Below are positions 1 through 64,000 of a stretch of 64,000 nucleotides of DNA, piece by piece. The notes beneath the pieces were generated by a model that saw only the letters and a program-made list of their open reading frames with translations, was not told where the DNA came from and made no database searches. Where the stretch lies: assembly GCA_963422375.2 (NCBI GenBank), contig OY729428.2:2624001-2688000 (forward strand), read 5' to 3'. Source of the stretch: Bryobacterales bacterium. Its GTDB lineage: Bacteria; Acidobacteriota; Terriglobia; Bryobacterales; UBA6623. A program made the translations under genes and the position numbers. The first letter of the stretch is position 1; the number at the start of each line of letters is the position of its first letter.

Positions 1-345
1 GGTTGCACACCATTCCTGAACCCTGTCTATTCAAGATTTGGATTCAGGGGAATCCAGATCGATGTCGGCTGCCAATTCAGCCGGTAGAAAGCGTCCATCC
101 TTGAGATGATCCATCTCTCTGTCGCGCACGATTTGGCCCACTATATGTACGTTATCCGCCAGAAAATACAGTGCGATCATCTGCCTAAATCCCTCCACTT
201 CTCGGTCCATGACAACGGTCCATTCCGCGACACCAGAGATTGTTTTTCCAACTCCACTGCCGGCTATTTCTGCCTAGAATCCACGAAATTTGGCGCGTTT
301 TTCGTCTCCTATTCTGCCTTCAATAGCCTCCGATTTCGCGGCACA
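1..345 (-). pseudogene. Heavily decayed 3' part of an ISNCY-type transposase element, homologous to ~4120-4482
   Basis: Reverse complement aligns by eye with the ISNCY copy: ggaccgagaagtggagggatttaggcagatgatc...gtgggccaaatcgtgcgcgacagagag...cttgaatagacagggttcaggaatggtgtgcaac versus ggaccggggagcggagggattcgagcggatgatc...gtgggccggatcgtgcgcgacagagag...cttgaagagacaaggttcaggaaaagtgtacaac. Stops and indels present; inner boundary approximate. Confidence 0.8.
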
Positions 346-554
346 GATGATTCATTGAGATTCCTTGATCTGTTGTGTCAATGACCTACTTAGGGTATGC
401 TTCGTCCTAGCCATAATGTCCAATATGCGAGCAGTTAAGAGGTGGGATGGCGTTCTTTCTGGAATGGTGTATACTCGTAGATATGGCAGTCATTGCTGTA
501 ACCTAAGTGCTTCCCGCCTGGGAAAACCCGGAGTTCCGACTGGAAGAGGTGGTC

Positions 555-1248
555 GTGCGCCTGACGCAGCCCGACGAGCGGCTGGAGTGGAACAGCCAGG
601 CTAACTGGCGAATGGACAGGGAGTGAGAGTCTCCTAGTGCAGAGGATGAGCCGATTCATGCATTTCCACGAAGAATGCGCAGGTCGCCGCGAGGCGGTGG
701 GTGAAGCGTTGACAGTGGCGCGTGCGGGCAGAGCATCGAGAAGCGCAAACATAGTCCGGGGTGTCGAGACTATCGCTAGGATCGAAGGCAATACGGTGCC
801 TAGCGCTACAGGCGTGTGGCGCGGCGGCCCCGCGGTGTCGAAGACTTCAAGGCACGCACGTACGTCCAGCGCCGGGACCTAGGAGGCCTCTGTGCTTGCG
901 CGGCGAAGCCGTGGACACCGAAGTCGAGGCAGGAGCCGAGCGGAGCACGCACGGCGCGGGGGAGTCGGACTTGCGCATAGTACCGAGGAAGCTGACGAAC
1001 AAGGAGCGGGCAGCCGCGCGGCGGAGTGGGTGGAGGGAAGGCCCGTGCATGACGGGAGGAGTCCGAGGGAAGCGAGCTGCGGACGCGGGGCCGAGCGAAC
1101 CGGACACAGTGCCGGGGTAACACGAGCCGACATGGAGCGACACGGCGCCCGGAAGGGCTACCGTCACAACTGGAGTGAGGAGCCGGATGCGTTAGCACGC
1201 ACGTCCAGATCTTCGGGGGCGGGGGGGGAACCGGCATCCTACCGCAAC
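555..1248 (+). ncRNA. ORF-less group II intron (IIB-like, resembling bacterial class E/F)
   Basis: 5' GTGCG at 555; DII/DIII-like motifs gggagtcggacttgcgcatagtaccgaggaagctgacgaacaagg and gcggagtgggtggagggaagg; DIV opener ccggacacagtgccgggg; domain V gagccggatgcgttagcacgcacgtccagatct (~1180-1212, AGC triad); DVI ending cctaccgcaac at 1248. No RT ORF. Confidence 0.85.
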
Positions 1249-2402
1249 GGACCGGCGAATGGACCAAGGGCACTACCTGCGCACCCGCCCGTTCGCGGGG
1301 GCCGCGGGCTGCGCTAGTGTTCTCCGCCAGAAGTTCTTGACCAGTGGGCAGAGCCTGTGGTACCGTGCTCTCGCAGGAGGGGTGCGAGCGTGCCGAAGCA
1401 CCCCACAAGGGCGGTCCCGAAGGTCTCTGACGAGCAGCGCGGGGAGTTGCAGGGCTGGCTGCGCCGGAGCAAGACGGGGCAGTCGCTGGCGCTGAGGGCG
1501 CGTATCGTCCTCCCATGCGCCGACGGCAAGAGCGACATGGCCGTGGCGGCCGCTCTCGGCACCACGCGCGCCAGCGTCGGCAAGTGGCGGCGCCGGTTCC
1601 CGAGCGACGGCTGCGACGGATGGCTGGACGAGCCGCGGCCGGGAGCGCCGCGCAAGGTCAGCGACGGAGACGTCGAGCGCGTCGTGACGCGCACTTGGGA
1701 GTCGCTCCCGCGCGGGGCAACGCGATGGAGCCGCGATGGAGCCGCGAGTCGATGGCGACGGACTGCGGCCCGAGCCCCTCGACCGTGGGCCGCATCCGGC
1801 GCGCCTGCGGCCTCAAGCCAAGCCGCACCGCTGCGAAACGTTCAAGCTGTCGAAGGACCCGTTGTGCGTGGAGCAAGTGCGCGATATCACCGGCCTGTAC
1901 CATCACCGGCCTGTACCTGGACCCGCCGGAACGGGCTGTCGTGCTGTGCGTGGACGAGAAATCGCAAATCCAAGCCCTGGACCGCACCCGGCCCGTGCTG
2001 CCGATGCGCCCCGGCCTGCCGGAGCGCCGCACGCACGACTACAAGCGGAACGGCGCGACCTCGCTCTTCGCAGCCCTGAACACGGCCACCGGCGAGGTGA
2101 TCGGCAAGTGCTGCCGGCGGCACCGCTCGGTGGAGTTCAAGAAGTTCCTCGCACTCGTCGACAAGGCGGTGCCGCCGGACCTCGACATCCATCTCGTGCT
2201 CGACAACTACGGCACGCACAAGACGGCGATGATCCACAACTGGCTGGGGCGGCATCCGCGCTTCCACTTGCACTTCACGCCGACGAGCGCCTCGTGGATC
2301 AAGCAGGTCGAGCGCTGGTTCGCGGAACTCACGCGCCGTCAGATCCGGCGTGACACGCACCGCAGCACGCTGGCGCTGGAGAAGGCGATCAAGGAGTACC
2401 TA

Positions 2403-2657
2403 GTGCCTGTGACAAAACTCGTATCCCCTTGACAACAAAGGCGTTAGGTCCAATCTCTCAAGGCGAAGATTTCACTGGAATGCTACGACTAGTCCGAAAT
2501 CCTACCAATTCTGGGTAGAGCGCGGAAATCTTCGCGATTGGCGGCTGAGCAACTTCCGACCTTGGGCCCTATATGTTGTGTTTGGAGATCCATCCGACAT
2601 CAGGATATAGTATGAAATGCTGATCGGGCCAGAGTTCAAGGGTTTTGTCACAAGCAC
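2403..2657. mobile_element. 255-bp non-coding MITE with ISNCY-type terminal inverted repeats
   Basis: Ends gtgcctgtgacaaaac / gttttgtcacaagcac; 6-bp direct repeat TACCTA at 2397-2402 and 2658-2663; AT-richer interior with no long ORF. Confidence 0.9.
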
Positions 2658-2747
2658 TACCTAGCTGTCTACAACGAGGATCCGAGGCCCTTCGTCTGGA
2701 CGAAGACGGCCGACCAAATCCTCGAATCGCTCAAATCTTACTATATA

Positions 2748-4632
2748 GTGCTTGTGACAGAACGCGCAAGCCCTTAGTTTTCGGGCGGTTGCAGCAGGTC
2801 CGTGGGACGAAGATCGGGGCGATCCGGGCCGGCTTGCGCGTTTCCGGGGGTTGTGCGACAATCTTCGTTGAGGAACCGCCCGTGAGGACCGTTCAGGAGA
2901 TCCAGCTCACCCTTGGCCGGACTGCAATCGAGGATATCGATCCCGACGTCCGTTCCCGCGACGATATCCCGGCCATTTTGCCAGGAATACAATTTATCTA
3001 TCGCACCGAGTTATCGATCGCACCGAGGAGTTGCGGGACAGGGTTTTCGCACTGCTCGAGATCCGTATCCTCGGCCTCGGTGAGAGTAGCGGGAACGGCG
3101 AGAACGGAAGCGATCCTTCCGCAGGCGAGTCCGGCAGGATCAACCCTGCCGTCGGTCGTCCCGGCATGCAGCTGTGGAACATTCTCGTCCCGGGCCTGCT
3201 CAAGCAGGGATTGAATTGCGACTGCGACCGCGTGACGGAGCTGGCGAACAAGCACGCGGACGTCCGGCGCTTCCTCGGTCTGAACGCGACGCTCGACGAG
3301 CGGGTGTTCAGCTACCGGACAGTCAACCGGAATCCGAAGCTTCTCACGCCCGACCTCCTCGCGGAAATCAATCAGCTGGTCGCGCAGGAGGGGCACGCGC
3401 TGGCGGGGTGCGAGGAAGGCGATCCGCTGAAGGCGCGGTGCGACTCTTTCGCGGTGGAAACGAACGTGCATTGCCCGACGGACGTGAGTCTGCTGCGGGA
3501 CGCGTTGCGCTGCCTGATTCGCTCTATTGCGCCGCTGTGCAAGGGGCGCGGCATCGCCGGCTGGCGGCAGAGCGCGCGGCTGCCGAAGACGCTGAAGCAG
3601 GAATTCAACCGGGTGCGGCAGGCGAAGAGGAGGAAAGGCAACCCGGAGAGGGTGCGGTCGTACCTGGAGGCGGCCCTGGAGATAGCGCGGCGGGCGGAGG
3701 GTGCGCTGGCGGCCCTGGCGCGGGCCGGGGAAGACGAGGGAACCTTGGGAGCGGCAAGGAGTGACCTCGGGTGCGTGCAGCTCCTGGCGGACCCGGTGGA
3801 GCGGCGCGTGCTGCGGGGGGAGAAGATCCCGCACGAGGAGAAAGTGTTCTCGATCTTCGAGGAACACACGCGCTGGTGCGTGCAAGGAAAAGCGGGGGTG
3901 CCGGTGGAGCCGGGCGTTCCGGTATGCATCGTGGAAAGCGAGCACCGCTTCGTGATGAATCACGAAGTGACGTGGAAGGGGAGCGACGCGGACGTAGCGG
4001 TGGGAATCGTCGAGGGGGCGCAGGGGCTGTACGCGGGGTTGTCGAGCTGCAGCTTCGACAAGGGCTTTCACAGCCCGGCGAACCGGACGCGCTTGGCGGA
4101 TACTGCTGTCGTGCCACGCGATGCCGCGGAAGGGGAGGCGGTCGAAGGCGGCGAAGGAGACGGAAGGCGCGCCCGAATTCGCGGCAGCGAGGCAGGCGCA
4201 CCCGGCCGTGGAGTCCGCGATCAACAATCTCGAGTGCCGCGGTCCGGACAGGGTGACGGACCGGGGAGCGGAGGGATTCGAGCGGATGATCGGGCTGGCG
4301 GTCCTGGCGGCGAACGTGCATCGAGTGGGCCGGATCGTGCGCGACAGAGAGATCGTGCGCGACAGAGAGAGGGAGCGTCTCAAGACGGGACCCTTGCCGC
4401 TGGCTGCATAGGCAGTCGGCAGCGATCTGAATTGCCCTGAATTGAAACCTTGAAGAGACAAGGTTCAGGAAAAGTGTACAACTAGAACAGAACTAACTGT
4501 ATCCTCACAATGAAAATGGAATATGAGGCAATGAATTCGGGTAATTGGCGCAGCCCGTTTCTTCCATAGCTATCATTTGGTCGGGATCTATCAGCTAGAA
4601 TCCCCAAAATATCAGGGTTTTGTCACAAGCAC
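2748..4632 (+). mobile_element. ISNCY-type insertion sequence (1885 bp) nested in IS630
   Basis: Ends gtgcttgtgacagaac / gttttgtcacaagcac; TATATA target duplication at 2742-2747 and 4633-4638. Confidence 0.9.
2882..4411 (+). pseudogene. ISNCY-type DDE transposase, frameshifted near 3010 and ~4110
   Basis: MRTVQEIQLTLG...RSRDDIPAIL; ARCDSFAVETNVHCPTDVSLL; GEKIPHEEKVFSIFEEHTRW; CSFDKGFHS; HPAVESAINNLE. Coding is split over three frames. Confidence 0.85.
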
Positions 4633-4662
4633 TATATAGAACTTTCTGGCGGAGGACACTAG

Positions 4663-6569
4663 CCCGCATTATTCACGAATGCGGTGCAGGCTCATGGATC
4701 CAGTTGCTGGGCCCTCGATGGCCGCCGAATCTGCTTCCGAAACGCCTGCGGGCGGGGAATGCGGGGCTTGCGGGGCGTCTCGCGAGCGGCGTGCGGGCCG
4801 CGGACACCTCCTCGGCGGCACCCGCCCGGAGGGCAGGCACGGTTTCCCCCGGCGGCGCCCGGCGCCTGCCGACACTCTCCGGATTGACCCGGCCCGGCGT
4901 CATATCGGCACGGCCCCCAAGCCCCGCGCCACCACCACCCGGGCGTCCCGGAACGGTGCCGTCCGCGGCACTCGCAGCACGATCCGCTTCGCCGTGGCCG
5001 CGACCCGCGCTCCCGGCTTCGGCAGGCCGAGGCGCAACCCGTCCGCCCGGCGCTTCCGCAGCGGCGTGTCCCGCGCCTGCCAGCGCAGTTCCTGCATGAT
5101 CACGCAGGCCGCCGCCGCGAGCGGCACGCGGAACCGGTTCGCCGCGAAGCTCGAGCAGCTGGCGCGGTCCATCCGCATCCCGTGCTCGAGCTCCTTGACG
5201 CGGTTCTCCACGTCTCCGCGCAGGCAGTGGATCCGCTCGCAGAGGCGCTGCGGGCTGCCGCCCGCGTTGGTCACCGCGTAGCGCGGGTGCCACTGCGGGG
5301 CGCGCCCGGGAAACTCGCTCGCGTCCGCCTTGACGATCGCCCGCCGCGACCGCGACCGGCGGCCCGCCCGGTAGGCGAACTGCCCGTGCAGCGGGCCCGG
5401 GCCGCTGCCCGCGTCCTCCGCGCCCGGCCGGCCCCCCTGCGTGCCGGCTCCCAGCCGCGCGTACTTCGCCCGCAACTGCTCCAGCCGGGACGGCGGGTCC
5501 CCCGCGGCCGCCGCTGCCCCGCCGCGGTCCGTGCCCGGGGTGCCGCCGGGCGCGCGCCGCGCCTCGACGGCCGCCCGCAACGGGGCCGCGCGCCGCTCCG
5601 GCACCGCGTTCTTCTGCAGGCACGCCACGTACTCCAGGCCCTCGCGCTCGCCATAGGCCGGCAGCTCGTCCCCTTGGAAGCCCGCGTCCAGGCGCAGGCG
5701 CAGCGTCGCCCGCGCGAAGAATTCCCGCAGCAGCGGCAGCAAGCCCTCCGCGGCCGCGGCCGTGCCCGAGCGCAGCAGCGCCGCCACGAGATGCCGCTCG
5801 CGCTCGTCGTCGAAGCGCACCACGCCCGCCAGCGGCAAGTAGCAAGGCAAGTAGCAATGCGTGTCGTAGAAGCCGTTGCACAGCGCCAGCTGCCGGCCCC
5901 CGTGCGGGGGCTCGCAGGTCGGGTCGAAGTCCAGCTCGACGATGCTCGTCTCGGGGCGCCGCTCGTGCCGGCGCCGCACGACGCAGCGGGCCGGTACCGC
6001 GGACAGCGCGCTCGGCGCGTCCGCGGTGACGGCGTTCTCGAAGCGCGACAGGGTGGGCCGGGACGGCAGGTCGCGACCCTGCCAGGGGTCGCGCCCGAGC
6101 GGCAGCTTGAACACGGGGTCGCCGCCGAGGCGCCCGGCGTCGTTGCAGTCCTCCTAGCCGCGGGCGAGGCCGTAGACGCGCTGGCGGAGCATGTCCGCGA
6201 GGGAGTGGAGCACCTCGGAGGGCTGGCGCCGGTCGCGCAGGCAGCCGGCGAACGCCGCGGTGAGGCCGGGAGCGCGGTCGGCGGCCTCGACCGGGACAGC
6301 GCCGCCGTCGGAGCTGCTGCGCTCGTGATCGAAGCGGACGGCGACGGGGCGACGGCGCGGATTGCGGAACGGAACGCCTTGGGAGCCTGCGGCTGCGACC
6401 ATGTATTCATTATAACCTACCGGATGAAAACCACTTCAGCGTATAAACTTGGATCTCAATCGGACCGGGCCGGGGCTGCCGCCGGGGATCGCAGGGCACT
6501 CCTAGGAGTTCACGGCCCGGGCGGAGGGACCGGACTATGGCCCTCCGGGCTACTCATGAATTATCCGGG
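4663..6569 (-). mobile_element. IS1380-family element
   Basis: Ends cccgcattattcacga / tcatgaattatccggg; CTAG duplicated at 4659-4662 and 6570-6573. Confidence 0.88.
4900..6402 (-). pseudogene. IS1380 transposase with in-frame TAG at 6154-6156
   Basis: VRFDHERSSSDGG, MLRQRVYGLARG*EDCNDA (family pattern GYED.ND), SRPTLSRFEN, LDFDPT, RLRLDAGF, RGDVENRVKEL, SFAANRFR. Confidence 0.88.
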
Positions 6570-6908
6570 CTAGGAGCCTCCCTGAACGCCGCGCAGGCGA
6601 TCCAGCTTCCGGGGATCGAAACACTTCCTCGCGGGGCGGCACCGGGCATTGATCGCCGACACGGCCGACGGGCAGGCGCCCGGGCCGACGCAGGCTTGCG
6701 CGCCGCTGCCAGCGGGAGTCGCCGACGCACCCCGGATCCTCATCCCTCCCTCGGGCGGGAAGAGCGGCACGGTGCATCCGCTCCCGGAGACTGGCCGTGA
6801 CGCGACTTCGCTGGAGGGTTACGCCCCCCGTGCCGCGGCAGTCGTCCGGGCCGGCCGAATGCCCGGTAACACAGGCCGCACGGCCTGCACCTATTACATG
6901 CAGGAGCC

Positions 6909-7913
6909 ATGACGTACGCACGCACGATGGACCGCCGACAGTTCCTCCGCACCGCCGGGGTTGCGAGCACGGCCTTGGCGGCCGCTCCGCCGGCTCGCGG
7001 ATCCCTAGCCCAGCCCGAGACCTTGGCTGCGCATCTCTACGGCAGTCTCACGGCGGAGCAGCGCGAGGTCGTCTGCCTGCCGTTTGACAGCCCTCTGCGG
7101 TCGCGAGTGGAGAACAACTGGCACATCACCGACGCCAGGGTGGGCCGGTTCTTCGACCGCGACCAGCAGGCGATGATCGAGCAGATATACGAGGACCTCC
7201 ACGCCCCGGAATTCCGAGACTCGCTCAGGAGGAAGGTCGCCGACGATTTCCAGAGCGTCAAGAATCTCTCGGTGGCGCTGTTCGGCGAGCCGGGTTCGGG
7301 CAAGTTCGAGTTCGTTATCACTGGACGCCACTGCACGGCCCGGTGCGACGGCGATTCCGTCGAGGGCGCCGCGTTCGGGGGCCCGATCTTCTACGGACAC
7401 CAAGGCGAGTCGTTCAACGAGAGCCCGACGCATCCGAACAACGTGTACTGGTTCCAGGCCGAGCGGGCCAACGAGGTCTTCCGGGCCCTCGACGGCAAGC
7501 AGCGCGCTCTGGCACTGCAAGCCAGGGCACCGCGCGAGCGGAGCGCTCACACTGTCGAACCGTCGCCGGAACCGGCCGGTCTGCCGGTCGCGGAGATGTC
7601 ATCGGATCAACGCGACCTCGTGGGCCGCACGGTGGCGGACCTGCTGTCCCCCTTCCGCAAGCGCGACCGAGACGAAGCGTTGCGGCTGATCGAATCCGCC
7701 GGGGGAGTCGAGAACCTGACGATGGCGTTCTATCGGAATCGAGACCTCGGCCACGACGGCGTTTGGGATATCTGGAGGCTGGAGAGCCCGACGATGGTCT
7801 GGTACTTCCGCGGCGCGCCGCACGTGCATGTCTGGGTCAACGTCCAAGAGAACCCCGGCTGGAAGGCCCCGGAGGGATCCGTCCCGGGATGGTTCGAGCA
7901 GCTGCTCGGCTAG
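6909..7913 (+). CDS. Tat-exported DUF3500-like protein
   Basis: MDRRQFLRTAG twin-arginine signal; LYGSLTAEQR, GRHCTAR, FGGPIFYG, VWYFRGAPHVH. AGGAG upstream; start 6909 or 6927. Confidence 0.7.
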   Translation: MTYARTMDRRQFLRTAGVASTALAAAPPARGSLAQPETLAAHLYGSLTAEQREVVCLPFDSPLRSRVENNWHITDARVGRFFDRDQQAMIEQIYEDLHAPEFRDSLRRKVADDFQSVKNLSVALFGEPGSGKFEFVITGRHCTARCDGDSVEGAAFGGPIFYGHQGESFNESPTHPNNVYWFQAERANEVFRALDGKQRALALQARAPRERSAHTVEPSPEPAGLPVAEMSSDQRDLVGRTVADLLSPFRKRDRDEALRLIESAGGVENLTMAFYRNRDLGHDGVWDIWRLESPTMVWYFRGAPHVHVWVNVQENPGWKAPEGSVPGWFEQLLG

Positions 7914-8185
7914 GCGAAGATCCGGCTGGATCGCATCCGATCCCCGGTCGGCCGCCGGCCTGCTGCGGCACCGCCAATCCGCACGCGCTGAATCCGCCGC
8001 CCGGCTGCTAGGAAGCCAGCCCGGTTCAGCGAGCGAGTTCGCTACAATGGCCTTGCAGCCCGATTTTGCAGGGCCCCGCGGATGCGACGGGCTCGCGGCG
8101 ACCGCTCGGGCACGGCTGCCCTTCCCGCGAGGGCGAATTCGCCGGAACGCGCGATAGTCCGCGCTCCCGCCAAGGAACTGATTCG

Positions 8186-9598
8186 ATGACAGCAGACAAC
8201 TTCGGTGTTGCCGGACTCGGCGTCATGGGCCGCAACGTAGCCCTGAACATCGAACGCAACGGCTTCCCCGTCGTGGCCTACAACCGGGGCGCCGAGAACG
8301 CGCAGCGGATGCGCGAGGAATCGGCCGGCAGGCACGTCACCGTAACCCGGTCGATCAAGGAGTTCGCCTCCCTGCTCGAGCGGCCGCGGAGGGTGCTGCT
8401 GATGGTCACGGCGGGGGCCGGCACGGACCGAGTCATCGACGCGCTGCTCGAGTACCTCGAACCAAGCGACGTGCTCGTCGACGGCGGGAACTCGCACTTC
8501 CCCGACACCGACCGTCGCGCGGAGCGGCTGCACCGAGCCGGCCTGCATTTCGTCGGGTGCGGGATCTCGGGCGGCGAGGAAGGCGCCTTGTGGGGCCCCT
8601 CGATCATGCCGGGCGGCAATCTCGAGGCGTACGAGCGCATCGCGCCGGTACTCGAGAGGATCGCCGCCAAGACCGACAGCGACGGCCCCTGCGTGACCTA
8701 CTGCGGGCGAGGCGCCGCCGGGCACTACGTGAAGATGGTCCACAACGGGATCGAATACGGGATCATGCAGCTGATCTGCGAGGTCTACGACATCCTGCGC
8801 CGCGCCGCGGGCCTTTCGACATCGCGGATCCAAGAAGTCTTCCAAGCTTGGACAGCGTCCCCGCACGTGGGCGGATTCCTCGTCGACATCACCGCGCAAT
8901 GCCTCGGCAAGGCAGACAACGACACCGGCGCTCCGCTGGTGGAAATGATTCTCGACACCGCCGGCCAGAAAGGCACCGGCAAGTGGACGGCGCAAAGTGC
9001 CCTCGACCTAGGGATACCCATCCCGACCCTCGCGCAGGCGGTGAACGCTAGGATCCTGTCGGGGTTGAAGCAGGCCCGAGTGGAAGCCTCGAAGATCCTC
9101 GGCGGGCCGAGCCGCCACTATGACGGGGACATCGACGAGCTGGTCGGGACACTCCATGACGCGCTCCACCTGGCTATGATCGCCTCGTACGCCCAGGGGC
9201 TGCATCTCATTCAGGCGGCATCCCGGGAATATGACTTCGGCACGGATCTAGCCGAAGTAGCGCGCATCTGGAAGCAGGGCTGCATCATCCGCTCAAAGCT
9301 GCTCAATCCGATCAAGCGCGCCTACACCGAGCGCCCGGATATGGACAACATGCTCCTGCACCCCGCCTTCGGGTCGGTTGTCAACGAGTCCCTGCCGGCC
9401 CTGCGGCTTGCGGTTCAAGCGGCGAACGCCGGCGGTGTCGCCACCACCTGCTTCGGAGCCACCCTGGCTTACCTGGACAGCTATCGCTCGGAATTCCTTC
9501 CGGCCAACCTGCTGCAGGCGCTGCGCGACAACTTCGGCGCGCACACTTATCGGCGCCTCGACAAGGAGGGCGTGTTCCACACGCAGTGGAACAGCTGA
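8186..9598 (+). CDS. gnd: 6-phosphogluconate dehydrogenase, NADP-dependent, decarboxylating
   Basis: GVAGLGVMGRN, VDGGNSHF, GISGGEEGA, GHYVKMVHNGIEYG, GQKGTGKW, IWKQGCIIRS, QALRDNFGAHTY. Confidence 0.97.
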   Translation: MTADNFGVAGLGVMGRNVALNIERNGFPVVAYNRGAENAQRMREESAGRHVTVTRSIKEFASLLERPRRVLLMVTAGAGTDRVIDALLEYLEPSDVLVDGGNSHFPDTDRRAERLHRAGLHFVGCGISGGEEGALWGPSIMPGGNLEAYERIAPVLERIAAKTDSDGPCVTYCGRGAAGHYVKMVHNGIEYGIMQLICEVYDILRRAAGLSTSRIQEVFQAWTASPHVGGFLVDITAQCLGKADNDTGAPLVEMILDTAGQKGTGKWTAQSALDLGIPIPTLAQAVNARILSGLKQARVEASKILGGPSRHYDGDIDELVGTLHDALHLAMIASYAQGLHLIQAASREYDFGTDLAEVARIWKQGCIIRSKLLNPIKRAYTERPDMDNMLLHPAFGSVVNESLPALRLAVQAANAGGVATTCFGATLAYLDSYRSEFLPANLLQALRDNFGAHTYRRLDKEGVFHTQWNS

Positions 9599-9639
9599 GC
9601 CTGGCACAGGCCCGGGCAGCGGGATCCGCCTCGCGCGAC

Positions 9640-10518
9640 ATGAAGACACTGCAAGACTTCCGGCCCTCCCGCGAATTCTTCGTCGGCCTCGATTCCGACG
9701 GCTGCGTGTTCGACTCGATGGAGATCAAGCACAAGGAGTGCTTCGCGCCGATGTTCATCAAGCATTGGCGGCTCCAAGCGGCTTCCAAGTACGCCCGGCG
9801 TGCCTGGGAGTTCGCGAACCTCTACTCCAAGACGCGAGGCATGAACCGGTTCCCGGTCTGCGCCCGCACGCTGCGCCTCGTCACGGAATGGCCCGAAGCG
9901 GCGGCCCGCGGCATCCAGGTGCCCGACCTAGCCCCTCTGCAGGCCTTTATCGATTCGAGCTTCCCTCCGAGCAACGCGGGCTTGGAGGACTACCGCATGC
10001 AGTTACCGCACCGCGTTCTCGACCTGACCATGGAGTGGAGCCTCGCGGTCAACGCGGCGGTGAAGGACATCGTATTCGGCGTGCCGCCATTCCCCAAGGT
10101 GCGCGCGACCCTGGACCGGATCGTGGCGAGCGCCGATCTCGCCGTCGTGTCCGGCACGCCCGGCGAAGCCTTGCAGCGGGAGTGGGACGAGAACGGAATC
10201 GAACACTACCCCCAGCTCATCGCGGGCCAGGAACTCGGCAAGAAGACGCGGCACCTGAGCGCGATGGCCGGGGGCGGCCGGTACGGCGCCGACAGGAAGC
10301 TCATGATCGGGGACGCCCCCGGCGACCGGAAGGCGGCCGAGGCAACGGGCTGCCTCTTTTTCCCAGTCAACCCGGGCCGCGAGGAAGAGTCCTGGGAACG
10401 GCTTTGCGACGAGTCGCTCGGACGGTTCTTCGCCGGGACCTACGCGGGAGCGTACCAAGCCGACCGCATCGCGGAATTCGAAGCCCTGCTGCCGCAGCGC
10501 CCGCCGTGGGCCTCCTGA
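9640..10518 (+). CDS. HAD-superfamily hydrolase
   Basis: Motif I VGLDSDGCVFD, motif II VVSGT, motif IV LMIGDAPGD; directly downstream of gnd. Confidence 0.85.
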   Translation: MKTLQDFRPSREFFVGLDSDGCVFDSMEIKHKECFAPMFIKHWRLQAASKYARRAWEFANLYSKTRGMNRFPVCARTLRLVTEWPEAAARGIQVPDLAPLQAFIDSSFPPSNAGLEDYRMQLPHRVLDLTMEWSLAVNAAVKDIVFGVPPFPKVRATLDRIVASADLAVVSGTPGEALQREWDENGIEHYPQLIAGQELGKKTRHLSAMAGGGRYGADRKLMIGDAPGDRKAAEATGCLFFPVNPGREEESWERLCDESLGRFFAGTYAGAYQADRIAEFEALLPQRPPWAS

Positions 10519-10672
10519 CGGCACGGGCAAGCCGGCCGCGAGACGAAGTCGCAGGGAGACCAAGCGCTGGCGCTCGACGGCGTCGGCCCGACCAGCCGCC
10601 CAAGCCGACCCCGTCGAGCGACCGAACCGATCCGGGCCCGCGGGCGTCACCTATGATGCGGAAGTGCCGGCG

Positions 10673-13351
10673 ATGCACCTGACCCGTCGATTCGTACTCG
10701 CACTGGCCGGCGCCATCGGCCTGGGAGCCGTGCCGGATGCCCGCGCGCAGGAGCCCGCCGAGCAGCCGGCGGAAGCACCGCCGGCGGCGGACGCGGCACG
10801 ACCGGCCGATTCCGCCGGAAGCCCGGCATCCGACCAGCGCACCAGTCTCAACCTCCTCGGCCAGGAGGACACGAGCTCGGGCGAGGCGCGCCGCAACGAG
10901 AACGTGCAGCTCAACTTGGTCGACACCAACACGCTGCAGGAACTCAACATCCGCCTCGGGGCGACCGCGACGATCGTCACGGACTTCCAGCCCGACCGCG
11001 ACTACTACGGCGCCGAGTACGGGCGTCGCGCGCCGCCGACTCTGCACCTGCCGCCGGCTCGCGGCCAGGACCTCCACGGCAACGTCTCGTGGACACACGG
11101 GAACAGCGCATTCTCGGCGCGCTCCTTCTTCCAAGTCGGCGACGTGCAGCCGGCCAACGAGAACCGCTACGGCTTCCGCTTGACCGGCCCGGCGGGATCC
11201 GGCACCCGCTTCACGGTCAACGCGACCCAGCAGAAGATCCGCGGGCAGGTGAACGGCAACGTCCTCGTGCCGCTTCCCGGAGAGCGCACCCCGCTGCTGG
11301 TCGACCCCTCTAGCGGAGAGCGCGTCGACGACGAAACTCGCGCCCTCGTGGAGCAGCTGCTGGAAGCGTACCCGGTCGCATTGCCGAACCGCACCGACAT
11401 CGCCCCGAGGGCCCTCAACACCAATGCGCCGCAGCGGGTCGACACCGACTCCGCCAATCTGCGCCTCGACCATGACCTGGCCGACCGGGGCAAGATCGGC
11501 CTAGGATACGTCTTCACGTCGCAGAGCGTGGACGCATTCCAGCTGGTCCGCGGGTCCAACCCCGATACCGAGATCAAGAGCCACCGCCCGCGAGCGACCT
11601 GGACCAGGGCCTGGTCGCCGCGGACCGTCACCAGCCTGTCGGCGGGCTTCAATCGCGTCGGATCGCTGCTGATCCCGGAGCCCAACAACTTCGGCCCGAC
11701 GGTCAGCGTCGCGAGGGCGATTGCCGGCCAGGGCCCCTCTCCGCTCGTCCCCGTGGACCGGGCCCTGAACACGTGGCGGACCGCCGGCCAGGTATCGCGG
11801 ACGTTCGGCAGGCACAGCCTCAAGGTTGGCTTCCACCTAGCGCGAATCCAGCTCAACGGCGTCGAGCAGCAGGCGATCCGGGGCACCGTCCAGTTCTCGA
11901 ACAACTTCGGCAACGACGCGATCACCAACTTCCGGCTGGGCAAGCCGGCCAGGCTGATGAAGACCGTCGGCAGCTTCCACCGCGGCTTCCGCCAGTGGAC
12001 GCACCAGGCATACCTGGCCGACACGTGGAAGGCGCTGCCCGACCTGACGCTCAGCTTCGGCCTGCGCTACGAGACCGTGACACCGCCGCTCGAGGTGAAT
12101 GAGTTCGAGACGTTGCCGTACTCCTGCGACTGCAACAACTTCGCGCCGCGCTTCGGGTTCGCCTACCGGCTGGGCGACTCGCTGGGCACCCTGCGCGGTG
12201 CGTACGGCGTCTCCTACGGGGAGATTTACCCGGTGACCTACAGCCAGTACCGCATCAACGCCCCGAACGTGGTGCGGCTCGTTGTCCTGCGGCCGCGGCT
12301 GGCGGATATCATCAGCGGGGCGGCCTTCGCCAACGTCACGCCAGGATCCCGCTCGACGCTGTTTGACATCGCCGACAACCTCGTCGAGCCGTACAGCCAC
12401 CAGTACAGCCTGAGCTGGGAATTCGGGCTGTCGCGGACGATGAACGTTCAGCTCGGCTACGTCGGCAGCCGCACGCACAAGGTCTTCCAAGCCTGGTTCC
12501 TCAACCGCGGCGAGCGCCCGGACGGCGTGCCGGTCACCGTGCGCACCACCAACCAGCGGCGCGCGGACGGACGCTACAACGACGTGCTGCGCCTGCACAA
12601 CGCCTCGCGCGCCTACTTCGACGCCGGCCGCGTCGCATTCGTAATGCGCGATCTCAAGGGCTTCACCGTGGACGCCGCCTACTGGTTGAGCAAGTCGATC
12701 GACCTCGGAAGCGACTACACCAACACGATGAACGGAGGCGACGCCCGCCGGGCGGTCAGCCAGACGGCGTACAACATTCACGCCGACGTCAAGTCGCTGA
12801 GCTTCTTCGACCAGCCGCACTCGATGCTGTTGCGGGCGGTGTACGAGACGCCCGAGGGATCGGGCCTGGCGGGCCGGCTCCTCGGCGGCTGGCAGCTCTC
12901 CACGGTGACCCTGCTCAAGACCGGCACCCCGTTCACCGTGCAAGCCGGGTCGGACGGCCCGGGGTTCGGGAACGCGGACGGCGCGTCGGGAGACCGGCCG
13001 CACGTCCTCGACCCGTCGATCCTAGGCAGGACGATCGGCAACCCCGACACGTCGCGCCAGCGCCTGCCGCGCGACGCCTTCGCCTACCAGCGGATCGGCG
13101 ACCTCGCCGGGTCGCTCGGGCTGCGGACGTTCCGCCGCGGCAAGATCGCCAATGTCAACGCGAGCCTCTCGCGAAACTGGGCCCTCGGCTCGGACAGCAA
13201 GCTGACCTTCCGCGCCGAGTCGGTCAACTTCTTCAACACGCCGCAATTCGCCGACCCCAACGTCGGCCTGACCTCGCCCGCTTTCGGGCGCATTACCAAC
13301 ACGCTCAACGACGGCCGCACGTTCCGGTTCACCCTAGCACTCGATTTCTGA
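10673..13351 (+). CDS. TonB-dependent receptor-like (Oar-type) outer-membrane beta-barrel protein
   Basis: Signal peptide; YLADTWK..LTLSFGLRYE, NNFAPRFGFAY, LTFRAESVNFFNTPQF..P, FGRIT; C-terminal Phe. Confidence 0.82.
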   Translation: MHLTRRFVLALAGAIGLGAVPDARAQEPAEQPAEAPPAADAARPADSAGSPASDQRTSLNLLGQEDTSSGEARRNENVQLNLVDTNTLQELNIRLGATATIVTDFQPDRDYYGAEYGRRAPPTLHLPPARGQDLHGNVSWTHGNSAFSARSFFQVGDVQPANENRYGFRLTGPAGSGTRFTVNATQQKIRGQVNGNVLVPLPGERTPLLVDPSSGERVDDETRALVEQLLEAYPVALPNRTDIAPRALNTNAPQRVDTDSANLRLDHDLADRGKIGLGYVFTSQSVDAFQLVRGSNPDTEIKSHRPRATWTRAWSPRTVTSLSAGFNRVGSLLIPEPNNFGPTVSVARAIAGQGPSPLVPVDRALNTWRTAGQVSRTFGRHSLKVGFHLARIQLNGVEQQAIRGTVQFSNNFGNDAITNFRLGKPARLMKTVGSFHRGFRQWTHQAYLADTWKALPDLTLSFGLRYETVTPPLEVNEFETLPYSCDCNNFAPRFGFAYRLGDSLGTLRGAYGVSYGEIYPVTYSQYRINAPNVVRLVVLRPRLADIISGAAFANVTPGSRSTLFDIADNLVEPYSHQYSLSWEFGLSRTMNVQLGYVGSRTHKVFQAWFLNRGERPDGVPVTVRTTNQRRADGRYNDVLRLHNASRAYFDAGRVAFVMRDLKGFTVDAAYWLSKSIDLGSDYTNTMNGGDARRAVSQTAYNIHADVKSLSFFDQPHSMLLRAVYETPEGSGLAGRLLGGWQLSTVTLLKTGTPFTVQAGSDGPGFGNADGASGDRPHVLDPSILGRTIGNPDTSRQRLPRDAFAYQRIGDLAGSLGLRTFRRGKIANVNASLSRNWALGSDSKLTFRAESVNFFNTPQFADPNVGLTSPAFGRITNTLNDGRTFRFTLALDF

Positions 13352-13418
13352 GACGAGGCCGGCGGACCCGGCGCTCCGGACGGTACGCGAGCCGACGCCC
13401 CGGCCTATACTTGCGGCC

Positions 13419-15914
13419 ATGGCTGCTCCGACACGGCCGATCATCCTCTCCCTGCTTGCAGCGCTGGCGTGGTTCGCGATCCGCCCGACGGCCGGGCCGC
13501 CCATGTCGGCCGCCGACAGCAGCGCCCACGCCTGGGGCGCGAGCGATCCGTCTTGGTCGCCGGACGGCGAGCGGCTGGCGTTCTCGCTGTTCGGAAGCAT
13601 CTGGACCGTCCCGGCCGACGGCGGCGGAGCGGACCAGCTCACCGCCTCGGAGGGCTTCCACGAGCACGCTGCCTGGGCGCCGGACGGGAAGTCCGTGGCC
13701 TTCGTGACCGGCCGGAATCCGTTCGGCCGCTTCGCCAAGATTCGCGGTCGCCTTGCCGTGGCCGATGTCGAGACCAAGCGCGAGCACACGCTTACCCTGC
13801 CTCACCCGACCGCCGGGACTCCCGACTGGTCCCCCGACGGCGCGGCAATCTACTGCGCTCTCGCAGTGCCCGGCGCCGGGGCCCTGCTGCACGCCATCGA
13901 TCCGCGAACCGGCCAGTCCACGGCCCTGCACGGCAGGCCGCAGAGAGGCCCGGCCGGCCCCTGGGCCGAGGCGTCAAGCGCGTCCGGAGCGGTGATCTTC
14001 GCCGCGCAGCGGGCCGGCACGCCCCAGGCGTGGTCCCTGCCGACCAAGTCGGAGGGCCTCGCTATCCACCTGCCGCTCACGCGGTACCGTCCCGAGCACA
14101 TCGTAATGCTCGACGGCGTGAGCGCGCTCGCGGACGGCAGCGCGATCCTCGCTGCGGACGTGATCAACGGTCGGGGCAACTTCGAGCTGTACCGGGTCCC
14201 CGGCACGGGAGGCGAGCCCGAAGCGATTACCGATACTCCCCGGCACGAGCTCTCGCCGGACGTGTCTCCGGACGGCCGCCGGATTGCCTTCGCCTCGAAC
14301 CGGCTCGGCAACATGGACCTGTTCACCCTCCCGCTCGAGGGCGGCGAGGCGCGCCACGTCCGGATCGATTCCCTGCGCTTCCGCCGCCCCTCGGGCAAGG
14401 CCCGCGTCACGATCCTGGACGAGCTCGGGCAGCCCGCCGCGGCGCGGCTGTACGTGGAGGCGTCCGACGGCAAGGGCTACGCGCCGCGCGGCGAACCGAT
14501 CTTCTACTACCCGCTGGCGCCCGGAGCGAGCCGGGATTCTGCGGGCAAGCGAGACGCCTTCTTTGTCGCGACCGGAACGTCGGAGTTCGACGTGCCGGCC
14601 CGCGACCTCGCGCTGACCGCCGTGCGCGGGTTCGAGTACCGCCTGAGCCAGGCCAGCGCGACGGTCAGGGCGGGCGAGACCGCGGAGATCACCCTGCGAC
14701 TGGAGCGCTGGACCAACTGGAACCAGCGCGGCTGGTACTCGGGGGAAAACCACTTCCACGCGAACTATCTCGGGAGCTACTACCAGCGCCCGCAGCATTC
14801 GCTCGCGTGGATGAAGGCGATGGATCTGAACGCCGCCAACATGATCGTGGCCAACGCCCAAGGGGTGTTCGTGCATGACAAGGAGTTCTTCACAGGGGAG
14901 CTCAGCCCGCTCTCGACCGGCAGGCACTTCCTGTACTGGGGACAGGAGTACCGCAACAGCAACCCGCTGGGCCACATGGGCTTCCTCAACATCAAGCGGC
15001 TCGTGCCGCCCTCGTACACGAGCGTGCATGGCAGCGACTCACCGTACGACTTCCCCCTCAACACGACGGCCGCGCTCGAGGCGAAGCGCCAGGGCGGCCT
15101 CGTTACGTACATGCATCCGATCAGCGGGACGCTGCGGGACGTCTTCGACACCAATCTGGGTGCCAAGGAGGTTGCCGTGACAGCGGCGCTCGGCGCTCTC
15201 GACACGCTGGACATCCTTCCGTACGGCGAAAGTGCGTACGGCTTGTGGTACACGCTGCTGAATTGCGGCTTCCGCATATCCGCAGGAGCGGGCACGGACA
15301 CGTTTACGAACCGGCGCGGGATCAACCGGATCCCTGGCGGCAGCCGCCAGTACGTCCACGTCGGGAGCGAGATGAGCTGGGAGCGCTGGATCAAGCGCTA
15401 CCGAGAGGGCCGCTCGTTCGCGACGACCGGGCCGCTGCTGGCCTTCGATGTCAACGGCAGCGGCGTCGGCGAGGAAATCAAGTTTGTCCCGGGGACGACC
15501 TACCGTGCGACTTTGCGAGCCGAAGTGATGTCGCGCACGCCCCTCGAGCGCATCGAGATCCTGCGCAACGGACGGGTCATCGCGACCGCGGACGCGAACT
15601 CCGCGCTCCGCTTCCGGCTGGAGGAAGAGGCCATGGTCACCGAGTCCAGCTGGTTCGCCGCACGGGTGTACGGGCCTCGGGCCCCCGGCCTGACCACCCA
15701 GGCGCTCGCCCATTCCAGCCCGGTTTACGTCACGGCCGACGGGCGCCCAGTGCTAGTCCGCGACGATCTGAACGTGGCGGTGCGCTGGGTCGACAGGCTC
15801 TGGGTCGACCTGCTCGAGCGCGACAACCTCGGCTCGGACGACAACCGCCGCGCGGCGCGGGAGATGGTCAACAGGGCGCGGCAGCACTTCCAGGACAAGT
15901 TGCGACAGATCTAG
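13419..15914 (+). CDS. Secreted PD40/TolB-repeat plus CehA/McbA-like (PHP-fold) metallohydrolase
   Basis: Repeats PSWSPDGERLAF, WAPDGKSVAF, PDWSPDG, PDVSPDGRRIAF; GWYSGENHFH, GQEYR..LGHM, YMHP, AGTD, GRSFATTGP, AHSSPVYV. Confidence 0.82.
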   Translation: MAAPTRPIILSLLAALAWFAIRPTAGPPMSAADSSAHAWGASDPSWSPDGERLAFSLFGSIWTVPADGGGADQLTASEGFHEHAAWAPDGKSVAFVTGRNPFGRFAKIRGRLAVADVETKREHTLTLPHPTAGTPDWSPDGAAIYCALAVPGAGALLHAIDPRTGQSTALHGRPQRGPAGPWAEASSASGAVIFAAQRAGTPQAWSLPTKSEGLAIHLPLTRYRPEHIVMLDGVSALADGSAILAADVINGRGNFELYRVPGTGGEPEAITDTPRHELSPDVSPDGRRIAFASNRLGNMDLFTLPLEGGEARHVRIDSLRFRRPSGKARVTILDELGQPAAARLYVEASDGKGYAPRGEPIFYYPLAPGASRDSAGKRDAFFVATGTSEFDVPARDLALTAVRGFEYRLSQASATVRAGETAEITLRLERWTNWNQRGWYSGENHFHANYLGSYYQRPQHSLAWMKAMDLNAANMIVANAQGVFVHDKEFFTGELSPLSTGRHFLYWGQEYRNSNPLGHMGFLNIKRLVPPSYTSVHGSDSPYDFPLNTTAALEAKRQGGLVTYMHPISGTLRDVFDTNLGAKEVAVTAALGALDTLDILPYGESAYGLWYTLLNCGFRISAGAGTDTFTNRRGINRIPGGSRQYVHVGSEMSWERWIKRYREGRSFATTGPLLAFDVNGSGVGEEIKFVPGTTYRATLRAEVMSRTPLERIEILRNGRVIATADANSALRFRLEEEAMVTESSWFAARVYGPRAPGLTTQALAHSSPVYVTADGRPVLVRDDLNVAVRWVDRLWVDLLERDNLGSDDNRRAAREMVNRARQHFQDKLRQI

Positions 15915-17264
15915 CCGTGCCAGAAACGGGATCCCAAGGCCTCTTCTCGCCAGAGCACTGACGGATCTTCCGCCCGCGGACGCGAGCGCAGCTAGACAGG
16001 CACGATGCGGCCTCCTCGACCGCCACCGCTTCGACCCCAATCCGGCGCGTCTGGCCGGAACTGTTGCTCCGGCGTATCGAGACTGGCCGCGAAAGCCTAG
16101 GTCGGGCGTCACAGCGGTGGCGGAACTAGCGATCTGTCTTCGGCGCGGCCGGCCTCACCGGCTCCTGCATCTGCCGGTACCGCCGGTACCTCTCGAGAAA
16201 GCTCCCCTCCTGCAGTCGCCGTGGCGCAGACGAGTCGAGCTCTCCGCGGATTCCGCGAGGGCGCCTGCCCGAATCGAGCCCTGCGGGCCCCGTCATTGGG
16301 ACGTCAGTCGGCGACGCGGCCGTCATGGGCTCGGGCAAGGACGGCTCGACCGCAGGCAGACTGATCTGGAGGGCGCGATGCTCATTCGGCCGTTGAGCTG
16401 TCCTTGGACTCCTCATCCGGGGATTCTCTCTCGATCGACGCTTCAATCTCATCGATGACATCGCAGACATAGGAATCCGAATCGGTTGCCACGTCCAAGA
16501 CCCGCTCTTGGAACAGGTCCAAGACAGCCATTTCGGAATCCGACGGTGCAATCACCTCCTTGAACATGTTACCGGCTTCCCTGGGGTCGATGATGAACCC
16601 GTGAGACGGGTAGCTCTCGATCAATCGGTCCAATACTGTCTCGCTGTCGGGGGACAAGTTGACCGGATTCAGCCGCCACGCATAGAAGAGGGCGATTCGG
16701 CGGCTTCTCTCGGCCTCCGCAAGGCGATAGGGGTCGATCTGACTCGCGATCGGCTGGAACAGGCCCGACACAATCGAGGCGGCGATTTCGCAAGCGGTCT
16801 TGGTCGAGACGGCACCGCCGCTGCGCCCCACGAGGGTCGTCATATAGTCCTCGAATGCACTGAAGGCCGAAATCTGGAGTAATTGCAGAGAACCCAATGT
16901 GTCTAGGCTTGACATCCTCACCGCGATCTCGTCGGGCTTGGCAAGTTGGACGTCCAACGGACCGAGCTCGCCGAATGGCCCCATAGCCAGCTCCCCGGCG
17001 CCAACGGCTGCCAAGGTACCCGCGCTCTTGCACGGTCCGAGCACCACGATGCGGAAACCGCCGTAGGAGTCCTGGAGCCACCTAGCCATTCGATACGCCT
17101 CGTCCGGGTCGCCCCCTGCCGTCGTCAGGACCAAGGACGCCGCGCTGCGGCCTCGCTCCGAGCAGCGGGGACATGAACCTGGTGACGTTCGCCCTGCTAA
17201 TGTCGCCGTTGAAGAAGTACAGGTCGCGACTCTGGCTTTCAAGAGCGTCGCGGGCCTTCTCAAG

Positions 17265-18780
17265 GGGAATTATATATCTGAGTGCCGACAACGCCATGTC
17301 CGACGAGAACTGCTCTGAGCAGGGAGGTCGGCGTCTGGCTCGGGTCATTCGAATGCGGCCGCGGTAGGCACAGCAAGGTGGGATCGTATCTGAATCGAAC
17401 CTGCCAGCGGAATGGACGAGGCACGGATAAGAGAGGCCCCCTCGCATGCCCCGGTGGAATCCGGTTGGCGGTGGAGGGCACCCCTTGCAAGCCGCTTGCG
17501 TGCCCTGCGAGGGCCGAAGACAGCGGATCCCCGGCGCTCGACGGCCTGCATGGACGGTCCGGGCCGGACTGGGGTCGCACCGGGGCATTCCGGATCCGGT
17601 GCGCCCCTCGTACCGAGCGTGCAGCGCACCGAGCGTGAAGAGCGCGCCCGCAGCGGGCTGCGGCGCTCAGCGCGGAGGGCGCCGCTCAGGCCGCGACTGC
17701 GGCCTTGCCGGTCAGCTGTCGGTAGGTCAGCGTCCGGCCGACCAGGCCCCGCGCCATGCGCCGCATCCGTTCCGCCGTGTCGCAGTCGCGGTCGTTGCAC
17801 CGTCCCGCGAACTCCGTCAGGTAGCGGCCGAGATGACGGACGCTCATCCGGTGATAGGTTCCGTACAGGCCGCGCTTGAACAGGGACCGGAACGACTCGA
17901 TGCCGTTCGTATGCGCCGCCCCGCGCACGTACTCGCCGCGGGAGTGCTTGACGGCTTCGTGCGGGAACTCCTCCATGCCGGCGTAGGCCGCCGCCTCGTC
18001 GGAGCGGACCTGTGCCCCCGGCGCGACGCGGGCGCGCACGAAGCCCTGCAGATCGCCCTTGGCGGTGCCCGGCAGCGGCCGCGCGGCCACTGCGTTCGTG
18101 GCGCGGTCCCGCGCCCCCGCCACCGGGGTCTTGCCGACGGGCCCGCGCCCGGCGCGGGCCTTCTTCCTCTCGTGCTTGTTGCGTTCCTTGCCGCCGACGT
18201 AGGTCTCGTCCACCTCCACCGGGCCGGCGAACAGGCCCTGATCGCGCTCCCGGCACGCGCGGATGCGGTGCGCCAGGTGCCGGGCCGACTTCCGGCTGAT
18301 GCCCAGGTCGCGGTGCAGCTTCATACTTGAGACGCCCTTGATGCCGGTGGTCAGCAGGAACAGGGCGACGGCCCGGGTGCGGTAGCCGAGCTTGGTGTCG
18401 GCCATCACGCTGCCGGTGCGCACGGAAAAGCGCTTGCCGCAGCCGCGGCAACGGTACGGCATCGAAGGGTGGGCCGTGCCGGACTGCACGCTGGAGCCGC
18501 GGCAGTGGGGGCATACCGGACCGTTGGGCCAGCGCATGGAGGCGAACCACTTTTCCGCGGATTCTTCACCGCGGAACATGGCGATCACTTCAATCAGAGT
18601 GATGCCTTTACGAAACCACTTCCCGGGACCTTTCTGCTTCATAGACGACCTCATATATTGGAACTATTCTATCAAAATACTCCACCGAAAGTCAACAGAT
18701 ATCCGGAAGAAATATGAAATTAATTTATGGACTGATAATTTGCAAAATCGGTTGCCTCGGCACTCAGATATATAATTCCC
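17265..18780 (-). mobile_element. IS1595-family element (1516 bp)
   Basis: Perfect 24-bp inverted repeats gggaattatatatctgagtgccga; 8-bp target duplication TTCTCAAG at 17257-17264 and 18781-18788. Confidence 0.95.
17686..18642 (-). CDS. IS1595-family transposase (open frame)
   Basis: Zn ribbon CPHC...YRCRGC; SSMKLHRDLGIS HTH; VEVDETYVGG, RSDE, HTNGIESF, YLTEF. Start 18642 or 18654. Confidence 0.93.
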   Translation of the reverse strand: MKQKGPGKWFRKGITLIEVIAMFRGEESAEKWFASMRWPNGPVCPHCRGSSVQSGTAHPSMPYRCRGCGKRFSVRTGSVMADTKLGYRTRAVALFLLTTGIKGVSSMKLHRDLGISRKSARHLAHRIRACRERDQGLFAGPVEVDETYVGGKERNKHERKKARAGRGPVGKTPVAGARDRATNAVAARPLPGTAKGDLQGFVRARVAPGAQVRSDEAAAYAGMEEFPHEAVKHSRGEYVRGAAHTNGIESFRSLFKRGLYGTYHRMSVRHLGRYLTEFAGRCNDRDCDTAERMRRMARGLVGRTLTYRQLTGKAAVAA

Positions 18781-19207
18781 TTCTCAAGCAGCTCCGTGCC
18801 TTCCATGCGCGTAAGGGTGCGGAGGGCCCTGCGACCCTCGAATCTCAGTATTCCATGAACAGTTCCTGACCTCGCGCCAGCGGCTACGAAGGTCCGCGCT
18901 CTACAGACTCCGGATTGCGCTTGGCACTCCAAGCGGGCGGCGCTCTAGGAGCGCATCGGGTGGTGCGCAGACCGACTCCACCTGTCGGGGATGGGCGCGA
19001 AACATCACCGGAAGGAACCATCCGGGCACCGGCCTCACTAGCGGGCGCGATTCACCGCCGCCGCGGGTGGCCGCGTTCCACCCGCCGGGACGACGCCGAC
19101 CGCCTGCTGACGAGCAGTCCGTCTCCCCCGGGGGATGCAGCCCGGTCCCGGGCGGACCTGCCGCTTCGTCGCCGCCGTTGCCTCGGGCGAGGCACCCCGG
19201 GGCGCGC

Positions 19208-20533
19208 TTACGCTGTAATCTTGTACAGCGCCGAGTGCGTCCGGATCAGCAACGCGCCGCCAGCGATCGCGGGCGTGGCCATGCACATCTCACTGAGCTT
19301 GTTGGCGCCGAGCAGCTTGAACTCCGGCCCCGCGCCGATAACGAACGTCGTGCCCTCCTCGTCGAGGCAGAAGACGTTCCCGTCGTAGGCCCACGGGGAA
19401 GCGGTGAAATTCGCCGAGTCCCGCGAGACCCGCTGCTTGCCGTAAACCTCCGCGCCGGAGCGCGCGTCATGGCAGGTCAGGAACCCTTGGTCGAACAGCG
19501 TGTAGTAGAGGCCCCGGTAGACCAGGCCCGACGGGTGGTAGGGGCCTCCCCTCGGCACGCTCCATGCGATGTGCTCGCCGGACGTTTCCCCCTCGGCCAG
19601 AGTGATGTCGCCGGAAGCTCCGGGACGAATCGCGTAGATCGGGCGGTCCTCGCTGTTCATGTAGCCGGAGGTGATGTAGAGCAGGCCGCCCGAGGCGAAG
19701 GGCGTCGGGATGGCGAGGGAGGACAGACGACCCAGTTCCCATAGCAGCGTCCCGTCCGTGTCGTACGAGCGCACGCGGTTCTTCCCGACCGTGACGATCT
19801 CGGTCCGGCTGCCGCTTTCCCAGACGAAGGGCGTGGACCAAGTCGTGGGTTCGTCCCGTCCGACCCGCCAGATCTCCTGGCCCGTGAGCTTGTCCAGCGC
19901 CACTAGGTACGACTCGCCTTCGTGGTCGTTCGCGATGTACAGGCGCCCTCCGTGCAGCGCGGGCGACGAAGCGGTGCCGTACCCCCAGCGGGTCCGCACG
20001 GGATTCCACGCCCGCGACCAGACCGCCTTGCCGTCGTAGTCGAGGCACCAAGTGCCGAGGTCGCCGACGTGCGCGAACACGCGCTGGCCGTCCGTCACTG
20101 CCGTCTCGGATGCGAAGGAGTTCTTGCGGTGCCTTCCCACCTCCGGCACGCCCTTGTGCAGCTCCGACTGCCAGAGCTGCTTGCCGCTGCCGAGGTCGAT
20201 GCAGTGCGCCAGCCAGAGGTGCTCGTCATCGGGCTTGGGGCTTTCGACGGCCCCTTGGTAGAAGCCACCCCGCGGCGCGTCCTGCATGCTGGCGGCTCGC
20301 GCGGAGGTCAGGAAGACGCGGTCGTCCCAAGCGATCGGCGAGGACCACCCGCTCCCGCCGATCTGGTGCTTCCACTCGACGTTTTCCGTCGCGCTCCAGG
20401 AGGACGGCAGCCCCGACTCGTCGGCGGGCACACCGGTCGCCCCCGGGCCGCGAAACTGGGGCCAGTGCGCCATCCCCCGGCCCAGCGCCAGCGGCGCGGC
20501 GGCAACGGAAAGGAGTTCCCTGCGGTTCAGCAT
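19208..20533 (-). CDS. PQQ-binding-like beta-propeller repeat protein, Tat-like signal
   Basis: MLNRRELL; WPQFRGPG, GWSSPI, YGTASSP, LVALDKLTG, TWSTP, FTASP, MATPAI. Confidence 0.88.
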   Translation of the reverse strand: MLNRRELLSVAAAPLALGRGMAHWPQFRGPGATGVPADESGLPSSWSATENVEWKHQIGGSGWSSPIAWDDRVFLTSARAASMQDAPRGGFYQGAVESPKPDDEHLWLAHCIDLGSGKQLWQSELHKGVPEVGRHRKNSFASETAVTDGQRVFAHVGDLGTWCLDYDGKAVWSRAWNPVRTRWGYGTASSPALHGGRLYIANDHEGESYLVALDKLTGQEIWRVGRDEPTTWSTPFVWESGSRTEIVTVGKNRVRSYDTDGTLLWELGRLSSLAIPTPFASGGLLYITSGYMNSEDRPIYAIRPGASGDITLAEGETSGEHIAWSVPRGGPYHPSGLVYRGLYYTLFDQGFLTCHDARSGAEVYGKQRVSRDSANFTASPWAYDGNVFCLDEEGTTFVIGAGPEFKLLGANKLSEMCMATPAIAGGALLIRTHSALYKITA

Positions 20534-20967
20534 CTCTTCACCATCATCCTGTTGGTGCCATTCTGCACCACTTCGTCCCGCTGATTGACCACTTCGTATT
20601 CCACGGTGACCACGCCCCGGTCGGTCTTGGAGCGCGAGGCCCGCTTGTCCGACACGCGCAGCCGGGCGCGGATCGTGTCGCCGACATGTATCGGACCGGC
20701 GAATTCCCACGACCAATGCAGCGAGGCAATCGCCTCGACCTGGAACGTCGAGCGGTGCTTGAGCCCGTCGGCAATCGCGAGGCCGAGCAGGCCGTGGGCG
20801 ACTCGACGGCCGAACGGCGTCTGGCGGGCGTACTCTTCGTTCGTATGCAGTTCGAAGAAGTCCATCGACACCGCTGCGAAGGTCATCACGTGCCAGTCGG
20901 TCAGGGTAATCCCGGGGGTTTCGTGAGCCTCCCCTACCTCGATCTCGTCAAACAGTCGCCCGCGCAT
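20527..20967 (-). CDS. MaoC-family dehydratase (hot-dog fold)
   Basis: FAAVSMDFFELH, YARQTPFGRRVAHGLL, FAGPIHVGDTI, VVNQRDEVV; overlaps the next gene by 7 bp. Confidence 0.9.
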   Translation of the reverse strand: MRGRLFDEIEVGEAHETPGITLTDWHVMTFAAVSMDFFELHTNEEYARQTPFGRRVAHGLLGLAIADGLKHRSTFQVEAIASLHWSWEFAGPIHVGDTIRARLRVSDKRASRSKTDRGVVTVEYEVVNQRDEVVQNGTNRMMVKRC

Positions 20968-21033
20968 CGCCGAATCGCAAGTATAGGCGATCCCGGCGCG
21001 TTGGACGCCGGCCGAATATAGTAGGCGCTAGCC

Positions 21034-22605
21034 ATGGATGGACCGCGCCGCCCTGACCCGAACCTACGCTGGCGCGCCGCGGCAGCGCTCCTCGCGACGG
21101 CCCTCGCCGGCTGCCAGTCCGCCGCCCCGGACGACTCCCGCCCGAACATCATCTTCCTGCTCACGGACGACCAAAGGGCCGACGCCTTGGGAATCGCCGG
21201 GCATCCGGTCCTCGAGACTCCCAATCTGGACCGCCTCGCGCGAGAGGGCGTGCGCTTCACCGAAGCGCATGTCGTCGCGCCAGTGTGCATGCCCAGCCGC
21301 ACCAGCTTCATGAACGGGCAGTACGAACGCGTCCATCAGATCGGATTCTCCTCGCCGAACGTGCTGTCCGACGCCCAATGGGAGCGGACCTATCCCGCGA
21401 CCCTCCGCCGCGCCGGCTACTACGTGGGATTCGTCGGAAAGATCGGCCTGCAGCAGTACTCCTTCCGGGGCAGGCCGCTCGAGAAGTTCGATTTCTGGCG
21501 CGGCCACGACGACTGGGCGCGCTTCTGGCCCAAGGAATTCGAGCACCTGTCCGTCTACCACGATTCCGCGGCCGACATGGTGACCCCGATCATGAGCGAG
21601 AGCGTCGAGCGATTCCTCGACACCGCGCCGCGCGACCGGCCGTTCATACTCTCCGTCAGCTTTTCCGCCCCGCACGGGTCGATCTCCGGAAGCATGCTCT
21701 ATCCGGATGAGGAGGGCGCGACGCGCATGACGCGCCCTGCCAGCACGCACCCGAGGCTCGTCGACCACCCGGTCTACGGGGGACTCTATCGCGACCGGGA
21801 GATCCCGGCTCCGGACTCGTTCGGCGACGACACGGCCAAGCATATTCCGCTGGACGTGCATCCGCGCGAGGGACGCATGCAGACCTATTCCTACAGCTAT
21901 GCCGGCGAGGAAGTGCTGCGCGAGCATAGTGTCCGGTACCTCCAGTTGGTCCACGGAGTGGATATCGCCGTCGGCCAGCTGCGCGAGAGTCTCGGCAGGA
22001 GGGGCCTAGCCGACAACACGGTGATCATCTTCTCCAGCGACCACGGCCTGCTGATGGGCGAGTACGCAATGGGCGGGAAGTCGGTGCTCTACGACATCGC
22101 CACGCGAGTCCCGCTGATCGTCTACGACCCGCGACCGGCCGCCGGGAATCGCGGCCTGGAGATCGAGGAGCTGGTTCTCAGCATCGACGTGCCGACGACG
22201 ATCGTCTCCTACGCCGGCGCGGCCGTTCCGCCCAGCATGCAGGGGCGGGACCTGCGCCCGCTCATGCGGGATCCCGATCTCGCATGGCGGGACGAGATCT
22301 TCCTGGAAAGCCTCTTCCTGCTGCGCACCGGGCCGTTTATAGAGGCGGTGCGGACCAAGGAATGGAAATACGTTCGGTACTTTCGGTCCGAAGAGTCGCA
22401 CTACGCGGAGGAGGACACTGACTTCGCTGCTGGCACCCCGGACTTCGAGCAGCTCTTCGACCTTGTCAACGACCCTGCCGAGGAAACGAACCTGATTGGC
22501 GAGGCGTCGCAGGCGGCCCGCGCGGCGGACTTCCGCGAGCGCTGCAAGATGCACTCCGCGACGCTCGTGCGCGCCCGAGCGGACACGGCGACCTATCCTC
22601 GCTAG
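21034..22605 (+). CDS. Formylglycine-dependent sulfatase, probable lipoprotein
   Basis: Lipobox-like LAGC; PNIIFLLTDDQ, CMPSR, GFVGK, SFSAPH, FSSDHG, RVPLIV, LFDLVNDP.E. Confidence 0.92.
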   Translation: MDGPRRPDPNLRWRAAAALLATALAGCQSAAPDDSRPNIIFLLTDDQRADALGIAGHPVLETPNLDRLAREGVRFTEAHVVAPVCMPSRTSFMNGQYERVHQIGFSSPNVLSDAQWERTYPATLRRAGYYVGFVGKIGLQQYSFRGRPLEKFDFWRGHDDWARFWPKEFEHLSVYHDSAADMVTPIMSESVERFLDTAPRDRPFILSVSFSAPHGSISGSMLYPDEEGATRMTRPASTHPRLVDHPVYGGLYRDREIPAPDSFGDDTAKHIPLDVHPREGRMQTYSYSYAGEEVLREHSVRYLQLVHGVDIAVGQLRESLGRRGLADNTVIIFSSDHGLLMGEYAMGGKSVLYDIATRVPLIVYDPRPAAGNRGLEIEELVLSIDVPTTIVSYAGAAVPPSMQGRDLRPLMRDPDLAWRDEIFLESLFLLRTGPFIEAVRTKEWKYVRYFRSEESHYAEEDTDFAAGTPDFEQLFDLVNDPAEETNLIGEASQAARAADFRERCKMHSATLVRARADTATYPR

Positions 22606-22934
22606 CCCGCGGCCGGCCAGGTCGAAGGAAGCGGGCTGCGCCGCCAGCCGCCCCGAGCGAGCCCGCCTTCCGACACCCGGTGCCCTGCGCCGCCTGCGCC
22701 CCCCGGACCCGCGCACGGAGCAAGCGCCGGCGCGCCCGAGGGCATTGGACGGCATGAGTCCGGACCGCTCGAGGGTTCCGCGCGCGCCCGGATCCGGGCG
22801 GGGCCCATCGCCCGGCACCGCAGCCGCCGGCGCCAGCCTTGACCGGGCGCGCGCGGCCAGCGTATACTTGGACTTGAAGGGCGGCCCGGCGGGCAGCCCC
22901 GTATTTCCGGATCCAGGGGACAGGACGGGCCCGC

Positions 22935-23243
22935 ATGTACGCGATAATCGAAACCGGCGGCAAGCAGTACACCGTGTCGCCGGGTGACGAAATCCGAGTG
23001 GAAAAGCTCGGCGGCGACGTCGGCGATCCCGTCGAGTTTCGCAGGGTGCTGGCCGTGTCCGGCGACGACGGGGTGCTGCGGGCCGGCAGTGAGGCCCGAG
23101 CAACCGTGGCGGCAAAGATCGCCGAACACGGTCGCGGCGAGAAGATCGACGTCTTCAAATTCAAGCGTCGGAAGATGTATCGTCGCAGGATGGGGCATCG
23201 CCAGGATTACACCCAAGTCCGGATCGAGTCGATCGAGGCATAG
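22935..23243 (+). CDS. rplU: 50S ribosomal protein L21
   Basis: MYAIIETGGKQY...FKFKRRKMYRRRMGHRQDYT. Confidence 0.98.
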   Translation: MYAIIETGGKQYTVSPGDEIRVEKLGGDVGDPVEFRRVLAVSGDDGVLRAGSEARATVAAKIAEHGRGEKIDVFKFKRRKMYRRRMGHRQDYTQVRIESIEA

Positions 23244-23270
23244 CCGGAACGGCAAGCAGCAGGAGCGGGC

Positions 23271-23531
23271 ATGGCGCACAAGAAAGGCCAAGGCACCTCG
23301 CGCAACGGACGCGACTCCCAGTCGAAGCGCCTCGGCGTGAAGCGATTCGCGGGCGAGACGGTGACCAGCGGGAGCATCCTCGTGCGGCAGCGCGGCACGA
23401 AGTTCCGTCCCGGGCTGAACGTGGGACGCGGCAGGGACGACACGCTGTTCGCCAAGATCGACGGCATCGTGGAGTTCCGTGATCGCGGGCGCCTGGGACG
23501 CATGATCAGCGTGCATCCCGACGGCGCCTGA
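23271..23531 (+). CDS. rpmA: 50S ribosomal protein L27
   Basis: [24 protein letters not shown]...[13 protein letters not shown]. Confidence 0.98.
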
Positions 23532-24942
23532 GTGCTGCCCGTAGCGCTTGGACGTGTCGGCGGCCGGTCGGAGCGCGACGTAGCGGCAGAATAGCCAGCC
23601 AGACTAGGACCGGGGCGTACTCGAGGCCGACCAGGTACGGATCGTACTCCCAGTAACCGGTGGTCTCGTAGCCTGCGACAACGTGGTGGGCCAGCGCCAC
23701 CGAGGCCGTCCACAGCAGCAGGGGAGCGGACGGACGCACCGCGAGCAACGGCAGCATCCACGTCAGGTACCACGGGAAGCAGTTCGGCGAAACCAGCAGC
23801 AGCGCGCACACCGCCGCGAGTTCCCCGGCGAGCGCGGGCAGGGGCGCGAGCCGCGCGGCCACGATCGCGGCTAGCAGCACCGACTGCGCGAGACCGGCGG
23901 CCGCAGCCATGTCGCCCCCGGTGAGTTCGAGAAACGCTGCGAACAGGCTGTCGTTGTTGCGCCACTGGCCCGCGAAGCCCTCCAGCACCGAAAGCACGCC
24001 CGCGATGCTCCCCCGGTACGGCAGGCAAAGCGCGGCGGCGGCCGCGGCACCGGCCATCACGGCCTGCCACTCTACGCGCCAGCGACCTCCCGCCGTCCGC
24101 AGCGCCACGAAGGGCAGGAGCACGATGGGCCAGAACTTGCACATCGTCGCGACCGAGAGGGCGACGAGCGCGGCGACGGGCCGTCTTCGCGCGGACAGAG
24201 TGAGCGCGACCACAACGAATACGAGGGCCAGCGCGTCGTTGTGCCCTTCGATCCAGAACTCGGTGACCGCGAGCGGTGACCACAAGTAGACGAGGGCCCA
24301 GGAGCGCGGGCGGCCGACAGCCCCCAAGAGCGCCATCAGGGCGATGCCGACCGCCAGATCGGCCAGCCCGAACGGGAGCTTGAACAGGCGCACCTGCCGC
24401 CAGGCGTCGGCGTCCCAGTGCCGCACCAGCCAGTAGGTCCACAAGTTCACCTGCTCGGTAACGGGGCCGTAGGGCGAAGGCATGTCCTTGCCGGCGACTC
24501 GCGGCCAAGTGTCGTCGCGCAATCCCTCCCAAGCCGGATCTGCCGGGACCGATACGTAGGGATCCCCGCCTGCCAGCTGGACCATCCCCTGCCAGCGGTA
24601 GCGGACGGAATCCTCGGACAGGCTCGGGTACAGGGGGGCGACGGTCAGACGGAACGCGAGCGCGGCGAACCAGACCAGCCGCAGGACCGCGGCTTGCGAG
24701 CCGGCGCGTTCCGTCCGCGTGACCAGCCAGCAGGCCGCGACGTACGGGATCGAAACCAGTAGATAATAGGTGATGAACTCCGTCAGTCGGGTCGCCGGCC
24801 TGTCCAGCTGCAAGACGAGCCAGAGGCCCCCTTCTATCAGGGCGGCGCACGCCGCAAGGGCCAGAGCCGTCCGGCCTCCGGCCGGACTGGCGGATGCGCC
24901 GCCGGTCGCGGAATGAGTGCGCGGAGCCAAGCTCTGCCACAA
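23506..24942 (-). CDS. Polytopic GT-C membrane glycosyltransferase (GT87/DUF2029-like)
   Basis: [30 protein letters not shown]...GHNDAL, FPWYLTW; many hydrophobic segments. Start uncertain. Confidence 0.78.
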
Positions 24943-24953
24943 GCGTAGCGCAG

Positions 24954-26456
24954 ATGGATTGGCTCGGAATCGGCATCCTTGGCACCTATTTCGGCCTGAT
25001 GGTCGTGCTGAGCCTCTTCGGCCTGCATCGGTACGCGCTCGTCTACATGTACTACCGGCACCGCCGCGACCGGCAGGGCCCGCCTGCGGCGCGGCTCGAT
25101 TCCCTGCCCCCGGTCACGGTGCAGCTGCCCGTCTATAACGAGCGGTTCGTAGTGGAGGAGCTGCTGGAGGCCGCATGCGCGCTGCGCTACCCGCGACACC
25201 TTCTCCAGATTCAGGTGCTCGACGACTCCGACGACGAGACCCGCGCGGTCCTCGAACGCGTCGTGGCGGCCAAGCGCTCCCAGGGGCAGCCCGTGGAATA
25301 CCTGCGCCGGTCCGACAGGACGGGGTACAAGGCGGGAGCGCTCGAAGCGGGGCTGCGCCGCGCGACGGGCGATCTGATTGCCGTGTTCGACGCCGACTTC
25401 ACTCCGCAGCCCGACTTTCTCGAGCGCACCGTGCATTATTTCTCCGAGCCGGCCGTCGGGATGGTGCAGGCTCGGTGGACCTACCGCAATCGCAGCCTGT
25501 CGCTACTGACCCGCGTGCAGGCCATGCTACTCGATGGCCACTTCGTGTTCGAGCACGGCGGGCGCGCTCGCTCGGGCCGATTCTTCAACTTCAACGGCAC
25601 GGCCGGGGTTCTGCGCAAGGCCGCCATCGAGGACGCCGGCGGGTGGCAGCACGACACCCTGACGGAGGACACGGACCTGAGCTACCGCGCGCAGCTGCGC
25701 GGATGGGAGTTCGTGTACGTCCCGCAAGTGGAGGCGCCGTCGGAACTTCCGACCGACATGGCCTCGTTCCAGATCCAGCAGCACCGCTGGGCGAAGGGCC
25801 TGATCCAGACCGGCATCAAGCTCCTGCCCCGGGTCTTCCGGTCCGACCAGCCGCTGCGCGTCAAGACGGAGGCGCTCTTCCATCTGACGGCGAATGTCTC
25901 CTACCCGCTGATGCTGGTCATGGCGGGTTTGCTGCTCCCTTCGATGCTCGTGCGGCACGCGAGCCTGGACGGCAGGCTGCTCTGGCTCGACCTTCCGGCC
26001 TTCCTCCTCACGTTCTGTTCACTGTCTAGCTTCTACACCCTCGCCCAGCACGAGCTCGGCCGAGGAGGGATCCACCGTCACCTGCACATGATCCCCGCGC
26101 TGGTCGCAACCGGCATCGGCCTGGCAATCAGCAACAGCCGCGCGGCTCTCGGTGCGATAATCGGATCCCGGTCCGCGTTCGAGAGGACGGCAAAGTACAG
26201 TTCCAAGCCGAGTGCCGCGCGCGCGGCGAGACGGGTCTACGGCAGGCGCGGAGGCTGGCGGGTCGCGGCCAATCTGGCAGCGGCGGCCTATCTCGCTGCC
26301 TGCCTAGGCGTTGCCGGCTACATCGGCCACTGGCTGGGAATGCCGGTTGTGCTGCTGTTTCTCGCCGGTTTCCTGTATGCCGCGGTGTCCATGTTGGCAG
26401 ATCGGCCGCGACGCGAGACGCAGGCACTGTGCGCGATTGACGAACCGGCGGGGTAG
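24954..26456 (+). CDS. Processive GT2 glycosyltransferase (cellulose synthase-like)
   Basis: VTVQLPVYNE, VLDDS, GYKAGAL, FDADF, FNGTAG, TLTEDTDLS, QQHRWAKG (D,D,D,QxxRW). Confidence 0.92.
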   Translation: MDWLGIGILGTYFGLMVVLSLFGLHRYALVYMYYRHRRDRQGPPAARLDSLPPVTVQLPVYNERFVVEELLEAACALRYPRHLLQIQVLDDSDDETRAVLERVVAAKRSQGQPVEYLRRSDRTGYKAGALEAGLRRATGDLIAVFDADFTPQPDFLERTVHYFSEPAVGMVQARWTYRNRSLSLLTRVQAMLLDGHFVFEHGGRARSGRFFNFNGTAGVLRKAAIEDAGGWQHDTLTEDTDLSYRAQLRGWEFVYVPQVEAPSELPTDMASFQIQQHRWAKGLIQTGIKLLPRVFRSDQPLRVKTEALFHLTANVSYPLMLVMAGLLLPSMLVRHASLDGRLLWLDLPAFLLTFCSLSSFYTLAQHELGRGGIHRHLHMIPALVATGIGLAISNSRAALGAIIGSRSAFERTAKYSSKPSAARAARRVYGRRGGWRVAANLAAAAYLAACLGVAGYIGHWLGMPVVLLFLAGFLYAAVSMLADRPRRETQALCAIDEPAG

Positions 26457-26583
26457 CATTCTCGCGGGAGACGCGGCGCCGGGGGGAAGGTGCCTGAAGG
26501 AGCGGAGCCCTGCCACCGCACGGACTCGCCATCACGGCAAGGTGCCCGCGTCGCGCGCAGAAACTTGTATGAAATCGGCATGA

Positions 26584-26901
26584 TTACAGCGGGTCAATCG
26601 ATGGTCCGATAGAACTTTCTATGGCCGTGACACGGGCGGTTCGATGGGATTCGAGTTGCAGCTCCGTGAGGCGTGTATCTCTGCGCTCGCCTAAGAATGC
26701 AGAATGGATTAGCAACAAATTCCCGCGAATTTGCACCGGAGTCTCAAAGCTCGGGGTCCCTGCCGTCCGAGTCATTCTCAGGATCACTGCGATTCCCACG
26801 AGCATGGAGCGAATCGCGTAGCTCCACCTTGCCTTCTCGGAAGTGCGCATCGCAACGCTAACGATTGCACAGCCCAGAGGCGCGGAGCGGGAGCGCGCCA
26901 T
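26584..26901 (-). CDS. Possible small hypothetical protein or decayed gene
   Basis: GGGAAGGGAG upstream of an ATG; ~105 open codons with one hydrophobic stretch; lower GC than flanks; no family recognised. Confidence 0.25.
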   Translation of the reverse strand: MARSRSAPLGCAIVSVAMRTSEKARWSYAIRSMLVGIAVILRMTRTAGTPSFETPVQIRGNLLLIHSAFLGERRDTRLTELQLESHRTARVTAIESSIGPSIDPL

Positions 26902-28399
26902 GCTGGTCGAGTCTCCCTTCCCGGCGCAACGAGACCTGATTGCCGCTGGCCGGCCCGGAACCCGCGCCGACCGCATGCGGCCCGCAGGCGCACGACGATG
27001 ACCAAGGCAGGCCAGCGGCAACGCATCTGCCGTCGCAAATCTGAATCCCCGACGGACCACAACGGAATGACACTCGGTCCTCCGCATGGGGCGGGCACCC
27101 GACACGAGACACCTCAACCGCTCGGGTCCCGAAGACGTCTGTGACCGCTCGCTTCCTCGAACCCGACCCGCCCTGCCGCCACCGGCACGAGGTTCTCGGC
27201 GCTCGCTTCGTCGACGGCGAGCCGCGGGCGGGGGCGGCCGAGGGTCGAGCGAGCGCCAGAGCCTCGTCCGCTTCGGGTGCAGGGCCAACAAGCCGTGCCT
27301 CGTCAAGGCTGGCTGCGCCGACCGAGAGGAGGCGATCCGGTGGCTCGGCAAGAGGCTCCTCCGCTTGGCCCTTGGGTAGCCCGGTCCGCGCAAGTTGTCA
27401 TATGAATGCCTACCGTTGGGAATGCGGGCAAGCGCCTGCAGCCGGTTCGCAGGCCGGCGCGTCCGCGTCCGCTAGGTTCGAAGCTGTCCCCGGACCGGAG
27501 TCCTCGACGCGCCCATCGGAGCGGACGGCTACGGCTCATCGCGCTTGGTCCCGGGCATCCGCTATAGTGGACAATGGCAGGACTTGGACGAGTACGGAGC
27601 GCAACTAACGAAACGACATCGCCGCCACGGATGCGGGCTTGATGCCAGGCACGGCGGCTTCCGATCAGGCTCTAAGTGTCGATGACTCCTTAGATGGCGC
27701 GGGCGGCCGACGGTGCCCGCCTGCCCGCAGGCGAGATGGATGCGCAGGCGGCCGGCTATGGCGTGCGTGCCCGAAGATCTCCAACTTTCCATGCGGGCCC
27801 CCGTGACATCCGTGCGAGACCGAGCGCAGGCGCACTCGGAGAAGATTCGGACGCCTCGCTTCCGGCTTCCCCGCCTGCACGGAGAGAGGGCCGAGGCCGT
27901 CCGATCGCAGCCTTACCGGGGGCGGCCGCCCTTGGCTCGCAGGACGCACCGGCAGGATACGCCGGCCGCTCGGGCGCGCGTTCCCTGTGCATCGAGGCAG
28001 ACGCTCGGACAGTCTGGCGGCGGCGTGCGAGCCGCAAGACGTGTAGGCGCAGGGGACGCCTCCGCTACCGGCCACACACTGCCTCCTTGGTTCCATTCGA
28101 GCTTCGAGAGCGGCGAGTGCCGCGACAGCAAGGCCCGAGCCGCGAGCGACCGATGACCGGCCTCCATTTGAATCCACGCCGCCCGGCTGTCCACGTTACT
28201 ATGCGTGAGCGCTCCGTCCAAGGGGCGCTGCCGGAGCCCGCCGCAGCCCGACCCGGCAGCTCGCCGCCCGCGCGAGACCGACAGCGACCGAGACTCGGAT
28301 CCTGCAACGCACGGGTATCGAAGCGCGGAAACGAGGCCGGCAAGCACTCCCCGCTGGCGGGCCTCAACGGCTGCTGGCGCGCCGGAAAGGACCTCGCCT

Positions 28400-30217
28400 A
28401 TGGGCCCCGCAGAGATCTGCGCTGAGCGCCTCAACAGTCGCTACACCGAGTACAAGCATCTGAAGCGCAAGCATCGCCTCCTAGGCAATGCGCGCCTCGC
28501 CGGGGCAGCGGTCGGCCTCGCCGTCCTGTGGAGCGTCGAAACCTACCTGCCCGGGTTGACTTGGTACGCGGCGGCGCTGCTGCTGGGCGGTTTCATCTAC
28601 TCGTCCGTGAGATTCTCGAGGATCGAGAGCGCGATCTTCGACACGGGCAACGCAGTCGTTCTCTACGCCGATCCCGTGTACGGCTTTCGCAGGAACGAGG
28701 GGCCGGGACAGACTGCCAAGGACCTGCCCGTGGAAGCGGACCACCCCTTCTCGCTGGACGTGGACGTCGTCCAGCCGGACGGGCTGTTCGACCGCGTCAA
28801 CACAGCCGCGACGCGCACCGGGATGCAGGAGCTCGCCAAGCTCCTGTCGGAACCAGTCGAGACGGCGGTCATCCGGGACCGTCAGGCCGTCGTCAAGGAG
28901 CTCAAGTCCCAGCTCGATCTCCGCGAGGACTTCTACTTGACTGGTTTGAGAAAGGTTCGGTGCATCAGAACGGATGGCATGCTGGGCTGGGCTTCCAAGA
29001 AGGCGGCGCCCGTCCCTCGGTGGGTCCCGGCCGGATGCCTCGCGCTGAGCTCCGTCACTCTCGCGGCGGCGGTTGCGGCCGCGCTCGGCACATCCCCGCT
29101 GCTGGCCGGCGGGTTCGGGGCCGCGCTCCTGGCCGAGTACCTGTTCTGGCGCGGGATCAGCGCGCATCGGAAAGTTCCGTCCCTGGAAGCGGAGCGGTTT
29201 CACGTGGATTTCGCCGAGCTGCTCGCCCTCGTGCGGCTCCTGGAGAAGCAGGATTTCGAGGCGCCTCTGCTGCGACAGGTCACCCAAGCCCTCCAGAGCG
29301 ACAGCGGCAGCGCGACGCAGGCGCTGCAGCGCTTCCGTCGCGTCATCGCAATGTACGAGGCGCGACGGAACCATTTCGTAGGCATATTCGGGCCGCTGAT
29401 CCTGTACGAGACGCAGCTGGCGCTGGCGGTCGAGCGCTGGAGAGCGGAGTGGAGCGCGCAGCTGCCCCGGTGGATCAAGGCCCTCGCGATGTTCGAGGCG
29501 TACTCCTCGGTCGCCTGCTACGCCTTCGAGCATCCGATGCACACGTTCCCCGAACTGGTGGACGAGGGACCCACGTTCCGCGCAGAGAACCTAGCGCACC
29601 CTCTGCTGGGCGAGAATGCCGTGTCGAACAGCGTCACGCTGGACCGCGAACGCCCGATCCTCGTGATCAGCGGCGCCAACATGGCCGGGAAGAGCACCCT
29701 CCTGCGCTCGATCGGGATCAATCTGGCCCTGGCGTACGCCGGCGCTCCGGTGCGGTCAAAGTCGATGTCCATGTCGAGCCTGGCCGTGGTGGCCTCGATT
29801 CGCGTGACGGACTCCCTGAAGGCAGGCGAGTCGCGCTTCGCGGCCGAACTGAAGCGCATCCGACTCATGCTCGACCGAATCCGCTCGGGTATTCCGACGC
29901 TCGTCCTGATTGACGAGCTCTTCGGGGGGACCAACTCGTACGACCGCTATACGGGCGCGGTATCGCTGGCGGAGTACATTCTATGCCTCGACTCGGCGCT
30001 GGCAGTGCTGTCCACGCACGACCGCAACATCACGCGGTGGGCCGAACGGAACAGCGCCCGGATCGCGAACGCGCACTTCGCGGACGTCTTCAGCGAGGGT
30101 GACATGAAGTTCGACTACAAGCTGCGCGAGGGGCCGGCCACCAAGGGCAACGCGCTCGAGCTGATGCGGCTCGCAGGCCTGCCGATCCGCGAGCAAGGCG
30201 TTCCGCCGACAACCTGA
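28400..30217 (+). CDS. Membrane-anchored MutS-related ATPase (C-terminal MutS domain V)
   Basis: N-terminal and central TM segments; LAHPLL, ISGANMAGKSTLLRS, DSLKAGESRFAAEL, LIDELFGGTNS, STHD, FDYKLREG, NALELM. Confidence 0.88.
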   Translation: MGPAEICAERLNSRYTEYKHLKRKHRLLGNARLAGAAVGLAVLWSVETYLPGLTWYAAALLLGGFIYSSVRFSRIESAIFDTGNAVVLYADPVYGFRRNEGPGQTAKDLPVEADHPFSLDVDVVQPDGLFDRVNTAATRTGMQELAKLLSEPVETAVIRDRQAVVKELKSQLDLREDFYLTGLRKVRCIRTDGMLGWASKKAAPVPRWVPAGCLALSSVTLAAAVAAALGTSPLLAGGFGAALLAEYLFWRGISAHRKVPSLEAERFHVDFAELLALVRLLEKQDFEAPLLRQVTQALQSDSGSATQALQRFRRVIAMYEARRNHFVGIFGPLILYETQLALAVERWRAEWSAQLPRWIKALAMFEAYSSVACYAFEHPMHTFPELVDEGPTFRAENLAHPLLGENAVSNSVTLDRERPILVISGANMAGKSTLLRSIGINLALAYAGAPVRSKSMSMSSLAVVASIRVTDSLKAGESRFAAELKRIRLMLDRIRSGIPTLVLIDELFGGTNSYDRYTGAVSLAEYILCLDSALAVLSTHDRNITRWAERNSARIANAHFADVFSEGDMKFDYKLREGPATKGNALELMRLAGLPIREQGVPPTT

Positions 30218-30257
30218 GGCGGCGCGGCCGAGACGCCTGCAGCTCGCGGCCCAGCCT

Positions 30258-30923
30258 TCAGACGGCCCTCAGTAGATCGGGGAAGTCGTGGCGCGAGCTG
30301 TTGACTGCGCGGCCGACGCGTCGGCACTCGAACGGCCCGGCGACCGGCGACCGGACCAATTCAAGGAGCTCCCCGCGCGGCGCCGCCGGGTCGAGCCACT
30401 CCCGGTACCTCTCCTTGGCAATGATCGACGGCTGCCTTTCGTGAACGTAGCGCAACGCGTCCGAGGCCGGGCACGTGAGGATGACGAAGGAGGATACCGG
30501 CCCCGCTCCCTTGTCCCAGACCTCCCAAAGGCCGGCGAATGAGAACGGCCCCCCTTCCGGCGAGATCCACCACGGCTGCTTGCCGGATTCGTCCCGCTGC
30601 CACTCGAACCAGCCGCTGGCGGGGACGAGACAGCGGCGGCGCCGGAAGGCGCTGCGAAAGGACGGCTTGGAGTCGACGGTCTCGGAGCGGGCGTTAATCA
30701 TGCGGGCGCCGATCTTGGGATCCCGGGCCCACGAGGGAATGAGGCCCCAGCGATGGATGGCAATCTCGCGCCCGCCCGAGACGTTCAGCCTACAGAGGGC
30801 GAACTCTTGGGTCGGCGACCCGTTCCAGCGCCTCTTCGGAGCGGGCACCCCGGATTCACCGCTCAGGCTGTATAGGTCGTCGAGATCGCTCTCGTCAATG
30901 TCCTGAGTGAATCGGCCGCACAT
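30258..30923 (-). CDS. SOS response-associated peptidase (SRAP, YedK/HMCES family)
   Basis: MCGRF N-terminus (Cys2), RWGLIPSW, INARSET, RRCLVPASGWFEW, FAGLWE, HERQP. Confidence 0.95.
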   Translation of the reverse strand: MCGRFTQDIDESDLDDLYSLSGESGVPAPKRRWNGSPTQEFALCRLNVSGGREIAIHRWGLIPSWARDPKIGARMINARSETVDSKPSFRSAFRRRRCLVPASGWFEWQRDESGKQPWWISPEGGPFSFAGLWEVWDKGAGPVSSFVILTCPASDALRYVHERQPSIIAKERYREWLDPAAPRGELLELVRSPVAGPFECRRVGRAVNSSRHDFPDLLRAV

Positions 30924-31133
30924 GGATACAGAATACAGCCCGCGGCACGGCAACCGAACGGCGCGAAGCGCGTCCGGGACGGGCCCGCGCGGCAGCAATA
31001 TCGGCGCCGTGCTTAAGTGAGAGGGGGGGCGTCGTGCCTGCCACGCGCCCGGCGCGACGGGTTAACGGTTTCGCCTGCCCGCGCGTCTAACTGGCAGACA
31101 GCCGCGCCCGCCGGGAAGCATGTCGCCACATCG

Positions 31134-32345
31134 ATGAGCACTCGAATCAAGGCCTACATCTTTCTGCTGGCCGCCGTCCTGCTGTGCGGCGGGGGCTACT
31201 TCGTCTCCGGCATGCTCAGGTCGGACAGCGACGCCGCGAGGGATGCGGCCAAGAGCGAAGAGGCAGCCGACGACGAGGCGATTCCGGTTGCGGTCGAGAC
31301 CGCCGCGCTCGGTCCCATCACGCGCTCGCTGACTTCCACGGCCAATCTCCGCGCCCGGCGCGAGGTCGCCGTGGCGACCCGGGCGGCGGGCATCGTGACC
31401 GCCGTCCGCGCGGAGGAAGGCGACTACGTGGCGGCGGGCGACCTGCTCTGCTCGCTGGACGACCGCGAATTGCGCATCGACTTGGAACTGGCGCGACAGC
31501 GCCTCGCCCAGACCCGGATCCAGTTCGAGGCGGCCGGCATCCGCACCGAGCAAACGTCCACCAAGCTGGGCAACAAGCGCGTCGAACTCGAACGGAACGA
31601 GGAGGCGCTGGCCCAGGGCCTGCTCGCGGATTCGGAAGTGGCCGTCCAGAGACACGAGATCCAGGACCTCGAGCACGAGCTGCGGGCCGTCGAATCCACC
31701 GTCCGGGAGACGCGGCATCGGATCGACGAACTGGAGTCCGAGATCGAGAGAGCCAAGCTGATGATTTCCCAGACTTCCGTCACGGCTCCGTTCGGCGGGC
31801 GCATCACCGAGCGGACGGTAGAGCTGGGCCAGTCCGTGCGGGTCGCGGACCAGCTTTTCAAGCTGGGTTCGTTCAGTCCGCTCTACGCCGACATCTTCCT
31901 GCCCGAACTGGATTCGCGCGAGGCGCGTCCCGGCCAGAAGGTGAATATCCGCGTGGGGGCGGGCGAGGTCGAGTCAGTCGCGGGCGAGGTCGAGCGGGTT
32001 AGCCCCGTGGTCGACGAGGCGACCGGGACGGTCAAGATCACCGCGCGATTCGAGCCTCCCAGCGGCGCGTTCCGGCCCGGAGCCTTCGTCCGGGTGGAGC
32101 TCGAGACGGACACTCGGCGCGACGCGGTGTTGATTCCGAAGCAGGCCGTGATCGAAGAGGACGGCGATTCGTACGTCGTGCTGGTGGGAGAGGAAGGCGT
32201 CGCCCGCCGCAAGGCAGTCCAGCTGGGCTACCAGAGCGACGTCGCGATCGAAGTCCTCGCCGGAGTGTCCGTCGGCGAGAGCGTGGTGGTCGCCGGCCAG
32301 GGGAAGCTCAAGGACGGCGATCAGACGCGGGTGATCGCCGAATAG
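31134..32345 (+). CDS. RND efflux periplasmic adaptor subunit
   Basis: N-terminal TM; GIVTAVRAEEGDYV, long helical hairpin, VTAPFGGRI, SPVVDEATGT, RPGAFV, LIPKQAV. Confidence 0.92.
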   Translation: MSTRIKAYIFLLAAVLLCGGGYFVSGMLRSDSDAARDAAKSEEAADDEAIPVAVETAALGPITRSLTSTANLRARREVAVATRAAGIVTAVRAEEGDYVAAGDLLCSLDDRELRIDLELARQRLAQTRIQFEAAGIRTEQTSTKLGNKRVELERNEEALAQGLLADSEVAVQRHEIQDLEHELRAVESTVRETRHRIDELESEIERAKLMISQTSVTAPFGGRITERTVELGQSVRVADQLFKLGSFSPLYADIFLPELDSREARPGQKVNIRVGAGEVESVAGEVERVSPVVDEATGTVKITARFEPPSGAFRPGAFVRVELETDTRRDAVLIPKQAVIEEDGDSYVVLVGEEGVARRKAVQLGYQSDVAIEVLAGVSVGESVVVAGQGKLKDGDQTRVIAE

Positions 32346-32394
32346 CCTCCCGCGCGGAGGATTCGTCGCCGGCTAGACCGCAGAAGGGCACCCC

Positions 32395-35300
32395 GTGCAG
32401 ATCACCCGGATAGCGATCCGCCGGCCGGTAACGGTGTTCATGGCCGTGAGCGCCGTCGCGCTGTTCGGCAGCGTCTCTCTCAACCGGCTGGCGCTGAACC
32501 TCCTGCCGGAGATTTCCTACCCCTCCCTGACCATCCAGACCGACTACGAGGACGCCGCTCCCGAGGAAATCGAGTCGCTGATCACGCGCCCGGTCGAAGA
32601 GGCGGTGGGGATCGTGCCGGGCCTGAACAGGATCAGCTCGGTCTCGCGCCCGGGGCAGTCCGAGGTTGTCCTGGAGTTCACCTGGGACACCGCGATGGAC
32701 CTGGCGAGCATCGAGGTGCGGGAGAAGCTGGACCTGATCGAGCTGCCCCGCGACGTGCGCCGACCGGTGATCCTGCGCTTCGACCCGTCGAACGATCCCA
32801 TCCTGCGCGTGCAGGTTCACGGCGAGCTGTCGCTGGCGAGGCTCCGCGACCTGGCCGAGCGCGAGTTCAAGAAGCGCCTGGAGTCCATCCGCGGAGTGGC
32901 GGCCGTGAAGGTCGTGGGCGGTCGCGAGGAGCAGATCCGCATCGAGATCGACGAGCGCCGGGTGGCGGAACTCGGCATCCCGATCACCCGCGTCACCGAG
33001 ACCCTGCGCCAAGAGAACCTCAATCAAGCCAGTGGCAGCCTCTACGACCTCGACATGAACTACATGGTGCGGATGGTCAACGAGTTCCGCACGGTCGAGG
33101 AGGTCCGCGGAATCGTCATCGCGGACCAGGCGGGCCGCCAGGTCCTCCTGCGGGACATCGCCCGGGTCTGGCGCGGCTCGAAGGAGCGCGACATCATCGC
33201 CCGCTTCAACGGCAGCGAGAGCGTCGAGATGGCCGTCTACAAGGAGGGCGACGCCAATACCGTGACGGTCTCGCGCGCGGTCTCCAGCCAGCTCGACGCG
33301 ATGAAGGAGGAGCCCACCTACCCGAACGGCGTGGAGACCTCCGTCGTGTTCGACCAAGCGCGGTTCATCGTCGAGAGCGTGAACAACGTGCTGTCCGCGG
33401 CGATCGTGGGAGGCGTATTGGCGACGCTCGTCCTGTTCCTGTTCCTGCGCGACGGACGCAGCACGGCGATCATCGCCGCCTCGATCCCGATCTCGGTCAT
33501 GGCGACGTTCGCCGCGATGTACCAGGCGGACATCACGCTGAACATCATGTCGCTCGGCGGCGTCGCGCTCGGCATCGGCATGCTGGTCGACAACTCCATC
33601 GTGGTCCTCGAAGCGGTCCACCGGCACCGCGGGCCCGGCATCGGGCTGGCCGAGGCGGTCTACGCGGGCGCGTCCGAGGTGGCGATGCCCGTGACAGCGT
33701 CGACGCTGACAACCGTGGCCGTGTTCCTGCCGCTGGTGTTCGTCGAGGGCATCGCGGGCCAGCTGTTCCGCGACCAAGCGCTGACGATCACGTTCTCGCT
33801 GCTGGCATCGCTGGCCGTGGCGCTCACGGTCATTCCGACTCTGCTGTCCGCGCGGATCCGAACGGCCGCCGAGCTCGGGGCCGGGGAGGCGCACCCTCCC
33901 CCGGCCCGGTCCCGCAGCCGCCTCCTGCGAGCCGCCCTGCGCGGGCTGCGGTTCGCGACCAGCGACACCCCGCGGGTCGTGATTGCCGACGCCAAGCGGC
34001 TGCTGCGGGGCGCCTCCGCCGGCCTCGGGCGCCTTCTGCGGCCCTTGTTCGAGCGATTCGACACCGCCTTCGAGCGAACGGTCGGCCGCTACGCGGACCT
34101 TCTGGAAGCGGCCTTGGACAACAAGCCCGCAGTCTTCGCGGCTGTGCTCGGCTGCGTGGCCGCGGCCGCGCTGCTGGCGGGCCTCCTCGGAGCGGAGCTC
34201 GTCCCGCCCCTGACGCAAGGCGAGTTCTCGTTCAAGGTCAGCCTGCCGCAGGGTCGCCCGCTGGAGGCCACGGACCGAGCGATGCGGCGGGTCGAGGAGG
34301 AGGCGCTGGCCATTCCCGGCGTCGCGACCGTCTTCGCCAGCATCGGCGGCAGCCAAGAGAGCCAGTTCGCGAGCGGCGACCTCGAGGAGCATCTCGGCAG
34401 GCTCCACCTCGTGATGGAAGATCCCAACGACAAGGCCGCCGAGGAGCGCGCCATCGCCGGAATCCGCGACGCGATCGCACGCATTCCAGAGGCCGAGCAG
34501 CAGTTCGAGCGCCCGACCCTGTTCAGCTTCAAGACCCCGGCCGAGGTGGAGATCTTCGCCTACGATCTGGGCGACCTGCGCTCCGCGGCCGACGTCATCG
34601 CCGAGCGCATGGCGCGCATCCAGGGCCTGCGCGACGTCGAGACCACCACCCGCCTCGGCAGCCCGGAAATCCAAGTTCGGTTCGACCGGCGGCGCCTGAC
34701 CAACCTGGGACTCCAGGAGGACCAGGTGGCACGCACGCTCCGCAATAAGATCCGCGGCGACGTCGCGTCGCGGTACCGCGAAGGCGACCGGCAGATCGAC
34801 ATCCTCGTGCGCGTGGAGGAGCCCGACCGCGACGCCGTGGCGGACATCGAGAGCATGGTGATCAACAGTTCGCCGTGGCGCACCGGGATGGTCGCCGAGC
34901 AGGGTGCATCCGAGGGCGAGGGCGTCGCGGACGACGGTGCCGCTGGCGCCGGCCAGCGCCAGCCCTTCGTCCCGGTGCGCCTAGGCCAGGTCGCAAGCGT
35001 GGACGTGCGTCAAGGGCCGGCGGAAATCCGGCGCATCCGCTCCCAGCGCGCGGCGGTCGTCCGGGCGAATCTGAGCGGCCGGGACCTGCGCAGCGCTTCC
35101 ACCGACATCCGCGCCGCGCTGGACGAGATCGGGGGCGACCTGCCGGTCGCGGCGACGGCGGCCCTCGGAGGCCAGAACCAAGAGCTCGAGGTGTCGTACC
35201 GAAGTCTCGGATTCGCGCTGGCCCTCGCGATCTTCCTTGTCTACCTAGTCATGGCGTCGCAGTTCGAGTCCCTGCTGCACCCCTTCGTGATCCTGCTGAC

Positions 35301-35769
35301 CGTGCCGCTCGGCATGGCGGGGGTGGTGTTCGCGCTGGCCCTGACAGGCACGGACCTGAGCGTGGTGGTGCTACTCGGGGCGATCGTGCTGGCGGGCATC
35401 GCCGTCAACAACGCGATCGTGCTGGTGGACTTCACGAACCGCCTGCGTGCCGACGGCATGGCGAAGCGAGCCGCCATCCTCCGCGCCGGCCGAGTGCGCC
35501 TGCGCCCGATCCTCATGACCTCGCTGACGACCCTGCTCGGCCTCGCGCCGATGGCCTTCGGCTGGGGCGAGGGGGACGAGGTGCGGGCCCCGATGGCGAT
35601 CGCGGTGATCGGCGGCCTGGTCGCCTGCACCCCTCTGACGCTCATCGTGATCCCGGTGGTCTACGACCTCCTCGATCGCGGGCGCGTCGCGCAGCGGGAG
35701 GCGCGGCCGGCGGGCAGCGATCGCTCCCGCCCGCTGGGCGACGGACTCGACCCGCTGGCGCAGCACTGA
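32395..35769 (+). CDS. RND efflux permease (AcrB/D/F family), subunit 1
   Basis: AIRRPVT, LNIMSLGG..LGIGMLVDNSIVVLE, STLTTVAVFLP, VNNAIVLVD, RLRPILMT. Confidence 0.95.
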   Translation: MQITRIAIRRPVTVFMAVSAVALFGSVSLNRLALNLLPEISYPSLTIQTDYEDAAPEEIESLITRPVEEAVGIVPGLNRISSVSRPGQSEVVLEFTWDTAMDLASIEVREKLDLIELPRDVRRPVILRFDPSNDPILRVQVHGELSLARLRDLAEREFKKRLESIRGVAAVKVVGGREEQIRIEIDERRVAELGIPITRVTETLRQENLNQASGSLYDLDMNYMVRMVNEFRTVEEVRGIVIADQAGRQVLLRDIARVWRGSKERDIIARFNGSESVEMAVYKEGDANTVTVSRAVSSQLDAMKEEPTYPNGVETSVVFDQARFIVESVNNVLSAAIVGGVLATLVLFLFLRDGRSTAIIAASIPISVMATFAAMYQADITLNIMSLGGVALGIGMLVDNSIVVLEAVHRHRGPGIGLAEAVYAGASEVAMPVTASTLTTVAVFLPLVFVEGIAGQLFRDQALTITFSLLASLAVALTVIPTLLSARIRTAAELGAGEAHPPPARSRSRLLRAALRGLRFATSDTPRVVIADAKRLLRGASAGLGRLLRPLFERFDTAFERTVGRYADLLEAALDNKPAVFAAVLGCVAAAALLAGLLGAELVPPLTQGEFSFKVSLPQGRPLEATDRAMRRVEEEALAIPGVATVFASIGGSQESQFASGDLEEHLGRLHLVMEDPNDKAAEERAIAGIRDAIARIPEAEQQFERPTLFSFKTPAEVEIFAYDLGDLRSAADVIAERMARIQGLRDVETTTRLGSPEIQVRFDRRRLTNLGLQEDQVARTLRNKIRGDVASRYREGDRQIDILVRVEEPDRDAVADIESMVINSSPWRTGMVAEQGASEGEGVADDGAAGAGQRQPFVPVRLGQVASVDVRQGPAEIRRIRSQRAAVVRANLSGRDLRSASTDIRAALDEIGGDLPVAATAALGGQNQELEVSYRSLGFALALAIFLVYLVMASQFESLLHPFVILLTVPLGMAGVVFALALTGTDLSVVVLLGAIVLAGIAVNNAIVLVDFTNRLRADGMAKRAAILRAGRVRLRPILMTSLTTLLGLAPMAFGWGEGDEVRAPMAIAVIGGLVACTPLTLIVIPVVYDLLDRGRVAQREARPAGSDRSRPLGDGLDPLAQH

Positions 35770-35770
35770 C

Positions 35771-38700
35771 ATGGACACGACTTCCCGCGAGCCCGGCGGC
35801 GAGTTCGCCGGATCGGGCCAGCGCATCGCGGCGTTCGCCATCGGCCGGCCGGTGACGGTCTGCATGCTGTTCGTGTCGATTGTCGTGATGGGCGTGATCG
35901 CGGTCCAGCGCATCCCGCTGATGCTCATGCCGAGCCTCGACGCGCCGTTCCTGTTCGTCAGGGCGGACTATTTCAACGCGACGCCCGGGCAGGTTCTCGA
36001 CTCGATCACCAAGCCGGTCGAGGAGGCGCTGGCCACCGTTCCGGGCGTGCAGCGGATGAGCTCGCGGTCGACCGCAAACGGGATGACCCTGCAGGCGTGG
36101 ACCGGGATGGGCGCCGACACTTCCCTGATTCGGTCGGAAGTGCGCGAAAAGATCGAGCAGGTCCGCGGCGACCTCCCGGAAGACCTGCGCCAAGTGGCGA
36201 TCTTCAACTTCTCCACCGACGAGATTCCCATTCTGGAGGGCACGCTGATCGCCGATCGGGACCTGCGGCGCGAGTTCGAGTTCCTTGACGCGCGGGTCAA
36301 GAAGCCTCTGGAGCGGATTCCGGGCGTCGGCAACGTCGATCTCTGGGGCGCCGACCGGAGGCAGGTGGAGATCTACCTGCGCCTAGACGACATCAAGCGC
36401 TACGGCGTGGATGTCGGCCGGCTGTTCCAGTCCATCGACGGCTCGAATCTCGACCTGTCGCTCGGACGAATCTCGGACGGCGGGCAGCGCTATTCGGCCG
36501 TCGTCAAGGGAGCGCTGCAATCGGTCGACGAGATCGCCCGCTACCCGATAGGCCAGCAGAGCCTGGTTCTCGCGGACGTCGCGGACGTGTTCCTGGACCA
36601 GAGGCCCCGCAACCAAGGGCGCCACCACAACGGAGCGAATGCGGTGGGGCTCGCGATTCAGAAGACCTCCGAAGCCAACACCGTCGAGGTGGTCGACCGA
36701 GTGATGGCGGCCTTCAAAGAGTGGCGGGACGACCCCGCCATGGACGGGCTGGAGGTGCGCTGGTGGCACGACTCGGCGAAGGAGATCCGCAGCGGGTTGG
36801 GGGAGCTGCTCAAGGCGGGAGGAATCGGAGCGGTGCTGGCCATCACCGTGCTGCTGGCGTTCCTGCGCCGCCTCGACGCGAGCCTCGCGATCGGACTCGC
36901 GATTCCGTTCTCCGTGCTGACCGCGGTCGGCTTCCTGTATTTCCAGGGCGGCACGCTCAACGTCCTGTCGATGATGGGCCTGATGCTGGCGGCCGGAATG
37001 CTGGTCGACAACGCCGTCGTGGTGCTCGAAGCCATCTTCCAGAAGCACGAGCAGGGCGAGCCCGCCGAGCGGGCGGCCCGCCGAGGCGCCGGGGAAGTCA
37101 CGGTCGCAGTGATCGCCGCGACCTCGACAACGATGATCATCTTCGTCCCGCTGCTGTTCGATTCCGACTCCCCCATCGCGATCATGCTCTCGCACGTGGG
37201 CATCTCGATCATCTTCGCCCTGCTATGCTCGCTCTTCATCTCCCTGACCCTGATACCGCTGGCGTGCGCGCGATTCCTGCGGGGCGGCGGCCGGGCGGTT
37301 AGTGCGCTGCCCGGCCGGCTCGAGTCGCTCGGCTCGAGGCTGCGGCCGCTCGCGGAGCGGGCCTCCATCCGCACGCTTGCCGACCGGTACGCCGCGCTTG
37401 TCCGCTGGCACCTGGACCGGCGCTACGCGGTCGGGCTGGCGGCGGTTCCGGCGCTGCTGGGCCTCTCGATCTTCGCGTTGGTGGAGGTCGTCCCCGACAA
37501 CGAGCCGAACGAGGGCGCGGGCTCGTCGCTGCGGATCGAGTACGAGTTCTCGGAGCACTACCACTACGCCAAGATCGAGCGCGACTACGTCAACCCCGTG
37601 GAGCGGTTCCTGCACGAGAGCAAGGACCGCTTCAAGATCTCCTCGACCACTAGCCAGTTCGGCAACAACTGGGCGTGGACGCGCGCCTACCTAGACGCGG
37701 ACAAGGTGGCCGTCGGGGATGTCGGGGATATCCGGGCCGGCATCAACGACGGCCTGCCGGTCATCCCGGGCGCCAAGATCTCGCTCGGACAGGAGGGGGG
37801 CGGCGACCGCAACTGGATCAACGCCAACATCTACGGCGACGACCCGGCGGTCCTGTGGGCACTCGCCGAGAGGGCCCGCGACGCGCTGAGCAAGACGGAG
37901 GGATTCGGCGAGACCTTCTCGGCGGCCTCGGGAGATAGCGGCGAGTTGCAAATCCGCCTGCGACGCGAGACGGCTCGCAAGTACAACGTCTCGCCGCGCA
38001 CGGTGGCCCAGCTGCTGGGGATCACGGTGCGCACGCAGCGGATGCGGAGCTACCGCACGGCCGAAGGCGAGGTCGAACTGTGGATGGGAATCGACCCGTC
38101 CGACATGCAGAGCGTGGATGATCTGAAGTCCGTCGTGGTCGGGGGCGGGCCAAGCGGCGAGCCGGTCCTCCTAGGCCACGTGGCGGACGTCCGTCTCAGC
38201 AAGGCCCCTCGCCGCATCAATCGGGAGAACCGGCGCACCTTCACGGAGCTGCACGCGGCGTACGAAGGGGACAAGGCGGGAGACGGCCGGGAAAAAGTCG
38301 CCAAAGTTCTCGACAGCCTGCCCTTCGAGAGCGGCTACGGCTGGAGCTTCGGATTCTTCACCCGCCAGCAGGACGCGGACGTGGAGGATTTCCTGTTCAA
38401 CATGGTGCTGGCGTTCGTGATGGTGTACATCGTGACGGCCTCGCTGTTCGAATCGATGCTGCACCCGTTCGCCATCATGCTGGCCCTGCCGTTCTCGGTG
38501 GTCGGCATCGTCCTGCTGCTGACGATCACGGGCACGCCCTTCAGCGCGATGGCGCAGATCGGCATCATCATCCTGATCGGGATCGCCGTCAACAACGGCA
38601 TCGTGCTCATCAACCACGTCAACAACCTGCGCCGCCTCGGCATGCCCCGGCAGGAGGCGATCCTTCGCGGCTGCGAGGAGCGGTTCCGTCCGATCTGCAT

Positions 38701-38941
38701 GACTGCCCTGACCACGATCGTGGGGCTGCTGCCGCTAGCGTGGGGCGATTCCGGCCTGATGGGCATGAGCTACTACCCCCTCGCGCGCACGGTAATCGGG
38801 GGACTCCTCGCCTCGACGGCGCTGACGCTGCTGGTGCTGCCCACCTACTACGTCATCCTCGACGACTTCGGACGATGGTGGCGGGGCATCTGGGTGGGGG
38901 CCCGCACGTCCTCGGCGCCGGAACCGGCCGCGGGCGACTGA
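35771..38941 (+). CDS. RND efflux permease (AcrB/D/F family), subunit 2
   Basis: AIGRPVT, LNVLSMMG..GMLVDNAVVVLE, VNNGIVLI, RFRPICMT; starts 1 bp after the first permease. Confidence 0.95.
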   Translation: MDTTSREPGGEFAGSGQRIAAFAIGRPVTVCMLFVSIVVMGVIAVQRIPLMLMPSLDAPFLFVRADYFNATPGQVLDSITKPVEEALATVPGVQRMSSRSTANGMTLQAWTGMGADTSLIRSEVREKIEQVRGDLPEDLRQVAIFNFSTDEIPILEGTLIADRDLRREFEFLDARVKKPLERIPGVGNVDLWGADRRQVEIYLRLDDIKRYGVDVGRLFQSIDGSNLDLSLGRISDGGQRYSAVVKGALQSVDEIARYPIGQQSLVLADVADVFLDQRPRNQGRHHNGANAVGLAIQKTSEANTVEVVDRVMAAFKEWRDDPAMDGLEVRWWHDSAKEIRSGLGELLKAGGIGAVLAITVLLAFLRRLDASLAIGLAIPFSVLTAVGFLYFQGGTLNVLSMMGLMLAAGMLVDNAVVVLEAIFQKHEQGEPAERAARRGAGEVTVAVIAATSTTMIIFVPLLFDSDSPIAIMLSHVGISIIFALLCSLFISLTLIPLACARFLRGGGRAVSALPGRLESLGSRLRPLAERASIRTLADRYAALVRWHLDRRYAVGLAAVPALLGLSIFALVEVVPDNEPNEGAGSSLRIEYEFSEHYHYAKIERDYVNPVERFLHESKDRFKISSTTSQFGNNWAWTRAYLDADKVAVGDVGDIRAGINDGLPVIPGAKISLGQEGGGDRNWINANIYGDDPAVLWALAERARDALSKTEGFGETFSAASGDSGELQIRLRRETARKYNVSPRTVAQLLGITVRTQRMRSYRTAEGEVELWMGIDPSDMQSVDDLKSVVVGGGPSGEPVLLGHVADVRLSKAPRRINRENRRTFTELHAAYEGDKAGDGREKVAKVLDSLPFESGYGWSFGFFTRQQDADVEDFLFNMVLAFVMVYIVTASLFESMLHPFAIMLALPFSVVGIVLLLTITGTPFSAMAQIGIIILIGIAVNNGIVLINHVNNLRRLGMPRQEAILRGCEERFRPICMTALTTIVGLLPLAWGDSGLMGMSYYPLARTVIGGLLASTALTLLVLPTYYVILDDFGRWWRGIWVGARTSSAPEPAAGD

Positions 38942-39112
38942 GAAGCGCGGCGCCCGTCCGCTCGATTCGCAGCCGCTCCGACTCCACACCCACCGGTCGA
39001 CGCCAAGCGCATAGCAGGATTGCGACAATCTGGAGTGCGGCTTGGCCGAGCGGACCCGGTGACAGCAGGTCTCGCTGAGGCGGCTGCCGATCAAAGCGCA
39101 GGGAGGGTCGCA

Positions 39113-39388
39113 GTGAGGATTTCAGCAGTAGCATTCGGAACGGCTATCGCGGTCATATGGGGAGCCGCCTTCTGCGTGATGGGAGCTCTTCACGCCGCGT
39201 TCCCCAGCTACGGCGCCGAGTTCTTCCAGCTCATGGGCTCGATCTACCCGGGCATGACGAGCTTGGGGCCGGTCTCCACCATCCTGCTGGGCGTGGCGTA
39301 CGGATTGGCCGACGGGTTTCTGTTCGGATACCTAGTGGCGCGGCTCTACAATCTCGCCGCCGACAGGATTCACCGGCGGTCGAGCTGA
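39113..39388 (+). CDS. Small two-helix membrane protein
   Basis: AGGGAGGG then GTG; two hydrophobic segments; SIYPG and YGLADGFLFGYLVARLYN. Confidence 0.7.
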   Translation: MRISAVAFGTAIAVIWGAAFCVMGALHAAFPSYGAEFFQLMGSIYPGMTSLGPVSTILLGVAYGLADGFLFGYLVARLYNLAADRIHRRSS

Positions 39389-39485
39389 CAACACGGAGGG
39401 CGCCGACCACGCTGCCCTGCCGCGGGCGGGACGCTCGGCCGATCAAGGCTCGTTCTAGCGGTGCGCCAGCGCAGGCTGCGCACGC

Positions 39486-40979
39486 CTACTCCCTCTGCGG
39501 CAGCTCCGTGACCGCCGAGGCGAGGAATTCGAGAATCGCCGACGCGACCTCCGGGCTGGACGAGGCGACATCGGTCTCCTCTCCGGGGTCCGCGCTCAGG
39601 TCGAACAGTTCCAGCGGCTCGTCCGGGCCCTCGCGCACGGCCTTCCACCTGCCCCACCGGACCGCTTCGGCATTCCCCGGGGTGCCGCCCCAGTAGAGAA
39701 ACCGCTCCGCAAGGCCGGAGGCACGGCCGAGCAGCACCGGCGCTACGCTCACGCCGTCGATGCGGTCGGGCGCGTCGAAACCCACGATCTCCGCGACCGT
39801 CGGGAGGAAATCCGCGAAATACCACACCGCTTCGCTCACGGATCCCGCCGGGACGCGCCCCGGCCAGCGGGCGATCATCGGCACGCGGATCCCGCCGTCG
39901 TGCAGCGATCGCTTGTAGCCCTGCAGCGGGCCGTTCGAGTCGAAGAAGAACGGGTCGTTGCCTCCCTCCCGGTGCGGCCCGTTGTCGGAAGTGAAGAAGA
40001 CCAGTGTGCGCTCGTCAATCGCCAGCGCCTTCAGCGTCTCGAATAGCCGCCCGACTCCCTCGTCCATCCGGGTGATCATCGCGGCCGTCCCCTTCTGCGG
40101 ACCGGGCCAGTCCTCGTCGCGATAGATGCCCGCATCCGGCACCTCCATGCCGATGCGCTCGCGATGAGCGCCGAGGTCCCCCGTGACGTTGGCGATGCCC
40201 GGACTGCCTCCGCCATCGCGTCCGCCAGCTTCGTTATTCGCGTGCGGGATCGTCAGCGCAAGGTAGAGGAAGAACGGTCCTCCGGCGTTCGACCCGACCC
40301 ACTTCAACGCCTCCTCCACGAGGAGGTCGTGCGAGTAGTCGACGCGCTCCGTGGCGACCCCGCTCAGCCCATCGTGGCGCCCGGACGGAACTACTACGTT
40401 CCGCAACGGCACCCTCTCGCCATTGCGCATGAGGAATTCCGGATAGAAATTGTGGGCGTGACGCTGGCTGAGGTACCCGTAGAAGTAGTCGAAGCCCTGC
40501 CGCCAAGGCGCTCCCGGAGAGTCCTCCATGCCGAGGCCCCACTTCCCAATTAGCGCCGTTGCGTAACCGGAATCGCGAAGGAGATCCGCAACGGTCACGT
40601 CCTCGTACCACAAGCCGGAGGTGCCGTTCCTCCGGACGCGCGTGTGCCCGGTATGCTGGCCTGTCATCAAGACGCTGCGGGACGGCGCGCAAACGGTGAA
40701 TCCTGCGTAGGCGTTCGTGAACCGGATGCCCTCCGCTGCCATCCGGTCGAGGTGCGGCGTCATGATCCGCTGCTGGCCGTAGGAGCCTAGGTCGCCGTAG
40801 CCGAGATCGTCCGCAAGAATCCAGATGATGTTCGGCGGGCCGTCGCTGCGTTCCGGCCCGGCCCCGTATCCGGCGGACGGGAGCGCGACGACAAGGCACG
40901 CCACCCGAAGGCACGCCACCCGACGGATGGCCAGGGTGGCGCGTGAATCGGACGGCTGACGGAGACTTCCTTCGATCAT
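39486..40979 (-). CDS. Arylsulfatase (formylglycine-dependent)
   Basis: PNIIWILADDLGYGDL, CAPSRSVLMTG, IGKWGLG, TIPHAN, FTSDNG, GGIRVPMI, ELFDLSADPGE. Start uncertain. Confidence 0.93.
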   Translation of the reverse strand: MIEGSLRQPSDSRATLAIRRVACLRVACLVVALPSAGYGAGPERSDGPPNIIWILADDLGYGDLGSYGQQRIMTPHLDRMAAEGIRFTNAYAGFTVCAPSRSVLMTGQHTGHTRVRRNGTSGLWYEDVTVADLLRDSGYATALIGKWGLGMEDSPGAPWRQGFDYFYGYLSQRHAHNFYPEFLMRNGERVPLRNVVVPSGRHDGLSGVATERVDYSHDLLVEEALKWVGSNAGGPFFLYLALTIPHANNEAGGRDGGGSPGIANVTGDLGAHRERIGMEVPDAGIYRDEDWPGPQKGTAAMITRMDEGVGRLFETLKALAIDERTLVFFTSDNGPHREGGNDPFFFDSNGPLQGYKRSLHDGGIRVPMIARWPGRVPAGSVSEAVWYFADFLPTVAEIVGFDAPDRIDGVSVAPVLLGRASGLAERFLYWGGTPGNAEAVRWGRWKAVREGPDEPLELFDLSADPGEETDVASSSPEVASAILEFLASAVTELPQRE

Positions 40980-41319
40980 CGGGGAACTTCGCTGGGCGGG
41001 CGGCAACGGAGCTCGCCGGGTCGCGGCGAGCTCAGGCCACGAGCGGGAACAGGGTAGCACGGGCCCCGGGTTCAAGGAGGAAGCCGCGGACTCTCATCGG
41101 TATCGTCCCTCCTTGCTCTCGTCGATTGGTCCGGACGCGTCGCATGACGCTGCAAGTCGGCCGTGGCGGCACGTTCGCCACGTGCTGCGATGCATCCGAA
41201 CACTCGTCACTGCCAGCCGCTCGTGCCGAGGCCATGCAACGGCGGACCCAGCGCGGCACGCGAGAGAGGCTGCCTGCCGCGGCATCATCGACCTGAATGG
41301 ATCTCGAGCCAACGAGTGA

Positions 41320-42242
41320 GTGCTTCGACAGTTCGTGCAAGCCCTTAGTCTCTGGGAGGTTGCAGCAGGTCCGTGGGACAAAGATCGGGCCGACTCGGGT
41401 CGGCTTGCGCATCTCCCGGGAGGAGGGGGCAAGCTGCGTTGAGGAACCGCCCGTGAGGACTGTTCAGGACCTCCAGCTCACCCTTGGCCAGTCCGCAATC
41501 GAGGATATTGATCTTGACGTCCGTTCCCGCGACGATATCCCGGCTATCCCGCTAGGAATACATTCTCCATACTGCACCGAGGAACCGCGTGAGAAGGTTT
41601 CCGGGCTGCTCGAGAGCCAAGTCTTCGGTCGCAGCGAGGGTGGAACCGATCGTTCCGAAGACGAGCCCGGCAAGTTCAACCCTGCCGTCGGTCGTCCCGG
41701 GATTCAGCTGGGGAGCATTCCGGTTCTCGGCCTGCTCATGCACGGCTTGAATTGCGACTACGACCGCGTGACGGAGCTGGCGAACAAGCACGCCGGCATA
41801 CAACACTTCCTCGGTCTGAGTGCGACGCTGGACGAGCAGGTTCTCAGCTACCGGACAGTCAACTGGAACGTGAAGATGGACCGGGGAGCGAAGAGATTCG
41901 AGCGGATGATTGGGCAGACTGTGCTGGCGGCGAACGTGCATCGAGTGGGCCGGATCCTGCGCGACGGAGAGAGAGCACTCAAGGGGGGGCTGCTGGCTGC
42001 ATAGACAGCCAGCAGCCATCTGGATCGCCCTGAATCGAAACCTTGAAGAGGCAAGGATCAGGAAAAGTGTGCAACGGTTGTACGACTACAACGGTAGTAC
42101 GACTAACTGTATCATCACAACGAGAATGGAGTGTGAGGCGATGATTTCAAGCAACTTATCGTAGTCTGTTCTTTCGCGGTCTTCATATGGTTGGGCTCTA
42201 TTGGCTAGCATCCCGGAAACATCTGGGATTTCCCACCAACAC
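41320..42242 (+). mobile_element. Internally deleted, degenerate ISNCY-type element (~920 bp)
   Basis: Colinear with 2748-~3340 and ~4258-4632; fused frame YRTVNWNVKM|DRGAKRFERMIG; eroded ends gtgcttcgacag / gggatttcccaccaacac; flanks GAGTGA / GAGTCA. Confidence 0.85.
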
Positions 42243-42658
42243 GAGTCAGGGTCGCAGATTGGGGCCTCCCCCTCTCGGCCAAGTCTCGATCATCGGCTGA
42301 CGGAATGCCCCCCCTCCCCTCCCCGGGACACTTGCGGGGGTTGCATGCATAGATGCCCGTACCGAGGCACTCCGTTGCGCCGAAAAGGAACCAGCCCGCC
42401 AAGGCCTGGCCTCGGGCCCAAGGCCCCGCCCTAACCGCTCGCGCCCTGGCGCCTGAACTCAAGCACCCTCCGCGATGGCCGGGCCAGTGTCCCTGCAGTC
42501 GAGAGATTGGCGCGAACAGGACAGCGGCATCCTACGGATAGCATTAAGGCTAACCTGCTAGCTGCTGCGCGAGACGACACAAGGAGCAGCCGGAGCGCTT
42601 CGGCCGGTCGTAACTCGCAGACCGCACGAGGCACCCTCACCTATTAATCCCGCCCGCT

Positions 42659-43501
42659 CTATTGCGAGAGTCGCAGCGCTTGGAGCTGTCGCTCCGCCTC
42701 CCTCCACCGCCGCTCGGCCTCCCGGCGCGCCCGCGCCTCCTCGGCAGTCCGCCGCTCGGCCTCCCGGCGCGCCCGCGCCTCCTCGGCTCGCTGCCGGTCC
42801 GACTCGGCCCGTGCCGCCTCCGACTCCTCCGGCGTCCGCAAGTATTCTCCCGCGACCGGATCCCACATGCGCAGGCGCTGCGCGATCCCGTCGTATCGCA
42901 GTTCCAAACCCAGCACGGCGCTGCGGATGGAGATCTCCGCGTCGGGTAGCCGCTGCGCCGGCAGCGGCTTGAACCCGGCCCCTTCCAGGCGGCCGCCATA
43001 GAGACGCTCCGGCAGCAGGTTGCCCATCGGGTCGTAGCGGAAGTATTCGCGCACGCCCAAGCGCGCGTAGAGCGGCGGCTTGTCCTTCAAGTCGACCTTG
43101 ACGGTGCCCGGCGAGGCAACTTCCAGCACGAAGTCCGGCGCCTTGCCCTCCTCCCACACCAGATACGACATGCGATGCCCTCCGCGGACGCCCAAGGCCA
43201 CCATCACGTCCGGCACCACCCTCGTTCCGGCGTCGCCCTTGACGTAGTACACCAGCAGGTTGTTGGCCACCAGCACGTCCTCGCGCCCGCGGAAGTGATG
43301 CCTCAGCATCAACGTGGCATTGCCATTCGCCTCTTCCTGGAAGGTGTTGTCCGCCATCGGGCGACCGTCCGAGCAAGGGTACTGCACCTCGGCCGCCGCG
43401 GGTGCCGGCCTGCGCCTCCGCCGAAGGGGCACGCCCCCCGGCGAGCGGCGCCCGCGGCCCGCCGTCAACGGCACCTGCTGCTCAATCTGCTTGCCCGGCA
43501 T
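42659..43501 (-). CDS. Uma2-family (PD-(D/E)XK-like) endonuclease with coiled-coil tail
   Basis: YPCSDGRPMADN, VVPDVMV, SYLVWEEGKAPDFVLEVASP, YARLGVREYFRYDP, SAVLGLEL. Start uncertain. Confidence 0.9.
   Translation of the reverse strand: MPGKQIEQQVPLTAGRGRRSPGGVPLRRRRRPAPAAAEVQYPCSDGRPMADNTFQEEANGNATLMLRHHFRGREDVLVANNLLVYYVKGDAGTRVVPDVMVALGVRGGHRMSYLVWEEGKAPDFVLEVASPGTVKVDLKDKPPLYARLGVREYFRYDPMGNLLPERLYGGRLEGAGFKPLPAQRLPDAEISIRSAVLGLELRYDGIAQRLRMWDPVAGEYLRTPEESEAARAESDRQRAEEARARREAERRTAEEARARREAERRWREAERQLQALRLSQ
42707..42787. repeat. 42-bp period tandem repeat in the Uma2 tail (AEEARARREAERR x2)
   Basis: ccgccgctcggcctcccggcgcgcccgcgcctcctcggc at 42707-42745 and 42749-42787. Confidence 0.9.
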
Positions 43502-44453
43502 GGGACCTGACGACGCGCCGCTTCGGTGCCAGCTCAGTATAGCGGATGCGTCCGTAGGGACCGCCACCCGGCCCGGACGGTCCGAGCACGGCCGCTGCCG
43601 CGCACCGGATCGCCCCAGGGGCCCGCTGCCGCATCGCAGTCTGGAGCCGTGCGGTGATGGCACGCCTTTCGCCAAGGATCCGACAGCCCCGGCCGCCCGC
43701 GGACTCAGCGGCCCGCACATGGAGGCAGGTGGAAGCGGCCGGCTGGTGCAGGACATCCAGCTCGAGCCATCGGCGTGCAGGGACCGAAGGCCTTCCGGAG
43801 GGCCGAATCGCCAAGTGACGCGCGATGGCGCCGGACGGCGCCAATCGCCTCTCCATCCAAAGTGGGGGCCCCGCGGGAGCCTCTGTCGCCGTCGGTCGAT
43901 GAAGGCCTAGGCATTCCTAGAAGCGAGGCCGAGCCTGCGGATCGGCCAGGTGCCGCGCAAGGGCGGATGCGTGCCCGACGGCACCCAGCTTGCAGCGCCC
44001 GCGATGGGGGCTAGGCAGCTGCGACCAGGCCGCCGCCAAGGGCCCCCTCAGCCGGAATTCCGCGCTCCGCAGCAAGCCCGAGACGCGGTTGGTCGGCTCT
44101 CGGGCACGGTATGGGGCCCATTCCCCCGACATCCCGTAGTCGTGTCGCTTGCGAGGTCGCCGGTAGGACAACTCCGACGGACCGGGAGAAGCGCGCCACC
44201 TGCCAACTGCCCCGGCGCGGATTCCCGGCCCGGCCGCGACACTCTTCGATCACTAGGATGTGGATGCCGGTCGCCCGGAACCGACTTGAAGCCGCGACGG
44301 AAACGGCGAGACGACCGGCACTCCGCCGAACTCGGAAACTCCTTGTGAATGCAGGGTATTCGGCAGCTCGGGAACTCGCTCGGCTGTCTCGACGCCGGGG
44401 CGCCCGGGGCCTTCCCCTAGCACCCCCGCCTAACTTGCTAGAATGCCGCCTAA

Positions 44454-47129
44454 ATGAGCATCTCGGTGAACCGCAGGTCCTTCTTGCGCGCCGCCGCCGG
44501 AACGGCGGCGGCCGCTGCCGCTGCCCGTGCGGCGCACTCGGTCTCCTTCGAGAGGCCCGACTCCCTCTACCACGGCGACGACTGGGAGACGCTCAATCCG
44601 GGCTACTGGGGCATCCGCGACGGCGCCCTGCGCCGCCGGATCCACAACTACGGAGACCGCGCACGCAACACGGGCTTCCCCTACCACTACGAGACGCACG
44701 GGGACCGCATGGGCGGCTACAGCATGCCCGTCGACTACGATCCGTCGCTCCCGCCCGGCCTGATCTGGCAGCGGGGCTGGCGCCTGGCCGGGAACTACCG
44801 GCTGGAGATGGCGGGCCGGGTCCATGCTCCCGCCCACGGCCCGTCCGAGGGCGACGATCCGACTTGGAGCATGTACCAGGCGGGCTACGGCCTGCTCGGG
44901 TTGGCCTTCGGATCGGCCACTCTGTACGAGTCCTACGGCATGGGCGGCGGGAACGGCAAGTCCGCCTGGATCGCGGCGTGGACGGACGACGGCTACTTTG
45001 GCATCCGGGAGCACGGATCGGACGCCATCGTCGCGATCGAGCGCGTCCCGCGCCCCGCGGAAGGCGAGCGGTTCCGCATCGCCGTCGAGGTCACGGGAAG
45101 CGATGCGCGCACGGCCGCGCTGGCCGCCTGGCTCGAGATCGAGGGCCGCGGGCGGGTGGCCGAGGTGAGCGTCGGCAACGTGGACCGGGCCAAGAATCTC
45201 GCGGGCTTCGCGGGCGTCGCCGGACGCGGGCTGCTCGACTTCGACGTGGGCGAGTACGTCGTCGAGCCGGGCCAGAGCAGCCCGCTCGAGCCGCGCATCA
45301 ACGAATGCCACGCCTGCTACGCCTTGGGCGACACCCTGCGCGAGGAGGGCGGAGCATGGCGCGTGCGCTTCATCGGGCTATTCCGTGGCGACGGCGAAAC
45401 GGCCGAGGTACGCATCGCGGACACTCCGAACCCCGCGGGCGGCTGGGAGTCGGTGCCGGTGGCCGGGTCCGCTCCGGTGGTCAACAACGACTTCCGGCGC
45501 AACACCGCCGTGATCGACGCCGCGCTGCCGCGCAACCCGGCGGAAACGAATCTTTACTACACGGTATGGAAAGACGGCATGGACGTGACCGGGGACCCCA
45601 GACTGGGGTCGGACGCCGTGGGGATCGGCACGGGGCAGGTCGGCGAGGTCCCGGCGAGCGGCACCTACGTCGGCAGGCTGCCGCGCCTGTCCGCTCCCTA
45701 CAAGCTGTGCGGCCTGTCCTGCCATGCCATCCACAGCGGTGGGCCCAAGCTGCCGGACGCTGGCCGGGGGGGCGGGTTCTGGGTCCACGACCAGCCCACG
45801 CCGGGCGCCTACCGGCACCTCGAGGAATTCGGGTTCCAAGTCATGATGTGGGAAGACGATGTCTGGTACATGGAGCTGCTGCTGTACCCGCCGTCCCCCG
45901 ACGACGCCTATAAGATCGTCACGACCACGCTGTGCGGGCCGACCACGCGTTGGCAGATGATGCGCCACTGGAACACGATCAACCCGGGCGACCACGACTA
46001 CGGCATGGACGACGTCAAGGGCCCAGAGCAGATCGCCATCCGATCCCACGCGGATCTCGGCCAGGACCGCGACTACATGCGGCGCAACTTCCAGATCGTC
46101 CACCATCTGGTCACGGGGGACGACGCCCCTTCCGGCACGGCGAACCCCAAGAAGTGGCGCCGCTGGAAGATGCCGAACCGCGACTTCAGCCTCCTCATCG
46201 TCGATTCGCGCCTGTGGCGCTCGAGCCAGGACACCAACATCTGGGACGACCAAGGCTGGGGCGCCAAGCGAAGCCTCTACACGCGCGAGGACGTTACGCG
46301 CAGCCTGCTGGGCGAGGAGCAGTTCGCGTGGCTCCGGGAGACCGTCCGCACCGATTCCTCGCCGCTGATGTGCCTCACCGGGATTAACGGTATGCACACG
46401 ATCTGGATTGGAAACGGACGGCGTCCCGACGCCAAGACCGTGCTCGGGGAGCGCGACCGGGTTGCCGCGGACTACGCCGGATGGGTGGCCGCGGGGGCGA
46501 ACCGCGTGCTGGACGTGCTGGGCTCCCGCTCGGGGGTGACCACGGTGTACGGGGACGTGCATGTCGGAATGATCCTGCGGAACGTCGAGCAGCGCGTCTT
46601 CGAGTGCTCGTTCGGCCCGATCGGGCGGAGCGGCGGACGGGGAGTCAAGGAAGGCTTCGGCCCGCGCATGCGCGATTTCGACGGGCGCGAGGTCGAGATC
46701 AGGGCGCTCTACCACCAGAGCTACGACACGCCGGACCTGCGTAAGCTGGACGGGCCCTTCTACTGGAACTTCCTGGAAATGGAGTTCGACCCGAGGGGGG
46801 ACGATCCTCTGATCGGGCTGCGCGTGCGCAACCTGGTCGACTCGCCCGGGGAGGATCCCCGCGGCGGCGGCTCCGTGCGCGAGAGGGCGTCCGGCACGGG
46901 GCGGGAGCCGACCTGCTCGCTGCCCCGCACGAAGCTCCTGCCGGAAGCGGACGTGCTGCTGTCCCGGCTGGACGGACGGCCGCTGCGCGGGGCAAGAACG
47001 CTCGCCGACGGTACTCTGCCGATCCGCGGGCTGGCCGGGGTCGCACCCGGGGAGACCGTCCTAGCGACGGCTCGGTCCGGGCGGAGGGTCGTGGCGAAGG
47101 CCATCGCAGCCGGCCCGCGCGACGCCTGA
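44454..47129 (+). CDS. Tat-exported protein with a divergent PhoD-like metallophosphatase domain
   Basis: VNRRSFLRAAAG signal; NPGDHDY, LIVDSRLWRS, SLLGEEQFAWL and VYGDVH parallel the PhoD motifs. Confidence 0.7.
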   Translation: MSISVNRRSFLRAAAGTAAAAAAARAAHSVSFERPDSLYHGDDWETLNPGYWGIRDGALRRRIHNYGDRARNTGFPYHYETHGDRMGGYSMPVDYDPSLPPGLIWQRGWRLAGNYRLEMAGRVHAPAHGPSEGDDPTWSMYQAGYGLLGLAFGSATLYESYGMGGGNGKSAWIAAWTDDGYFGIREHGSDAIVAIERVPRPAEGERFRIAVEVTGSDARTAALAAWLEIEGRGRVAEVSVGNVDRAKNLAGFAGVAGRGLLDFDVGEYVVEPGQSSPLEPRINECHACYALGDTLREEGGAWRVRFIGLFRGDGETAEVRIADTPNPAGGWESVPVAGSAPVVNNDFRRNTAVIDAALPRNPAETNLYYTVWKDGMDVTGDPRLGSDAVGIGTGQVGEVPASGTYVGRLPRLSAPYKLCGLSCHAIHSGGPKLPDAGRGGGFWVHDQPTPGAYRHLEEFGFQVMMWEDDVWYMELLLYPPSPDDAYKIVTTTLCGPTTRWQMMRHWNTINPGDHDYGMDDVKGPEQIAIRSHADLGQDRDYMRRNFQIVHHLVTGDDAPSGTANPKKWRRWKMPNRDFSLLIVDSRLWRSSQDTNIWDDQGWGAKRSLYTREDVTRSLLGEEQFAWLRETVRTDSSPLMCLTGINGMHTIWIGNGRRPDAKTVLGERDRVAADYAGWVAAGANRVLDVLGSRSGVTTVYGDVHVGMILRNVEQRVFECSFGPIGRSGGRGVKEGFGPRMRDFDGREVEIRALYHQSYDTPDLRKLDGPFYWNFLEMEFDPRGDDPLIGLRVRNLVDSPGEDPRGGGSVRERASGTGREPTCSLPRTKLLPEADVLLSRLDGRPLRGARTLADGTLPIRGLAGVAPGETVLATARSGRRVVAKAIAAGPRDA

Positions 47130-47135
47130 GTCGAC

Positions 47136-48026
47136 CTACTCCGGAGAGCAGCCCTGCGGCACGAAGGCCCGCATGGGGACCAGTTCGATTCCCCGCTCCT
47201 CGATCAAGGCGCGCACTTCGGGATCGGTCCACGCCTTGAGCACCGCCCCGCGCCGCCGGTACCAGAACTCGCCGCGAGCGCTGTCGACAGCCAGCAGTTC
47301 CGCTGTACGGACGGCGGGATGCCCTACGTAGAGGTGCAGGCCCGGACGGAGCGCCGACAGCGCCTCGGTCAAGGCGCGCTTGACCCCGGCGTCGTCATTG
47401 TCTTCGGGGTAGTCCGGCGCGAAGCGGCGCTCCCCGTACCGTCCCGCGCTGGAGACCGCCAGGCAGAACTCCTCGGCGAGGCGCAGCGTGACCGGGAGGA
47501 GCTCCTCGCGGCAGGCGAGCCCCATGTGGCAATCGAGATAGTCCAGGCCGAGCCCCGCGCGCAGGGCATGCTCGATCTGCGCCCGGAACTCCGTTTCGAC
47601 CTCGCCCGGATCGGGAGAGTGCCGCGCCCAAGGGGCGCTCCCTTCGGGCCAGTCGGCGGGCTGCAGCCGACCGTAGCCCCGGCCCCAGAAGCGGCCGTCC
47701 GGCGCCACCAGACTGGGCACGGCGGCGACCGCCGCGAGCGGCCCCCAGCGCACGCGGTTCCACTCGCTCGTGATCGTCAAGTGGACGCCCAGGCTCCATT
47801 CGGGCCGCTGCCTCGCGATGGCTGCGGTCTCCGCGAACCACGGCGCCGGCACCAGCACGCTCGCGGAGGTCATGATGCCCTCATCGAAGGCCCGTCGCAT
47901 GGCCTCGTTCGACGAGTGGACGTAGCCGAAGTCGTCGCCGCGGACAACGAGCCGGATCGCCCCGTCGCCGTCCTGGGCGAACGCCGCTTGGACTAGCAGC
48001 AGCCCGGCAGCCAGTCCTGCCCGCAT
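47136..48026 (-). CDS. YdjC/ChbG/HpnK-family carbohydrate deacetylase with signal peptide
   Basis: LVVRGDDFG, GIMTSAS, GVHLTITSEW, EFRAQIE, YLDCHMG, VGHP. Confidence 0.88.
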   Translation of the reverse strand: MRAGLAAGLLLVQAAFAQDGDGAIRLVVRGDDFGYVHSSNEAMRRAFDEGIMTSASVLVPAPWFAETAAIARQRPEWSLGVHLTITSEWNRVRWGPLAAVAAVPSLVAPDGRFWGRGYGRLQPADWPEGSAPWARHSPDPGEVETEFRAQIEHALRAGLGLDYLDCHMGLACREELLPVTLRLAEEFCLAVSSAGRYGERRFAPDYPEDNDDAGVKRALTEALSALRPGLHLYVGHPAVRTAELLAVDSARGEFWYRRRGAVLKAWTDPEVRALIEERGIELVPMRAFVPQGCSPE

Positions 48027-48052
48027 GGCTGGCAACCCGACTCCGCGCGGGC

Positions 48053-48673
48053 CTACACCGGACGCAGGGGCTGGGACGGCACCGCGGCCGACGGGGGCGG
48101 CCTTTGCGCCTCGGCGGCGTTCCTGGGCGGTCGCGAGTCCTTGCGCGGCCCGATCATCATGCTCATGGTCCGCCCCTCAATCCGAGGCTTGGTCTCCGGG
48201 CTGCCCACTTCCGCCACGTCGCCGGCCAAGTCTCGCAGAATCCGCTCCCCGATATTGGCGTGGGTGATTTCCCTGCCCCGGAAGAAGATCGTCGCCTTGA
48301 CCTTGTTCCCCTCCTTGAGGAAGCGCAGCGCGTGGTTCTTCTTGAACTCGTAGTCGTGCTGGTCCGTGTTCGGACGGAACTTGACCTCCTTCACCTCGAT
48401 GCGGTGCTGCTTCTTCTTGGCCTCGTTCTTCTTCTTCTTCTCGAGGTAGGAGTACTCGCCGTAGTCGATGACCTTGGCGACCGGCGGCTGGGCCGTCGGG
48501 GAGACCAGCACCAAGTCCAGCCCCAGCTCCTTGGCTCGACGGATCCCCTCGCTGGTCGGCATGACCTGCGTCTGGCCGTCTGGAAAGACAACTCGCACCT
48601 CGCGAGCTCGAATCGTCTCGTTGACATTCTGTCGTCTGACCCGGCGAATCGGGCGGTAACGTCTCCGGAAAAT
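48053..48673 (-). CDS. infC: Translation initiation factor IF-3, predicted ATT start
   Basis: VNETIRAREVRV, LDLVLVSP..PPVAKVIDYG, VKEVKFRP, GNKVKATIFFRGRE; AAGGGGGA precedes an in-frame ATT at 48673-48671. Confidence 0.95.
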   Translation of the reverse strand: MFRRRYRPIRRVRRQNVNETIRAREVRVVFPDGQTQVMPTSEGIRRAKELGLDLVLVSPTAQPPVAKVIDYGEYSYLEKKKKNEAKKKQHRIEVKEVKFRPNTDQHDYEFKKNHALRFLKEGNKVKATIFFRGREITHANIGERILRDLAGDVAEVGSPETKPRIEGRTMSMMIGPRKDSRPPRNAAEAQRPPPSAAVPSQPLRPV

Positions 48674-48956
48674 ACTATCCCCCTTGCTCGCAGTGTCGCA
48701 CCGGAACGCCCAGCGACGGCAGGTAAGCCCGGGCACGCCGCGGCGCACAGTCCCAGTCGATCAGCGTCTCCCTCAGCGGGGCTCCTCGCACGGCCCGCCG
48801 ACTGCCCGGCCAGTCCGCACCATTCCTACGAGCGCCCACATGGTAGCACACCCGCGACGCCCAAGCACTCGCGACCTCGGCTCGCAGGAATCGGAACATC
48901 TCAGAGCGCCGACGGGCATCGCGCCGACGGACCGGCGGCGGCGGCCTCCGTCCCGG

Positions 48957-48986
48957 TTGACATGCGCGAGGAATCAGCCTTAGCAT
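48957..48986 (+). promoter_or_regulatory. Putative sigma70 promoter for the HU/IHF gene
   Basis: TTGACA (48957-48962), N18, TAGCAT (48981-48986); 32 bp upstream of ATG 49019. Confidence 0.55.
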
Positions 48987-49018
48987 AAGCACTCTAGGCG
49001 AGCCGCCGCTCCGCTCCG

Positions 49019-49444
49019 ATGATCAAGACCGACTTAATCCGCCGCATAGCGTCCGAGACCGGACTCAGCAAGCTTCAGGCGGAGGTCGCATTGGACTCGA
49101 TGCTGGATCTAATCAAGGACGCTTTGATTGAAGGCGAGCGCATCGAGCTACGCGGATTCGGCGTATTCGAAGTCCGCCGCCGCAAGCCGAGCATCGGGCG
49201 CAACCCGCGTACTCGTGAAGAAGTTCCCATTCCGTCCAGCATGACGGTACGCTTCAAGCCCGGCAAGCAATTCCAATCCGACTGGACATCGCAGGATGCA
49301 ATGCCCGAGGCCGAGTCGGAACCCGCGACGGCGGCTCCGGCGCGTGCGAAGGCCGAGTCTCCGGCGGCCAAGCCCAAGCCGCCGGCTCCCAAACCCGACC
49401 CGCGTGAGAGCGATCCCGGGTGGGGATTCCTGGACGTTCGCTAG
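49019..49444 (+). CDS. HU/IHF-family DNA-binding protein with Pro/Ala/Lys-rich C-terminal tail
   Basis: MIKTDLI..IA, GERIELRGFGVF, GRNPRT, VRFKPGK. Confidence 0.93.
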   Translation: MIKTDLIRRIASETGLSKLQAEVALDSMLDLIKDALIEGERIELRGFGVFEVRRRKPSIGRNPRTREEVPIPSSMTVRFKPGKQFQSDWTSQDAMPEAESEPATAAPARAKAESPAAKPKPPAPKPDPRESDPGWGFLDVR

Positions 49445-49549
49445 GCCGGCGGGCGGGCCGGCAACCGGTTGCGGGCCGGAGCAGGCGACCGAGGCGTTCC
49501 CTTCGCGGCCCGGCCGCCGCACCCGACCACTCAGGGGAGCCCCGACTCG

Positions 49550-50284
49550 TCAGGAGAACGCCTGATTCGTCGGCGTGATGACCAATTCCGGGATGCATGC
49601 CCGCGGGTGCAGCGTCGCGACCAAGAGCGCGGCCTGCGCCACGTCCTCCGGCTGCAGCATGGCCGCCCGGCAGTCGTCGGGCGGCACCACCGGACGGCGG
49701 TCAAGGATAGGGGTGTTGACCTCGCCGGGGCAAATCACGCAGGAGCGGATGCCGCACGGCCCCTCTTCCAAGTGAGTCGCGAGACTGAGCGAGCGCACCC
49801 CGTGCTTGCTCGCGCTGTAGCTCGGCCCGCCAATCACCGACGTACGCACGCCGGCGATGGAGGAGACCGTGATCACGACGCCATCCCGGCGCTCGCGCAT
49901 TCCCGGCAGCACGGCCTGCAGCAAGTAGAAGGGCCCGTTCAGGTTCACTTGGATGACTCGGTCGAAGTCATCCTTGCTGAGTTCGGAGAGAGCCCGGCGA
50001 GGCACGTTCGTGCCCGCATTGCTGACTAGAATGTCGATCTGCGGCAGCCGCCGCAGCGCCCAGTCCACCGTCTCCGCGACCGCATCGGCCTCGCCGACGT
50101 CCATCGCGCGGGGGTGCATCCTCGCGCCCGCTGCGCCGCTCGCGGCCTTGGAACGCTCCAGCTTGGCGAGGGTGCGCCCGGTCGTGACTACCTCGGCGCC
50201 CTCCGCGGCGAAACACCTAGCCACGGCCTCGCCGATGCCGCTGCCCGCTCCGGTGACGATCGCGCCCTTGCCCTTGAGTCTCAT
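49550..50284 (-). CDS. SDR-family oxidoreductase
   Basis: IVTGAGSGIG, LVSNAG, YSASK (YxxxK), ICPGEVNTP. Confidence 0.93.
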   Translation of the reverse strand: MRLKGKGAIVTGAGSGIGEAVARCFAAEGAEVVTTGRTLAKLERSKAASGAAGARMHPRAMDVGEADAVAETVDWALRRLPQIDILVSNAGTNVPRRALSELSKDDFDRVIQVNLNGPFYLLQAVLPGMRERRDGVVITVSSIAGVRTSVIGGPSYSASKHGVRSLSLATHLEEGPCGIRSCVICPGEVNTPILDRRPVVPPDDCRAAMLQPEDVAQAALLVATLHPRACIPELVITPTNQAFS

Positions 50285-50430
50285 GTAATGTGCTGCCGTC
50301 GCGCCGCCGAGCGGCGCGACCTTCCTATGGTACTTCCGGGTGCGACCGGGACGCGGGATTCGCACGGCAGGCAACCCGGAGGCCGCGGAGCAGGGTCGGC
50401 CTCGGCGTCCTATAATGGCGGAGGAATTGC

Positions 50431-51126
50431 ATGCCGCAGACCGTCATCGTCGTAGAGGACGACCGGGATCTCTGCACGCTCTTGGAATACAACCTAGGCA
50501 AGAGCGGCTACAGAACCGTGATCTTCCATCGCCTCGAGGGGGTCATGGGGGCGGTCCAGCGGGACCGCCCGGACCTGATCCTGCTGGACGTCATGCTGCC
50601 TGACGGCGACGGCTTCGACTTCTGCCGGAGCTTGCGCGCGGATCCGGCGACAGCGGGCATCCCGGTGCTGTTCCTGACCGCTCGCAGCCAGGAGATCGAC
50701 CGCATCCTCGGCCTCGAGATCGGCGGCGACGACTACATCACGAAGCCGTTTAGCCCGCGCGAGCTGCTGGCGCGGATCAAGGCCCACCTGCGTCGCGGGA
50801 ACGGCAGCGGCGACCGCAACGTCCTCGCCGCGCAGGGACTCGAGATCGACTTCAACGCCCGTCGGGCGAGACGGGAAGGCCGCACCCTGAGCTTGACCGC
50901 GACTGAGTTCTCCCTGCTCAGATTCCTCGCGGAGAACCCAGGGAAGGCTTACACGCGGCAGCAGCTAATCGGGGAGATCTGGAACGGCCGGTCCCATATC
51001 ACCCTCCGCAACATCGACGTGCATATCCGGCGCTTGCGGGAGCACATCGAGACGGATCCGAAACGGCCTCAATGGCTGCACACGGTGCGGGGCTTCGGCT
51101 ACCGTTTCGACATCCCGACAGAATGA
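50431..51126 (+). CDS. OmpR/PhoB-family response regulator
   Basis: VVEDD, LILLDVMLP, FLTA, DDYITKPFSPREL, LTATEF, IDVHIRRLR, TVRGFGY. Confidence 0.93.
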   Translation: MPQTVIVVEDDRDLCTLLEYNLGKSGYRTVIFHRLEGVMGAVQRDRPDLILLDVMLPDGDGFDFCRSLRADPATAGIPVLFLTARSQEIDRILGLEIGGDDYITKPFSPRELLARIKAHLRRGNGSGDRNVLAAQGLEIDFNARRARREGRTLSLTATEFSLLRFLAENPGKAYTRQQLIGEIWNGRSHITLRNIDVHIRRLREHIETDPKRPQWLHTVRGFGYRFDIPTE

Positions 51127-52928
51127 CCGCCCGCATCCTATTCAAACTCGGGCTCGTCACAATTTTCCCGCTGGCCGTCACGGCGGTCGCCGTGCTGCTG
51201 CTCGTCACGGAGATCACCAGCGGACATCTCGAGCGCGGCTTGGAGCAGAGCCTCTCCGAGAAGGCGCGCCTCGTGGAGACCGCACTGCAGGGCACGGAGG
51301 CGAGGCAGTACCAAGCAATGGCGACGGAGCTCGCCCGGCGCGCCCAAGCCCGCCTGACGGTCATCGCTCCGGAAGGCGCGGTGCTCGCAGACTCCAACGC
51401 CGACCCGGCCCGGATGGAGAACCACGCCAATCGCCCGGAATTCGTCGAGGCGCTGCGCGGGCGGACATCGGTCAGCCGCCGGTTCAGCAGCACCGTCGGA
51501 ACGGACTTCCTGTACGTCGCCGCCCCCATGGCCGGCGGAGGCGCAGTGCGTCTCGCCCTGCCACTCGAGGAGGTGAACGCCCTCGTCGCTGCCAGCCGCA
51601 ACGGGATCTCCACGGTGATCCTCCTCATCGTGGCGCCGCTGCTGCTGGCGACCGCCTGGTACGCGCGGCGCATTTCCTCGCAGCTCTCGAACCTCGTGTC
51701 CCTCTCGAACGAAATCGCGAAGGGCAACTTCGACATTGACGCGTCGATCTCGAAGCGCGGCGACCTGAGGGAGCTCAACGACCTTGCTCTCAGCCTCCAG
51801 ACCACGGCGGCCAAGCTGCGCTCCACGTTCAACCAACTCCAGGAGGAGCGATCACGCTTCGCGATCGCGGTCAACGGACTCGGCGAGGGCATCCTCGTCG
51901 TGGACCGCAGGTGCCACGTCGTGCTGTACAACCCCGCCATCAAGCGCATGTTCCCCGACGAGGAGCTGCGGACCAACTCCTCGCTCGACCGCTGGCGCAA
52001 CAAGCGGATCCCCGAGATCTTCCATCACTCCATCGAGCACGGGGAGGCCTACTCGACCGAGCTGTCCGTGCAAGAGCCCGTTCAGCGCTCGTGGCGCGTC
52101 TCGTGCGCCCCGATCAAGAGCCGCAAGGGCAACATTCGGGCGGTGGCGGCGGTGTTCCACGACGTGACCGAGCTCAAGGGTCTCGACCGGATGCGCCGCG
52201 ACTTCGTGATCAACGTCTCGCACGAGCTGCGGACACCGCTGGCGTCGATAACGGGCTACGCCGAGACGCTCATGGACGGTGCGATCCACGACACCGAGAA
52301 CAACCAGCGCTTCGTGCGGATCCTGTGGCAGAACGCGCGCCGCCTCGCCCAGCTGACCTCGGACCTGATGACCCTCTCGCAGATCGAGCTTCAGGCGCGG
52401 GAATTCGAGTACCGCAGCCAAGCCGCGAGCAAGCTCCTGCGGATGGCGGCCGACGAGATGCGGCCCGTCCTGGAGCGCAAGTCGCTAGCCCTGACCGTGG
52501 GGCGCGTGGATACCGACATCACAGTCGAGTGCGACGCGAGCGCGGTCCAGCAAGTCCTCGGCAACCTGCTCGACAACGCCGCCAAGTACACCCCGGAGGG
52601 AGGGCGGATCTCCGTCGGCGTCGAGCGCCGCGAGACGCGGCTGGAGTTCTACGTGCGCGACACCGGCATCGGGATTTCCAAGGAGCACATTCCGCGGCTC
52701 TTCGAGCGCTTCTACCGGGTTGACAAGGCCAGGTCGAGGGAACTGGGAGGCACGGGCTTGGGGCTGGCAATCGTCAAGCACCTCGTGCAGGCGCACAAGG
52801 GCACGGTCTGGGTCCGCAGCGAGCCCGGCGAGGGGTCCACGTTCTGGTTCGCGCTGCCCCTCAGCCAGCCGCTGTCCGGCGGACAGCCGCTCGCGCCCCC
52901 GGCCGGTCCCGAGCTCGCCCTGCAGTAG
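51123..52928 (+). CDS. PhoR-like sensor histidine kinase (2 TM, HAMP, PAS, HisKA, HATPase)
   Basis: MENHANRPE, FVINVSHELRTPL, NLLDNAAKY, DTGIGI, FERFYRVDKARSRELGGTGLGLAIVKH; ATGA overlap with the regulator. Confidence 0.92.
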   Translation: MTARILFKLGLVTIFPLAVTAVAVLLLVTEITSGHLERGLEQSLSEKARLVETALQGTEARQYQAMATELARRAQARLTVIAPEGAVLADSNADPARMENHANRPEFVEALRGRTSVSRRFSSTVGTDFLYVAAPMAGGGAVRLALPLEEVNALVAASRNGISTVILLIVAPLLLATAWYARRISSQLSNLVSLSNEIAKGNFDIDASISKRGDLRELNDLALSLQTTAAKLRSTFNQLQEERSRFAIAVNGLGEGILVVDRRCHVVLYNPAIKRMFPDEELRTNSSLDRWRNKRIPEIFHHSIEHGEAYSTELSVQEPVQRSWRVSCAPIKSRKGNIRAVAAVFHDVTELKGLDRMRRDFVINVSHELRTPLASITGYAETLMDGAIHDTENNQRFVRILWQNARRLAQLTSDLMTLSQIELQAREFEYRSQAASKLLRMAADEMRPVLERKSLALTVGRVDTDITVECDASAVQQVLGNLLDNAAKYTPEGGRISVGVERRETRLEFYVRDTGIGISKEHIPRLFERFYRVDKARSRELGGTGLGLAIVKHLVQAHKGTVWVRSEPGEGSTFWFALPLSQPLSGGQPLAPPAGPELALQ

Positions 52929-53000
52929 CGGGCCGGACGCGCCCGGGTCAGGCTATGATACGGGCACCGTCTCTCGCGTCACCCGGAGTACTCTGCGACC

Positions 53001-54575
53001 ATGTTCCATCCACGCACCAAGCTGCTGCTCGCGGGGCTCGCGCTAGCCGCCGCCCTGCCGGCCGCGCCCCCCGCAGGCCGGTTCGTGCCCATCTTCGACG
53101 GCGTCTCCCTGAAGGGGTGGGAGGGCGACCCTAGGCTCTGGACGGTCGAGGACGGCGCGATCGTGGGCCGGACCACCGCGGACGATCCGATTCCGGCCAA
53201 CTCCTTCCTGATCTGGCGGCAAGGGACCGTCGACAGCTTCGAGCTCAAGTTCGAGTACTGGATGGACGGAGGCAACTCGGGCGTGCAGTACCGGAGCGTC
53301 GAGAAGCCCCGCGAATGGGGCCAGCACATCCTAGGGGGCCTGCAAGCGGACTTCGAGGCGGGCGAGAGGCATACCGGGGGCCTGTACGGGGAGCGGTCGA
53401 GGAGGATCCTCGCGCGACGCGGGGAAAAGGTCCGGATCGGCGCCGACGGCAAGCCCCAAGTCGTCGGCAGCGTCGGCGACCCGGCCGAGCTGCAGAAGCG
53501 GATCCGCCTGGACGGCTGGAACAGCTTCCAGGTGATCGCCCGCGGCAACCACTACATCCACAAGATCAACGGGCACGTGATGGTGGACGTTATCGACGAC
53601 GACCCCGCTGCGCCGGTCTCGGGCCTGGTCGGGCTGCAAGTCCACCGCGGGCCGCCCATGACGGTGAAGTTCCGTAACATCCAGCTGAAGCGGCTCGAGA
53701 TGGCCCAGGGCCGGAAGGTCGTGTTCATCGGAGGCGTCAAGAGCCACGGCTACGGGTCCCACGAGCACACCGCGGGCATCAAGCTGCTGATGCGCGCGCT
53801 CCGACAGGGCTATCCCAGCATCCACTCGGTCGCTTACTTCGACGGGCATCCCGAGGACCCGACCGCGCTGGACAACGCCGACGCCGTGGTGCTGTACAGC
53901 AACGGCGGCATGAGGCATCCGTGGCTGGGCGCGATGGGCCAAATCGACGCGCTGGCGGCGCGCCGGGCCGGCATCGGCGCGATCCACTTTGCCGTGGAGG
54001 TCCCCGAGGGCGAGCCGGGCGCGAAGTTCCTCGACTGGATCGGCGGGTACTTCGAGCGCTGGTGGTCGGTGAATCCGCACTGGACGCTCCGGGACGTGAA
54101 GCTGGCGGAGGCTCACCCGATCGCCAGGGGCGTCGAGCCGTTCGAGATCAACGACGAGTGGTACTTCCAAATGCGGTTCCGCGCCGGGATGCGGGGCATC
54201 ACGCCGATCCTGCAGGCAGTGCCGCCGAAGGAGTCGATGAGCCGTCCGGACGGGCCGGCCTCCGGCAATCCCTACGCCCGCGCCGCGGTCGAGCGGCGCG
54301 AGATCCAGACGCTGATGTGGGCCAGCGAGCGTCCGAACGGGGGAAGGGGCTTCGGCTTCACCGGCGGTCACGTCCACTGGAACTGGGCGCACCCCGGCTA
54401 TCGCAAGCTCGTCCTCAACGCGATCGCGTGGATCGCCGGCGAGGAGGTGCCGCCAGGCGGCATCGAGTCGGGCCCGTTCGCCATGGTCGACATGCTCGCC
54501 CACCAGGACTACCGCCCGTGGGGCCGCTACAGCGAGGCGGATGTCCGGGGCATGGTGGGTTCCTGGGCCGAGTAG
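53001..54575 (+). CDS. Secreted DUF1080 (3-keto-disaccharide hydrolase-like) plus ThuA-like fusion
   Basis: IFDGVSLKGW, WTVEDGAI, GNSGVQYRS, GLVGLQVH, VKFRNI; then KSHGYGSHEH, IHFAVE, INDEWY, GRGFGFTGGH. Confidence 0.85.
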   Translation: MFHPRTKLLLAGLALAAALPAAPPAGRFVPIFDGVSLKGWEGDPRLWTVEDGAIVGRTTADDPIPANSFLIWRQGTVDSFELKFEYWMDGGNSGVQYRSVEKPREWGQHILGGLQADFEAGERHTGGLYGERSRRILARRGEKVRIGADGKPQVVGSVGDPAELQKRIRLDGWNSFQVIARGNHYIHKINGHVMVDVIDDDPAAPVSGLVGLQVHRGPPMTVKFRNIQLKRLEMAQGRKVVFIGGVKSHGYGSHEHTAGIKLLMRALRQGYPSIHSVAYFDGHPEDPTALDNADAVVLYSNGGMRHPWLGAMGQIDALAARRAGIGAIHFAVEVPEGEPGAKFLDWIGGYFERWWSVNPHWTLRDVKLAEAHPIARGVEPFEINDEWYFQMRFRAGMRGITPILQAVPPKESMSRPDGPASGNPYARAAVERREIQTLMWASERPNGGRGFGFTGGHVHWNWAHPGYRKLVLNAIAWIAGEEVPPGGIESGPFAMVDMLAHQDYRPWGRYSEADVRGMVGSWAE

Positions 54576-54594
54576 CCCGGCGGCCCCCCTCGCC

Positions 54595-56499
54595 TCAGGC
54601 GGTTCGCTCCCGCTCGGCCAAGCTGAACCTCTGGTGCCAGGTCGAGTCCGCTCCGCCACCGACGCGCGCCACGTTCGCTTCGATCAGGTAGGCGCGACCG
54701 TCCCGCAGCGCCGCCCGGCCGCGCCGGAAAGCCGCGTCCAGCTGGCTGCCGTGCTCCACCCGCTCGCCGGCCACGCCCTGCGACTCGGCCAGCTTGACGA
54801 AGTCGATGTCGGGATCGCCCAGGTACATACCGGTGTACTTGTTCCGCTCCACCATCTTGCCGCGGTAGCGGTGGTAGGCGTGCCGGACCGTCTGGTAGTT
54901 GCGGTTGTTGGAGACGACCGTCAGGACGGGGATCTCGTAGCGGGCCTGCGTCCAGAAGCCCGCGGCGCTGTACATCAGCGCGCCGTCGCCGATCGAGCAG
55001 ACGACCTCGCGGCCGGGCGAGGCCAGCTTGACGCCCGTTGACGCGCCGACGCCCCAGCCCAGGCCGAAGCCGGAGGCGGTGATCCAGGCGGTCTCGCCCT
55101 CGCGGTGACCCTGCCGCACGTGGGCGTGGTTCGCGGTCAGGTTCTCGCCGACGAGGATCGAGCCGGGGGCGATCCCGCGGCCAAGCGCGGCGCCGAGCTC
55201 GTCCGGGTGGATCGGCGAACGGCCGGCGGCGGCCTTGGCGGCGGCGTCCGCCGCGGCCAAGCGCTCCTCGTAGCGCTCGCGGTGGGCGCTGGCGCGCGGC
55301 TCGGCGATTCTGGCGCGGCGCTCAGCGGTGGTGATCGACTCCACGGCATCGATCAGATCGCGTATCCCGTCGCGCACATCGGCCACGAGCGGCTCGTCGA
55401 CGGGGTAGTTCCGGCCCATGTTGCCGCCGTCCATCCCCAAGCGCACGAAGCGCGCCGCGACCGGCGCCTCGGCCTCGGCGGGGACCACGCGCCCGCCGAA
55501 GTCCTCGGCCCCGAGCATGACCAGCAGGTCCGCGGCCGGGCCCGCCGCGTTCATGCGGAAGCGCCCCGCATTGTGCGGGTGGTGCGACGGGAAGTTCGCG
55601 AAGCCCTGCCCGTTGTTGGTTACGGGCAGCCCGAGGGTCTCGGAAAGCCGGATCAGGTCGTCCTGCGCGCCGGACCTCCAAACCTCGTCGCCCACGACCA
55701 GCACCGGGTTCGAAGCCTCGACCAGCATGCGCGCCGCCCGCTCGACGCCGTCCCGCGACGGTCGCGGGCGCGCGCGGCCGAGGAATCTCGCGCCCGGATA
55801 CACGTCTGCCTCGATGCCCTTCGCCTCGAGGGCGTGATGGGCTATCGCCAGGTACACCGGCCCTCCGGGAGCAGCCACCGCCGTCTTGAACGCCCGGCGC
55901 AGCATCAGGGCCAGCGAGCGGGGCTCGCGCGCCTCCCACGAAATCTTCGTGAACTGGCGGTTGATCTCCTTCTGGTCGTAGCCTGGGCTCGGCGCCAGCA
56001 CGGCCTCGTCGCTCCACATCTCGTTGTCGTTGAGGCCCGCTGTAACGACGAGCGCGGAGCCGTCCTTGGCCGCGTTGTACATCTGGCCGGCCGCTTGGGC
56101 AGTGCCGGCAACGACGTGCAGGTTGAGCAAGGCGGGCTTGCCGCTGGCCCGGTGGTAGCCGTCCGCCATCGAGACCACCAGTCCCTCGTGCAGGCCGAGG
56201 ATGAGCTGCATGCCGGGCTGGTCCAGGAAGGCGTCGAAGAACCCGACCTCGAACGAGCCTGGGTTGGTGAACAGGTACTCGACGCCCGCCGCCTTCATCT
56301 GCTCGACCACGGCCTCCCCGCCGCTGCCGCTGACCCGGGAACTGCCGTCCCCGTCCTGTCCCAGAACGGCCTCGGCGGCCTCCATCGGGCGAAGCACCGA
56401 TTCGGCGGCGACGGCCGTGAAGCCAGCCGCCACGAGGCGCTCGAAGACGCCCCTCCTCGAAAGCTTCCCGCACAGGTAGCGTTGTACGACTTCGCGCAT
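54595..56499 (-). CDS. Thiamine diphosphate-dependent enzyme (benzoylformate decarboxylase/ALS-like) with N-terminal extension
   Basis: YLFTNPGSFE, LGLHEG...MADGY, PGGPVYL, GLGWGVG, ThDP motif GDGALMY...VSNNRNY. Confidence 0.9.
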   Translation of the reverse strand: MREVVQRYLCGKLSRRGVFERLVAAGFTAVAAESVLRPMEAAEAVLGQDGDGSSRVSGSGGEAVVEQMKAAGVEYLFTNPGSFEVGFFDAFLDQPGMQLILGLHEGLVVSMADGYHRASGKPALLNLHVVAGTAQAAGQMYNAAKDGSALVVTAGLNDNEMWSDEAVLAPSPGYDQKEINRQFTKISWEAREPRSLALMLRRAFKTAVAAPGGPVYLAIAHHALEAKGIEADVYPGARFLGRARPRPSRDGVERAARMLVEASNPVLVVGDEVWRSGAQDDLIRLSETLGLPVTNNGQGFANFPSHHPHNAGRFRMNAAGPAADLLVMLGAEDFGGRVVPAEAEAPVAARFVRLGMDGGNMGRNYPVDEPLVADVRDGIRDLIDAVESITTAERRARIAEPRASAHRERYEERLAAADAAAKAAAGRSPIHPDELGAALGRGIAPGSILVGENLTANHAHVRQGHREGETAWITASGFGLGWGVGASTGVKLASPGREVVCSIGDGALMYSAAGFWTQARYEIPVLTVVSNNRNYQTVRHAYHRYRGKMVERNKYTGMYLGDPDIDFVKLAESQGVAGERVEHGSQLDAAFRRGRAALRDGRAYLIEANVARVGGGADSTWHQRFSLAERERTA

Positions 56500-56583
56500 G
56501 ACGGACCTCCCGCCAAGAGTCTACGCGAATCCCGCCGCCGAGTCGCCGGGACGTGGCCGGGCGCGCTCCCCTATCCTTGAACG

Positions 56584-57954
56584 ATGGACGCGGTCGCCGC
56601 CGTCGCCGACGGGTTCGCGAGGCTCGCCTGGGGCCCTTGGCTGCTGGTGCTCCTTCTGGGAGGGGGCTGCTACTTCTTCCTGTATTCGCGCCTGCTGCCG
56701 TTCCGGCATCTCGCGCACGCCCTGCGGGTGCTCGCAGGCAAGTACGACAACCCGTCGGACACGGGCCAAATCTCGCACTTCCAAGCTCTGAGCAGCGCTC
56801 TCGCGGGGACCATCGGCATGGGTAACATCGCCAGCGTTGCCGTCGCGATCCAGACCGGTGGCCCTGGCACGATCTTCTGGATGTGGGTATGCGCGATCGC
56901 CGGCATCGCCACGAAGTTCTTCACCTGCACGGCGGCCATCCAGTTTCGCGGGCCAGACAGCGAGGGCGTCATGCAAGGCGGTCCCATGTACGCCATCGTC
57001 TACGGCATCGGCAGGCGCTGGCGGCCTCTCGCGGTGTTCTTCTCGACATGCGCGCTATGCGGGACCCTGCCGATGTTCCAAGCCAACCAGCTGACGCAGA
57101 TTCTCCGGGACACCATCGCGATTCCGACGGGCCTCGTCGCGGATCCGTCGAGCCCGTGGAAGTTCAACCTGGCAGTCGGACTCGCTGTCTCTACGCTGGC
57201 CGGATGGGTGCTGTCCGGAGGGATTCGGCGCATCGGGAGGGTGGCTGCCCAGCTCGTGCCCGCGATGGTCGCGCTTTATCTCGGAACCGCCCTGCTGATC
57301 ATCGCCCTGAATCTCGAGAGGGTCCCGGAGGTGATGGCCCTGATCCTGACCGATGCCTTCTCCGGCCATGCGGTCGCCGGCGGCGCGCTAGGAACGGTGA
57401 TCGTCACGGGCGTGCGACGCGCCGCTTTCTCGAACGAGGCCGGCATCGGGTCCGAAGCTCTGGCTCACGGGGCGGCCAAGACCGACGAACCGGTGCGCGA
57501 GGGACTGGTGGCCATGCTCGGGCCGATAATCGACACCCTGCTCGTTTGCAGCGCGACGGCGTTGATCATTCTCGGCACGGGAACCTGGCTCGATGCGGGG
57601 AGCGAAGGCGTGACGGTCACCGCGGCCGCCTTCGAGCAGGCTCTGCCGGGCATCGGAATCTACATCCTCCTCCTGTGCGTAGTGTTCTTTGCCGTGAGCA
57701 CGGTCCTGACATGCGGATACTACGGAGAAAAGTCTCTCGGCTTCCTCGTCGGTGCCCAGCGGCAGGCCCATTACAAGTACATCTACGTGGCCGCCATCAC
57801 CATCGGGGCGGTGGGATCGCTGACCACGGTCCTCGACTTCATCGACGGCATGTACGGTTTCATGGCGATCCCGACAATGGTCTCTACGCTTTGGCTGTCC
57901 CCGCTGGTGATGCAGGAAGCGCGCCGCTACCTGAAGGCCGTCCCCGCCCGTTGA
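56584..57954 (+). CDS. Alanine/glycine:cation symporter (AGCS family)
   Basis: ISHFQAL..ALAGTIGMGNI, GGPGTIFWMW, GGPMY, GGIRRI, RAAFSNEAGIGS, IDTLLVCS. Confidence 0.95.
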   Translation: MDAVAAVADGFARLAWGPWLLVLLLGGGCYFFLYSRLLPFRHLAHALRVLAGKYDNPSDTGQISHFQALSSALAGTIGMGNIASVAVAIQTGGPGTIFWMWVCAIAGIATKFFTCTAAIQFRGPDSEGVMQGGPMYAIVYGIGRRWRPLAVFFSTCALCGTLPMFQANQLTQILRDTIAIPTGLVADPSSPWKFNLAVGLAVSTLAGWVLSGGIRRIGRVAAQLVPAMVALYLGTALLIIALNLERVPEVMALILTDAFSGHAVAGGALGTVIVTGVRRAAFSNEAGIGSEALAHGAAKTDEPVREGLVAMLGPIIDTLLVCSATALIILGTGTWLDAGSEGVTVTAAAFEQALPGIGIYILLLCVVFFAVSTVLTCGYYGEKSLGFLVGAQRQAHYKYIYVAAITIGAVGSLTTVLDFIDGMYGFMAIPTMVSTLWLSPLVMQEARRYLKAVPAR

Positions 57955-58844
57955 GCGCTTCGGCCGCATCGCACTCGCGCCCGACCGGCGCCGCCGGGAC
58001 CGGCTCGCGGCGCCGCTCGCTCCTCCCGGCCTCGCTCGTTGCCTGCCTCGCGCTGGCCGTGGCGCCCCGCCCCTCCCCCGCCCAAGCGAAGCTGCAGCCC
58101 GAGACGGTCAGGGCGTTCGAGGAGCACGCTCGGACGGCGGACCGGGATTTCGAGAGCCGACTGAGCGGCGAGGCTCGCTTCCTTCGCGTGTGGGAAGACC
58201 CGAGACGCGCCGACGCGGTGTCGCAAGGGAAAATCGCCGTGGCCGCGTCGCTGGAGATCGGCTACCTCGACGTGCCGGGCGGGCTGATTCACGACTGGAC
58301 CGCCGCCGCGCTAGTTCCCGGCGCTAGGGTGGAACAGGTGGTTGACAGCGTCACCTCCTACGACAGTCACGCGACAACATACGCGCCGATGGTCGTCCGG
58401 TCGCGGATTCTGTCTCGCGACGGCGGAAAGTACCGCGTCGCGATGCGGATGCTGGCGCGCAACGTGCTGACGGCGGTCCTCGAGACCGAGCATGCCGCGG
58501 AATTCGCGCGCATCGACGACGGGCGCTGGTGGGGCCGCTCGCGCAGCACCAGCATCCGCGAGGTGGTCCGCCCCGGCAAGCCGGGCGAGTCTCTCCGCCC
58601 GGTCGGCGACGACAGCGGTTTCCTGTGGCGGATGCGCGTCTTCTGGCGCTTTGCGCAGACGAAGGAGGGCACGGTCGCGGAGTACCGGGCGATCACGCTC
58701 ACTCGCGGCATTCCGAAAGCCCTGCGCTGGATGCTGCGGCCCGTGCTCACCGCCCTGCCGCGCAACGCGATGGAGGACGTGCTGCGGCTCACGCGAGAGG
58801 CCGCGCTGGCGCGCGGCGCGGGCGGCGCGCAGCCAGCACCGTGA
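57951..58844 (+). CDS. Secreted hypothetical protein, possibly START/SRPBCC-like fold
   Basis: Signal-like segment; DVPGGLIHDW, DDSGFLWR...WRF, AITLTRGIP. Start uncertain (TTG overlapping the upstream stop). Confidence 0.65.
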   Translation: MSASAASHSRPTGAAGTGSRRRSLLPASLVACLALAVAPRPSPAQAKLQPETVRAFEEHARTADRDFESRLSGEARFLRVWEDPRRADAVSQGKIAVAASLEIGYLDVPGGLIHDWTAAALVPGARVEQVVDSVTSYDSHATTYAPMVVRSRILSRDGGKYRVAMRMLARNVLTAVLETEHAAEFARIDDGRWWGRSRSTSIREVVRPGKPGESLRPVGDDSGFLWRMRVFWRFAQTKEGTVAEYRAITLTRGIPKALRWMLRPVLTALPRNAMEDVLRLTREAALARGAGGAQPAP

Positions 58845-58867
58845 AACGGGGTCTTACAATGGCCGCG

Positions 58868-60244
58868 ATGTACCTTCGCCTAGCTACAGCGGCGCTCGCG
58901 CTCGCGACGGCGCTCGCGGCCCGCCCTCCCAGCATCCTGCTCATCGTCTCGGACGACCAGGGCTACATGGACTTAGGGTCCATGGGCAGTCCGGATATCC
59001 TGACCCCGCGCCTCGACCGACTGGCTGCGGAGGGAGCCCGGCTGACGAGCTACTACGCGGCGTTTCCCGTCTGCACGCCGTCCAGGGGCGCGCTCCTGAC
59101 GGGGCGCTACCCGCAGCGCAACGGGACGTACGACAACTTCCGCAACGACCGGGTCAACGACGGCTACCGCTACCCCGCATACGAATACGCCATCAGCCCC
59201 GAGCGCATCCTCGGGATGGACACCAGAGAGGTTCTGCTGTCGCAATTGCTCTCCGAGGCCGGCTACGCGACCGCAGTCTTCGGCAAGTGGGATCTCGGCT
59301 CGCTGAAGCGATTCCTCCCGACCCAGCGGGGGTTCGACGACTTCTACGGCTTCGTCAACACCGGCATCGACTACTGGACCCACGAGCGCTACGGCACGCC
59401 GTCGATGTACCGCCGCAACGCTCCGACTCAGGAGGACAGGGGCAAGTACACGACCGACCTGTTCGAGCGGGAGACGCTGCGATTCATCGACCAGCACCAC
59501 GACGAGCCATTCTTCGTCTACCTCTCGTACAACGCCCCCCACGGCGCGTCCAGCCTGGACCGCGGCATTCGCGGGTTCGTGCAGGCACCCGGCGTGTGCC
59601 TGGACAAGTACGCTTCCCCGGACGGGCTCGCCGCCGAGAAGCGGCACAAGTTCATGGCCGCGGTCACGTGCATGGACGCCTCCATCGGGAGGATCCTGGA
59701 CCGCTTGAACGAACACGGCCTCCGCGACAGCACGATCGTCATCTTCGTGTCCGACAACGGGGCCGGAGGCGCCGGGGATTCGGGCCCCTTGCGCGGGCGC
59801 AAGGGGCAGATGTTCGAGGGTGGCGTCCGTGTGCCGTTCATCGTGCGCTGGCCCGGGCAGATCGAGCCCGGCACGGTCAGCGACGAATTCCTGAGCGGCC
59901 TCGAAGTGTTTCCTACGCTCGCCCGGGCCGCCGGCGCCGAGCTCCCCGACGGAGTCGAACTCGACGGATTCGACATGCTCGCGACGATCCGCGGCGAGGA
60001 GACGTCAAGGCGCGAGACGATGTTCTGGGAACGCCAGGGAGAGTACGGCGCGCGCGTGGGCAAGTGGAAGCTGGTCAGTTCGCGCCGCGGGGGAGGCCTG
60101 TTCGACCTGTCCGAGGATCTGGGCGAATCGAACGACCTCAGCGCCAAGCTGCCGCAAGTCCGGAAGCGCTTGGAGCGCCGCTACCGGGAATGGGTCCGGG
60201 ACATGGCGGAGGCGGCACCGAGAGGCCCCTTCAAGGACTACTGA
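58868..60244 (+). CDS. Formylglycine-dependent sulfatase
   Basis: PSILLIVSDDQGY, CTPSRGALLTGRY, FGKWDLG, SYNAPH, FVSDNG, FEGGVRVP, LFDLSEDLGE. Start 58868 (leaderless) or 58859. Confidence 0.93.
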   Translation: MYLRLATAALALATALAARPPSILLIVSDDQGYMDLGSMGSPDILTPRLDRLAAEGARLTSYYAAFPVCTPSRGALLTGRYPQRNGTYDNFRNDRVNDGYRYPAYEYAISPERILGMDTREVLLSQLLSEAGYATAVFGKWDLGSLKRFLPTQRGFDDFYGFVNTGIDYWTHERYGTPSMYRRNAPTQEDRGKYTTDLFERETLRFIDQHHDEPFFVYLSYNAPHGASSLDRGIRGFVQAPGVCLDKYASPDGLAAEKRHKFMAAVTCMDASIGRILDRLNEHGLRDSTIVIFVSDNGAGGAGDSGPLRGRKGQMFEGGVRVPFIVRWPGQIEPGTVSDEFLSGLEVFPTLARAAGAELPDGVELDGFDMLATIRGEETSRRETMFWERQGEYGARVGKWKLVSSRRGGGLFDLSEDLGESNDLSAKLPQVRKRLERRYREWVRDMAEAAPRGPFKDY

Positions 60245-60482
60245 GCTAAGAGCCGGCTAGGGCGATCTCGAATCGGGACGGTGCTCCGGTCGCGCGGCTC
60301 CGCGCGGACACGCGCGGTTGCTGCCTGCCGGGCCGAACTGGCTGGAAGAATCGGCGAGTCCGGCCTGGAGTCGGCTCTCTCCGGTTCGGCGCTTGGGTGC
60401 TCGCCGGCTCGGTCCACCGTGAGGGCAAGCTCGTCGCGACCGCGGTCGGCTTGCCCGGTACGAAATCAAGCGCATGATGATT

Positions 60483-61178
60483 TCAAGAACGCCGATCGTA
60501 TGTCCCGCGAAAGCCCATCCATGACAAGACGGTTCGCGGAGGGAAGCGCGGATCGCCTTCCACCGGCCGGACGGCGAACCTCTCCAGCGTACGCGAGAGC
60601 AGTCGGACCCGAACTCCCGCGTGACGCACCGCACGGGCGAGTTCGTAAAGGCTCAGGCCTTCCTCCAATGCCAGCCGCAGGAGGCTCTCGGGCTTCGCGC
60701 AAACGAAAAGCTCGTGCAGCAGGAAGCGCTCGTCGCTTTCGGGGCGCGGCTTGCACAGAACGGCCGCCATTCCGTCCGTGGAAGGGCAGGCACCGACGCC
60801 CGCCATGTGCCTCCGAAGCAAAGTGCTCAGGAAGCGGTGCGACGGGGTTGGTCGCGATGACGGCCGACGCAGAGCACGCGGATGAACGAACCATTCCAAT
60901 GGCGGGGGTTCGAGCGTCGGCTCTCCCGTCAAGAGCGTGCCGGGACGAGGCGGAGGGTTGCCCGGGGGGCCAAAGACGCAGTTGCGATCCCCGCGCAGCT
61001 CCTCATCGGGATTCTTGCCACACCTGACATAGTGCTCGACGATCCGCCGTTCCCGCTCTGCGACGAGTTCTTCGTCTGTCGGCATGCGGTGCCCTGGAAC
61101 CGGGCGAGGGGACCGGAAGTACGCACGAACGGCGTTCAAGTCTAGAGCACCCAAGCAGACCATCCCATCGAGTCTCAT
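60483..61178 (-). CDS. Hypothetical protein translationally coupled to the AbiEii-like gene
   Basis: 231-codon ORF whose ATG overlaps the upstream TGA (61175-61178); no family recognised. Confidence 0.65.
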   Translation of the reverse strand: MRLDGMVCLGALDLNAVRAYFRSPRPVPGHRMPTDEELVAERERRIVEHYVRCGKNPDEELRGDRNCVFGPPGNPPPRPGTLLTGEPTLEPPPLEWFVHPRALRRPSSRPTPSHRFLSTLLRRHMAGVGACPSTDGMAAVLCKPRPESDERFLLHELFVCAKPESLLRLALEEGLSLYELARAVRHAGVRVRLLSRTLERFAVRPVEGDPRFPPRTVLSWMGFRGTYDRRS

Positions 61179-61903
61179 CGGAAGACCCAGATTCCCCGGG
61201 ACCGCAGACCTTCAACCGCAACCGATGCAGATCGCGCCGCTAGATTCGCATCGGCGGGCTCGACCAGCGGCCGCCCGGACTGGCTGGAGTACCAGCTCAC
61301 AGGGAGCGACGCTAGGTTGTACGCTAGCAGCTCTCGTTCCGGTCCGGTGAGAGCATTCACCGCATCCGTGAGTGCTCCCCGACAGTGCATGGCGGCCCAT
61401 GCGAGGTCGTACACGTCCCGGGCAGGAAAATCGCCCCTGCGAGCCATTCTATGGACGAGCTTTTTCGCCAGAATCTCGGAAACGGACTCCAAGCGGATTC
61501 GCGTGCCGTGCGCGACTTGGCGGGAGATGGGATTCGCCGTTAGCGATACGGAACGCATCCACGAAACCGAGCCCAGCGGCTCGTCGAACTGGAGTTCCGC
61601 ATAGTCCCTGTCGAAGCTGGCGCACACGAAGCCCGGAAGCGTTCGGACGACATCTCGCAAGAGGCCTTGCCGCTCGGAATACAGAGATTCCGGATCATCT
61701 TCCAGCAGGAACAGGTCGATATCAGTGCTCAACCGGTGCTTCCATCGGGCCGCCAACGCGGTCCCTCCGCCAAGGAACAGCCTCTTCGCGCCAAGGAATG
61801 TATGCAGAGTCGGATAGACCAAGTCGAGCAGTTTCTGCGCGCTGGCTGGCAGGCGCACATCGGCAAGAGGATTGCAGGCGCCGGCCTTGCCCTGGCCTTG
61901 CAT
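61175..61903 (-). CDS. AbiEii/AbiGii-family nucleotidyltransferase toxin
   Basis: LFLGGGTALAARWKHRLSTDIDLF, EILAKKL, RDVYDL. Start uncertain. Confidence 0.85.
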   Translation of the reverse strand: MQGQGKAGACNPLADVRLPASAQKLLDLVYPTLHTFLGAKRLFLGGGTALAARWKHRLSTDIDLFLLEDDPESLYSERQGLLRDVVRTLPGFVCASFDRDYAELQFDEPLGSVSWMRSVSLTANPISRQVAHGTRIRLESVSEILAKKLVHRMARRGDFPARDVYDLAWAAMHCRGALTDAVNALTGPERELLAYNLASLPVSWYSSQSGRPLVEPADANLAARSASVAVEGLRSRGIWVFR

Positions 61904-62271
61904 GTCTGGCGTTCGTCGTCGGGAGACCGGAGGTCCGCGGGACACGGCCACCCCTCGGGACTAACACCGTACCGTAGCAGAGGCACCGAGGGCGATCGGA
62001 CGCCCGAGCTGGCAAGCCACCAACTACAAGGGCGCCCGGGGAGACCGGAATGCATCCACGGAGCAGTGATCCGGCATTGAAGTCGTGGCCTCGGGCCGCG
62101 CCCAGACTAGAGTCGCGACCGAGACGCAGAAGGCTCGCCAACCGAGAGCTGCCACGGTGAGGCGCAAGCAGGCAGAATGGATCTGGGGCGCTTCGATGCA
62201 GAGGAGTCCGGCTAGGATTGGGGATCTTGGGTGCTGCACGATTCTCCGGCCAACCAATCGCTTGGCCGCGC

Positions 62272-62300
62272 CCCGCATTCCCACACGGTGGGAATGCGGG
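62272..62300. repeat. Perfect 13-bp-stem palindrome (REP-like)
   Basis: cccgcattcccac-acg-gtgggaatgcggg; degenerate relative at ~27404-27437. Confidence 0.7.
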
Positions 62301-62545
62301 CAAAGGCCCTCGACACAGGCGTCCGCTCGCTGTCGAATGCACTCCGGCCTAACCGGAAAGATGCACCGGAGGCGGAACCATCTAGACCGGCGCGATTTCC
62401 CTGTCCATTGGCTCGTGAGGATTCAGCGACAACCGCCGCGAACACAGAAACTTCAGCGAGCAGAACTGCGCTGGTCTGGAGACCGTCGACGCTTGGCATC
62501 CGGAGCCCGTGACACGCTCAACCTCACACGCTCGTCGGGCCGCCG

Positions 62546-63635
62546 CTAGAGTGCCGTCTCCTGCCACAGCTTGATGCTGCGGACGATAGCATCGTCTAGC
62601 CAATCGGAGAATCGCTCCCTCGCTTCGTCCAAAAACTCCTTGTAGTTGATCAGGAAAACGCCGTCTGTCAATGAAATCACCGGGCCAATTTCCCGCTGGA
62701 CTCCCTCCGATACCACACGCTGGAACCACAACGAAGAACAGGACAGTACGCCTTGGAATTCTCGTCCGATCCCGTGGAACGAGATCAATATCTCGGTTTG
62801 GGTAGTGTCGCACAGTGCCATCCGAGCCCAAGCCCGGTAAACCTGTAGATTCGCAAGATAACCTAGTTCTCTCGCGGTCTGTATGATCTGAAGTCGGTAG
62901 TAGTGGCTGCGGTTGCTGACATCCGACGCGCCGTTGGCAAAGAATCTCCAGTGGTCGAGGACTTCGGACATTTCGCGCTCCAAGTCGTCTGCCACTGCGG
63001 TCAACCGACGTTCAGCATGATCCCGTAGCGTCGCAGCGATGGGCTTGGCGGCTTCCCACTCCGCGATTGTCGAATTCTTTCTCTGTTGCAGTTGTCACCG
63101 TATCGAGGCTATCGTCTCGGAAATTCGGGTCGATTTACGGACGTCTTTGACAATATTTAGAGTGTGGATAACGTGGCTCTTCTGGAGAAATACGAAGTAC
63201 TTGATCAGCAGATTTAGGTCTCCATCATCGGCGATTTCCAATGATTCTATGTATTTCGCCCGATCTCGATCCCGCACCACTAGAGGAAACCAGCCAGCCT
63301 TGATGAACACCAGAGTTGCCAGAGCGCGAGCGATCCGTCCATTGCCGTCTTGAAACGGGTGGATCTGCGTGAACCGGTGATGCAACCAAGCTGCTTCAAC
63401 CTCAGGAGCGATCTCGCCATACAGCCGATGCATGGCAATCAACCGGTCCATCTCTGATTCGACCTGTTCCGGAGGGCAGTACTGGTGAATGGTGCCGTCT
63501 GGGCGTCTCGGGTTATTGAGCAGCCGCTTGTAGTCGCCGCGAATAAGCGCAACCGATGTCGTTCTACCGAGGGAGTCAATAACTTCGACTGTCTCCTGAT
63601 GTCTCGTCATTAGGGCGTGTAACTCCTTAATGTAG
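62546..63635 (-). pseudogene. Fic-family protein, 5' end cut by IS1595, in-frame TGA at 63095-63097
   Basis: YIKELHALMT, AWLHHRFTQIHPFQDGNGRIAR; the frame continues past the stop (ASIR*QLQQRK...) into ORF 62546-63004. Confidence 0.88.
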
Positions 63636-64000
63636 GGGAATTATATATCTGAGTGCCGAGGGAATCAAGTCGGCAAATTATCAAGCCATTATAAGATTTC
63701 ATATTTCTTCCGAATTTCCGTTGATATTCTGTGGTGTTTCTTGGTAGAATAGTTCCAGTATGGGATGCCATAAATGAAGAAATCAGGTCCCGGAAAGTGG
63801 TTCCGTAAAGGCATCACATTGATCGAAGTGATCGCCATGTTCCTCGATGACGAATCCGCGGAAAAGTGGTTCGCCTCCATGCGCTGGCCGGACGGTCCCG
63901 CGTGCCCCCACTGCCGCGGCTCCAGCGTGCAGTCCGACGCGGCCCACCCTTCGATGCCGTACCGTTGCCGCGGCTGCGGCAAGCGCTTTTCGGTGCGCAC
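63636..64000 (+). mobile_element. Second IS1595-family element, left part only (transposase from 63774, runs off the window)
   Basis: Same terminal repeat gggaattatatatctgagtgccga; MKKSGPGKWFRKGITLIEVIAMF...CPHC..YRCRGC, similar but not identical to the first copy. Confidence 0.93.

Follow-up and report, generated by a model that had tools for sequence, protein, structure and literature searches.

A decaying ORF-less group II intron from a Bryobacterales genome and its probable membership of a mobile lineage that starts with GAACAG

We analysed a 64,000-nucleotide stretch of DNA from a Bryobacterales bacterium, hereafter the window, whose sequence supports the presence of an ORF-less, non-autonomous group II intron. 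The intron extends from position 590 to 1248 (659 nt) and its first bases are GAACAG. Group II introns have the 5' consensus GUGYG, whose bases join core tertiary contacts. We consider it likely that the window copy is a stranded and decaying intron without an ORF, from a retromobile group II lineage that carries GAACAG and not GUGYG at this end. For its relatives, comparison of the copies establishes exact ends, choice of target by EBS1, precise insertion and recent multiplication. What makes the window copy of value is that it points to a mobile lineage whose 5' end departs from the consensus.

Extent, parts and decay of the intron in the window

The original prediction proposed a group II intron of 694 nt at 555-1248 starting with GTGCG. 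Its group II scaffold is borne out by an Rfam scan of the window, where RF02005 (group-II-D1D4-6) matches at 626-847 with 95.3 bits (cut-off 49) and RF00029 matches at 1178-1248 with 29.7 bits and an E-value of 0.0035, under the cut-off of 40; a search of the whole genome of this bacterium with RF00029 returned 0 matches despite the E-value in the window-only scan. The predicted 3' end at 1248 is also correct. The 5' end is elsewhere. BLAST with the intron flanks identified three intron-free paralogs in the same genome (C1:1254643, C1:630254 and C2:3166823), all of which contain bases 555-589 and pass directly into 1249 onward. Because 555-589 sit in intron-free paralogs, the 5' end of the intron is at 590 and not at 555, and the relevant spliced junction is 589/1249 in place of the predicted 554/1249. 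Copies in related genomes share the window sequence from 590 on, have unrelated flanks and diverge upstream of 590. One independent contig (run X8, 537-803, 1 difference) crosses the 589/590 junction and a second one crosses the 3' junction. With a family profile that has the window copy among its members, nhmmer scores 590-1248 at 557.6 bits.

A canonical GUGCG intron at 555-1248 splicing 554 to 1249 is therefore highly improbable. GTGCG does occur at 555-559, and GACTATC at 768-774, the proposed EBS1, is indeed a 7-bp complement of GGTGGTC at 548-554. However, this GTGCG falls within codons of the host gene and the closing stem of domain I opens only at 596, 41 nt past 555, while 768-773 belong to the 5' side of the stem that carries EBS1 and to delta, EBS1 itself being 774-779. 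Between the EBS1 region (starts 756-790) and the 5' flank (starts 341-600) there are 10 perfect pairings of 7-mers if G-U is allowed, this one among them, and the strand has 1.8 GTGYG per kb, which makes both the GTGCG start and the pairing attributable to chance. The GAACAG end was missed because the earlier reading was anchored on this chance GTGCG.

Two neighbouring extents were tried and rejected: a start at 587 (GTGGA) is contradicted by the empty alleles, and an extent of 591-1249 by the 3' exons of relatives, which open with T or C, yet the first G of the intron is constant. GUGYG is absent at the start of the intron, where GAACAG stands instead, and does not occur between 590 and the domain I stem. 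Since GUGYG is a consensus with known exceptions, its absence is no ground for exclusion; it marks a variant and leaves group II membership intact. The parts of the intron and of its host element are listed below, all on the plus strand.

341-589, plus strand: 5' exon, start of a decayed insertion sequence (IS) with a DruA/DUF4338-like domain and an ISAs1 transposase
584-589, plus strand: IBS1 (GGAGTG), the final six bases of the 5' exon; pairs with EBS1 at 4 of 6 positions
590-1248, plus strand: ORF-less group II intron, 659 nt, defined by empty-site paralogs, family 5' and 3' ends and nhmmer
590-595, plus strand: non-canonical 5' end GAACAG; sister introns have GTGCG or GAGCG before the same domain I stem
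596-882, plus strand: domain I, from the RF02005 match at 626-847 and consensus pairs in the family alignment
596-600 with 878-882, plus strand: domain I closing stem, with a copy-specific mismatch, 881 G>A
773, plus strand: delta, adjoining EBS1
774-779, plus strand: EBS1 (CGCTAG), in the loop of stem 768-771/780-783; register set by family covariation
792, plus strand: candidate EBS3
about 885-966, plus strand: domain II, from alignment and consensus fold
967, plus strand: gamma (G967) in J2/3, pairing with the last intron base, C1248
970-1047, plus strand: domain III, from alignment and consensus fold
1048-1179, plus strand: domain IV, short at about 130 nt and free of an RT ORF; remnant common to other ORF-less members
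1180-1211, plus strand: domain V of 32 nt, with its AGC triad (1181-1183) and its AC bulge (1201-1202) retained
1212-1248, plus strand: domain VI and 3' end; bulged branch A1241 retained, stem eroded and 2 nt shorter than in sisters, ends AAC
1249-1316, plus strand: 3' exon remnant, 68 bp
1317-2748, plus strand: IS630-family relic, inserted after TA 1315-1316 and severing the host gene

The domain I consensus has 89 pairs, 46 of them with two-sided changes among 19 sequences; 95% of its cells are paired, compared to 37-41% when the structure, derived from the same alignment, is slid. The RNA appears to be IIB-type and class E-like. As predicted, the intron has no RT ORF, its longest stop-free frame being 122 aa and without YADD. 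Domain IV is short, as had been claimed, at about 130 nt from the end of domain III (1047) to domain V (1180); the claimed figure of about 60 nt fits only if counted from a hairpin near 1100.

The host is itself in ruins. Its 5' exon is 81% identical to the paralog at C1:1254643, and the host paralogs match PF14236 (DruA) and NF033564 (ISAs1). The host gene carries an in-frame stop at 504-506, and neither the window nor the 8 kb upstream contains its remainder. Elsewhere (L159:132-2423, L005, L010), DruA/DUF4338 domains lie upstream of IS4 and ISAs1 transposases or are fused with them. The surroundings of the intron are an insertion graveyard: 1317-4440 is a pile of broken IS elements (IS630, ISNCY-like) and another multicopy end lies at 2-343. 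Inside the IS630 relic, a 259-bp element (2401-2659) has dozens of copies of 87-97% identity spread over all three contigs; its ends resemble the end of an ISNCY-like element starting near 2740, of which it is probably a miniature. A hammerhead match at 1391-1443 (E 0.53), within the IS630 frame, was regarded as chance.

The window copy is most likely dead and has no likely function. By leave-one-out folding, 4 of its 23 DV-DVI pairs are broken, compared to 0-1 of 25 in 11 relatives, while its 19 broken DI-DIII pairs out of 131 do not make it a clear outlier against 4-18 in relatives. Counted at columns invariant in the others, private changes number 58 in the window copy and 15-34 in each of the other four ORF-less elements; those of the window copy include the domain I closing stem (881) and G>A changes in domain V at 1197 and 1207. 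The domain V mismatch at A1207 and the eroded domain VI had both been noted in the original prediction and are confirmed. Mismatches are also found in the domain III closing stem, and as a single sequence the intron folds no better than shuffles (z -0.06).

Could the copy nevertheless be a working ribozyme, splicing alone or with an unseen maturase? Residual activity is conceivable because the catalytic triad, the bulge, the branch A and gamma-gamma' are intact, as are the four pairs of EBS1 that lie closest to the splice site, and five sequencing runs, drawn from two studies, contain identical DNA (one possibly the source sample). No RNA run was listed among them, which bears neither way on expression; four runs compared with the sequence gave no joints, and runs that cover it only in part proved not to be empty alleles. 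Against this stand the two private domain V changes, the eroded domain VI and the mismatched closing stems of domains I and III. Furthermore, the host is truncated and carries a stop codon, so splicing would be under no selection, no sigma-70-like promoter was found in 250-620 and the genome revealed no intact helper. We consider a working copy unlikely and favour a decayed one.

The original prediction suggested a search of the genome for siblings and an RT-encoding parent. Siblings exist as remains: profile scans found one ORF-less relic without a 5' end (152 bits) and short 5' pieces, two of them with GAACAG (G000:C2:1727574-1728050, C2:3449971, C1:1260024-1260091 and C2:3626033-3626155). 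An intact parent was not recovered. No intact group II RT/maturase was found in the assembly; with the genome 96% complete, the assembly may lack a helper RT. What was found is one broken group II RT and fragments, the best match being 46% with a stop and a frameshift. The group II intron at L001 (G000:C1:1224000-1226500) has a broken RT (stop, frameshift, YADAA) and apparent IS copies on both flanks. An intact 337-aa RT at L002:1297-2310, which we take to resemble the RT of a diversity-generating retroelement, scores far under the group II cut-off. The prediction of an ORF-less, non-autonomous and probably dead intron holds up well, and in relatives introns of this ORF-less design have been amplified next to intact RT introns.

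The GAACAG family and its 5' splice site

A DNA search found matches to the window intron in 22 of 41 related genomes, its own genome counted. The GAACAG motif (at most 1 mismatch) occurs in 12 of the 31 genomes of the genus, with 5 matches to a reversed control pattern; among the motif matches in the genus genomes, L129 proved to be no intron. In GTDB, 42 GAACAG loci were found, 40 of them in records titled Bryobacterales; the other two are on a Chloroflexota chromosome and on a 2.6-kb Gemmatimonadetes contig that is possibly misbinned. These loci overlap the related genomes already used, and sites were counted by distinct 20-nt flank. The metagenome scan for the family yielded 1 locus and the viral RT scan none. 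Outside the genus, the short pattern was found in 4 of 300 genomes of the phylum, none with a match to the intron profile, and was attributed to chance.

The family comes in two forms. RT-bearing members are 1.92-1.94 kb long and have intact RT ORFs with YADD after their GAACAG starts; they carry an RT and a maturase domain (PF00078, PF08388, TIGR04416), and the one member scanned with TIGR04416 was over the cut-off. ORF-less members are 652-674 nt. A 538-nt copy at L082:2093-2630 (minus strand) has about 114 nt deleted in domain I.

Judged from these copies, the GAACAG start is a family trait and not peculiar to the window copy. The opposite reading, a one-off 5' lesion or assembly artefact, would fit a decayed copy, and 5'-truncated introns are common. 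However, the same start recurs across the GTDB loci and the genus genomes, it precedes intact RTs that are 58-83% identical to one another and an independent contig crosses 589/590, leaving this reading a vanishingly small probability.

Where the family is cut at its 5' side can be read from the pairing between EBS1 and the exon. At 30 of 33 sites, five or six bases of the hexamer in the EBS1 loop pair with the six that precede GAACAG, whereas at other offsets (-4 to +6) at most 4 of the 33 reach that level. The 28 distinct EBS1/IBS1 pairs contain 128 Watson-Crick pairs compared to a shuffled mean of 64, and 0 of 10000 shuffles were as high, although kin are not independent. In the enlarged set of loci, with 18 EBS1 variants, pairing of at least 5/6 is found at 38 of 41 readable sites, and exon base -1 covaries with EBS1 base 1 (C-G 34, G-C 3, G-T 2, U-A 2). 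All 18 of 18 GTGCG and GAGCG sisters pair at the same offset. These counts exclude tandem junctions, copies in which another intron is nested ahead of EBS1 and those unmatched by the EBS1-region pattern, such as L082, L087, L091, L105, L117 and L122. Exact empty alleles (12 in G021, 29 in G015 and 33 in G008) indicate precise insertion, with flanking bases neither gained nor lost. Gamma-gamma' is complementary in all 11 readable rows of 12, as G-C, A-U or U-A, but the candidate EBS3 pairs with IBS3, the first base of the 3' exon, in only 6 of 11 rows. Taken over the family, this covariation places the 5' splice site directly before GAACAG and shows it to be set by EBS1-IBS1.

Counted from this splice site, G1 and C4 are retained, position 3 is A in place of G and the domain I stem is preceded by an extra base; position 5 is A in GAACAG introns and G in L134 and L135. 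We take C4 to be half of epsilon-epsilon', which could still form in GAACAG introns, and the AAGC motif to be epsilon'/lambda'. No compensating change was found at the AAGC motif, which is invariant in 19 of 19 sequences. Tandem copies read AAY/GAACAG (L048, L114, L124), in agreement with the tandem integration described in PMC12584367.

Mobility, relationships and proposed mechanism

The family has been mobile recently, for in one relative (G021) the eight ORF-less GAACAG copies examined differ from each other by 0-5 nt. They occupy DruA-transposase genes as well as unrelated sites. Also in G021 are 34 related RT genes that are full-length and free of stops, and the six examined belong to a GTGCG-starting intron. 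At 7.3 Mb and with 102 RT matches, G021 carries an extreme group II intron load for the genus. By eye, the introns of the window and of G021 enter a homologous DruA motif about 9 nt apart.

Another relative, G015, has 25 GAACAG motif matches, many of them nested in domain VI of another abundant intron whose identity was judged by eye. RT-bearing GAACAG introns lie in the apparent domain VI of another intron at L060, L063-L074 and L138-L144 (G008, G015). With the host intron at about 33 empty copies per genome in both, this looks like large-scale twintron formation. ORF-less and GAGCG-start introns were also seen within other group II introns (L056, L057, L049, L054), in domain I, after domain V and near the YADD codons of an RT.

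The GAACAG start is old, because the RTs behind it are 58-83% identical to one another and 60-78% to that of a GTGCG sister. Two trees suggest a single origin, a single clade of GAACAG RTs having SH-aLRT support of 94 in one and 80/91 in the other; with a larger taxon set the clade is not resolved (AU p 0.32). The tree with more taxa excluded 8 of 21 elements, in which no RT frame was readable, as well as a 111-aa piece and a plasmid row. On DII-DIII, the five full-length ORF-less elements cluster (100/98) regardless of their start, while the best matches to domain I of the window copy are RT-bearing GAACAG introns, at 80-81% as against 67-75% for the ORF-less ones, which hints at domain swapping between the two forms.

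We propose a pathway whose steps are drawn from established group II biology. Family members would be transcribed from their host element and would splice with the help of an RT/maturase, probably via a lariat joining the domain VI adenosine to G1. The excised intron would then reverse-splice into DNA sites complementary to EBS1 and be copied by the RT, with ORF-less members borrowing the RT of related RT-bearing introns. The window copy would have entered a DruA/ISAs1 element, after which host and intron decayed.

We favour the lariat route because the branch A is retained and the junctions are exact. The lariat step is uncertain because hydrolysis was the only route by which class E introns self-spliced in vitro, yielding only linear intron (PMC3753933). 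In the main rival pathway, the family would splice through hydrolysis or circularisation and move in the form of linear RNA, the loss of GUGYG reflecting relaxed selection on branching; the identity of the element would be unaffected. In addition to the class E result, introns with shifted 5' ends lose branching (PMC4024640). On the other hand, intact GAACAG members retain the bulged A and the full domain VI stem, and their insertions are base-exact at both ends, the lariat being the form able to reverse-splice completely and faithfully (PMC12584367). Movement as linear RNA seems improbable to us, and the lariat route is the one we retain.

It is conceivable that the GAACAG introns form an undescribed, actively retrohoming lineage that branches and reverse-splices without GUGYG and without epsilon' compensation. 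Its ORF-less derivatives would be amplified like miniature elements by the RT of a GUGCG-starting sister, with domain I swapped with RT-bearing GAACAG introns. We give this fuller hypothesis about an even chance.

Comparison with known introns

The class E label of the GAACAG family is our own tentative assignment, made by exclusion of the D, g1, g2 and g3 references, to whose labelled RTs its RTs are 28-36% identical. The nearest annotated plasmid RTs are 50-54% identical to family RTs; two of these five plasmid loci have a readable start, GAGCG and GTGCG. The reference labels come from the supplements of PMC3552965, where the published starts of the D, g1, g2 and g3 references are GTGCG, GTGCG, GCGTG and GTGTG.

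Like the class E/F (IIE/IIF) introns without an endonuclease domain, as described in PMC3753933 and PMC3552965, the family has a IIB-like six-domain RNA with an RF02005 match, and its ribozyme size falls within the 450-700 nt quoted there for IIE/IIF. Unlike them, it begins with GAACAG, six bases before the domain I stem. The class E features given in PMC3753933 are alpha' at the tip of the DId3 stem-loop and a 5-nt domain V loop.

ORF-less bacterial introns are portrayed, in PMC4424553 and PMC3245105, as rare, as having lost mobility and as nearly always standing beside a related RT intron. The GAACAG family resembles such introns served in trans (same two sources) in its lost RT ORF, its short domain IV and the intact related RT introns of G021. 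It differs in having at least eight near-identical ORF-less copies at several targets, and the window's genome differs in showing no intact helper. The family presents ORF-less introns spreading to many sites within one genome, contrary to the rare-and-immobile view.

The family also shares with EcKTE56.groEL (PMC12584367) a second copy at the exon-intron junction, where the first G of the intron serves as IBS3 (compare L048 and L114). EcKTE56.groEL differs in belonging to the IIB1 lineage, starting with GTGCG and being aimed at translation signals.

With respect to the 5' end, reviews give GUGYG...AY as the boundary, and the sole 5' exceptions named in PMC4424553 splice upstream of a retained GUGYG. 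Among titles and abstract openings, we found no description of a group II intron starting with GAACAG, and further boundary surveys could hold one. Boundary predictors that follow the class consensus would misplace GAACAG introns.

A further parallel is offered by C.te.I1 of Clostridium tetani and the fungal mitochondrial rRNA introns with shifted 5' splice sites discussed in PMC4024640. As in these, EBS1-IBS1 and not an adjacent GUGYG fixes the 5' site. C.te.I1 and the rRNA introns retain GUGYG 1-33 nt downstream, are hydrolytic where tested and have lost RT-driven mobility, and the shifted-site rRNA introns are without EBS2 and the branch A (same text, citing Li et al. 2011). The GAACAG family, unlike this type, has no GUGYG, retains the branch A and, by the comparisons above, still retrotransposes. 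McNeil and Zimmerly suggest (PMC4024640) that mobile introns may need IBS1 adjoining GUGYG for reverse splicing. This requirement becomes directly testable in a natural lineage that multiplies despite having no GUGYG, for which the close GUGCG and GAGCG sisters can serve as controls.
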